DNA of 63,473 bases, the filler included, from Octopus bimaculoides (lineage: Eukaryota): assembly GCF_001194135.2 (NCBI RefSeq). It is 4 parts of 4 records of this genome, joined end to end, with 100 filler letters (N's around TTAATTAATTAA, not from the genome) between each part and the next. Parts side by side here need not be neighbours in the genome. Positions count along the whole stretch, not along the records: positions 35,993 to 53,448 come from NC_068987.1; 3 more parts are not named here. One strand, written 5' to 3'. Of this stretch, positions 1-63,473 are shown one piece after another (position 1 is the stretch's first letter; every line of letters starts with the position of its first letter). Made by a program: the position numbers and the translations under genes. The notes under the pieces were generated by a model. The model did no database searches. It saw only the letters and a list, made by a program, of their open reading frames with translations, and was not told the origin of the DNA.

Positions 1-179
1 TCTTCCGATCTTATATATTTGAGTGGGTGAATTTGTAGTTGTGTTTATGTATATACATACATAGACAAATATATAAATATTAGTACATGCATAAGATATG
101 TGTGTGTATGTATGCGTGTGCGTGTGTGTGTTTGTGTGTGTGCAAGTATGTATGTATGTATATTTAAAAAAACAAACAA

Positions 180-297
180 ATGCTTCTCAGTACTGGAGGA
201 CCTCCTGCATATAAAATCACAGACTGGTTTGACCCAATCTTACTGACCCGAACAGATATCCGCTTCAAAACTCGATGGAGAGAAGTGAACAGTGATG

Positions 298-300
<3 letters not shown>
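180..300 (+). mobile_element. Possible Penelope-like RT fragment
   Basis: LLSTGGPPAYKITDWFDPILL resembles Penelope RT (R)PIVS..G.PTY.LAKWL..IL. The match is short. Confidence 0.35.
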
Positions 301-373
<73 letters not shown>

Positions 374-835
374 GTGTGTGTCCGCATGTGTGTATGATAG
401 TGTGTTTGTGTAAGAATGTGCGTTATCCAAGATCGTAGGAAATTTGAAACAAGATGGCGGTGGCAGTGGTAATTCTGGTTAGGGTCGGGGTTTGTTGAAA
501 GCCATATATTTGTGCGGATATCAACAGGAAGCTACAGAAAAGAATGCCTACTGGAACTAATGTGCATTTACGCATATATGCTGATACATACATCCATACA
601 TACAGACAGACATATATATATATTTACATACACACACTTATACGTCTCCATGCAGATACGTACAGAAATACAGACTTACGGACACACGCGTATGCATGTA
701 CGAGTGAGAGGAAGCTTTCATTCATGCGTGCTTATATACTTACAGTATTCTAACTTGTATGTTCCTGTTTATACATACATACCTGCAAACATACATACAA
801 ACACACGCACACATACACAAATATATATATGTACA

Positions 836-1286
<451 letters not shown>

Positions 1287-1362
1287 GACAGACAGACAGA
1301 CAGACAGCTGCACACACATACATATGTATATATACACTGCATACGCGAGGCTTACTGAGTAC

Positions 1363-1478
1363 GGTATTGACTCATGGGTCGATAAAATAAGTATCAGTTA
1401 AGCTCTGCGATCGATGAAATCGACTATCCCCTTCCCCCAAGGTTTCAAGCCTTGTGTCTAAAGTAGGAAGGATTATTA
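1363..1478 (+). mobile_element. SINE 3' half (Deu-like core, tail type B)
   Basis: gggtcgataaaataagtatcag...ccccttcccccaagg...gccttgtgtctaaagtagg. Confidence 0.7.
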
Positions 1479-1479
1479 T

Positions 1480-2340
1480 TATTTAACTAGATTCAGTTTG
1501 GGTTTTATTCCTGGTAGAATTTATGCGGGTAGCGGGTTACTATCTGTAATCTTAGGTGTCCACAAGTTTTCAATACTCTATCATGTGCTTAAAACTCTCC
1601 TGATAATCTATGCTGTCGCTGAGAGGCAAACTTTCTATAGAAGCTCAAAAGGACATTCTATTCCAATCTCCTTCAATCATTTGTCTGTATCATTGCTTAA
1701 AATTCCTAATGTTACAGGTACAACCTTTACAGTTCTCATATTTCATATTCTCGCAATTTCAATTTTTAAGGGATCGCATTTTAATTTTTTTCTTCTTTCT
1801 TTACAGTCCTGGAATCAAACGGACATGATGGATCAATCTGTAAGCAACCTCCAATTTCCTTCTCAGTTATGGCTGTATCTGGCTTATTATTTAGTATCTT
1901 CTTATTCATTGGAATTGGAAAATCCCATGAAAATTTTGTATTTCTCCGATTCAAGTACACTTTCAACCCGATGATTACTTCGAGCTTCAAACCACCATTT
2001 CTGACAAATCTTCCGCTGCAAAACTTTCACATCTTGGTAATGCCTCCATTTCTTACATTTCTCCTGAGCCAGCTTGGGACATTCTGCAACAATGTGTGCT
2101 ATTGTTTCATCCCAAATTCCATACGCTCTACATTTTACTGATACTTCTCTCCAATACACATAATATCTCAAGTTGTTTGTTTTTAACGCTTGATCTTGTG
2201 CTGCTATAATAAACCTCTGTTTTTCTGTTTTTTTTTTAATTATCCTTTTTTCAAACAAGCCCAAGTTTTTGTTCCACATACATCCTCAGTGGCCTGCCAA
2301 AACTGACTATTCAAATGTTTCTCCTCAATCTATTTAACAC
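1480..2340 (-). mobile_element. RLE-type non-LTR retrotransposon 3' fragment (R4/Dong-like), frameshifted
   Basis: AAQDQALKTN...KCR...ETIAHIVAECPKLAQ (CCHC knuckle), then WDFPI...NKPD...CLQIDPSCPFD (PD..D restriction-like endonuclease). The 3' end abuts (AAT)n. Clade assignment is from motif recall. Confidence 0.8.
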
Positions 2341-2374
2341 GCTGTCTTTCCTATGAATATATACATACATATAT

Positions 2375-2520
2375 TCATTTATTTTCCTTCTTTGGACTTC
2401 CCCCTTTCTCCTTTCTGGCGAAGAGCTATGCTCGAAATGTCAAACTTTCACCTTTTACCGAGCGTCAAGCGAATATATTCCTTGTGCATATCCTCTTGTT
2501 GCTCGTTAATTTTATTATTC
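2375..2520 (+). mobile_element. Short non-autonomous repeat (Penelope-like) carrying a decayed hammerhead-like motif
   Basis: Shares ccttt-ctg..gaaga.c...gct.gaaa...ctttc...cgagcgtcaa with 16300-16455. Confidence 0.55.
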
Positions 2521-2543
2521 CTTTATTTGAATTGAATACACAC

Positions 2544-2588
<45 letters not shown>

Positions 2589-2681
2589 NNNNNNNNNNNN
2601 NNNNNNNNNNNNNNNNNNNNNNNNNNNNNNNNNNNNNNNNNNNNNNNNNNNNNNNNNNNNNNNNNNNNNNNNNNNNNNNNN

Positions 2682-2743
<62 letters not shown>

Positions 2744-2745
<2 letters not shown>

Positions 2746-2900
2746 TGGGTCATCCCATAAATAATGCAGTATTTTTACACTTCTTTTATTTTCAAAAACG
2801 AAACCTAGTTCAGGAAGATTATCATTGGAGTTAATTTCACAATACACATTATTTATTCTACTCTTGTTTATAGATTTAGAATTGAAGTATTCCAAAATTC
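2744..2900 (+). mobile_element. Mariner-like left end
   Basis: TA|ttgggtcatcccataaataatgc follows a (TA)n run. No matching right end was seen. Confidence 0.45.
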
Positions 2901-3945
2901 TCTGTTGTGTATTGTTATAATCTTAGTTGAATTTCTAATGATTGAATGTGAAAACTTTACACTACGACTATTAAATAATTTCCTTTCATTAACATAAGGG
3001 GATCATTAATTACATAATGTAGATTATATAATCAAGACATCTTGTCAGATTTTCAGAAGCACGTAACTTTTATATGTAACGTTATTGGACTGAAAAGGTT
3101 TGATAGAATTCACCATCGTAGACACAATGCGTGAGTGTGTACGCGCACGGGAGCATGTGAATGCATGCGTTAATGTGCATCTCCGCATAGCAGGTTTTCT
3201 TTAATTTGCTTTGCGGGAAGAGCTATTCTAAGAGCACCTTCAGCCTCATCTTCGAAACGCCTAGTTTAGAATAGAGGCAGCTGATGAAGGAAAACTTCCA
3301 TATGTGGTTTGTCTGCTTTCCTATGTGTTTATTCTGTTGTCCGAAAAAAAGAAGTTCGTTTTTTGTGCTTTGTTTATGTTCCCGTTCCTTTTTTGTCCTC
3401 GTTTTTTTGACGTCCTGTACCCGGATATGCATCTATATATACATGTAGATGTAGGTATGTACATATATGTATGTATATATGCATATGCTCACATATCATT
3501 TGTATTATATATATATANNNNNNNNNNNNNNNNNNNNNNNNNNNNNNNNNNNNNNNNNNNNNNNNNNNNNNNNNNNNNNNNNNNNNNNNNNNNNNNNNNN
3601 NNNNNNNNNNNNNNNNNNNNNNNNNNNNNNNNNNNNNNNNNNNNNNNNNNNNNNNNNNNNNNNNNNNNNNNNNNNNNNNNNNNNNNNNNNNNNNNNNNNN
3701 NNNNNNNNNNNNNNNNNNNNNNNNNNNNNNNNNNNNNNNNNNNNNNNNNNNNNNNNNNNNNNNNNNNNNNNNNNNNNNNNNNNNNNNNNNNNNNNNNNNN
3801 NNNNNNNNNNNNNNNNNNNNNNNNNNNNNNNNNNNNNNNNNNNNNNNNNNNNNNNNNNNNNNNNNNNNNNNNNNNNNNNNNNNNNNNNNNNNNNNNNNNN
3901 NNNNNNNNNNNNNNNNNNNNNNNNNNNNNNNNNNNNNNNNNNNNN

Positions 3946-3994
3946 ATCATTATTATTATTATTATTATTATCATTATTATTATTATTATTATTA

Positions 3995-4043
<49 letters not shown>

Positions 4044-4330
4044 CATCATTATTATTATTATTATTTCTATTGTTGTTGCTATTGTTATTATTTTCATCAC
4101 CATCATCAACATCATTATTATACTCATCCTTAATATTTTCATCATTATCATTATCATCATTATCATAATCATCATCATTATCATCATCATTATTATTATT
4201 ATTATTATTATTATTGTTATTGTTATTGTTGTTGTTGTTGTTGTTACTGTTGCTACTGTTATTATCATTATCACTATTATTAGTAGTAATATCATCATCA
4301 TCATCATCATTGCTGTTGTTCTTCTTACTC
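3946..4330. repeat. Compound (ATT/ATC/GTT)n trinucleotide array
   Basis: Read directly; it explains the poly-I/N/Y ORFs. Confidence 0.95.
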
Positions 4331-4513
4331 TTAATGAAAATAGTATACAAACAAATCTACGTAATATTTTCTGAAGAATTTAGAATGTCATGATCAATTC
4401 AGCGTTGTTTTCACACACACGCGCGCGTGCGCGCGCAGACGCAGTTATTCTGAGTGAAGCCCTGTGTTAATAATGTTTTTTTATACATAAGTTTCTTTTA
4501 GAAGTTTTTGTGA

Positions 4514-4567
<54 letters not shown>

Positions 4568-4570
<3 letters not shown>

Positions 4571-4762
4571 GGTGGCCCAAAAGTAAGCTTACAGTTATTC
4601 AACTATCTATTTTGCATTCATATATTAATAGTTTAGATCTTATTTATAAAAAAAAATGTTAAACCATTATTCTATGCTAATTTAGTTAATTGTAAGATAG
4701 AAATTTAAAAGTAATAAAATGCTTTATAAGTAATTTAAAGTGCCTACTTTTGGGAAACATTG
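4568..4762. mobile_element. Tc1/mariner MITE in a (TA)n site
   Basis: Imperfect TIRs aagggtggcccaaaagta / tacttttgggaaacattg, flanked by TA. Confidence 0.6.
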
Positions 4763-6079
4763 TATATATAAATGTGTGTGTCTGTGTTTGTCGAACTAAC
4801 ATCGCTTGAGAATTGATGCTGGTGCCTTTATGAATACGAATTACTGGTACCTTATTCTACCGACATCGAAATGAATGAGGGCTAAGGCTTGCTGCAGCAA
4901 GATTTGAGCAAATAATCTAAAAGTTGTGGGAAAATACACCACAGTAAGATATTTTGTCTAACCATCGCTAGGACTCAGTTCATCTAAGCCAAACCAGCAA
5001 CCGGCGCTCTTCAAGATATTGTTAGCCTTCTCTGGGTTATATCTCAAAGATAGGATCTTCACATTCCTTCTTAGAAATATAATGAAACACTCTGGAAATC
5101 CTTTCCCGCCCTCAGTTTTCCTTCTTTTTCTTTGTTTTTGTTTTTATTGTTGGCATTGACCAAAGTATATTTGTATCGGAAATTACCGAAAAAACAACCT
5201 GCCTATTGCTGCAAATAATATGGGTACTGCCCCGCTTCTATGTGAGATTTTAAAAACCACTAGTTTTTAATTGTAAAAGATAGAAGCAAAGAAAGAAAGA
5301 ATTATTGAACGAATGAATGAAAGAAAGAAAAAAAGAAAGAAAGAAAGAAAGAAAGAAAGGTGGAGGAGGATGAGAAAGAAGAAAAAGAAGAAGAAGAAGA
5401 AGAAGAAGAAGAAGAAGAAGCATGGAAAAATACAAATGGATGATGGCTAGACGCATCATCAAAAATTGAACAGGATACAAAAAAAAAATGAGCGGGAAAA
5501 ATGGATGAAGAATTGGAAAGACACTGCTGGAAGTGAAGGAAGACGAAACAGAGAAAATGAGTAAGAGAGACAGGGAGAGAGAGCGGGGGGGAGAGGGGGG
5601 GAGCTGAGAGGGGCGAAAGTGGAAATGTAAAGGAAACATTTCTTTAGAAGGTTCAGCTTTAATAATGGCTAATGACTATTCTGATAATATAAGATGTCTG
5701 ACAGGTTATTTCCGGTCTGAAGTTGTAAAGAAGAATACAGAACGAAAAAAACCCCCACCAAAAAACACATGGAAGTAAGAAAGAAAATACAAGACAGTAT
5801 GAAAGAAAAGAAGAAATAAAAATGTTACAGCGAATATATGACGATTTGACTGGAAGTGCCTGATAGAGTGGGTCAGAAAAGGATGGCTTCTTCCTAGACG
5901 AGAATAAGACGCTGACAAGATGGCGGAAGCAGTTCTAATCGCATTTGATATTGCCCAACGGATAAACGTCGTCAAAAATGAAAAATGGTGTTCCTTTAAC
6001 ACGCTCTGACATTATCGTCATCATAATAATAATGTGTGTGTCTTTGTGTGAGTGAAAGAGAGGGAGTGTGTTTGAGTGT

Positions 6080-6116
<37 letters not shown>

Positions 6117-6750
6117 TGCGTGTGTGAGACACTCCTATTATCTTTCCTTTCTCTCATTTGCTTTATCTTGCTCTCTCTCACTCTCTCTCTCTCTCTTTCT
6201 CTCTTTCTCTTACACCCTCTCTTTTTCATTTACTTTCTCTCATTTACCATCTCATACTAATCCTCTCTTACTTGCTCTCCCCACTCTCCTCCTATGCCCT
6301 CTTTCTTGCTCTCCCTCTATCTCTCTCGCTTTCCGTTTCTCTTTGTTTCTTATGTTACATCTCCCTTTCTGATTACCTCTCTATATTTTTCCTTCTTGTC
6401 TTCCATTTTGTTTCTGCCTCTATTGCCATCTGTGTATCTTTCTCTCATTTTCTCCAATCTCTTATACTGTCTCCCTTCTCTCTCTCCCACCACTTCATGT
6501 TTCAGCTATCACCCACTGTCATTTTTTTACACCGCCACTTGGAGGTCACATACAGCTGTTGCTTGCCTATTACTACCACTCCTCACACTGATGCCACACA
6601 GTTACTAATTAGCTTTTCGCATAGTCTCCTCTTTCTCTTTCTCTCTCTCTCTCTCTCTCTCCATTTATTTATCTTTCTATTTATTTATTGGTCTGTCTGT
6701 CAATCTATTCTATTCTGTTCTATCTGTCTGTATGCCTATCTATCTATCTA

Positions 6751-6830
<80 letters not shown>

Positions 6831-6840
6831 NNNNNNNNNN

Positions 6841-6887
<47 letters not shown>

Positions 6888-8439
6888 TTATCTATCTGTC
6901 TATCTGTCTGTCTGTCTGTCTATCTATGTATTTGCCTGTCTGTCAATCTATCGATCTATTCTATGTATCAATCATTCTGTCTTTCTGTCTTGCATACACA
7001 CTCACACACACACACACACACACAAACACAACAACAACAACAATTTACACTTCTAAATATCCACATTTTCCCCCCTCCCCAGCCCCGGTTCTCTCTGCAA
7101 ATCTCTAATTCCCTTTAACCGCCACTCACCAATCACGGATACTCACCCTACACACGCACACAAGCACATACATGTACACATTGAGTCACATAAGGAAGCA
7201 CACATACATACATACATACATGCACCTGCACACACATTCACCCCAACACCTCTTCCTTCTCCTCATGACCTTTTAGTGGTTCTCTCTTCANNNNNNNNNN
7301 NNNNNNNNNNNNNNNNNNNNNNNNNNNNNNNNNNNNNNNNNNNNNNNNNNNNNNNNNNNNNNNNNNNNNNNNNNNNNNNNNNNNNNNNNNNNNNNNNNNN
7401 NNNNNNNNNNNNNNNNNNNNNNNNNNNNNNNNNNNNNNNNNNNNNNNNNNNNNNNNNNNNNNNNNNNNNNNNNNNNNNNNNNNNNNNNNNNNNNNNNNNN
7501 NNNNNNNNNNNNNNNNNNNNNNNNNNNNNNNNNNNNNNNNNNNNNNNNNNNNNNNNNNNNNNNNNNNNNNNNNNNNNNNNNNNNNNNNNNNNNNNNNNNN
7601 NNNNNNNNNNNNNNNNNNNNNNNNNNNNNNNNNNNNNNNNNNNNNNNNNNNNNNNNNNNNNNNNNNNNNNNNNNNNNNNNNNNNNNNNNNNNNNNNNNNN
7701 NNNNNNNNNNNNNNNNNNNNNNNNNNNNNNNNNNNNNNNNNNNNNNNNNNNNNNNNNNNNNNNNNNNNNNNNNNNNNNNNNNNNNNNNNNNNNNNNNNNN
7801 NNNNNNNNNNNNNNNNNNNNNNNNNNNNNNNNNNNNNNNNNNNNNNNNNNNNNNNNNNNNNNNNNNNNNNNNNNNNNNNNNNNNNNNNNNNNNNNNNNNN
7901 NNNNNNNNNNNNNNNNNNNNNNNNNNNNNNNNNNNNNNNNNNNNNNNNNNNNNNNNNNNNNNNNNNNNNNNNNNNNNNNNNNNNNNNNNNNNNNNNNNNN
8001 NNNNNNNNNNNNNNNNNNNNNNNNNNNNNNNNNNNNNNNNNNNNNNNNNNNNNNNNNNNNNNNNNNNNNNNNNNNNNNNNNNNNNNNNNNNNNNNNNNNN
8101 NAGAAGAAGAAGAAGAAGAAGAAGAAGAAGAAGAAGAAGAAGAAGAAGAAGAAGAAGAAGAAGAAGACGAAGAAGAGACCTGGTAAACCTGGTCGGCTCT
8201 ACGCATGATGGTATCTCTGGGACCACTACTGTTTGATGGCCCTAGTTTCATCAAACGAGAGCCTGAAGCGAAGCAAAGCGAGCAGGTTCGATGTGGCCTA
8301 GCAGTTAGAAAGGCGCCGGTGGACACTCAATTCCGATTTCTTATATATTCTTCTTGATGCTTTCTGATACTGTCCCCAAATTATTATCATTATTATCATC
8401 ATTATTGTGGTTATTTAGCAGCATTTCTTCTTGCTTTAC

Positions 8440-8590
8440 ACCCTGAGTTAATATTCCACAGAAGTCGATTTTGCTTTCATCCTTTCAGGGTCGACAAATA
8501 AGTACCAATGGAGTACTGAGGTGGATACCATCAACTAGCCTGTCCTTCATCCCTAAAATAACTAGATTTGTATCAAAATTTGAAACGATT
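8440..8590 (+). mobile_element. SINE fragment (Deu-like core, diverged tail B)
   Basis: gtcgattttgctttcatcctttcagggtcgacaaataagtacc. Confidence 0.7.
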
Positions 8591-9834
8591 GTTATTATAT
8601 GACATAGATGGGTCGAGTCGATTTTTTCTCTGTTAGGTGACCCTGGCGAAAGAGCTTGTATGGGAGAATCTTCTGAGAAGTTTCAAGACACGCATTTTAA
8701 CATCGGGTAAGCTCTCATGAACCTTTTCAAGCATTACTCGAAGAAGGTGAGACAAGAGACGAAGGTGCTGCCATTCAAGTGCGTGTTCATAGAAAGATGG
8801 ACGAGAATGACACGACAGGAGAGTTTGGATGAATCTACACGGAGTAAGAAACTATCAGCAGAAAAAGTGTAATAGCCTCGTACAAGGAGTGAACTTGTAT
8901 CCCAAGATTCGCAATAATTTTTGTTACTGGCATCTCTGCTATTTTCTTCTTAATAACGCGAAAGTAATTATTACTTAGGATTTTTATTACCGTTCTCCAT
9001 CGGATCCCTATTTAGTGTAGACCCCTACATTTTACACAAACAACCAAAACGGTTTTGATGTTTCTCTCCTTCGAAGCTAAACAGAATTGCTTCACCAATC
9101 AGGAATTGCTTCACCAATCAGTTTTCCGTTTTCAAGATTATTTGCTTGCTGTTGCAACTGCTGTTGTTGTTACACTAATAATTGTTGTTGTCTCCGCAAT
9201 GAATGGCAATATTTTCACGGCATATTAACCTAGTCTAGCAAATCATTCACATCCGTGCACCTGGATGCACACGCCTGTTATCAGATCTTTATATGTTTGC
9301 CAAAGATTCGTACGTCCTTTTACAAGATTCTCTAACGAAAAGTGGTTCTTTCTCTTTCACGCGATGCAAATATATAGTAACGTGTGCCTTACAACCAACC
9401 CTTTTTTTCTTTCGAAAAATCAACCATATCCTCGCTTCTGTTTTGTTCAACAACAAACAGCAGAAAAGCTTCTGTCTTTCGGTGGAAGGTGGGGAGAAAG
9501 CCTTAGTTTAGTGTCTCTCCCTTCAAGCTAATCACAAGCAGATACTAAATTTAAACAATCTCCGCCATTCTTCTTGGCCGATAATTTCCTTTTCTTTAAT
9601 TTTTAATCAGTCAAGCGTATCTGATATCTTTCGCTTTTTCTTTCACTTTTATCTTATTCTCTTTTATCCTTCTACTTTTGTGTATCTTATATTATCATTG
9701 TGTTTTATTATATTTGTTGTTAATATATTTGTTTTTCTCTTAGCTTAAACATGACAATCTAACATCCGATACAATGCTATCTTCCACTAATTCCCTACTA
9801 CGACCGCCATTTCTTCCTACCATGCTTCAATTGA

Positions 9835-10030
9835 TCTTCTTCTTCTTCTTCTTTTTCTTCTTCTTCTTCTTCTTCTTCTTCTTCTTCTTCTTCTCGTTCT
9901 TCTTTTTCTTCTTCTTCTCCTTCTTCTTCTCTCTCTTCTTTTTCTTCTTCTTCTTTCTCTTCTTTCTTTCTTTCTTTATCTCTTTCTTTCTTTCTTTCTT
10001 CTTCTTCTTCTTCTTCTTCTTCTTCTTTCC
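9835..10030. repeat. (TTC)n polypyrimidine array; (GAA)n also at 8102-8175
   Basis: Read directly. Confidence 0.95.
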
Positions 10031-10324
10031 TTCTCAAGGGAAATAGTGCCCTTATCAGCAATTAATACACACACACACACACAGATATATGTAAGTATGT
10101 ATACATATATATAAACATACATACATACATGCATACTTACATACACACACATTCACACACACACACATATATATATAATGTATGTATGTATTTATACATA
10201 TACATACTTGCCAACGCACGAAGTTCTCGGACCTGGTACTTCAGCCAAATATCAATAGTTATGTGTCTGTGTGTGTGTATTTAATACATGTTTGTATGTG
10301 TGTATATATATCTTTATATATAAA

Positions 10325-10525
10325 TTTCATTATTGACGACAGGGAGCTTAACATAGAGGACAAACAAGGACAGACAAAGGGATTAAGTCGATTACACCGA
10401 CCCCAGTGCGTACTTAATTCATTGACTCCGAAAGGATAAAATGCAAAGTCGATCTCGACAGAATTTGAACTCAGAAAGTAACGGCAAACGAAATATTCGC
10501 TAAGCATTTCGCCCGGCTCGCGGCC
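10325..10525 (-). mobile_element. SINE (Deu-like core, tail type A)
   Basis: Reverse complement matches the 51144-51388 copy (ccgggcgaaatgcttagcg...tttatcctttcggagtc...cgacttaatccctttgtctgtccttg). Confidence 0.8.
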
Positions 10526-10542
10526 TTTTATATCTTTATATT

Positions 10543-10624
<82 letters not shown>

Positions 10625-11089
10625 CGTGTGTGTGTGTTTGTACAAAAACACACACACACAGAGGCATGGCTGTTTAGCAAAACGTTTACTCTCAAACACC
10701 GAGTTCCAAGCTCAGTCCGACTGCGTGGACTTTTGGTCAAGTGTCTTCCACACACGAAGGACTTGTGAGTGGTAAGACGGAAGCAGACATTTGCTTTGAA
10801 ACTCGCCCTCTCTTTTTATAGTTTATACTTATTTACCCCTCATTCCTTCATTCCTTCTGTCTTAAATTCCTTCTCTCTTTCAATAACTTCATACCTTGAC
10901 TACAAAAATTCATCATATCTCTATATTATTCTGCTAGCTTGTACTCCTTTCTTTCTTTTTTTCTTTTATTATTTTGTCTTTTACCTGACACCACCCTTCC
11001 TTCTACATCTCTCTCCACCTCCTTCTCCTCCCTGCCTATTTGTGTATTAACTATGAATTTATTTGTCACTCTGTTTATCTATTTATCTA

Positions 11090-11148
<59 letters not shown>

Positions 11149-11259
11149 NNNNNNNNNNNNNNNNNNNNNNNNNNNNNNNNNNNNNNNNNNNNNNNNNNNN
11201 NNNNNNNNNNNNNNNNNNNNNNNNNNNNNNNNNNNNNNNNNNNNNNNNNNNNNNNNNNN

Positions 11260-11298
<39 letters not shown>

Positions 11299-12163
11299 TG
11301 GTCTGCCTATCTCGTTGCTTGTCTACCTATGAATCTGACTATCTGTCCATCTATCTTTTCATCAAACAGTCAGTCAATATTTCTATTTCTCTCTCTCTCT
11401 CCTGCTCTCCCTCTCTCTCTCTCTCAGTCTCTCCCTCTCTCACTCTCACTCTCTTTCTATCTTTCTCCTTTTCTCTTTCTCTTTCTCTCTCTCTGCGAAT
11501 TTTCATCGCGTCACCTCCTTCTCTACCACGACCATCATACAACCACAAACTCAGTCTCTCTCTCTCATTCAAACAATCACTCATTCACAACATTATTTTT
11601 TACGTTTTCAATCCTCTCTCGTTTACCCCTTCACTCTTTCTGTCTTCTCCAATCCATTCCACCCTACCAATCTCCTTCATTCACTTCCTCCAGCGCTACT
11701 TTAAATTTACATAAAGTCTTATCGTCTGCCCTCTTCCATTCCAATATTTGCAACGCTCCAATTGGTTTCAAGCAGACGACATACAGACAAAATCAATTTA
11801 ATGAAGCTAACACAATCTTGTTAAGTCCACTTAACACAACAGCAACAACAAAAACTACAATAAAAGCAATATACTTGATGACGATTGTAACAATATTCGT
11901 GATTATCATCTCGGTTGAAAATATGTTAGGCAACTCCGAGTTTTTTTTTTTCCTCTCTCTGTTGCAATAGAATTCTCTTCTCTCCTACATCTCTCTCTCC
12001 GTCTCTTTCCATCTCTCTGTCTGTTTGTCTCTCTTTCTGTCTTTCTCGCCCTCTTTGTGTGTGTGTCTCTCTCTCTTTCTTGAGCGCACACGCGCATATA
12101 TGTATGTATAGAGGCTCATGTGTTTGTATATTTGTGTGTATGTATGTGTATATATGCATTATG

Positions 12164-12203
<40 letters not shown>

Positions 12204-12264
12204 GTATATATATTATATGTATATATATATATTATGTATATATATATGTATATGTATGTATATA

Positions 12265-12324
<60 letters not shown>

Positions 12325-12517
12325 GTATGTGTGTATGTATATATAGATACATATGTGTATATATGCATATATATACGTGAGTGTGCACACGCTACACACA
12401 GAGAAATACACAGACTCACCTACACACAGACACACACGCACACACGTACACATGTGTGTAGGTTTGATGATACAAAGAGAAGAATAGAACTCACCGCATG
12501 AGTGTGTGTGGGGCGGC

Positions 12518-12598
<81 letters not shown>

Positions 12599-12599
12599 A

Positions 12600-13048
12600 C
12601 ATTTGATAAGCAGAAGTTGCAGAATAACTCAGGGATTTAGAATTTCGTACATTGGTCAGCGGGTGCCCATGAATAACTACCGGAAATCCCTGGCCTGGCA
12701 GTGCTACCGAGGAGCCCTGCCTGTTCGCGATAAGCTATTCAGGCATAGATGTGCAGACACACGGACATGTCCAAGATGCGAACATAGCAACGAAGCTGTT
12801 GTGCACGCTATCGTACAGCGTTCATTGATTTCGGGTCTATGCGTTGACGTAGAACACCTGACGTTGCGTTTGGGAGGTCCTACTTCCTTCCCTTGGCCGG
12901 GAAAGGCAGGCAACTTTTCTCTGCTTGGTGGCTATAGCGAAAGAAGTCGTGTGGTTGACGAGAGCGAAAGGAATTAAGACGGGCAACTTTCTCGCTGGCC
13001 ATGGTTTAATGAACTATTTTACATACCACCTGAAAAGAAAAATTACCT
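12600..13048 (+). mobile_element. Tx1/L1-clade LINE ORF2 C-terminal fragment (zf-RVT)
   Basis: SLAWQCYRGALPVRDKLFRH...TCPRC...E...HA, then in another frame AIAKEVVWLTR...YHLKRK. Confidence 0.75.
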
Positions 13049-13292
13049 TATATTATATTATATTATATTATATTATATTATATTATATCATATTATATTA
13101 TATTATATCATATTATATTATATTATATTATATCATATTATATCATATTATATCATATTATATTATATCATATTATATTATATTATATTATATTATATCA
13201 TATCATATTATATATTATATTATATCATATATTATATTATAACATATTATATTATATTATATTATATTATATTATATCATATTATATTATAT
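13048..13292. repeat. (TATAT/TATCA)n pentanucleotide array
   Basis: Read directly. Confidence 0.95.
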
Positions 13293-13510
13293 TACAAAGG
13301 GTAAAGTGGTAGAGACTTCTCCACTTCGGCCATAAATGACCATGCCATTGCAACTAGAATGTTGTCCTTCAAGGCACAGGTCCGAGCAACTTCGTTTATG
13401 AAAGACCAGCAGTCGCCCATGCATACCAGCCTCTCCTCTCCCCGCCACCGATGTTATCCAAGGGAAAGGCAAAGGCCGATACAGTTTGTCACCAGTGACG
13501 TCGCAGCTCA
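13293..13510 (-). mobile_element. 3' tail of the 836-type SINE or its partner LINE, ending in a (ATAAT)n tail
   Basis: Reverse complement matches about 990-1165 (gtatcggcctttgcctttcccttggataacatc...gcatgggcgactgctggtc) and runs into the pentanucleotide array. Confidence 0.8.
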
Positions 13511-13522
13511 CTTCTACAGCTA

Positions 13523-13740
13523 TGGCGGCGAGCTGGCAGAAACGTTAGCACGTTAGCACAATACGGTATTTCGTCTGCTGTTACGTTCTGAGTTTAAATT
13601 CCGCCATATTTCCGGCATAGTAGTCGGTGAAGGATTTGGGATACCTTTTAGTGTCTGCGCTTGTACTGCTTCTGTGCAAGTCGTTCTAAACGACTAACCC
13701 CCGCCCCACAAATTTTAGGTTTTATGCTTATAGTAGTAAG
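13523..13740 (+). mobile_element. SINE (ggcggcgagctggcag head, tail B)
   Basis: ggcggcgagctggcagaaacgttagcacg...ttctgagtttaaattccgcc...ccccgccccacaaattttagg. Confidence 0.7.
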
Positions 13741-13947
13741 AATTATCTTCGTTCAGTATATATGTATATGTGTGTGTTCGTGCGTGTGTGTATATATATG
13801 TTTATGTGTGTGTATGTGTATGTGTATGTGTGTGCGTGTGGGGGGCGTGTATATATGTACATATAGACACACACTACACACATATATGTATATATAAAGA
13901 GAGACATAGGCAGACAAACGGACGAACAGATAGATATATAGATAGAC

Positions 13948-13998
<51 letters not shown>

Positions 13999-14082
13999 NN
14001 NNNNNNNNNNNNNNNNNNNNNNNNNNNNNNNNNNNNNNNNNNNNNNNNNNNNNNNNNNNNNNNNNNNNNNNNNNNNNNNTAT

Positions 14083-14130
<48 letters not shown>

Positions 14131-14145
14131 ATAGATAGATTGAGA

Positions 14146-14183
<38 letters not shown>

Positions 14184-14609
14184 GACGAGCTTCTTCAAAG
14201 TATCTATCTGTTAAAATTACTCTCTCATTCCTCCTGTTAATCCGACATTGTTGCAGAAGATACTTACCCTATGATGTTGTGAAGTGGGGATTGCATCTGA
14301 ACCTACGTGCTGATAAAGCAAACCTCTAAATCCCTTATCAATCTATTTATTTGGCCATTCGCTTACTTTAACTGCTACCTACCTTCCTACATACCTACCT
14401 ATCGTTCTACCTATCATTTTACTTACCTTCTAACATGCCCATCTACATCTCTTTACTTATCCACCGAAATAATTATCTACCTATTATTTTACTTGCCCTC
14501 CAACATACTTATCTATCTACATCATCGTGTCATTGTAAGAGATACCTTCTATTGCAATCTTCCTACTCGTTTGACTAATGTTTTCATTTTCTACACACAC
14601 GCACACGCA

Positions 14610-14667
<58 letters not shown>

Positions 14668-14767
14668 NNNNNNNNNNNNNNNNNNNNNNNNNNNNNNNNN
14701 NNNNNNNNNNNTTAATTAATTAANNNNNNNNNNNNNNNNNNNNNNNNNNNNNNNNNNNNNNNNNNNN
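14668..14767. other. Artificial 100-bp assembly spacer
   Basis: Exactly 44 N + TTAATTAATTAA (stops in all six frames) + 44 N. Confidence 0.95.
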
Positions 14768-14981
14768 TATGGCAAATAAGCCGGAGAAAAATCAAAAACT
14801 TTTGGAAATAAACTCCAGAAGGAGCCACTTCCTATTACAAAAACCCAATAGGGTCGAAGTGTATAGACTTATACACCTCTTCCACAAAAAATATTTTAAA
14901 ACTGCAAAAGTTTTGACATATAAAAGGCCAACTTACTTGCGAGCCGATGTGACTAGCATCCGTCCAGATCAGAAGACAGAT

Positions 14982-15028
<47 letters not shown>

Positions 15029-15878
15029 TACATATGTACGTATGTATGTATGTATGTATGTATGCATGTATGTATGGATGGATGGATGGCTGTATATATA
15101 TGTATCTAAGTGACCCATCTATCTTTCTCGAGCAACATATAAGCAGAACTACGTTAGCTGGTGCAGTCAAAACTGCGAGGTTGGTTTTTAAATCTCTAGA
15201 CAATGAGTTAAACTCAAAATTTAACTAATACTCCAAGCAGGTCAAACAGTTATTTTAGACGCCATTACATGAGCCACATCTTCAATTTCTCTACAACCAA
15301 TAACTCTGAGTATTCTGTGTAGCATTCGCTGTTGTGGATGTATTTCCAATAATAATGTTTATATTGTTTGAACGATTTTGTTATCTGCATGTTTCGCAGA
15401 AAAATGTTTGCTTAGTTGTCGAGTTAATGCCCTTGAGAAGAACTGAGGAACATTTCTGCATTTCAGTTGAGAATTTTATTTTACTCTGCTGGCGTTAAAA
15501 TATACGTGAATAACGGTTTTTGTGATTTGTTGCTTTTTAATAAATTATANNNNNNNNNNNNNNNNNNNNNNNNNNNNNNNNNNNNNNNNNNNNNNNNNNN
15601 NNNNNNNNNNNNNNNNNNNNNNNNNNNNNNNNNNNNNNNNNNNNNNNNNNNNNNNNNNNNNNNNNNNNNNNNNNNNNNNNNNNNNNNNNNNNNNNNNNNN
15701 NNNNNNNNNNNNNNNNNNNNNNNNNNNNNNNNNNNNNNNNNNNNNNNNNNNNNNNNNNNNNNNNNNNNNNNNNNNNNNNNNNNNNNNNNNNNNNNNNNNN
15801 NNNNNNNNNNNNNNNNNNNNNNNNNNNNNNNNNNNNNNNNNNNNNNNNNNNNNNNNNNNNNNATATACATATATGTAT

Positions 15879-15916
<38 letters not shown>

Positions 15917-16299
15917 GTATATGTACATATGTATATTAATACATATATGTATGTATATATGTGTATATATATGTATATATATATAAGTATATATATATAT
16001 ATGTATATGTATATATATATATGTATATATATATATGCATATGTATATGTATGTATATATATATATATGTATACGTATATATATATGTATATATATAAGC
16101 ATATATATATATATCTATATATATATATATATATATATATGCTTATATATATACGTATATATATACGTATACATATATATGTACATATATATATGCATAT
16201 ATATACATATACATATATATATACATATATATGTCTATACAGGTATATTGTCCGGCATTCGCCATGATAGATCGCTAGCCACTAAACCTTTTTTTAAAA

Positions 16300-16455
16300 T
16301 TTTCTCTCCTTGTTTATTTCTGTGTTCCTTTCTGTTGAAGAACGTAGGCTTGAAACTTAAAGGACTTTCTCACTTCCCGAGCGTCAAATTAGTATATCTG
16401 TTTGTTGTTTACGCACCCGTCTTCGTCTCTTGTTTTTTGTAAATTCTCACTACAT
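16300..16455 (+). mobile_element. Second copy of the hammerhead-like short repeat
   Basis: cctttctgttgaagaacgtaggcttgaaacttaaaggactttctcacttcccgagcgtcaa. Confidence 0.55.
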
Positions 16456-17124
16456 GTATATATATATATATATATACTCACACACACGCTCGCTTCGGAC
16501 TAGTTTGCGCCCTTCATACAGGATTACAGTGACGGTTGTAGGCCGAAAGGCAGCGTTACCCACTGTTATAACATAGAGGACATGTTCAATTTGCCCTACA
16601 AAACTGAAGACGGATGTCTACTTTCAATTTCATTATACATAACAAAAAACTTTCACCAGACGATTTATGATTCTCACAAATTACCTTCAATAAATACCGC
16701 CATCCACGCACACTCATTAAAGCCAGTCTCTCTCCTTCTCTCTATCCCTCTCTCCATCTCTCTGCTTTTCACATACACGCACATACAGCCATACACACTC
16801 ACACACACATGCGTATTGACACACATACATACACAAAAACACACACACGCACATAAACACACACACACATACACATCTTCATTATTACAAATCGTCTGGT
16901 TTACATACCATTTTAAAAATGATATTAGCTTCATATTTTGTTGGTATTTACAACTATTTCTTGCGACTATATTTCCTTCTTACATATAAAAAATCATTAT
17001 CATGTGTCTCTTAATGTTATAGATCTCGACTTGATGGCGTTTATTCTGTATATCCGTCATTTAAACTTCATTAACAGGAATATAACATGATTCGTTATAT
17101 ATGTATGTGTATGTATATACATAC

Positions 17125-17175
<51 letters not shown>

Positions 17176-17517
17176 NNNNNNNNNNNNNNNNNNNNNNNNN
17201 NNNNNNNNNNNNNNNNNNNNNNNNNNNNNNNNNNNNNNNNNNNNNNNNNNNNNNNNNNNNNNNNNNNNNNNNNNNNNNNNNNNNNNNNNNNNNNNNNNNN
17301 NNNNNNNNNNNNNNNNNNNNNNNNNNNNNNNNNNNNNNNNNNNNNNNNNNNNNNNNNNNNNNNNNNNNNNNNNNNNNNNNNNNNNNNNNNNNNNNNNNNN
17401 NNNNNNNNNNNNNNNNNNNNNNNNNNNNNNNNNNNNNNNNNNNNNNNNNNNNNNNNNNNNNNNNNNNNNNNNNNNNNNNNNNNNNNNNNNNNNNNNNNNN
17501 NNNNNNNNNNNNNNNNN

Positions 17518-17594
<77 letters not shown>

Positions 17595-18340
17595 CATACA
17601 TACAAATATGTCATTAATAACATAACTTTTCTTTCAACAACAGTAAATGGTGTGTTCTGGTTGAATACACACGCGCTCGCAGACGCACACACACAAGCAC
17701 AAGCACGCACACACATACATACACATTAAGATGGCTGCTAAAATATAAACATTCTATAATGTCAATTTCTTGCTTTCTTTCCATCTTTGGAAATACTGCC
17801 GTAATTTCCTTCTTCCAAACTATTCCTTCTACAGGTGATACTCCACTTTCCTCCATATGTCCCCACTTTTTGATACTAATTCCAGGGATTCTTCGCATTT
17901 CTCGACCTTTTTTTTTCTATAGTCTGAAATCCTTTTAAGATGGATTTCAATTTCTGAAGTAACAGAAAGATCAACAAACAAGAAAATTGCATCAAAACTG
18001 CACGATAGTGGTGTCAGACATGACATGCAGACCATCATATAACTTGTTCTATTCTTCTCTTGCATTTTATTTTGACATGCGCATTGCGTTCTTATTCTTC
18101 TCTTCCGTTTCACGAATTCAGTGTGCACATGCGCATTGCTTGTTTATACTTCGTTTTCCAGTTCCTACTCAAAACTTTTTACAGATCGTGAGGTACGTCT
18201 TTTTTTTTTACGGTCCCTTTTGATCAAAATTCTACTCCCTTCCTTTTTCCCCAAAAAGAAAAGCTGCTCATTGTATTTTGTCCACTTTCTGTATCTAGCC
18301 CTGTGTGGCCATAATAAAAAGATATCCTTCAATCTGTCTG

Positions 18341-18402
<62 letters not shown>

Positions 18403-18437
18403 GGTCTATCTATCTATGTAACTATCTTTCTCTCTCT

Positions 18438-18478
<41 letters not shown>

Positions 18479-18567
18479 NNNNNNNNNNNNNNNNNNNNNN
18501 NNNNNNNNNNNNNNNNNNNNNNNNNNNNNNNNNNNNNNNNNNNNNNNNNNNNNNNNNNNNNNNNNNN

Positions 18568-18612
<45 letters not shown>

Positions 18613-19303
18613 AATACACACACACACATGCTCACACATATATACGACAAGATTCTCTCATTTCCCTTTTCAACTTATGTAGCACAAACAGTTATGGATT
18701 CCTATTTCTACAGCAACTTTATGCGACACTTTCACGCAATCCAAATGTCCTAATTTCCCATAGAAAATTAACCATCTGTAGGATCGTCTTCAATGAATAT
18801 TCTTCCCGATTTCAAATGATGATAGCAATCCTGACATAGTCTTCCGTTCAAAGAAAAACGACATCCCCATTGAACTCTTGCGGCGTTTCAAGACATACCA
18901 TAAAGTCGTTTCTGAATGTGAAACAGCGCCGAGAGCTCCAAACATGCGCTCACTCTAAATCTTTGGATCGATGACCAAACGATGTAACCTGATACTCACT
19001 ATTAGTAAATATAGGTCAAGCTCTCGTATATTCAGCATTGTAGTTGTGAGCACGCTGTGCCAGTTGGCTGACACAGCTTCGTTTCTTTTTGCCTCTAGCT
19101 TGTAGAAGTAAGTTTGTTTCAACAAGACTGAAAGATGAAGTCACACAGTTAAACCTAATTTTTAATAAACATGCTTCTGTATCCAGTATTGACTCCTTTC
19201 ATCCCAAAATGCTTATTGTTATTCATAACCAAACGAAGTGAACCCATGTGCGTGCGTGTCTGTGCGTGTGTGGGTGGAGAGTGAGAGTGTGAGAGAGAGA
19301 GAC

Positions 19304-19344
<41 letters not shown>

Positions 19345-20109
19345 ACAATACACATGTGTATACATAATACATGCATATATATATATATATGTGAATGCAT
19401 ATACATGCATATACGTATTATACGTATATGTACGTATATACACACACACATAGAAATATATACTTTTTTATTTATATATATATATATAAAAGTAAATATA
19501 CATATATATACATATATATGTATATATATATATAAAAGTAAATATATATATNNNNNNNNNNNNNNNNNNNNNNNNNNNNNNNNNNNNNNNNNNNNNNNNN
19601 NNNNNNNNNNNNNNNNNNNNNNNNNNNNNNNNNNNNNNNNNNNNNNNNNNNNNNNNNNNNNNNNNNNNNNNNNNNNNNNNNNNNNNNNNNNNNNNNNNNN
19701 NNNNNNNNNNNNNNNNNNNNNNNNNNNNNNNNNNNNNNNNNNNNNNNNNNNNNNNNNNNNNNNNNNNNNNNNNNNNNNNNNNNNNNNNNNNNNNNNNNNN
19801 NNNNNNNNNNNNNNNNNNNNNNNNNNNNNNNNNNNNNNNNNNNNNNNNNNNNNNNNNNNNNNNNNNNNNNNNNNNNNNNNNNNNNNNNNNNNNNNNNNNN
19901 NNNNNNNNNNNNNNNNNNNNNNNNNNNNNNNNNNNNNNNNNNNNNNNNNNNNNNNNNNNNNNNNNNNNNNNNNNNNNNNNNNNNNNNNNNNNNNNNNNNN
20001 NNNNNNNNNNNNNNNNNNNNNNNNNNNNNNNNNNNNNNNNNNNNNNNNNNNNNNNNNNNNNNNNNNNNNNNNNNNNNNNNNNNNNNNNNNNNNNNNNNNN
20101 NNNNNNNNN

Positions 20110-20151
<42 letters not shown>

Positions 20152-20679
20152 CACGCACAAGCATACGCAAGCATATATTTGTACGGCTTGCAGTAAAATA
20201 TGAGAAAAAAAATGGACGAAAATACAGGAGAATAACAAACTGGAGAACATGAATGTAAAAACCCTTTTAAAATACTCAGAATATCGTGTCCGCCATGTAT
20301 GTAACTAATTGCGAAAGGCATTTTTAAATGAAATATTAATAGCTGGTTACTTATTAGATAAAAAGTACAATAACTTGCATATAGGCGCAGGTTAACCAGC
20401 TCGCGTAGCATTTATGTGTTTCCGGGTTCATTGCCACTTGGCGGCAATGTGAGGGTCTTCTTTTATAGCCCCGGACCGACCAATGCCTCTTGAATAAATT
20501 TGATCGACAGAAACTGGACTCACAATGTATGTATGTATGTATGCATGTATGTATGCATGCATGTATGTATGTATGTATGTATGTATTCATACATATGTGT
20601 AGATTTGTATGCTCTGTTTCATGTATTCTCATGCATATAGTTGCATATTTAGACATGCTCATATATACTTAAATGACAA

Positions 20680-20860
20680 ACTTCTGTAAACTTTTGCAGA
20701 CTTTTAGTTCCCGTGATGGCTTGAATCTGTAGCCTTCGAATCAACTTTCTCCTTTCTGATTTTGAGAAGCCTAATTTCGCAAGATTGCTATTTAGGCAGC
20801 GTGCTACGTACCGCAGTGCCCAAATAATTACAGGTATAAAGCTGAATTTGTAATCTGAAC
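20680..20860 (-). mobile_element. C-terminal fragment of a second RLE-type LINE family
   Basis: PVIIWALRYVARCLNSNLAKLGF...LIRRLQIQAITGT resembles the P.IIGALG...L..LG...LQ...GT end of REL domains. Confidence 0.55.
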
Positions 20861-20924
20861 AGAGATACTGCAAATTTCAAAATAGTTCAGCGTAGCTATT
20901 CTTTTTTTCGCTGATCTTTCACTG

Positions 20925-21840
20925 GCAATGTGTATGCATGTATGTATGTATGTATGTATGTATGTATGTATGTATGTATGTATGTATATATGTATGCATG
21001 CATGTATGTATGTATGTATGTATGTATATATGTATGTATATATGTATGTATGTATGTNNNNNNNNNNNNNNNNNNNNNNNNNNNNNNNNNNNNNNNNNNN
21101 NNNNNNNNNNNNNNNNNNNNNNNNNNNNNNNNNNNNNNNNNNNNNNNNNNNNNNNNNNNNNNNNNNNNNNNNNNNNNNNNNNNNNNNNNNNNNNNNNNNN
21201 NNNNNNNNNNNNNNNNNNNNNNNNNNNNNNNNNNNNNNNNNNNNNNNNNNNNNNNNNNNNNNNNNNNNNNNNNNNNNNNNNNNNNNNNNNNNNNNNNNNN
21301 NNNNNNNNNNNNNNNNNNNNNNNNNNNNNNNNNNNNNNNNNNNNNNNNNNNNNNNNNNNNNNNNNNNNNNNNNNNNNNNNNNNNNNNNNNNNNNNNNNNN
21401 NNNNNNNNNGATCTTTCACTGGCAATGTGTATGCATGTATGTATGTATGTATGTATGTATGTATGTATGTATGTATGTATGTATATATGTATGCATGCAT
21501 GTATGTATGTATGTATGTATGTATATATGTATGTATATATGTATGTATGTATGTATGTGCGTATGTATGTATGTGCATACGTATGTATGTATGTATGTAT
21601 GTATGTATGTATGTATGTATGCATGCATGTATGTATGTATGTATGTATGTATATATGTATGTATATATGTATGTATGTATGTGCGTATGTATGTATGTGC
21701 ATACGTATGTATGTATGTATGTATGTATATATGTATGTATATATGTATGTATGTATGTGCGCATGTATGTATGTGCGTATGTATGTATGTATGTCTGTAT
21801 GTATGTATGTATGTATGCATGTATGCATGCATGTATGTTT
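20925..21840. repeat. (TATG)n tetranucleotide array spanning a gap
   Basis: Read directly; it explains the MYVC/HTYI ORFs. Confidence 0.95.
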
Positions 21841-23236
21841 AGAAAAAATGTATATATATATATATAAATATGTGAATGTGCTGGAAATATTTGTATGTGT
21901 ATGCATGTAGGGGGAACGTATGTATGTGTGCATTGGAAATATATGTACGCATAGGAAATGTACATTCAAGTGTGTATATATGCATGTAATTATGTGTATA
22001 TGTGTATATACGCATGTAATTATGTGTATATGTGTATATATGCATGTATTTATGCGTATGTATGCCTTTTTATATTAGTTGCCTCACCGAATGATAACCG
22101 ATGTTGTGTACATCTCCATTATCATGCGGTTGGGCAAAAGAGACCTATAAAATGCACAGCAGGCTTTAAAATAATAGTGGCTGATTCTTTCGACTACTCT
22201 CTACAAGGCGTTGCCCCAGCATAGCCGCAGTTTAATGACTGAAACAAGTAACTATATGAAAGAAGAATTAATAGCTAGAGGGTATCTTACACAAGGGAAG
22301 ATATTTGATACTTTCGAGGAATTAAGAATCAGTTTTATAGAAAATTGAATTTTTATGCTCAGGGCAATATCTTGTGTTTGGTATCTGTAGCATTACATCA
22401 TCTTTTAACTGTTTGGGAAATAACACTCCTACGCTTATTCATTGTAAGAATATGGATGTTTCTTTCTGTTATAGGGTTAGTTGTTCGGTTTAACCATTTC
22501 GCTTCAAAACCACTTCATTTTTCGTTTCATTCCCAGTATGCGGCGCCTCGAGCATAAGCATTTGACCATAGCCTTCTCTGTTTAACAAATAAACTACAAG
22601 TGGACATATTTGGTATATAGAAACAATATGGAAACCTGCTGTTTGTGCGTGTGTGATTATGTATCTATCTATATCTCACCTTCCCTCCTCTCTCACTTCA
22701 CTCTGTACCTTTTCTTTCTTTCTCGTCCCTCCCTATTCTTCTATCCCTCTGCCTCTACCTCTCTCCTCTCTCTCCACGTAACCGGTGTTCGGCCTGAACT
22801 GTCTTTCTTGGTTCGACTACCATCCGTGCAACATCTGTATTCCTTCCCATGCCTGTCATCTCTTATGTCCCTGCCGTAAGGCTTCACTTCCACATATGCC
22901 AGCTTAATTTAATTTGTTCTTAGTCGAAAGACACTTGTTGTTAATGTCCTGTTATTTGCATTTGTATTCGTGCAACATTTCTCCGATTTTTTCCGTCCTT
23001 GTTTTCGTATACATTCGCTGCTTTCTTCCAGGGAATCTAGTGCTCTCAGCTTAGTTCTTTTCTTGGGGCTGGCCAGATTGGAGCAATCCCGAGTATAACC
23101 AGCCGAAATTGCAAAGATAATCTGGAACTCGACTGAGGAAAGAAAACTACGAATGACCCGTCCTTGTTTCTTCTTGTCCCTCTTTTGTGTCATCTGTCTG
23201 GATGTTTTGCGTTCTTGTCCCATTTTTTGCATTCCT

Positions 23237-23269
<33 letters not shown>

Positions 23270-24286
23270 NNNNNNNNNNNNNNNNNNNNNNNNNNNNNNN
23301 NNNNNNNNNNNNNNNNNNNNNNNNNNNNNNNNNNNNNNNNNNNNNNNNNNNNNNNNNNNNNNNNNNNNNNNNNNNNNNNNNNNNNNNNNNNNNNNNNNNN
23401 NNNNNNNNNNNNNNNNNNNNNNNNNNNNNNNNNNNNNNNNNNNNNNNNNNNNNNNNNNNNNNNNNNNNNNNNNNNNNNNNNNNNNNNNNNNNNNNNNNNN
23501 NNNNNNNNNNNNNNNNNNNNNNNNNNNNNNNNNNNNNNNNNNNNNNNNNNNNNNNNNNNNNNNNNNNNNNNNNNNNNNNNNNNNNNNNNNNNNNNNNNNN
23601 NNNNNNNNNNNNNNNNNNNNNNNNNNNNNNNNNNNNNNNNNNNNNNNNNNNNNNNNNNNNNNNNNNNNNNNNNNNNNNNNNNNNNNNNNNNNNNNNNNNN
23701 NNNNNNNNNNNNNNNNNNNNNNNNNNNNNNNNNNNNNNNNNNNNNNNNNNNNNNNNNNNNNNNNNNNNNNNNNNNNNNNNNNNNNNNNNNNNNNNNNNNN
23801 NNNNNNNNNNNNNNNNNNNNNNNNNNNNNNNNNNNNNNNNNNNNNNNNNNNNNNNNNNNNNNNNNNNNNNNNNNNNNNNNNNNNNNNNNNNNNNNNNNNN
23901 NNNNNNNNNNNNNNNNNNNNNNNNNNNNNNNNNNNNNNNNNNNNNNNNNNNNNNNNNNNNNNNNNNNNNNNNNNNNNNNNNNNNNNNNNNNNNNNNNNNN
24001 NNNNNNNNNNNNNNNNNNNNNNNNNNNNNNNNNNNNNNNNNNNNNNNNNNNNNNNNNNNNNNNNNNNNNNNNNNNNNNNNNNNNNNNNNNNNNNNNNNNN
24101 NNNNNNNNNNNNNNNNNNNNNNNNNNNNNNNNNNNNNNNNNNNNNNNNNNNNNNNNNNNNNNNNNNNNNNNNNNNNNNNNNNNNNNNNNNNNATCTATGT
24201 TCTTATATATCCATACATATGCATATGTGCATATAAATATGCATATATAAATATATATATACGTTTATACATATATATATATATGT

Positions 24287-24331
<45 letters not shown>

Positions 24332-25106
24332 TGCGTATTTATTCTAAAGCCGATTCCCACGCACGCAGCAAGAAACCACGCGAAAATTAACAAACACACA
24401 GACACACACAAATATACGCAAACACTCACAAACAGAAATACGCATTCAGAACGCTACTTGTCATCTTTTCGATGATACATAAGATCGGTATAAAGCGGTC
24501 GCAGCGTGACTGTTTATACCGATCTAACATCTACGAAGCTAATGAGAATAATACAAGAGACTTGTTGAACTGCCTTCTTCCATTTTTAAACATTGCGTAC
24601 AACTGTTCATTTGTGAGAAGTTAACATGGCGAGAATATCAATAGGTCTCTTTTAACAGGTTATCTTGGAGGATTTCAGTCTAAGAACAATCGTGATTGAT
24701 TCACAGTTCTCATTGTACTATTCACCGTTATCACTTCTCTGGCACCTACTGGTTTGTTTAGTGTAGTTATGCTTATGGTTGTTGATGGTAATGTTTGGTA
24801 TTGCTGCTGCTGAATGTTGTTGTTATTTGTTTTTTGTGGTGGATGAAGTTAGTAGCTTGAGAAATGTCGGTGATGATGTTGTTGTTGCTGTTGTTGTTGT
24901 TGTTCATGGTGTGGTGGCGGTGTGTTGATGTGGGCTTGTTGTTGTTGTTGTTGTTGTTATTGCTGGCAGTGGTGGTAGTGGTAGTAATGATTGTAATTAT
25001 GTAGAGGGTGACGGCGATGACGTTTGTGTTTGTGAACTTATAATGTTGTTCTTAGTCGTATTTGGTGTTGTTGCTGCAAATTTTGTTCTTATCGGTTTTA
25101 GTGATG

Positions 25107-25139
25107 GGTAGTAGTAGTAGTAGTAGTAGTAGTCAAGTG

Positions 25140-25171
<32 letters not shown>

Positions 25172-25177
25172 CAAGTG

Positions 25178-25215
<38 letters not shown>

Positions 25216-25269
25216 CAAGTGGTAGNNNNNNNNNNGGGTAGTAGTAGTAGTAGTAGTAGTAGTCAAGTG

Positions 25270-25301
<32 letters not shown>

Positions 25302-25362
25302 CAAGTGGTAGTAATAGTAGTAGTAGTAGTAGTCAAGTGGTAGTAGTAGTAGTAGTAGTAGC

Positions 25363-25407
<45 letters not shown>

Positions 25408-25442
25408 CAAGTGGTAGTAGTAGTAGTAGTAGTAGTCAAGTG

Positions 25443-25485
<43 letters not shown>

Positions 25486-25487
25486 CG
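25107..25487. repeat. Higher-order repeat: (GTA)n blocks punctuated by GTCAAGTG
   Basis: Eight visible gtcaagtgg interruptions with variable GTA counts. Confidence 0.95.
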
Positions 25488-26184
25488 ATCATNNNNNNNN
25501 NNNNNNNNNNNNNNNNNNNNNNNNNNNNNNNNNNNNNNNNNNNNNNNNNNNNNNNNNNNNNNNNNNNNNNNNNNNNNNNNNNNNNNNNNNNNNNNNNNNN
25601 NNNNNNNNNNNNNNNNNNNNNNNNNNNNNNNNNNNNNNNNNNNNNNNNNNNNNNNNNNNNNNNNNNNNNNNNNNNNNNNNNNNNNNNNNNNNNNNNNNNN
25701 NNNNNNNNNNNNNNNNNNNNNNNNNNNNNNNNNNNNNNNNNNNNNNNNNNNNNNNNNNNNNNNNNNNNNNNNNNNNNNNNNNNNNNNNNNNNNNNNNNNN
25801 NNNNNNNNNNNNNNNNNNNNNNNNNNNNNNNNNNNNNNNNNNNNNNNNNNNNNNNNGTGGTGATGGTGGTGGTGGTGATGGTGGTGGTGGTGGTGGAGGT
25901 GGTGGCGATGCTTATAGTGATCAATTTTTTTAAACGATAGAATATCAGAATAGATTTGGCTGTTATTTCTATCAGATCAAGCAACCACGCACATACTCCT
26001 TCATTGGCCCGTGATGTCTGTTTGAGTTACTGTTTCTAGAGTCACATAGTTGTTGTTTAACTCGAGGCCAACCTTGAGTGAATAGATCAAACTGAAGATG
26101 AACTATTCACAAACATTCTGTAGATCATCTCTGCTTGTACGTTTTGTATCAGGATTTTATCGCCTCCGCATTTTAAGGCGGCTA

Positions 26185-26375
26185 GCTGGCAGAATCGTTA
26201 GCACGCCGGGCGAAATGCTTAGCAGTATTTCGTCTGTCTGTACGTTCTTAGTTCAAATTCCGCCAAGGTCGACTTTACCTTTCATCCTTTCGGAGTCGAT
26301 TAAATAAGTACCAGTTACGCACTGGGGTCGATGTAACCAACTTAATCCCTTTGTTTGTCCCTTCTAATGAAGAAA
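26185..26375 (+). mobile_element. SINE (Deu-like core, tail type A)
   Basis: aaggcggctagctggcagaatcgttagcacgccgggcgaaatg...tttcatcctttcggagtcgattaaataagtaccag...cttaatccctttgtttgtcc. Confidence 0.85.
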
Positions 26376-27135
26376 TATATCGTCTCTGCATTTGTCTACA
26401 ATCGATGCTTATTTCGTTTTAACACATTTCCATTTTTTCTCGCTTATTTTCATCTAGTTTTAAGTAAACCGCCATTATTATATGTGCACGTGGCTTTTAA
26501 TGTCCTATTCATTAGACACTCCTGTAGGAAATAAAATAAACCATCGTCATTATCATCATTATTATCATCGTCATCATCATCGTCATCGTCGTCATCATCA
26601 TCATCACCACCACCACCACCGCCATTATCATCAACATCATCACCAATATTCCTATCATTATTTAAATAAAATCATTAATGCAAAATAATTCCCTTGGAGG
26701 CCTAAATATCTCGTGTTCCTTAGAGACTAAATATTTCGTTAAACATATACAATAAATTGAATGGCTAATTAATTTACTAATTAATGATTAATTAAACTAA
26801 CGTTATCATTGCTGTTGTTGGCGTTGTTGTGACTGGTTTTGTTTGCCCATACGTTAACACTGACTGAGCAGTCTTACTATCAAATGAGCTTCTATCAAGG
26901 ACATTGGTTATCTAAGAGTACTTTATAAAATGTGCCACTCACTTTGCAAGAGAGCAGGGTGCAATTTGAGGGAGAGATTTAATTGCTATTTTTTTTAGCT
27001 GATTAAGTAAATGCGTAGAGGCTCGCTAAAAAGAAGAGATACAACGATTATTATTTTAATTTTGCTGCGTGGCAACTTACAAAATTATTTCGCACCTTTA
27101 TCGTAAAAAGTAGACTACTAAATGAGATACGTGTG

Positions 27136-27188
<53 letters not shown>

Positions 27189-27327
27189 TGTAGTAGCAGC
27201 AGCAGCAGATGTAGTAGTAGTAATAACAGCACCAATAGCAGCAGTAGTAGAAATAACAGTACTACTACTACAAAAACTACTATTACGACAAAAACTACTA
27301 TTACGACAAAAACTGCTACTGCTTCTT

Positions 27328-27364
<37 letters not shown>

Positions 27365-27769
27365 GGTGGTGGTGATGGTGGTGGTAACTGGAAGCAACCA
27401 CTCGGGTGGTCGAGTGCAGTCACTCTGGTGACGCAAGCCAGTGTTAGTACCGCTAGCGGTCGTTTGATTTGCTAGAATTAGCAGTAACATTAGAATCAGC
27501 AGAACGCATTCGGATTAAAGTGGTATGACTCGACCGCAAGTTTGAATATCTTTGATTAGCGTTCTGCTTGGTCATGATTGAAATGTGGATAAAGGAAAAC
27601 AAACAAACAAACAAAAAAACATACAGCAACATCGAAAACAACAACATCAAAAACAAGTCGTCAACGAAAAACAACGTGAACAACATGAGTTATTCATCAG
27701 TTGAGCGAAAACATCGTTGAATCGTTGTTAAACTTAACGTTTATATTTTTTATTTCTATTTTTGGTTGA

Positions 27770-27880
27770 CCTAAGCAGGATTCTGTCGGTCATGACGACA
27801 AGAGCTCTGGTTGATCCGATCAACGGAACACCATACTCGTGAAATTAACGTGCAAGTGGCTGAATACTCCACAGAAACGT
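27770..27880 (-). mobile_element. SINE tail fragment (same tail as 28885-29050)
   Basis: Shares ttgatccgatcaacggaac...ctcgtgaaattaacgtg...actccacaga. Confidence 0.7.
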
Positions 27881-28469
27881 ATTTTATCCGCACATGTTTT
27901 TTAAAGAGTGAATTACAAATAATTCGCAAGAAGAGTTTGGTAACTGACCAACAAAATTCTACTCTGTAGAATTCGTAAATTGCCAGTATTTAATTTCTTC
28001 CTTGCTATTATTTTATTCTTTTAGTTCTTCCCACTGTTAAACCATTTCAATTGTGTGTGTACATGCGAACATATAAGTATTTGGGCGGGGCGGCGTTCTG
28101 TCGAACGAAGAAAAGCAAAGTTTCGTTCTGTTACAGGTTACAAGGAAGTCACGAGCTGCCGTGACTTTAGAGACCGCTCGATGCAAGGCGAGAGGTAAGA
28201 AAACGAAGATGGCGTTTCCTATACGTTATTACAATTGAATCAGGAAGAGGACACCAAGAGAGGCGAGAGGAGAAAAAGAAGTAGAGTGATGTTGGTTGTG
28301 ACGTTGTCGTTGTTATTGTTATTGTGGTAGTGGTGGGGAGGGGGTAGTGGAAGTGATTGTGTAAAGGGAGGCAATTCTCTTTGAAGAAGAAACTCCAATT
28401 TCAAGAAATAAATTGCTCGCTTGTCATTTAAATTTCTCTGAAGACATTGCAGTGAAGTCGCATGTATTT

Positions 28470-28765
28470 GCATACTGAGGTCGATCTAATCGACTGGACC
28501 CCTCCCCCAAAATTTTGGGCTTTGTGTCTAGAGTAGAAAAGAATATATTTAAGGCGGCGAGCTAACAAAAACGTTAGCACGCCGGGCGAAATGCTTAGCG
28601 GTATTTCGTCTGTCTTTACGTTCTGAGTTCAAATTCAGCCGAGGTTGACTTTGCCTTTTATCCTTCCGAGGCCGATAAATTAAGTACCAGTTGCTGGGGG
28701 TCGATCTAATTGACTGACCCATCCCCCAAAATTGTGGGCCTTGTGCCTAGAGTAGAAAAGAGTAT
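28470..28765 (+). mobile_element. Full SINE (tail B) preceded by an extra copy of the same tail
   Basis: Tail gtcgatctaatcgactgg...agagtagaaaaga at 28478-28545, head at about 28553, tail again at 28695-28765. Confidence 0.85.
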
Positions 28766-28884
28766 TTTATTCTTTTAGTTTTTCCCACTGTTAAACCGTT
28801 TAAATTATGTTATTTGCTCTGGTCGCTGTCGTTTTTCTTGTTATTGTTGTCGTTGTTTATATCTTGAAGTTGATACTATTCAAA

Positions 28885-29200
28885 TTGGCGCTCCATCGGT
28901 TGCGACGATCAGCATTCCATTTGATCGTATCATAGAAACAGTCTGCTCGTGAAATTAACGTGAAAATGGTAGAGTACTCCAGAGACATGCGTGCACTTAA
29001 AGTAATTCTCATGGAAATTCAGCGTGACACAGGGTGGAACAAAGCCGGCTCTTTGAATCACAACTCATTTTTTACCAGCTTAGTGGACTGGAACAACATG
29101 AAATAAAGTATCTTGCTCAAGGAGACAACACCTCACCGAGAATCGACATCACGTCCTTACGAACGTGAATCGAAAATCCTAACCACTAATCCACGCTTTC
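28885..29200 (-). mobile_element. SINE with the 836-type head and core but a different 3' tail
   Basis: Minus strand reads tagtggttagg...ccttgagcaagatactttatttcatgttgttccagtccactaagctgg, then ...cacgttaatttcacgagcag..., a tail also present at 27770-27880. Confidence 0.75.
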
Positions 29201-30917
29201 ACTCCACTAATTAAACAGATCTATGTAGAAGATCATCCCAGCCGTGACTATTCTGTCTTATACTCCAACATCATGTACAAGAAACTAAATTATCTTATAC
29301 AGGCAAGGCCAACCGTTCTCGATTTGCCGCACTACTAAAAAATATTAAGGTAATTTTGCGTTGGTGTGACCTTCAGAAAGGCTGAATGTGGCTCACAGCT
29401 CGCAGGTTGCTCATGACTAATGTGATGTATTCTATTTCCCAAGGTGGTAGTGTGTGCATTTGATGTAGATTACTCTTCTATGTTTAGCAAGTCGATCGAC
29501 CACATGACGGCGGTTCTCCCATGGTTCGAGAGTTCAATGGTAGTAATTTTGTGGCTAATTAAATTTTAGAATTGCTGGTGGTGTCGAAAATCATATTAGT
29601 TTCTCAATAGCAGCATGTTGATCAGATAATGTGTTAAAAGATTGAGACATGAAGACAGTGGAAGAGATAGATGTAGAGACATGTGGGGAGGTGTAAGTTT
29701 GAGGAGAGATTGAGAGGAGAGGAAAATGAGGAGAGGAGAGAGGGGCGAAATGAAAGGGTAGAAAAAGAGGGAAATTAGAAAACGAAAGAATCGTGAAAGA
29801 AAAAGAGAGATAAAAAGGAAGAAAGGGAAAAAGAAAGACAGAACCTGAGAAGAGAAGAGAAACAAATGAATGGAGAAAAGAAAAAAGGAAGAGGAATGAA
29901 AAACAAAAGGAAGAAAGAAAGAAAGGAGAAAGGGGTAGAAAATGAATGGCTGAGAGAGAGAAAGAAGGAGAGAGTGAGAAGAGAGAAAGAGAGTGAGTGA
30001 GTGAATGAATGTAATAGAGAAAAAGAGAGAGCGAGAGAGACAAACAGAAGGTGAGTGAGAGACAGAGAAGGAGAGAATCAGACTGAATGGATGCCATGAT
30101 TATACTGCCATATTCAACAGTCTTGAATAATTTTCATTTTCTGTTCGTTTGATCAAGGAGGAGAAGGAGGAGGAAGAGGAGGAGGAGGGGGGAAGAGGAA
30201 GGGATGAGGATAAAGTAGGGTGGGGTGGTACGGGCAGGCAGGGGCTATTCACCAAATGACAAACGATGAGATGATTATTCAAATTATATGAGTGTCAAAT
30301 TTCACCTCTCCATCATCACATTACACGATCCCAATGACAACGACGTCCTCCTCCTCCCCGCCCACCACCACCACAAACAACAATAACAACAATAACACCG
30401 CCGACAACAACACCACCGCCAACAGAAGCCAATGCCATCACCACCACCGCTACTATCGGCATTATTATCACCACTACTACGACCACAACAGCGCCTCATT
30501 CAGCAGAATCGTTAGAGACACATAGTGGTCATTCCACCACTACCACCACCACAAAGTCTCATTCAGCACAATCGTTAGACATATAGTGGTCGTTGGGCCT
30601 CCACCCAGGCCTTTCGTGATAGCCTTAAAGTCAGGAACTTTTCGGCAACCCTTCGTATATGTTTGCATGTATGTATGTATGTATGTAGGTAGGTAGGTAG
30701 GTAGGTAGGTAGGTAGGTAGGTAGGTAGGTATATAGGTATATCATTATTCAGTTTATCAATTGTTGATAGAGAAAGAGCTGGTTTCTAACCTAGATCCAA
30801 AGCTCTTCCATTAAAATTTCAACATCGACAACATATTTTTGTATGTGTGTTTGTCTGTATAAGTGCAGGTTTGTATGTATGTAATTATATATGTATGTAA
30901 GTATATTCTTTTCTGTG

Positions 30918-31225
30918 AAGGCGCATGGCTCAGTGGTTAGACCGTTGAGCTTACAATCGTGTGGTTGTGAGTTCGAATCACGGACCGGGATGCGTGTTGT
31001 GTTCTTGAGCAAGACACTTTATTTCACGTTGCTCCAGTTCATCCAGCAATAGAAATGAGTTGCCACGTCACTAGTGCCAAGCGGTATCGGCCCCTTTGCC
31101 TTTCCTTTGGATTACACTGGTGGCGTGGAGAGGGGAGGCCGATATGCATGGGCGACTGCTGGGCTTCCATAAACATCGTTGCCCGGGAGGTGCAATCCCA
31201 TGGTAAGTCATCACCGAAGGGGATC
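30918..31225 (+). mobile_element. SINE, same family as 836-1168
   Basis: ggcgcatggctcagtggttaga...gagttcgaatc...ttgagcaagacactttatttc...gtatcggcccctttgcctttcc...gcaatcccatgg. Confidence 0.85.
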
Positions 31226-31681
31226 TCATATATGCATATTCTTNNNNNNNNNNNNNNNNNNNNNNNNNNNNNNNNNNNNNNNNNNNNNNNNNNNNNNNNN
31301 NNNNNNNNNNNNNNNNNNNNNNNNNNNNNNNNNNNNNNNNNNNNNNNNNNNNNNNNNNNNNNNNNNNNNNNNNNNNNNNNNNNNNNNNNNNNNNNNNNNN
31401 NNNNNNNNNNNNNNNNNNNNNNNNNNNNNNNNNNNNNNNNNNNNNNNNNNNNNNNNNNNNNNNNNNNNNNNNNNNNNNNNNNNNNNNNNNNNNNNNNNNN
31501 NNNNNNNNNNNNNNNNNNNNNNNNNNNNNNNNNNNNNNNNNNNNNNNNNNNNNNNNNNNNNNNNNNNNNNNNNNNNNNNNNNNNNNNNNNNNNNNNNNNN
31601 NNNNNNNNNNNNNNNNNNNNNNNNNNNNNNNNNNNNNNNNNNNNNNNNNNNNNNNNNNNNNNNNNNNNNNNNNNNNNNNNN

Positions 31682-32030
31682 CTGAAAAACCAAAACCTTC
31701 TGTATAATACGCACCCCTTCTCTAACTTGAGTCAAGGAGGTCTATATAACGTCCTTGGTTTGTAAACTTATATACGGTAACGTTCTTTATTATTATTGTA
31801 TATATAACAAAATGCAAGCATATAGCTTTTTTGTGCACTTTGCAGAAAATAAAGAAATAACAGTAATAACGTCAGTGAAAAATAAATATTTTGCCTTCAC
31901 ATATTTATCACTTAGAAAATTTTGCTTAGAAAATATTTTTCATTTTTAACCTCGTATATAGTACGCACTAGAAATTTTGACCTTTAAATTTTAGGAAAAA
32001 AGTGCGGATTATACTCGAGGATTTACGGTA
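31682..32030. mobile_element. Tc2/pogo-like MITE right half (left end in gap)
   Basis: Terminal gcggattatactcgaggatttacgg|TA (CCGTA-type TIR), with subterminal repeats tata.tacgcac at about 31702 and 31957. Confidence 0.6.
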
Positions 32031-33991
32031 TTCAACATAGCATATTGCACGTGTGAAACATTAGTGTATTTGTATTTAGTATGTAGAATTACTTTCTCTC
32101 ATTCATATTGTTACTTTAATAGCAATGATGTGCTGAGGTAAAATGAAAGCATTTGAAAGAAAAGCATTGGTTTAAACTACTATGAACTCAGCAAATTAAC
32201 GAAATGGTAACAGGAGTGGCAATTTGTAGTGTTTCTTGGTTTATAAGATAAACAAATAACCTTCATTCTGTTACTGTATAATCTTGTAACACACAAACAG
32301 GCTTATCCAGTTATAGACATTATCTTGCATTCATACAGAGATCCAGTAATATACATGTTATGTCTCAAGCTACTGCTACCTAGCGCCCTCGGATGATCTC
32401 TACCCAACCGCTACACAACTGCTACTCGACTGCTACTCAACTCACCTACCACGGCCAGACTACCTCTATTTATATGCCTTTTAGGTGATCCTACTTCTTC
32501 GCCTGGGGGTGTCGACACAACAATACATGCATGCAGAAATACGAGTCTGCGTGATCGGTGAACTTGTTGCTTACGTTTCAAATTACAGGATATGGAATAC
32601 AAGATGGCAATAGGTTTGGTCAAGAGTATGCTAGATTAGAGCTGGACGGGGCAAAACAACAAAAATAGCAACAATAGTAACAACAGTGATAGCAACAGCA
32701 ATCAAGTTTATGAGATGGCAGAGAATGAAATATTATAACAGGTGAACACGGTTTAGGATTTGTTCCACCAAAGGAAACCAAAGGTAGCTTTATGAGAGGA
32801 AGCTCTACCCGAGGAACTTGAGAAAATAGAAGACCGCCGATCGAGAAGTTTTATGACCAAGATTGTTTCCTATTGGGTTGATGCTTTAGATAGTTAACAT
32901 GAAGGTAATGGATTTCTAACGAGAATAGAATAGAGCTGGATTGAATTGAATAGAAGACAATAGAATGGAAGCAAGAATATTCGATGCCGTGTTGAAGCAT
33001 TGTTGCGGTGGTATAGAATATAACATCGAAGTTTTGACCAGACAGAGAGATGATAACTAGACCTAAAGAAAAAGATATTCAGTGTGAATGATATGCGTGT
33101 GTGTATATATATATATACATATATNNNNNNNNNNNNNNNNNNNNNNNNNNNNNNNNNNNNNNNNNNNNNNNNNNNNNNNNNNNNNNNNNNNNNNNNNNNN
33201 NNNNNNNNNNNNNNNNNNNNNNNNNNNNNNNNNNNNNNNNNNNNNNNNNNNNNNNNNNNNNNNNNNNNNNNNNNNNNNNNNNNNNNNNNNNNNNNNNNNN
33301 NNNNNNNNNNNNNNNNNNNNNNNNNNNNNNNNNNNNNNNNNNNNNNNNNNNNNNNNNNNNNNNNNNNNNNNNNNNNNNNNNNNNNNNNNNNNNNNNNNNN
33401 NNNNNNNNNNNNNNNNNNNNNNNNNNNNNNNNNNNNNNNNNNNNNNNNNNNNNNNNNNNNNNNNNNNNNNNNNNNNNNNNNNNNNNNNNNNNNNNNNNNN
33501 NNNNNNNNNNNNNNNNNNNNNNNNNNNNNNNNNNNNNNNNNNNNNNNNNNNNNNNNNNNNNNNNNNNNNNNNNNNNNNNNNNNNNNNNNNNNNNNNNNNN
33601 NNNNNNNNNNNNNNNNNNNNNNNNNNNNNNNNNNNNNNNNNNNNNNNNNNNNNNNNNNNNNNNNNNNNNNNNNNNNNNNNNNNNNNNNNNNNNNNNNNNN
33701 NNNNNNNNNNNNNNNNNNNNNNNNNNNNNNNNNNNNNNNNNNNNNNNNNNNNNNNNNNNNNNNNNNNNNNNNNNNNNNNNNNNNNNNNNNNNNNNNNNNN
33801 NNNNNNNNNNNNNNNNNNNNNNNNNNNNNNNNNNNNNNNNNNNNNNNNNNNNNNNNNNNNNNNNNNNNNNNNNNNNNNNNNNNNNNNNNNNNNNNNNNNN
33901 NNNNNNNNNNNNNNNNNNNNNNNNNNNNNNNATATATATATATATTTGTATGTATATATCAAGTGCTCAAATCGTTTTGTATCTGTATATG

Positions 33992-34025
<34 letters not shown>

Positions 34026-35189
34026 TGTATGTATGTATGTATGTATGTGTACAAGCAAACATACAAACATACACATTTAAATAGCTTCCGATAATATCTA
34101 AAAGCAAGCACAAAAAGATATGAAGCTGAATATTGATTGACATGTGTTAACAGATGGGTTCAGCTGTTTTATAGTCGATACTTCGATGCTTAAAATAGCA
34201 TAGAATATCTTTAACCATATGCCGTAGTATATTAAGTACATACATTAATACTTATCTTCATAGAGATCATAATAATTAGTAGGTGATAGAATATAACAGG
34301 CGAAAAGCGCACAGTTTCTTAATGTATGCTATTGTTGAATAGTAGCAAAAATATGCAACATTGTATAGAATTCGAATTCTATAGAATTGGTATCAGCGAT
34401 TGAATTTTCTAGCTGATCAATGATTTAAAAGCGGTTAACTAACATTAGATTAAAGATTTGGTTGTTAATTATTTAGCTCTTGGCTTGTAAAAACCTTTAA
34501 TGACAATCCTATATGTTAAAGAGACTGCCACGAGGCCAAAACAAAATTAAGGAAAGCAGAATAAAACATAACGTGTTGATTACGATGTATGTAGATATTT
34601 GTGAGGGGAGATCTCCTATAGGCTAGAGGGGGAACAGAGCGGTGGTGGAGTTAGTGGTATTAATAGCTTGTAGTGGTGGTGGTGGTGGTGTATTGGTGGC
34701 GGTGCCAATTATTTTTCTAAGTGTGAGAACACAACTTCTGTTAATTGGATTTAAATTCTCGTGCTGTTATATGTTGCTGCCTAAAGTTTACATTGATTAA
34801 TTTAATTACAAAGCTCTACTGAACACATATTGGAGTAATATAAAGTCAAGTTTGATTATTTCTAATGCTTTTTCAGTATCAGAAATATCCACAGTAGGGC
34901 AATATACTGCAATTAGAAAAAAATAATAAACGTTTGCTAAAATATTTGTTTATAGCCGAGCAAATAAGGGAGATTACTCATAATTTTTCAGTGTTAATTA
35001 GCTTTTAGAAAAGGACGTATAGTTATCGAACATCGACACTTAACTATATAGAAAATACTATACAGAAATATATACTTATGATATACAAATATAGGTTAAA
35101 ATAAAGAATATAATCAATCGCGGGTGAACTGGTAGAACTGTTACCGCACCGGACAAAAATGCTGAGCAGTTTTACTTTCTGAGTTCAAA

Positions 35190-35750
35190 TGACACTGGTA
35201 TGTGTTTAGGTAGTATTACCGGTATCGCGTCCAAGAATTTTCTGGTGCTAGAACGTGTAGTTTCAGATAGTTTGGGTGCTGGAACCGCAAACGCGTCGTA
35301 CAATACTTCCACGAGGATTTCATATCTCCCGACTGTTTTTACCGGGAATCTTTTTATAAATTGGTTAATATCTTTTATGTTCGAGATTTGACATTTGAAC
35401 ATGTCCGAGGTTAATTCATTTCATTTTACTTTTTCACACTCTCTGTTAACAGCTCCGGCATAGGTGGTGAAATCTCCATCAGTTTTTTTGACCAGAGTTA
35501 AACATTGCCAGCGAGTATTGAACAGGAAACTTCTTTCACTGAAACGTTTCGATAAAATATTAATTGTTTCATCGAAACAAATCTCATCTGGTTTCTTCGG
35601 CAGAATATCATTACTATATTTTTCGTGTTCGGCAGAGGATAACTTTCTTAAAAGTAGTCGTAATTTTCTCATCTGTTCAATTTAATACACTCTTCTTTGA
35701 AGATTTCTTAATCTTTTCGAAAATATCCTTCTTCGGGATTATAACGGGAT
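35190..35750 (-). mobile_element. Ty3/Gypsy LTR retrotransposon gag fragment, degenerate
   Basis: RYNPEEG...; KLRLLLRKLSSAEHEKYSNDILPKKP...FDETINIL...SFLFNTRWQCL...FTTYAGAVNRECE, then NELTSDMFKC. This pattern is typical of mollusc/nematode Gypsy gag. Confidence 0.75.
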
Positions 35751-35892
<142 letters not shown>

Positions 35893-35992
35893 NNNNNNNN
35901 NNNNNNNNNNNNNNNNNNNNNNNNNNNNNNNNNNNNTTAATTAATTAANNNNNNNNNNNNNNNNNNNNNNNNNNNNNNNNNNNNNNNNNNNN
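35893..35992. other. Artificial 100-bp assembly spacer
   Basis: 44 N + TTAATTAATTAA + 44 N. Confidence 0.95.
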
Positions 35993-36317
35993 AAAAAAAA
36001 ATGGGGAAAATCTCACCAAAAATTTCCCCCATAAATTTCTTTATAATTGTAATCTATGCCATTTGAAAGGGATTCGTATAAATTTTCATTAAAAGATATC
36101 CATTTTCCTGAAAGTTATGAGGGGAAAAAAAGTCAGATCATATGAGATTTTCCAAAACGCCTCTCTCCAACCCCTCAGAAAAATTCTTTCCCATAAATCC
36201 CTATATACTCTGAAGCCACAACATCTAAGCGGTATTTGTAGAAAATGCTTTTTAAAAGTATTCATTTTTCTGGATGTTATGAGGCAACAAAGTCGAGGAT
36301 GTATACATCTACAGTAA

Positions 36318-36720
36318 TGCCCTTTTATTTATACGATTTTTTCATTTATTTCTTTCATTGTTTGCAATGTTCTCTCCTACCCTCTCTCTCTCTCACACAC
36401 ACTCACACACACACACACACACACACTACAAAGCTTACAGATTGGCTGCTGGATTGTAATCTCTATGTTACTTTGAGGGGAAGGTAAAACTTGACCAACT
36501 GCTTCTTCCTCTGTTGTTGGACTACTGTGATGTTTTTTTAAGAGAGAGAGATGATGACTGTGAATAAAATAATGAAAGCAATATTTACTAAGCAAGTGAG
36601 CACTATTATACAAAAAATAATTAGATCTAAAATATAAAAATTATTAGAATTGGGAATCAAATGTGAAAATACTATCAAAGGGCTAGCAGAAAACTGCCTG
36701 GAGGGCAGTCTTTCTGCTAG
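36318..36720 (+). mobile_element. Internally deleted Helitron-derived element with an intact 3' end
   Basis: Hairpin actgcc-tggag-ggcagt, then ctttctgCTAG|T at 36717-36721. Homologous to 36900-37798. Confidence 0.7.
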
Positions 36721-36899
36721 TATATTATTTTTGGAGAAAGCTGCTTATTAATGAGGTATGTAACAGTCACTAAAAGAAAGCAATTATTAAAGGCTTGACC
36801 ATCTGGAAGTTTTCAGGAAAATTTACTTTCTGAACTTCCTTTTATTATTGAATATTTCAAGTTCACAAATTTAAATATTCGGTACAAGATAGTTTTTAA

Positions 36900-37798
36900 C
36901 AAGCTTTTATTTATATGATATTTCATTCATTGTTTGCAATGTCCTCTCTCTCCCCAGGTTTGATTTCGTTATTACACTAATATCACATTAGAATTTTGCA
37001 ATTCAACATGGGGTATCCAAAAACATATGTGACTGAAAAAGAACATTTAACAGCAAAGGTACAATGGCAACTGAATCAGTTAAAACCAGGCAAAGCAGCT
37101 GAAACAAAAGTCTGAATTTGCACGTGGATGTAGAGATGATTCTGTTTCTGCTACTCATGACCAACTGATTAGGGTATCTTGAGAGGAGAATATTCTACTT
37201 CAAAATAAGACACTGCGTCAGCATACACCATCTATGACTGTTCAGCTGTCTACTGATAAGCAATATAAAATGGGAAGCTTTCCAAACTTCAGTGAGTTAC
37301 AAACAGAAACACCAGTGCCAACAAACGGTGCTGAGAGATGAAACTGAATATTTACAGCAGGAGTACAGATGAAAAAAATTTTCCAACTAGGAAGAATTCT
37401 GTTAAAAGATTAGCAATGAAAGCCAGTTTCAATAATTTTCAAGAACAGTCTGTCCTGTCTATTGTACAGCTACACAAAGCAGGGAGTCTCGTTGACAATG
37501 TTTGTTCATACTGCAAAGCTTACAGATGGGCTGCTGAATTGAAATCTGTATGTTGCTTTCAGGGGAAGGTAAAACTTGATGAACTGCTTCCTCCTCCATA
37601 GTTGGACTACCTTGATGTTTGTTTAAAAAAGAGAGATTATGACTGTGATAAAATAATGAAAGCAATATTTACTAAGTGTGCACTATTATACAAAGAAATA
37701 ATGAGATATAAAATATAACAATTATTAAAATTGGGAATCAAATTTTAAAATATCAAGTGGCTAGCAGAAAACTGCCCAGAAGGCAGTCTTTCTGCTAT
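36900..37798 (+). mobile_element. Longer Helitron-derived element with a RepHel N-terminal remnant
   Basis: NVCSYCKAYRWAAELKSVCCFQGKVKLDELLPPP matches the Helitron C..C.A..W..E....CC..GKV.L..L..PP motif. Same 3' hairpin, ending CTAT|T. Confidence 0.75.
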
Positions 37799-38123
37799 TA
37801 TATATAATGTTCTTTACTCTCAGGTCTATTTTCCTCGAGCTGAATTATTTTTTAAATATGTTTTTTATAGCAAAGACAGAGAAAAAAGGCAATACCCATG
37901 AACCATTTTTGAGAATTTTTGAGGCAAGGGAAAAGAGAAGAATTTAACCGTAAATGAAAATTCTGATTGGAACACTTGCAACTTTAGTTCACTCCATGGA
38001 AGATAACCAAAAGGTAGGTGATAATGTTAAGCTGGGAAACATTGTCTACCAACTAAATATCAATATTATCAATATATATAATTATTGTTATAAGTGAAAC
38101 TTGTAATATAAAACAATTTTTAA

Positions 38124-38530
38124 TCTTTTAGCATTCAGATTACTCTGTCGAGTGTAATGCTTATTTATTTTCATTGTTCTGCATTAATCATAAACTATCT
38201 CACAGCTTTGAGATTTCATTGATGTAACTGTTTCATGCTGTGCATAATAGTTTCTCTCTTTTTCTCTCCAGAAGGAGCCAATTGCATTCAGACCTGAAGA
38301 GGAATGGGTTCCACTAGGTCTCACCTTTTAACATTCAGATTTCTCTAATGCATATATATTCCCAATGTTTTGGATTAATTATGCATTATCTTGTAGCTTT
38401 GAGATTCCGATGATAATGTGATTGTTTATTTTTAGAATGACAATGTAGGGTAGGTATGAGAGGCTGGATCTGGCTGGTTTGAACATAGGATAGGCAAAAT
38501 ATTTTGACATGATGTAACCAGTTTAAAGGG
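38124..38530. mobile_element. piggyBac-like (TTAA) MITE
   Basis: TTAA|tcttttagcattcaga ... tttaaaggg|TTAA, with internal repeated tatct..tagctttgagatt. The left TIR is degenerate. Confidence 0.5.
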
Positions 38531-38679
38531 TTAAGATATAGTGAACTCAATTCTAATTAAATTCAACCATTGCAACATATGTTGGTATATCATAACCATA
38601 AAAAAATAAATCATTTTGGCTATATAATTCTGCATTAAGGGAAGGTTTTGGTTTAATTGAATGCCTGAATCAAGCCAAT

Positions 38680-39342
38680 AGTGTTGGAATATCAACCAGA
38701 GCAAATGGATCAACTCGTCACCTGCATTGTACTGCATCAACAGTAAAAACACTTTTAATACCATTTTCATAATCCTAAAACGAGATATCAATGGTTTTGT
38801 TTTGGCTTGGCTTCAGAACCTGTTGTCAAATAAGGACAGTTTGAATAGGTCATGTGTTTGGAGGAATTTCAAGGAGTTGTTGCACTTTGGACTTATCCCA
38901 GATGGTCATATGAATGCTAACCTTTATGCTCAAGAACTGCAGTGAGTATAAGATGCTTTGAAAGCCCACTACCAGGAATTGGCCAATTGAAGAAGCACTC
39001 TCCTACAGCATGACAATTCCCCAGCACAAATTTGAAGGGCTGGATGTGCTGTCACACTCTGTCTACAGTCCAAACCTTGCACAATCCGATTACCAACTTT
39101 TCTGAGTCATGGCTCATTCCCAGCATAGATGGAGGTTCGACATTGTGGATGAGACTGAAAACAGTTTTTTTCCTCTAAACTAGCCAAGTGGTATAAGCAT
39201 GAAATTGAGCTTCTGACACAATGATGGCAACAGACAATGGAATATGATTGGATATATTTTGATGAATAAAAGCTTTTCATATATAATGTTTGAATTATTA
39301 AATCAAGTTTGAAATCCCCAAAACTCTTTTGACTCAACCAGG
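38680..39342 (+). pseudogene. Mariner (DD34D) transposase remnant
   Basis: FHNPKTRYQW...CVWRNF...LLQHDNSPA...HSVYSPNLAQSDYQLF with stops and frameshifts; TIR-like end tttgactcaacc. Confidence 0.75.
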
Positions 39343-39369
39343 TATTTCCCCTAAATGAATGGAAACAAC

Positions 39370-39985
39370 CTAGTTTGTATGATGATGATGCTTGTTTACA
39401 ACTATCAGGTGATGTCTAGACAAGGGCACACATGAACATACAAACATATACATATGATGGACTTCTTTTAACTTCTATCTATCAAATACACTCACAAGCC
39501 TTTGGTCAGGCTGGAGCTATAGTAGGAAACACTTGCTCAAAGTGCTACACAGTGGAACTGAGCCTGAAACAACATGGTTGGAAAGCAAGCTTCTTAACCA
39601 TACAGCTGTGTCTGCATACAGTAGTAAAATAAAAATATAAATTTATAATACCTTATGAATGAGAGAATAGTATGTATTCTGAAGTGTACACCATGATATA
39701 TTTGCACAGCAAATGATATATAATCTAATTCTTACCCATGAAACTGGTGCCTTTTTTTCTTATAAAAGTACTCTTGATGCCATGTAAAATGCACCCATGC
39801 TGACACCATGTAAAATAGACATCCAGCACACTCTGTGAAGTGGTTGGCATTAGGAAAGACATCCAACCATAGAAGCTGTGCCAAAATGGACAATTGAAGC
39901 CTCGTACAGCTCTCTGGTTTGCTAGCTCTTTTCAAACTGCCCAACCTATGCCAGCACGGAAAACGGACAGTAAATGATGACGAGA
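39370..39985. mobile_element. Third-family SINE (minus, 39370-39610) and an RTE-like tail piece (plus, about 39790-39985)
   Basis: gacttcttttaacttc...accaaatacactcacaagcctttggtcagg... and gacatccaaccatagaa...cccaacctatgccagcacggaaaacggacagtaaatgatgac. Confidence 0.65.
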
Positions 39986-40705
39986 CTCTTAATTAGCTTT
40001 TCACATTTTATTTGTTTATGATTTCCCATGCTGTAATGTACAAGGTGGTTCTTCCTTCTCACCTTTTTTGCACATTATTAGATCGAAATGTTTTAACAGC
40101 TGTTGGTACTTACTATTGCTAATATAAATGAAGAAGTAATACCTGTTCTGTTAAGCAAACCGAAACAAGCAGAGCTATGTAGCTTCCATAAAGGTATAAA
40201 GCAAAGTATAAAGTAGTAAACATGACTAAGTTGGCAGTGCATGCATGAGAAATATATGAAATAATGATTTAACTACCTACATATCTGAGAGGGTTATTAA
40301 TAAAATTACATTTTTTTAAGCAATTAAACTCATCTTTACAATGTCATATATAAATGCTGAATATCTTCCCTTTCTAAAGACAAAGTTAATAATCTAAAAC
40401 ATTATGTTTACAATTATTCTATGTATTTTTCTCTTCTGCATAAAAATTTCAAGACACTGGTGCAGGGGGAATAACTATATATGATTCAAATATTCTTCCA
40501 CACTTATTGCATTATAAATTCTGAAAATGAAGGATGAAGACATCAAGAATCCCAGCAGAATTTGAACACAGAACAAAGAATACGTCAATGAATTTAGTGC
40601 GATACTTAACTATTTCTGCTAATTCAATAGTAGAGCATCAACACTTTGTGTTAATAACTGTATTGAAATACTAGCACTTGTGTGAATATTCTTAGTCTTC
40701 TAATA

Positions 40706-40990
40706 CAGGGGTTTTCAAACTGTGGTCCGTGGACCACAGGGGGTCCGCAAGGACAAGACGGGGGTCTGTGGACAGCAAATACTTTTTATGGGCAATTTGA
40801 TTTTATATATGTTTTTTAATCAAAATCTTTTAATTGACAATAAACCTATTTGTTAAATACTGTTAAATAAATAAATGTAAAACTATATGTCATTTCAAGC
40901 AAATATTTATGTATAAATTTCATAAGCGTTTATAAGGGTAAAGCCTAAAATATAAAGGGGTCCGCAAGTCAAAAAGTTTGAAAACCCCTG
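40706..40990. mobile_element. hAT-superfamily MITE (285 bp)
   Basis: Perfect 16-bp TIRs caggggttttcaaact / agtttgaaaacccctg; 8-bp TSD ttctaata / ttctaaca (7 of 8 match); subterminal ggggtccgcaag repeats. Confidence 0.88.
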
Positions 40991-42093
40991 TTCTAACATA
41001 TTTTCAAGTTTCAGTTTAANNNNNNNNNNNNNNNNNNNNNNNNNNNNNNNNNNNNNNNNNNNNNNNNNNNNNNNNNNNNNNNNNNNNNNNNNNNNNNNNN
41101 NNNNNNNNNNNNNNNNNNNNNNNNNNNNNNNNNNNNNNNNNNNNNNNNNNNNNNNNNNNNNNNNNNNNNNNNNNNNNNNNNNNNNNNNNNNNNNNNNNNN
41201 NNNNNNNNNNNNNNNNNNNNNNNNNNNNNNNNNNNNNNNNNNNNNNNNNNNNNNNNNNNNNNNNNNNNNNNNNNNNNNNNNNNNNNNNNNNNNNNNNNNN
41301 NNNNNNNNNNNNNNNNNNNNNNNNNNNNNNNNNNNNNNNNNNNNNNNNNNNNNNNNNNNNNNNNNNNNNNNNNNNNNNNNNNNNNNNNNNNNNNNNNNNN
41401 NNNNNNNNNNNNNNNNNNNNNNNNNNNNNNNNNNNNNNNNNNNNNNNNNNNNNNNNNNNNNNNNNNNNNNNNNNNNNNNNNNNNNNNNNNNNNNNNNNNN
41501 NNNNNNNNNNNNNNNNNNNNAGAAAAAAATAAATAAAAAATTCCACCCTCAAAAGAAAAAAAATAAATCTATATCATGTAATTAACAGCCAAATTTTTAC
41601 ATGGATTTTTTTAACATTTTTTTCTTCATTTATTTTTGTTGCATAGCTCATCTAAAGTCTTTGCATTTAACGTGATTTGTTAAAATATTGGCTTTGAATC
41701 ATTTGACAATGTTACCATACAAAAAGAAGTATAAGAAAAAAGAAAAAAAAAACAAGCCACAAAATCAACATAACGGTGGAAAAATATTTTCAATAACAAT
41801 TAGTTAGCTAATTATTCACTTAATTAATAGGACAGTTGGATGACAGTGGTCTATTCTGTTTCTTAAGAATAAGTCTTTCATCTATCTCAATAAAACCTCT
41901 GATTAACTTCTTTCTTGTCTATTTTTTTTTCTTTGTTGTTGTAACATCAGGCATACCTGAGGATCTGTTCAATGATTAAAAATCGGAATAAAAGAATCCA
42001 CACCACGCCACACCACCAAGCCCTGCTCAAAGGCACCATGGAATTAAAAGAGAATTAGAACTAAAAAGCAGTATCAAAATACTATTATATATA

Positions 42094-42129
<36 letters not shown>

Positions 42130-43083
42130 TATATATATCGTTAATGTCTTATCACACATATTTTATAGTGTGAGACACAGCAGGTATCAATATTCACGAA
42201 TTAAGATTGTTATTTTCATTTTCTTTTNNNNNNNNNNNNNNNNNNNNNNNNNNNNNNNNNNNNNNNNNNNNNNNNNNNNNNNNNNNNNNNNNNNNNNNNN
42301 NNNNNNNNNNNNNNNNNNNNNNNNNNNNNNNNNNNNNNNNNNNNNNNNNNNNNNNNNNNNNNNNNNNNNNNNNNNNNNNNNNNNNNNNNNNNNNNNNNNN
42401 NNNNNNNNNNNNNNNNNNNNNNNNNNNNNNNNNNNNNNNNNNNNNNNNTATATATATATACTTATAGATATACATATATACATATACATACATGTATATA
42501 TATATACACACACATACATATACACACATATATACATACATATATATACACACAAACATACATACACGCAAATATATATATGCATATATATACGTATGTA
42601 CATATATATATAGACATAATATATATATACACACACATTTATACATACATATATATACACACACATTCACACAAACATACGTACATAAATGCAATTGCCC
42701 CATGATAGACTGGTACTCACTTTTACTTAATATATTTTAAGTAGAAAAATGAATATAAAATGTGAAGCTATAACTAACATGAGGCAATTGTTTTAGTCTA
42801 AACACAGATCTCAGGTCAACGCATTTGCCAAGCAAGTGCAACTGAAGAATACACACACGCACACACACACACACAATGTATTTATATATAAATACATTGT
42901 ACGCGCATAAGCATCCATAACCTTGCGCACACACACACACACATATGCTTATATACCAACACATGTAAAAAGTTTATGATGTTTCATAATAGATGCCAAA
43001 TCAATTAGATTAGTAGTTGAACAAAGAATAAAGTAGTTTTACAGTCTCTTCTTTCCTCTTCATCTGTAAACTATGCAAAGCAT

Positions 43084-43225
43084 TTAGCCTTCCCAGCCAG
43101 TGTATTTGTCCAAGACAGATGAAATGTACTTTGCCATGTCAACATCTAAAGTATCTGCTCGTACAATAAAAGGGTGCTCCAACAGTGTGCCATAATAAGG
43201 TCGCTCTTTGTATTCCTTTTGAAGA
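43084..43225 (-). CDS. MAP2K3/6: MAP2K3/6-like, last coding exon (subdomain XI and C-terminal DVD docking region)
   Basis: ctctatttcag acceptor, then T+LQKEYKERPYYGTLLEHPFIVRADTLDVDMAKYISSVLDKYTGWEG-TAA. Aligns with the MKK C-terminus (CL.K..ERP.Y..L..HPF ... D.A..V..IL). Confidence 0.9.
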
Positions 43226-43319
43226 CTGAAATAGAGAAAGGAGAATGAGATAAATATATTGGATTAATCTCATTTTATGTGACGTCTGACTCAGTTATTT
43301 ATATTCTGTTTCAGAGACT

Positions 43320-45070
43320 GAGCCATAATTGTGAGGTTAAGAAGCGTGCTTCCGAACTATGTAGCTTATGTCTCCTTTTATAGACCTGGAGTGATCAAGC
43401 CTTGCAAGTAGATTTGGTAGATGGAAACTGAAAGAAGCCTATCATATAAGCAATGCAGTTTGCTTTCAGTCTTCCTGAAAAAACATGTCTAGCCAACGTA
43501 AAAAAAATATTACTTTGCTTGGAAACAGATAAGGGTTGGTGACATGAAATGCATCCAGACACAGAAAATTGACCTCAATAGATTCCACCTAACTTATGCA
43601 AGCATGGAAAAGTGGATGTTAAAACAATGATGATGATGATACTGCATATAATTTTCAGATCATTTCCATTATAACCTGTCCAAAACCTACCTGGGTAATC
43701 TGCACCCCTTGAGACTACCTCCAATTTTTTTAGTACCACAACCTGTTTAATGATGAACCATATTTTATGCAACCTCCTTTTCAAAAAAGGTCACCCATGC
43801 CTACTCTATAGCCATGCATAGTTTATATTACTTCATGTTTAGTGCATCTTGGTGGCAGTCTTAATTCTTGTTTTTTTACTGTTTCTGATAGTTTTTTTTT
43901 TTTTTGCTTTTAGAAAAAGCAGTACAAAATAACATATTTTACAATAATCATCATTTATCCTTTTCTCATAAATAAAAAAAATAAATCTGAAAATTTTTCA
44001 GCAACTTAAACATTGTTCAGTTGATTTATGTCAAGACGCATTCTTTGTCTTGTGCTCACATGCCTTCCTTTTAAAAAATCTTTGTTCTATAACATGTAAG
44101 TTTCAAGGTCACAGAAAAATTTAATGTATCATATTTAGTTTAGTTTTTTTTTAAATTATTCCATTTNNNNNNNNNNNNNNNNNNNNNNNNNNNNNNNNNN
44201 NNNNNNNNNNNNNNNNNNNNNNNNNNNNNNNNNNNNNNNNNNNNNNNNNNNNNNNNNNNNNNNNNNNNNNNNNNNNNNNNNNNNNNNNNNNNNNNNNNNN
44301 NNNNNNNNNNNNNNNNNNNNNNNNNNNNNNNNNNNNNNNNNNNNNNNNNNNNNNNNNNNNNNNNNNNNNNNNNNNNNNNNNNNNNNNNNNNNNNNNNNNN
44401 NNNNNNNNNNNNNNNNNNNNNNNNNNNNNNNNNNNNNNNNNNNNNNNNNNNNNNNNNNNNNNNNNNNNNNNNNNNNNNNNNNNNNNNNNNNNNNNNNNNN
44501 NNNNNNNNNNNNNNNNNNNNNNNNNNNNNNNNNNNNNNNNNNNNNNNNNNNNNNNNNNNNNNNNNNNNNNNNNNNNNNNNNNNNNNNNNNNNNNNNNNNN
44601 NNNNNNNNNNNNNNNNNNNNNNNNNNNNNNNNNNNNNNNNNNNNNNNNNNNNNNNNNNNNNNNNNNNNNNNNNNNNNNNNNNNNNNNNNNNNNNNNNNNN
44701 NNNNNNNNNNNNNNNNNNNNNNNNNNNNNNNNNNNNNNNNNNNNNNNNNNNNNNNNNNNNNNNNNNNNNNNNNNNNNNNNNNNNNNNNNNNNNNNNNNNN
44801 NNNNNNNNNNNNNNNNNNNNNNNNNNNNNNNNNNNNNNNNNNNNNNNNNNNNNNNNNNNNNNNNNNNNNNNNNNNNNNNNNNNNNNNNNNNNNNNNNNNN
44901 NNNNNNNNNNNNNNNNNNNNNNNNNNNNNNNNNNNNNNNNNNNNNNNNNNNNNNNNNNNNNNNNNNNNNNNNNNNNNNNNNNNNNNNNNNNNNNNNNNNN
45001 NNNNNNNNNNNNNNNNNNNNNNNNNNNNNNNNNNNNNNNNNNNNNNNNNNNNNNGTTGTATACATGTGTG

Positions 45071-45152
<82 letters not shown>

Positions 45153-45436
45153 ACTTGACAACCGATGGTGGAGTGTTTACATCCCCATAACTTAGCGGTT
45201 CGGCAAAAGAGACTGCTAGAATAAGTACTAGGCTTTTAAAGAATAAGTCCTGGGGTCGATTTGCTCGACTAAAGGCAGTGCTCCAGCATGGCCACAGTCA
45301 AATAACTGAAACAAGTAAAAGTGGATGATCAAAAATAAATGAGTCAATTTCCAGATATCTATCAACTGGAAATGCTTTGAGTGTGCACTCAGAATATTCA
45401 TATATATATATATATATATATATATTCAAGCCTTGA

Positions 45437-45467
<31 letters not shown>

Positions 45468-47990
45468 AAGTTATACAAATTGTATAGTTATATAAAGTTA
45501 TAACTTTAAATATATAAATATAAAACCATAATTTTTACTTTATTTCATGGACTAATAAAATAGTTTCTAATTTAGGCACAAAGTCAACAATTTGTGGGGA
45601 GGGGTTTACTCGATATCATCAACCCCAATACTTAACAGGTGCTTCATTTTATCAACTCAGAAAGGAATTGAAGACAAAGTTGACCTTAGAAGGATTTAAA
45701 CCCAGAATGGAGAAAAGCCCTGCATTGTATTATTGGCATTCTAACGGTTCTGCCAGCTTGCAGTGTTTTGCACTAACATTATAATATTAAATAAATAGGT
45801 GCAGGCAGGGCTGCATGGTTAAGTTCCTTTCCCAACCATGAGGTTCATAACCATGTGATCCCATTTCATGGTGCCTTAAGTGTCTCTACCATAGCTTCAG
45901 ATTTACTAATGCTTGAGCGAAATTTGAAAACCAGAAGCAGCTTGACAGCCCATTACAGGTAAGTGTGTGTATATGCATTGGTAAAGGGTTGCTATGATTT
46001 AATATGGACAAATGATACAAATTGAACACTATATGGTATTTATCATGTACAAGTTAAATCCCTTTATGCAGAGGAAGCATTACCTGCTTCATGTACAGAA
46101 ATTAATGAAATAAACACCAGTATTTTGCAGATATAATTTCACTAAAATCTTTAAAAGAGGTGCCCCCAGCATGGTTGCAGTCCAATGACTGAAACCAGTA
46201 ACAATAACAGTATCTTTTATCTTTTGTTTCAGTCATTAGATATTTTTTATCAGTCTCCTTCACTGAACCACTAGGCTGCACCAACACTGGTTGTCAAGTA
46301 GTGATAGAAGACAAACACACGCACATATATATGACGGGCTTCTTTGTTTCCATTTACCAAATCTATTCACAAGATTTTGGCTGGCCTAAGGCTATAAGGG
46401 AAGATGCACTTGCCTAAGGTGCCATGCAGTGAGACTGAATTTAAGAACAATGTGGTTGAGAAACAAGCTTCTTATCACACAGCCACACTTATAATTAACT
46501 TTTGATATCAACAATTAGTAATAATTGCAATTATACATTATTGGGTAAACAACCATGTTATTTTCAGGGATAAGACATAGATGAGAATTGTAATACTCTT
46601 GTGATTTTCAGAGACATTTGTGAATTGGAATGGCTCTGAATGAAGAATTCAGAAAAATCAAAAGACTCCATTCATTAGAAGCATATTTTGCCAAAATATA
46701 TTTAAATGAAGATGTCTAACAAAGGTGCAAGACCATACAATTAAAGGGTAAAGGGACATAGTAAATAATAATGATCCCAATACCCAACTGTTATTATACT
46801 GCCTGGAGGGGTGAAAAGCCAAGTTGACCTCAGTGCTATTTGATCTCCAAATGCAAAGGGAGATAACTAAGTCCTGCAAGGCATTTTGCCCATCACTCTA
46901 CTGATTCTGTCAATCCTTTGCCAAAAAGTATCAAATAATAAAAAGAAGAATCTCAAGAATGCGCTGAATAAAAACAGCATTAAAAAAGGAATGCTAATTC
47001 TTTCTTAATCATAGATTCCATAATGCTGATAATCAACTGTAGTTTTTATGGTTCTTAGCAGTTGAAGAGGAAAATGCCCTCAATGCCAGCTTATCATCAA
47101 TAAACTTCTCCAGGTATGGCTGTGTAGTAAAAAGTTTCCCAACCACATGGTTCTGGGTTCAGTCCCACTGCATGGCACCTTGAGCAAGTGTCTTCTACTA
47201 TAGCTCTGAGCTGACCAAAGCCTTGAGTGGATTTGGTAGACAAAAACTGGAAGGAGCCTGTAGTATGTATATACATATGTATATGTGGGTGAATATGCAT
47301 GTGACATTGTGATAGTTGTAAATAATTGTCCCTGTCATACAAGCAGCATAATTTCATTTCCATTATTCTGAGACCATTTCTGACCACACGGAAAAATTAC
47401 CTTGCTTGGAAACAGTTGCGGATTGGTGAAAGGAAGAGCGTCTGCTGTAGAAAATCTACCTCAATAAGCTCCACTAACCCATGCAGGCATGGAAAAGTGG
47501 ATGTTAAAATAATAGTGATGGTGATATAAACTAAAACACACTTTATAGTTAGGTAAACCAACTAGAGATTTAATATGGACAGTAGTCTAGTGCCTTTGAC
47601 AGTATAGCTTTCAGGTGATACTACTTGCAACATTTTCTATTTAATTATTTAAAGTGGTGATAACCTGTTCACTGCCCCTCCTCTGTAAGTTTAATCAGTT
47701 ATCTTTTTTTTTTTATCTTTGACTTGTTTTGGTCCCTGGACTGTGGCCATGCTGGGACACTGTCTTGAAGGGTTTAGTCAAACGCCCCCAGTACTTATTC
47801 TATCTGTCTCTTTCGCCAGTCTGCTAAGTTAGAGGGACAGAAACAAACCAGCACTGGTTGTGAAGCGAAAGGTGTGGCACAAACATAACTCAAAGACAGA
47901 CATATGATGGGTTTCTTTCAGTTTCTGTCTATCAAATCTACTCACAGGGTTTTGGTCAAGTAGAAGACGCCTGCCCAAGGTGCTGTGCTT
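43320..47990. mobile_element. Cluster of third-family SINE pieces in both orientations inside a MAP2K intron
   Basis: Plus-strand pieces at about 43320-43640, 45130-45325, 45795-45990, 46150-46200 and 47110-47530. Minus-strand pieces at about 46210-46495 and 47700-47990. All share gagtggatttggtaga/ggaaactgaaagaagc or aatgactgaaac motifs. Confidence 0.75.
45540..45770 (-). mobile_element. Decayed SINE (tail B)
   Basis: ttctaatttaggcacaaag...ggggagggg...caaagttgacc...ttctgccagcttg. Confidence 0.65.
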
Positions 47991-48048
47991 TCTATATTTC
48001 TCTTATAGATAGTTCTTATTGGGGAACATCATCATAACAACAACAAAA

Positions 48049-49825
48049 CTATGTTCTCAACTATTTTTTGTCTGTGGACACCTTTGATTCCTATTTTACC
48101 CTCCAACCCCCCATAACAAAATATTATCAGAAATTTTATTAAAACATTCTTAAAATATTGTGTATTGTAGACGTATAACCAATTTATTGCTCATAAACTT
48201 TAATGATAGAGGCACTGATGTAAAGATGTTTGCTCAACAGAAAGTAACTTTACCAAAAGGAAAGTACAAGATAATTATTTTAGATGGAGCAGACAGGTAA
48301 ATAATCTGTGTCATTAGAAAAATATTTGCATCTCTCACTTCTTTATTTCATTGAAATCTTATCTCATCATTGTTTTCATAACCATCATCTTCCTTGGCAG
48401 CATCATGATCTAGTTTCCATATCACGATATGAAAGACATTACTCATTGGTTTTTTTGGTGTCTGATGCTTTTATCCTCGTGTAGTCGTGTAGCTCCTCTA
48501 CAGCAAGATACCTGTTTCTGTCTACCTGTCACACTTTAACCTCACATCACTTGGCACACAGCCACCTCCCTGAATACTACAACTCCTCAGTTAAAGGGTC
48601 GTGTCTTGTAAGTTATACCTAAATAGCATCCAGTACATTCTATAAAGTGACTGGCATTAGGAGGTGCATCCAGCTGTAGAAACCATGCCAGATCAGACAG
48701 TTGAGCTTGGCACAGTCCTCTGACCTACCAGGTCCTGCTGAACCAGTCAATTCATACCAACAGGCAAAACAGGTATTAAATGGTGATGGTGATGATAATG
48801 AGGTTTTTCATTCATTTGTGACATTATGCTTCAAGATCACTGAATTCAATATAATTCATAACATAATAAGTATATTATTGTGAAAGGGGAGACTTATTTT
48901 AGTCTTTTGCTATACTTTGATGCTTGGACATATATTAGCCTATAATCCTTGGATGAAATGATATGGGATCAAACACATTGATTGTACTGTAGATTCGAGT
49001 TACAGTAAGAATGATAGAAAAGCATATTGTGTACGGTGATGATATATACACACATGCATGTATGTGTGTGTATGTGTGTTGTTATTCAATGATTGGTAGA
49101 GATATTTTTTTAATATTTAGTTTTGTAAATATTGTGAAGCAGAAATATACTTTTTGTCAATTTCTGTTATTTATACATGAAAAAGTACCCCATACTGAGT
49201 AAATTATGTACACTTACTGCTCTGCAACAAAGATATTGTTCAACAAGTTCAAATTTTGATCAAGCATTTTATTATTTAAATAGATAATTTTGGTTTCAAA
49301 ATTTGGCACATGGTCAGCGAGTTAAGGGGAGGGTGGTAGTCAATTACATCAACCTCAGTGCTCAATTGGTACTTATTTTATCAGCTCCAAAAGGATGAAA
49401 GGCAAAGTCGATCCCAGTGGAATTTTTTAAGGTGGCATAGTGGCTGTGTTTCTTTCGAAGGTTGAGCCCCACAAAGGCAATGATCAAGACGTTTGGCCTT
49501 ATGTTGTGCTTGAGAAGAAGACCTTTCAAGTGGAACAAAATTACAGTCATGGTGGATACCAGTGTCACACAAATGGCACCTGTACTGGTGGCACGTAAAA
49601 GCACCCATTACACTCTCAGAGTGGTTGGCATTAGAAAGGGCATCCAGCTGTAGAAAACCATGCCAAATCAGACTGGAGCCTGGCACAGCCTTCCAGCGTG
49701 CCAGCCCAGTCAAACTGTCCAACCCATGCCAGCATGGACAACAGACATTAAATGATGATGATGAAACTAACAACAAAATCATATGGACCCCCAAGGATCA
49801 TACAGACCCCAGTTGAGAACCACTG
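48049..49825 (+). mobile_element. Split hAT MITE (same family as 51437-51664) enclosing about 1.6 kb of insert with the RFC2 fragment and SINEs
   Basis: 48049-48201 aligns to the left ~190 bp of the intact copy (gttctcaac...ctttgattcctattttac...aatttattgct). About 49774-49825 aligns to its right end (aaaatc..tatggacccc...gttgagaaccactg). The outer left TIR is degraded and no TSD was found. Confidence 0.65.
48202..48296 (+). pseudogene. RFC2: Degenerate RFC2 (replication factor C subunit 2) exon fragment, antisense within a MAP2K intron
   Basis: Translates [31 protein letters not shown](S) followed by AG|gtaaat. RFC2 reads [37 protein letters not shown], so there is an in-frame 5-aa deletion and a Walker B E-to-G change. 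No other RFC2 exons were seen. Confidence 0.85.
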
Positions 49826-49839
49826 AATTAAGGTCTTAC

Positions 49840-49917
49840 CATAGTAATTCCTAAACTCCAAACATCAGATCTTATATCATAACCTTTTCCTGAAACTGAA
49901 GGGTTGATTCTTTCAGG
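49840..49917 (-). CDS. MAP2K3/6: MAP2K3/6-like, next internal exon (subdomains VIII-IX)
   Basis: 78-bp phase-0 exon with ttccag acceptor and ATG|gtaaga donor. Translates PERINPSVSGKGYDIRSDVWSLGITM, continuing directly from PYMA. Not in the ORF track. Confidence 0.93.
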
Positions 49918-50219
49918 CTGGAATATAAAAATAGAGAAAAAATAACATACAGATTTTGTTTTTATAATGAAGGAAAACAATTTTACAGTTTTTCATAAAT
50001 AAATAGAACACTGATTTTTTAATGTTATTTTCTTCAGACTGTCACACAGAACTTGTACAATCCAACTCATTTGTAATAAAACATTTTAACATAATTGAAA
50101 GAGGTTTCAAGCATAATGTTCTTCTACTTCTGACATCGTCATCATTTAATGTCCAATTATGAAATCACAAACAGACATCCAAGCCTGCATCTACACTCAC
50201 ACAAAAAGGCTATCAGAAT

Positions 50220-50470
50220 GATTGTCATAAAGTTGTTTGTCAACACACTCCAACCTCAATCATAGACATGCTGTCTCTAAACTGCATTTTCAACCATCAT
50301 TACTACTATGGCCTTTGCTCCTTATAGTATATGTCACCTCCATTCAGACATGCTTAATTCACTCATTCCTCCTCTATCCTCACACTAACCACTATACTCA
50401 GTCCTTCCTTCCCAGAATGTTGTATCTCTGGAATTCACTCGCTGCTTATGTTTCTCTTGCAATTATCAAG
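50220..50470 (+). mobile_element. CR1/L2-like LINE 3' fragment
   Basis: LNHRHAVSKL...HTNHYTQSFLPRMLYLWNSL matches the L..RR...L / SF.PRT...WNSLP end of CR1/L2/Jockey-group ORF2. Confidence 0.6.
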
Positions 50471-50595
50471 AAACAACTGCTTAAGAACACTGTAACTGAA
50501 TTGAGTCCATTGGTATTAAAGTCAGAATTATCAAAAATTGCAGGTGAAGTTTCTACCACCTCTCCACAACTACCACAACAAAAATCTATCTATTT

Positions 50596-50850
50596 AAATA
50601 ATAATAATAATTGGTGCAGTGGGAACTGTAAGCAAAGATATAGACAAATGGTTGAAGGAGATTGGAATAGAATGCCCTGTGGAGCTTCTACAGAAAGTTT
50701 GCCCTTTAGGGACAGGAAAGATTATCAAGAGGGTCTTAAGCACTTGAAAGACTATTGAAAGATTGTGGATACCTAAGGTTACAGATAGTAACCCAGCTAC
50801 CCACATAGATTATACCAAGAATAAGAATGAACCTGAGTCAAATCAATGAT
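50596..50850 (+). mobile_element. 5'-truncated copy of the same RLE LINE 3' end
   Basis: IIGAVGTVSKDIDKWLKEIGIECPVELLQKVCPLGTGKIIKRVLST*, with a 3' UTR matching the reverse complement of 1500-1730 (cctaag.ttacagatagtaaccc). Confidence 0.8.
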
Positions 50851-51143
50851 GATAATGATGATATAATTAGCTTGTTGTAAGCAGTGCTCAAGTGCAACAT
50901 GGGTAATTGAAAAAGGGTTAAAGACAAGACAGAAAGTGATAAGGAAGACAGCAACGAAAGCCAAAAACTCATGCAGAGTACATGGAATAAAACACAAAAG
51001 TGAACAGTAGAAGAGCTATAAAGAAGAAGGTGCATAGGGACATCAAGAGTAGTGCTGATAAATTACAGGAAGAAAGGCACTTTTGAAGAATCTGATGTTC
51101 TTATAGCTAACAATTGAAGTGCATTCCATTCTTTGGTAATTCT

Positions 51144-51388
51144 TTTTTTTTTTTGCTTTTTTTTTTTACTGCCCACAAGGGGCTACACAGAGGGGACGAA
51201 CAAGGACAGACAAACGGATTAAGTCGATTATATCGACCCCAGTGCGTAACTGGTACTTATTTAATCGACCCCGAAAGGATGAAAGGCAAAGTCGACCTCG
51301 GCGGAATTTGAACTCTGAACATAGCGGCAGATGAAATACCGCTAAGCATTTCGCCCAGCGTGCCAACGTTTCTGCCAGCTTGGCACCT
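51144..51388 (-). mobile_element. Young full-length tRNA-headed SINE (Deu/Nin-like core, tail type A)
   Basis: Poly-A tail (T run at 51144-51168), CpGs retained, and a 15-bp TSD TTCTTTGGTAATTCT at 51129-51143 and 51389-51403. Confidence 0.9.
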
Positions 51389-51436
51389 TTCTTTGGTAAT
51401 TCTGTGTGTGGAAAAATGCTTTCCAAAGTCATAGAT

Positions 51437-51664
51437 CAGTGTTTCTCAACCATTTTTCCCCTATGGACCCCTTTGATTCCTATTTTACACAGATGGACCC
51501 TCATAGCCATCCAATGTTTAAAAAATACTATTATATTTTTATAATTAAATATTATTAGGAATTGTATAAAAAATTGTTAAAATATTTTGTGTATTGTACA
51601 ACAAATTTATTGCTGATGAATTTTAACAATAAAATCTCGTATGGACCCCAGTTGAGAACCACTG
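51437..51664. mobile_element. Intact hAT-superfamily MITE (228 bp)
   Basis: TIRs cagtgtttctcaac / gttgagaaccactg, with a perfect 8-bp TSD TCATAGAT at 51429-51436 and 51665-51672. Confidence 0.92.
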
Positions 51665-52174
51665 TCATAGATGTGCTGTCTTTTGATTTTATAAGCATGT
51701 CTATAGGTAATAGAGATAATCTCCAAGGAAATTAGTGGCGGTATGTGGGATGTCGAAGAAAAAGGGTTAATAATTATGAGATAAGTTTGTGCAGAGTGAT
51801 GCGAGTTGAATTTTAATATTTTAATCAGGGTCACACTTCTGATAGGCTTTGTTTAAAATGTTTTAACTGATCTTCTATCAAAATACACAAACTGTTATTT
51901 TATAAATTTTATCAACAGACTCCACACAGGTACAGACATGCTTATTTCACATATAATACATATAATGCTCTAGACAGACAGACACGAACACATGCACACA
52001 CACACACACATGCACACACGCGCACACACAAGAAAGTGGCAGCCCTCATTATTATGTGCAAAGCTGGCAACAGGCAGTAAAACTGAAGATGGAAATCCTG
52101 CAGACATGGAAATAAAAGAAGTTGATGATGGTGATAATTAAAGCAGTGATGATAGTGGAAAAATTTCTACTTAC

Positions 52175-52354
52175 TGCCATATATGGTCGACAACCAGCAT
52201 CTCTGGTGTTAGCAAGAGAATCTACTAGGTAGCCACTGATGCCAAAATCACATATTTTGACAAAACCCAATCTGTTAACTAAAATATTTGATGGTTTCAC
52301 ATCCCTGTGGATTACCTGGAGGTTCTGATGAAGGTAATGCAGTGCACGTACCAC
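52175..52354 (-). CDS. MAP2K3/6: MAP kinase kinase 3/6-like (p38 activator), internal exon, kinase subdomains VIa-VIII
   Basis: 180-bp phase-0 exon with ttgtag acceptor and GCA|gtaagt donor. Translates [60 protein letters not shown]: HRD, DFG and the S-x-A-x-T activation loop; GYLVDS is typical of MKK3/6. Confidence 0.93.
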
Positions 52355-52599
52355 CTACAATGGAAAAATTAAATATTTAGGTAAACAACAAAATGAAAAG
52401 GAACAGAAAGTTTGTACCTATCATTCAACATTTATTTTTGCATCATTGTTGATGGAAATTATAATGGGGAGGGGAATGAATAGTTGTGTAGTAAAAAGTT
52501 TGCTTCCCAACTACATGTGGCAGATATTTGGAAATGACCTGCTGTACTGCTTGGCATTTGCACCGGAAGCTCCAATATGAACAGATGGTGAATACACAG

Positions 52600-63473: not shown

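Follow-up and report, generated by a model that had tools for sequence, protein, structure and literature searches.

The stretch of DNA analysed here (the window; 63,473 nucleotides, filler included, from Octopus bimaculoides) carries on its minus strand three exons of an MKK4-like (MAP2K) gene (52354-52166, 49917-49840 and 43245-43105). The middle exon (PERINPSVSGKGYDIRSDVWSLGITM; 49840..49917) has a GTAAGA donor that lies about 14-15 nt from the right end of a hAT-type miniature inverted-repeat transposable element (MITE). Since exons on the minus strand lie on either side of it, the MITE and the cargo that splits it are intronic and antisense to the host gene, which is where the initial annotation had placed them. 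A protein search with 86 aa of the MKK4 exons returned short fragments only, with identities of 75% or less and none from a cephalopod; short queries seem to reach short database proteins only. Inside the MITE lies a decayed fragment of the DNA-replication gene RFC2, 1.56 kb in all, in which a single exon is followed by the beginning of its downstream intron.

The MITE and its sibling

An intact sibling of the MITE (228 bp, plus strand, 51437..51664), with the terminal inverted repeats CAGTGTTTCTCAACC and AGTTGAGAACCACTG, provides a reference for the uninterrupted element. It is flanked by a perfect 8-bp target-site duplication, TCATAGAT, at 51429-51436 and 51665-51672, which is close to the NYYTARRN consensus (PMC3014272). 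The hAT-type terminal repeat CAGTGKTTCTCAACY, present at 51437, 51664 and 49825, has the motif listed for the terminal repeats of SPIN and hAT-N1 in Anolis (PMC3014272), and the 15-nt terminal-repeat pattern occurs three times in the window against 0.13 expected.

The interrupted element consists of a left part with a SPIN-like terminal repeat (48049..48199, plus strand) and a right part (49766..49825, plus strand). In local alignment 48054-48208 matches 51443-51631 of the sibling, and self-BLAST recovers 48054-48099 and 48113-48203 as matches to it. At the left end the terminal repeat has degenerated (CTATG-TTCTCAACT), and the right part aligns to the right end of the sibling with a perfect terminal repeat, AGTTGAGAACCACTG. 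The two parts are colinear and on the same strand, and together they span the whole sibling. They overlap on it, the left part running to 51631 and the right part beginning at about 51617-51622, so that no MITE position is lost. The split hAT MITE, with collinear halves that resume near the same point, is thus as the initial annotation described it. No 8-bp target-site duplication can be recognised around the split element itself (CAACAAAA versus AATTAAGG); when the missing AATTAAGG duplication was sought in the window, none was found near the left end. No further copy of the MITE, with the cargo or without it, was found in the window, in the RFC2 loci of the three octopus species compared below or in a metagenome scan, and no autonomous hAT copy was found in the window or in those three loci.

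The RFC2 copy and its parent

A tblastn search with human RFC2 as the query finds one RFC2-like segment within 48049-49825, at 48202-48294 on the plus strand (27/36 residues, E=1e-10), with a five-residue gap at VRNKI and AG|GTAAAT directly after it; the RFC2-like exon with its GT donor was therefore correctly recognised at the outset. The parental gene, located with an X-masked metazoan RFC2 consensus as the query, is the O. bimaculoides RFC2 locus L001 (CM046601.1; protein P0246). Positions 48210-49765 of the window are colinear with its coding exon 4 and the first ~1.54 kb of its 2.05-kb intron 4, and the full colinear alignment opens with the initial base of that exon and closes with the tail of a SINE in the intron. 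The identity is 87.3% over 1277 bp between 48221-49468 and L001 11249-12502, and 83% over 335 bp between 49431-49765 and L001 12549-12865. The intron copy is also colinear with RFC2 of O. sinensis and O. vulgaris.

Two checks that the initial annotation proposed come out positive in this comparison. The sequence after the donor does match the parental RFC2 intron, and parental RFC2 does have a phase-2 intron at NDR|G, with the split codon AG|G. The DR|G intron is widespread, though not universal, as an exhaustive representative search gave exon-sized RFC2 ORF fragments from many animals; parental RFC2 was absent among those fragments. A homologous-protein search with the 46-aa pseudo-exon ORF gave no match, again with a query of the short kind that seems to reach short database proteins only, and exact look-up of two window ORFs gave no matching contigs.

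The decayed exon 4 (48210..48296, plus strand) aligns to L001 11223-11324 and to protein P0246. The parent exon has 102 nt, and the copy has lost 15 of them in one deletion, TGTTCGCAACAAAAT (VRNKI). It also has seven transitions, among them those behind I>T, R>K, H>Y and E>G relative to the real octopus protein; the in-frame loss of VRNKI and the change of DEAD to DGAD, first noticed from the window alone, thus hold against the true parent. The K and Y of KGKY were considered as parental residues and rejected: the octopus protein has KGRH, so both are mutations of the copy. The intron copy (48297..49765, plus strand), which begins with the GTAAAT donor, aligns to L001 11325-12865 with 1292 matches and 136 mismatches in aligned columns. 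Substitutions amount to 7/87 plus the 15-nt deletion in the exon part and to 136/1428 in the intron part. The overall substitution divergence is 9.4% (K2P 0.10), with ten indels. The copy is decaying neutrally, at about the rate of its intron, and by its sequence it seems to bear no sign of function, the Walker B motif (DEAD) being broken.

Three SINE segments lie in the intron copy. A full-length tRNA-like SINE in sense orientation (49430..49765, plus strand), with an A-box-like TGGCATAGTGG at 49433-49443 and a B-box-like GGTTGAGCCCC at 49460-49470, forms the 3' end of the copy with its terminus TAAATGATGATGATGAA, which is also the putative priming site. An older SINE of the same family (48617..48800, plus strand) is recovered by self-BLAST of 48617-48792 against 49593-49764 and occupies the same place in L001; the parental intron thus contained it already, and it was a passive passenger of the copying. 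The third segment, the 5' part of a second SINE family (49338..49425, plus strand), is 82% identical to 51222-51309. In the parent, this second-family SINE is interrupted by the terminal SINE and its rest follows the tail of the latter, and the part in the window is likewise a passive passenger. Other SINE copies were searched for target-site duplications by exact match, and none was recovered, because the copies are too old.

Junctions and origin of the insert

Homology with the parental intron does not distinguish between the possible origins of the cargo, as it is expected from capture of genomic DNA and equally from unspliced RNA. Under the refuting condition set in the initial annotation, it would have spoken for capture. 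The junctions do discriminate. At the 3' side, parental homology stops at TAAATGATGATGATGA(A), the canonical 3' terminus of the SINE, where window position 49765 corresponds to L001 12865. The terminus is defined from copies within the RFC2 loci: two other copies of the terminal SINE family (L002 6763 and L003 15323, one per species) have the same terminus and unrelated flanks. Beyond it, all three parental loci continue into the remainder of the second SINE, whereas the window continues into MITE sequence. The cargo has no poly(A) at this end, its terminus being (GAT)n.

Both sides of the cargo carry about 9 bp, GATGAAACT and CATAAACT, that represent the same positions of the MITE and form a putative target-site duplication. 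The right copy (GATGAAACT, 49760..49768, plus strand) shares its first 6 nt with the SINE tail, and the left copy (CATAAACT, 48192..48199, plus strand), derived from GATGAAACT, differs from the right one (7/9, with one gap of 1 nt). Of the nine bases, six coincide with the SINE tail (GATGAA), so that ACT alone is unambiguously duplicated.

At the 5' side, genomic homology to the parent begins at the first base of exon 4. The bases before it resemble the end of coding exon 3, a sequence that does not vary among O. bimaculoides, O. sinensis and O. vulgaris: TTTAATGATAG at 48199..48209 (plus strand), a candidate exon 3 remnant that would mark the 5' truncation point, matches the exon 3 end TCTAATGACAG in 9/11 positions, and the last eight bases, AATGATAG, match AATGACAG in 7/8. 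The same 8-mer matches the 3' end of the parental intron in 3/8, the sibling MITE in 5/8 and the right-hand MITE copy in 4/8 positions, and over the 18 nt before the exon 4 copy the match to the parental intron is 7/18. The proposal that these bases encode RFC2's own N-D-R is favoured by this comparison, on a short stretch. The MITE itself reads TTTAACAATAA there (8/11), and with a remnant of 8-11 nt the spliced junction rests on few transitions. That AATGATAG is plain MITE sequence, within a 13-bp duplication, is less likely, as it needs four transitions from the right-hand copy where exon 3 needs one. Given that homology sets in exactly where exon 4 begins, the exon-3-like bases suggest that the upstream intron (intron 3) was probably spliced out of the template and the downstream intron (intron 4) kept.

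The exon-3-like 5' bases, the 3' end at a SINE terminus and a MITE that is intact save for a short duplication point to retroposition into a pre-existing MITE. The segment 48199-49765 is thus most probably a 5'-truncated, partly processed RFC2 retropseudogene fragment, presumably mobilised by a LINE and inserted into a resident hAT-type MITE. This was the second alternative of the initial annotation, a partly spliced RFC2 cDNA inserted into a resident MITE, and the evidence favours it. Partially processed retrogenes are known (PMC5470649), and LINEs that recognise the 3' end of a SINE have been described, as have microsatellite-like tails for priming (PMC3747384, PMC6007223). Octopus genomes consist of about 12% SINEs and have active RTE, CR1, Dong-R4 and L1-Tx1 LINEs (PMC13282606).

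The template and the junctions are read directly from the alignments, and the enzymology can be reconstructed as follows. The template would be an RFC2 pre-mRNA from which intron 3 had already been spliced and in which intron 4 was retained. A LINE reverse transcriptase would have engaged this RNA at the (GAT)n terminus of the sense SINE, ~1.5 kb into intron 4, the priming presumably taking place at a SINE tail inside a Pol II transcript. Target-primed reverse transcription would have begun at the MITE site (T)GATGAA, which is able to pair with the SINE tail. The cDNA would then have extended back through the SINE, the remaining intron and exon 4, and stopped after 8-11 nt of exon 3. The outcome would be an insertion, flanked by a duplication of ~9 bp, in a hAT-type MITE resident in the MKK4-like intron, the MITE being a passive target and the copy later decaying neutrally. 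A poly(A)-dependent form of the event, in which the transcript was cleaved and polyadenylated within the intron just after the ATTAAA of the SINE and the A-tail was lost later, is kept as a minor variant only. The A-rich stretch that follows the tail matches the sibling MITE in 11/12 positions and leaves no room for an A-tail.

Two DNA-level routes would also bring intron sequence into the MITE. A templated insertion, in which repair of a double-strand break in the MITE copied the RFC2 locus by microhomology, with neither reverse transcription nor transposon activity, would account as well for the microhomology at both junctions, GATGAA between SINE tail and MITE and TTTAA-like bases at the 5' side. 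However, it needs two coincidences, one boundary falling within 1 nt of an exon start with upstream-exon-like neighbours and the other at the exact end of a SINE, and a simple break duplicates no target bases; we regard it as improbable. Even less probable is the headline claim of the initial annotation, that the MITE captured or transduplicated genomic RFC2 DNA (e.g. by template switching during post-excision gap repair) and the chimera then transposed into the MKK4 intron. The genuine intron sequence of the cargo is what DNA-level capture predicts, and the cargo is indeed bracketed by colinear MITE parts, with the right terminal repeat perfect. However, no internal MITE sequence was replaced, and where the cargo meets the MITE a few bases occur twice; the 3' boundary lies exactly at the canonical SINE terminus, and the 5' genomic boundary coincides exactly with the start of exon 4, where the bases just ahead resemble exon 3 and not the parental intron. 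The split MITE, moreover, has no recognisable 8-bp target-site duplication and its left terminal repeat is degenerate. The claim of capture is therefore not sustained by the junctions, which are those of an insertion into an intact MITE. Finally, coincidental bracketing by two unrelated truncated MITE copies, or a mis-join of RFC2 sequence in a draft assembly with N gaps, can hardly be credited: the split MITE has no matching flanking duplications and its subfamily is judged from one sibling, but its parts are colinear, on the same strand, cover the whole sibling and overlap at one point, there is no N in 48049-49825, and 9.4% substitutions with ten indels from the true RFC2 locus indicate a real diverged paralogous copy rather than misplaced gene reads.

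Comparison with known systems

The RFC2 copy is an ordinary kind of genomic fossil and belongs to a known class, the partially processed retropseudogenes. Partially processed retrogenes include rat preproinsulin I (Soares et al. 1985, cited in PMC5470649). Like them, the RFC2 copy would be RNA-derived, with one intron probably removed and another retained; it is truncated at its 5' end, has a putative short duplication on its two sides, lacks a promoter and is decaying. The RFC2 copy differs from them in that it comprises one exon and part of one intron only, and in that its 3' end is the tail of an intronic SINE rather than an mRNA poly(A) site, with no poly(A) tract visible.

The mobilisation of SINEs by partner LINEs, as with eel UnaL2 and UnaSINE1 and the RTE-related SINEs (PMC3747384, PMC6007223), offers a likeness at the 3' end, where the insert ends in a short microsatellite-like repeat. 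The putative duplication at the RFC2 copy starts with bases identical to the tail repeat, which fits annealing of a nicked target to the tail. A difference is that the reverse-transcribed RNA would reach ~1.2 kb further upstream than the SINE and take in intron and exon of the host gene.

Upstream host sequence is also carried by other elements. In hominids, SVA and L1 are known for 5' transduction and exon trapping (PMC10681720, PMC12593883), reportedly described by Hancks et al. (2009) and by Damert et al. (2009). There, as would be the case for the RFC2 copy, a non-autonomous element in the sense direction within a gene is retrotransposed with upstream host sequence that includes spliced exon sequence, the template RNA having begun at a point upstream of the element. 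SVA usually splices host exons onto the element, whereas the RFC2 copy retains an intron between exon and SINE. In place of an SVA or L1 with poly(A) there is a short tRNA-like SINE that ends in a (GAT)n tail, which implies a stringent LINE partner, one that recognises a 3' end, rather than L1 with poly(A). Set against SVA and L1 transduction, the RFC2 copy is a single decayed instance, with no evidence of a propagating lineage.

These likenesses allow a more general proposal, which we consider doubtful: that a LINE recognising the 3' end of a SINE can start on such an element within host pre-mRNA and proceed into the intron and exons upstream of it, so that intronic SINEs serve as general anchors for 'SINE-anchored exon transduction', recurrent in cephalopods. 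If this is true, the RFC2 copy would be a single fossil left by a route of exon and intron shuffling that recurs in SINE-rich octopus genomes. If such events are frequent in cephalopods, with about 12% SINE and several active LINE clades, they would be an added source of exon-bearing fragments inside genes. The locus is in any case a clean worked example in a mollusc of a half-spliced pre-mRNA that appears to have been retro-copied from an intronic SINE tail, with the parent known in three species.

What the RFC2 copy has in common with transduplication by Pack-MULEs, Helitrons and hAT elements is a host-gene fragment enclosed by DNA-transposon terminal repeats. Unlike the products of transduplication, it has a probably spliced upstream exon, an end at a SINE tail, a putative target duplication inside the MITE, no loss of MITE sequence and no evidence of mobilisation with the cargo in the sequences scanned, a junction anatomy that argues for insertion into the MITE and not for acquisition by it. 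The main value of the locus is thus a corrected annotation: the appearance of host-gene capture by an animal hAT MITE is better explained by a retrocopy inserted into such an element, and it is junction anatomy, not bracketing by terminal repeats, that decides between capture and insertion.

The RFC2 parent and the content of the copy

A local tblastn search with human RFC2 found one RFC2-like segment only in the piece at 35993-53448 (NC_068987.1), at 48202-48294 (27/36 identical residues, a 5-residue gap, E=1e-10). The queries with human RFC2 and MKK4 were solely for locating exons. The initial annotation described this segment, an intact sibling MITE and the two parts of a split MITE correctly, and tblastn and alignments found each of them. 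An exhaustive search with the pseudo-exon ORF brought up numerous RFC2 ORF fragments of exon size in other animals. Many of these open with junk before 'RGIDVV...' and close with '...DEADR', and therefore phase-2 introns lie on both sides of the exon in many lineages. Not every lineage has the intron at DR|G, which some of those represented among fragments P0122-P0232 lack. In the protein databases, these fragments include many single RFC2 exons read into intron junk, from ORF calling on animal genomic contigs. The parent was reached with an X-masked metazoan RFC2 consensus query, which matched 'replication factor C subunit 2 [Octopus bimaculoides]' (P0246, 347 aa), encoded by locus L001 (GCA_001194135.2, CM046601.1:71492381-71515404). 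The RFC2 loci of O. sinensis (L002) and O. vulgaris (L003) were obtained likewise via the encoding contigs.

Aligned globally, cargo and parent are colinear from the start of coding exon 4 (L001 11223) through L001 12865. BLASTN matches 48221-49468 to L001 11249-12502 (87.3% over 1277 bp) and 49431-49765 to L001 12549-12865 (83% over 335 bp); the aligned columns hold 1372 matches and 143 mismatches (9.4%, K2P 0.10), with ten indels in addition to a 15-nt deletion in the exon. RFC2 resumes with its next exon at L001 13371, which gives a length of 2046 bp for intron 4, and the copy takes in about 1.54 kb of this. The intron homology that the initial annotation thought might follow the donor is present, and the cargo consists of exon 4 and most of intron 4. 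The exon deletion removes TGTTCGCAACAAAAT, which encodes VRNKI, and all seven exon substitutions are transitions, the protein-changing ones including I>T, R>K, H>Y and E>G relative to P0246. The exon copy is evidently under no constraint, because its divergence (8.0%) is close to that of the intron (9.5%).

Three SINE sequences lie in the cargo: an older copy at 48617-48800, the 5' portion of a member of a second SINE family at 49338-49425 and, at 49430-49765, a tRNA-like SINE of full length. Each is found at the corresponding place in the parental intron, and likewise in O. sinensis and O. vulgaris, so they were in the RFC2 intron before copying and were copied passively. The head of the parental SINE in O. 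bimaculoides has a ~84-nt tandem duplication (L001 about 12494-12577) that the retrocopy does not have.

Junctions and the mode of insertion

The identity and colinearity of parent and copy, and three features of the junctions, are direct observations. The copy most probably arose by LINE-mediated retroposition of a part-spliced RFC2 pre-mRNA. The template would be a pre-mRNA with intron 3 out and intron 4 still in. Reverse transcription, presumably by a LINE enzyme, would be primed at the (GAT)n end of the intronic SINE, at a nick in the resident MITE, which supposes that a SINE tail inside a Pol II transcript can serve for priming, and cDNA synthesis would stop a few bases into exon 3. Insertion of a part-spliced RFC2 cDNA into a resident MITE, one of two origins put forward in the initial annotation, is thus favoured by the exon-3-like bases, the SINE-tail end and the intact MITE positions.

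At the 3' junction, homology to the parent ends with ...TTAAATGATGATGATGAA at 49765. Beyond this point, all three parental loci continue with CATAAAGAC..., the rest of the second SINE, which the terminal SINE interrupts, and the window continues with ACTAACAACAAAATCATATGGACCCC..., which is MITE. Two further copies of the terminal SINE family, one per species (L002 6763 and L003 15323), share the end TAAATGATGATGATGA and have unrelated flanks, and the cargo therefore stops at the canonical 3' terminus of the family. The terminal SINE points in the sense direction of RFC2, which an RNA-templated event with priming at the SINE tail would need. In a less likely variant, the transcript was cleaved and polyadenylated just after the ATTAAA of the SINE and the A-tail was lost later; however, the A-rich bases after the tail match the MITE at 11/12 positions.

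The left part of the split MITE ends '...GCTCATAAACT(TT)' and the right part begins '(GATGA)AACTAACAACAAAATC', where the sibling reads 'GCTGATGAATTTTAACAATAAAATC'. The best parse of the target duplication is 9 bp, GATGAAACT, with a left copy CATAAACT (7/9 with a 1-nt gap). The first six bases of this putative duplication are identical to the SINE tail, as predicted by target-primed reverse transcription for a nicked target that pairs with a microsatellite-like tail (PMC6007223, PMC3747384). Since ACT only is unambiguously duplicated, the duplication by itself would be modest evidence for target-primed insertion.

At the 5' junction, the parental acceptor region ...tttttctataAG|G GGC ATT corresponds to ...aaactttaatgatag|A GGC ACT in the window. 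Of the 18 nt upstream of exon 4, only 7 agree with the parental intron, which places the start of genomic homology at the first base of exon 4. Exon 3 ends ...GCT TCT AAT GAC AG|gtttga in all three species, and the window matches this end at 7/8 (AATGATAG) or 9/11 positions (TTTAATGATAG). The 8-mer agrees less well with the end of the parental intron (3/8), with the sibling MITE (5/8) and with the right-hand copy of the MITE (4/8). This short stretch is most simply read as a probable spliced exon 3-exon 4 junction, truncated 8-11 nt into exon 3. Templated repair at the DNA level is unlikely, as a start within one base of the exon boundary would have to be chance.

Alignment places the left part of the split MITE (48054-48208) on 51443-51631 of the sibling and the right part (49766-49825) on its right end, and no MITE position is missing at the cargo site. 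The other origin put forward in the initial annotation, capture of RFC2 by the hAT MITE, is accordingly not borne out and is very unlikely: its defining feature is cargo acquired by an element with its interior replaced, and here the interior is not replaced. Coincidence or artefact is scarcely credible.

The sibling (51437-51664) is a typical MITE of 228 bp; its termini are the repeats CAGTGTTTCTCAACC / AGTTGAGAACCACTG, and a perfect target-site duplication of 8 bp, TCATAGAT, flanks it. The terminal repeat CAGTGKTTCTCAACY is present in the sibling and at 49811-49825 in the split copy. This 15-nt motif is the same as that of SPIN and hAT-N1, hAT superfamily elements in the lizard Anolis with the target consensus NYYTARRN (PMC3014272). 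The sibling duplication and the right flank of the split copy, AATTAAGG, each match 5/6 specified positions of the consensus. The flanks of the split MITE (48041-48053, left, CAACAAAA; 49826-49833, right) hold no matching 8-bp duplication, and no 8-mer like the right flank lies nearby upstream. In the split MITE the left terminal repeat has degenerated (CTATG-TTCTCAAC). A (CAT)n(CAA)n-like tract borders this end, which may therefore have undergone remodelling. SPIN has undergone horizontal transfer across animal phyla, and a SPIN-like MITE in octopus may merit a proper family comparison.

Genomic setting and age

The feature at 48049-49825 is intronic in an MKK4-like MAP2K gene, because minus-strand exons of this gene lie at 52354-52166 (HRDVKPSN...DFGISG...CRPYMA), 49917-49840 (PERINPS...DVWSLGITM, donor GTAAGA) and 43245-43105 (C-terminal). 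The RFC2-like segment runs on the other strand, and the right end of the split MITE is about 14-15 nt from the GTAAGA donor. The 1.8-kb composite insertion is unusually near the splice site of this exon (window 49826-49917, minus strand). For the part of the kinase that links ...SLGITM (49840) to the C-terminal exon, no exon was detected in the piece; the N gap 44167-45054 may contain it. The piece is of draft quality, with three N gaps and many SINE-like repeats and microsatellites. A near-perfect 63-bp palindrome (45400-45462) adjoins an N gap, and another repeat family has two direct copies (36422-36725 and 37507-37803, 86% over 305 bp). In the next MKK4 intron, an 83-aa ORF (52613-52864, plus strand; …VWQQDYAPCHTSRRIQS) resembles a Tc1/mariner-type DDE transposase remnant.

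On 1514 ungapped columns, the K2P distance of the copy is 0.106 to the O. bimaculoides parent, 0.127 to O. vulgaris and 0.151 to O. sinensis; that between O. bimaculoides and O. vulgaris is 0.071. Informative sites (25:3:1) group the copy with O. bimaculoides in an unrooted quartet, which is compatible with origin in the lineage or before the split. The copy has a long private branch (101 sites vs 34-36), which speaks for an origin no later than the species split. On a published clock (JC 0.065 ~ 18 My, 0.09 ~ 25 My; PMC13282606), the event would be of the order of 15-20 My old. RFC2 intron 4 has extra blocks in O. sinensis (L002 7457-7835, 8127-8349 and 8618-8859) and O. vulgaris (L003 7528-7903, 8142-8355 and 8685-8927), several of which are copies of the (GAT)n-tailed SINE family. 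Their absence from O. bimaculoides and the retrocopy suggests that SINE insertion continued in the O. sinensis/O. vulgaris lineage after the split.

Comparison with known systems

Partially processed retrogenes have long been known (PMC5470649). How frequent SINE-anchored retro-copying of pre-mRNA pieces is in cephalopods is a question of interest. The RFC2 locus falls outside Pack-MULE-like capture because its cargo was not acquired in place of the element interior. For SVA, 5' transduction and exon trapping are known ways in which host sequence lying upstream of a non-autonomous element is retrotransposed; the RFC2 locus would combine a part-processed retrogene with such upstream host sequence in a mollusc, and its element is a tRNA-like SINE with a non-poly(A) tail.
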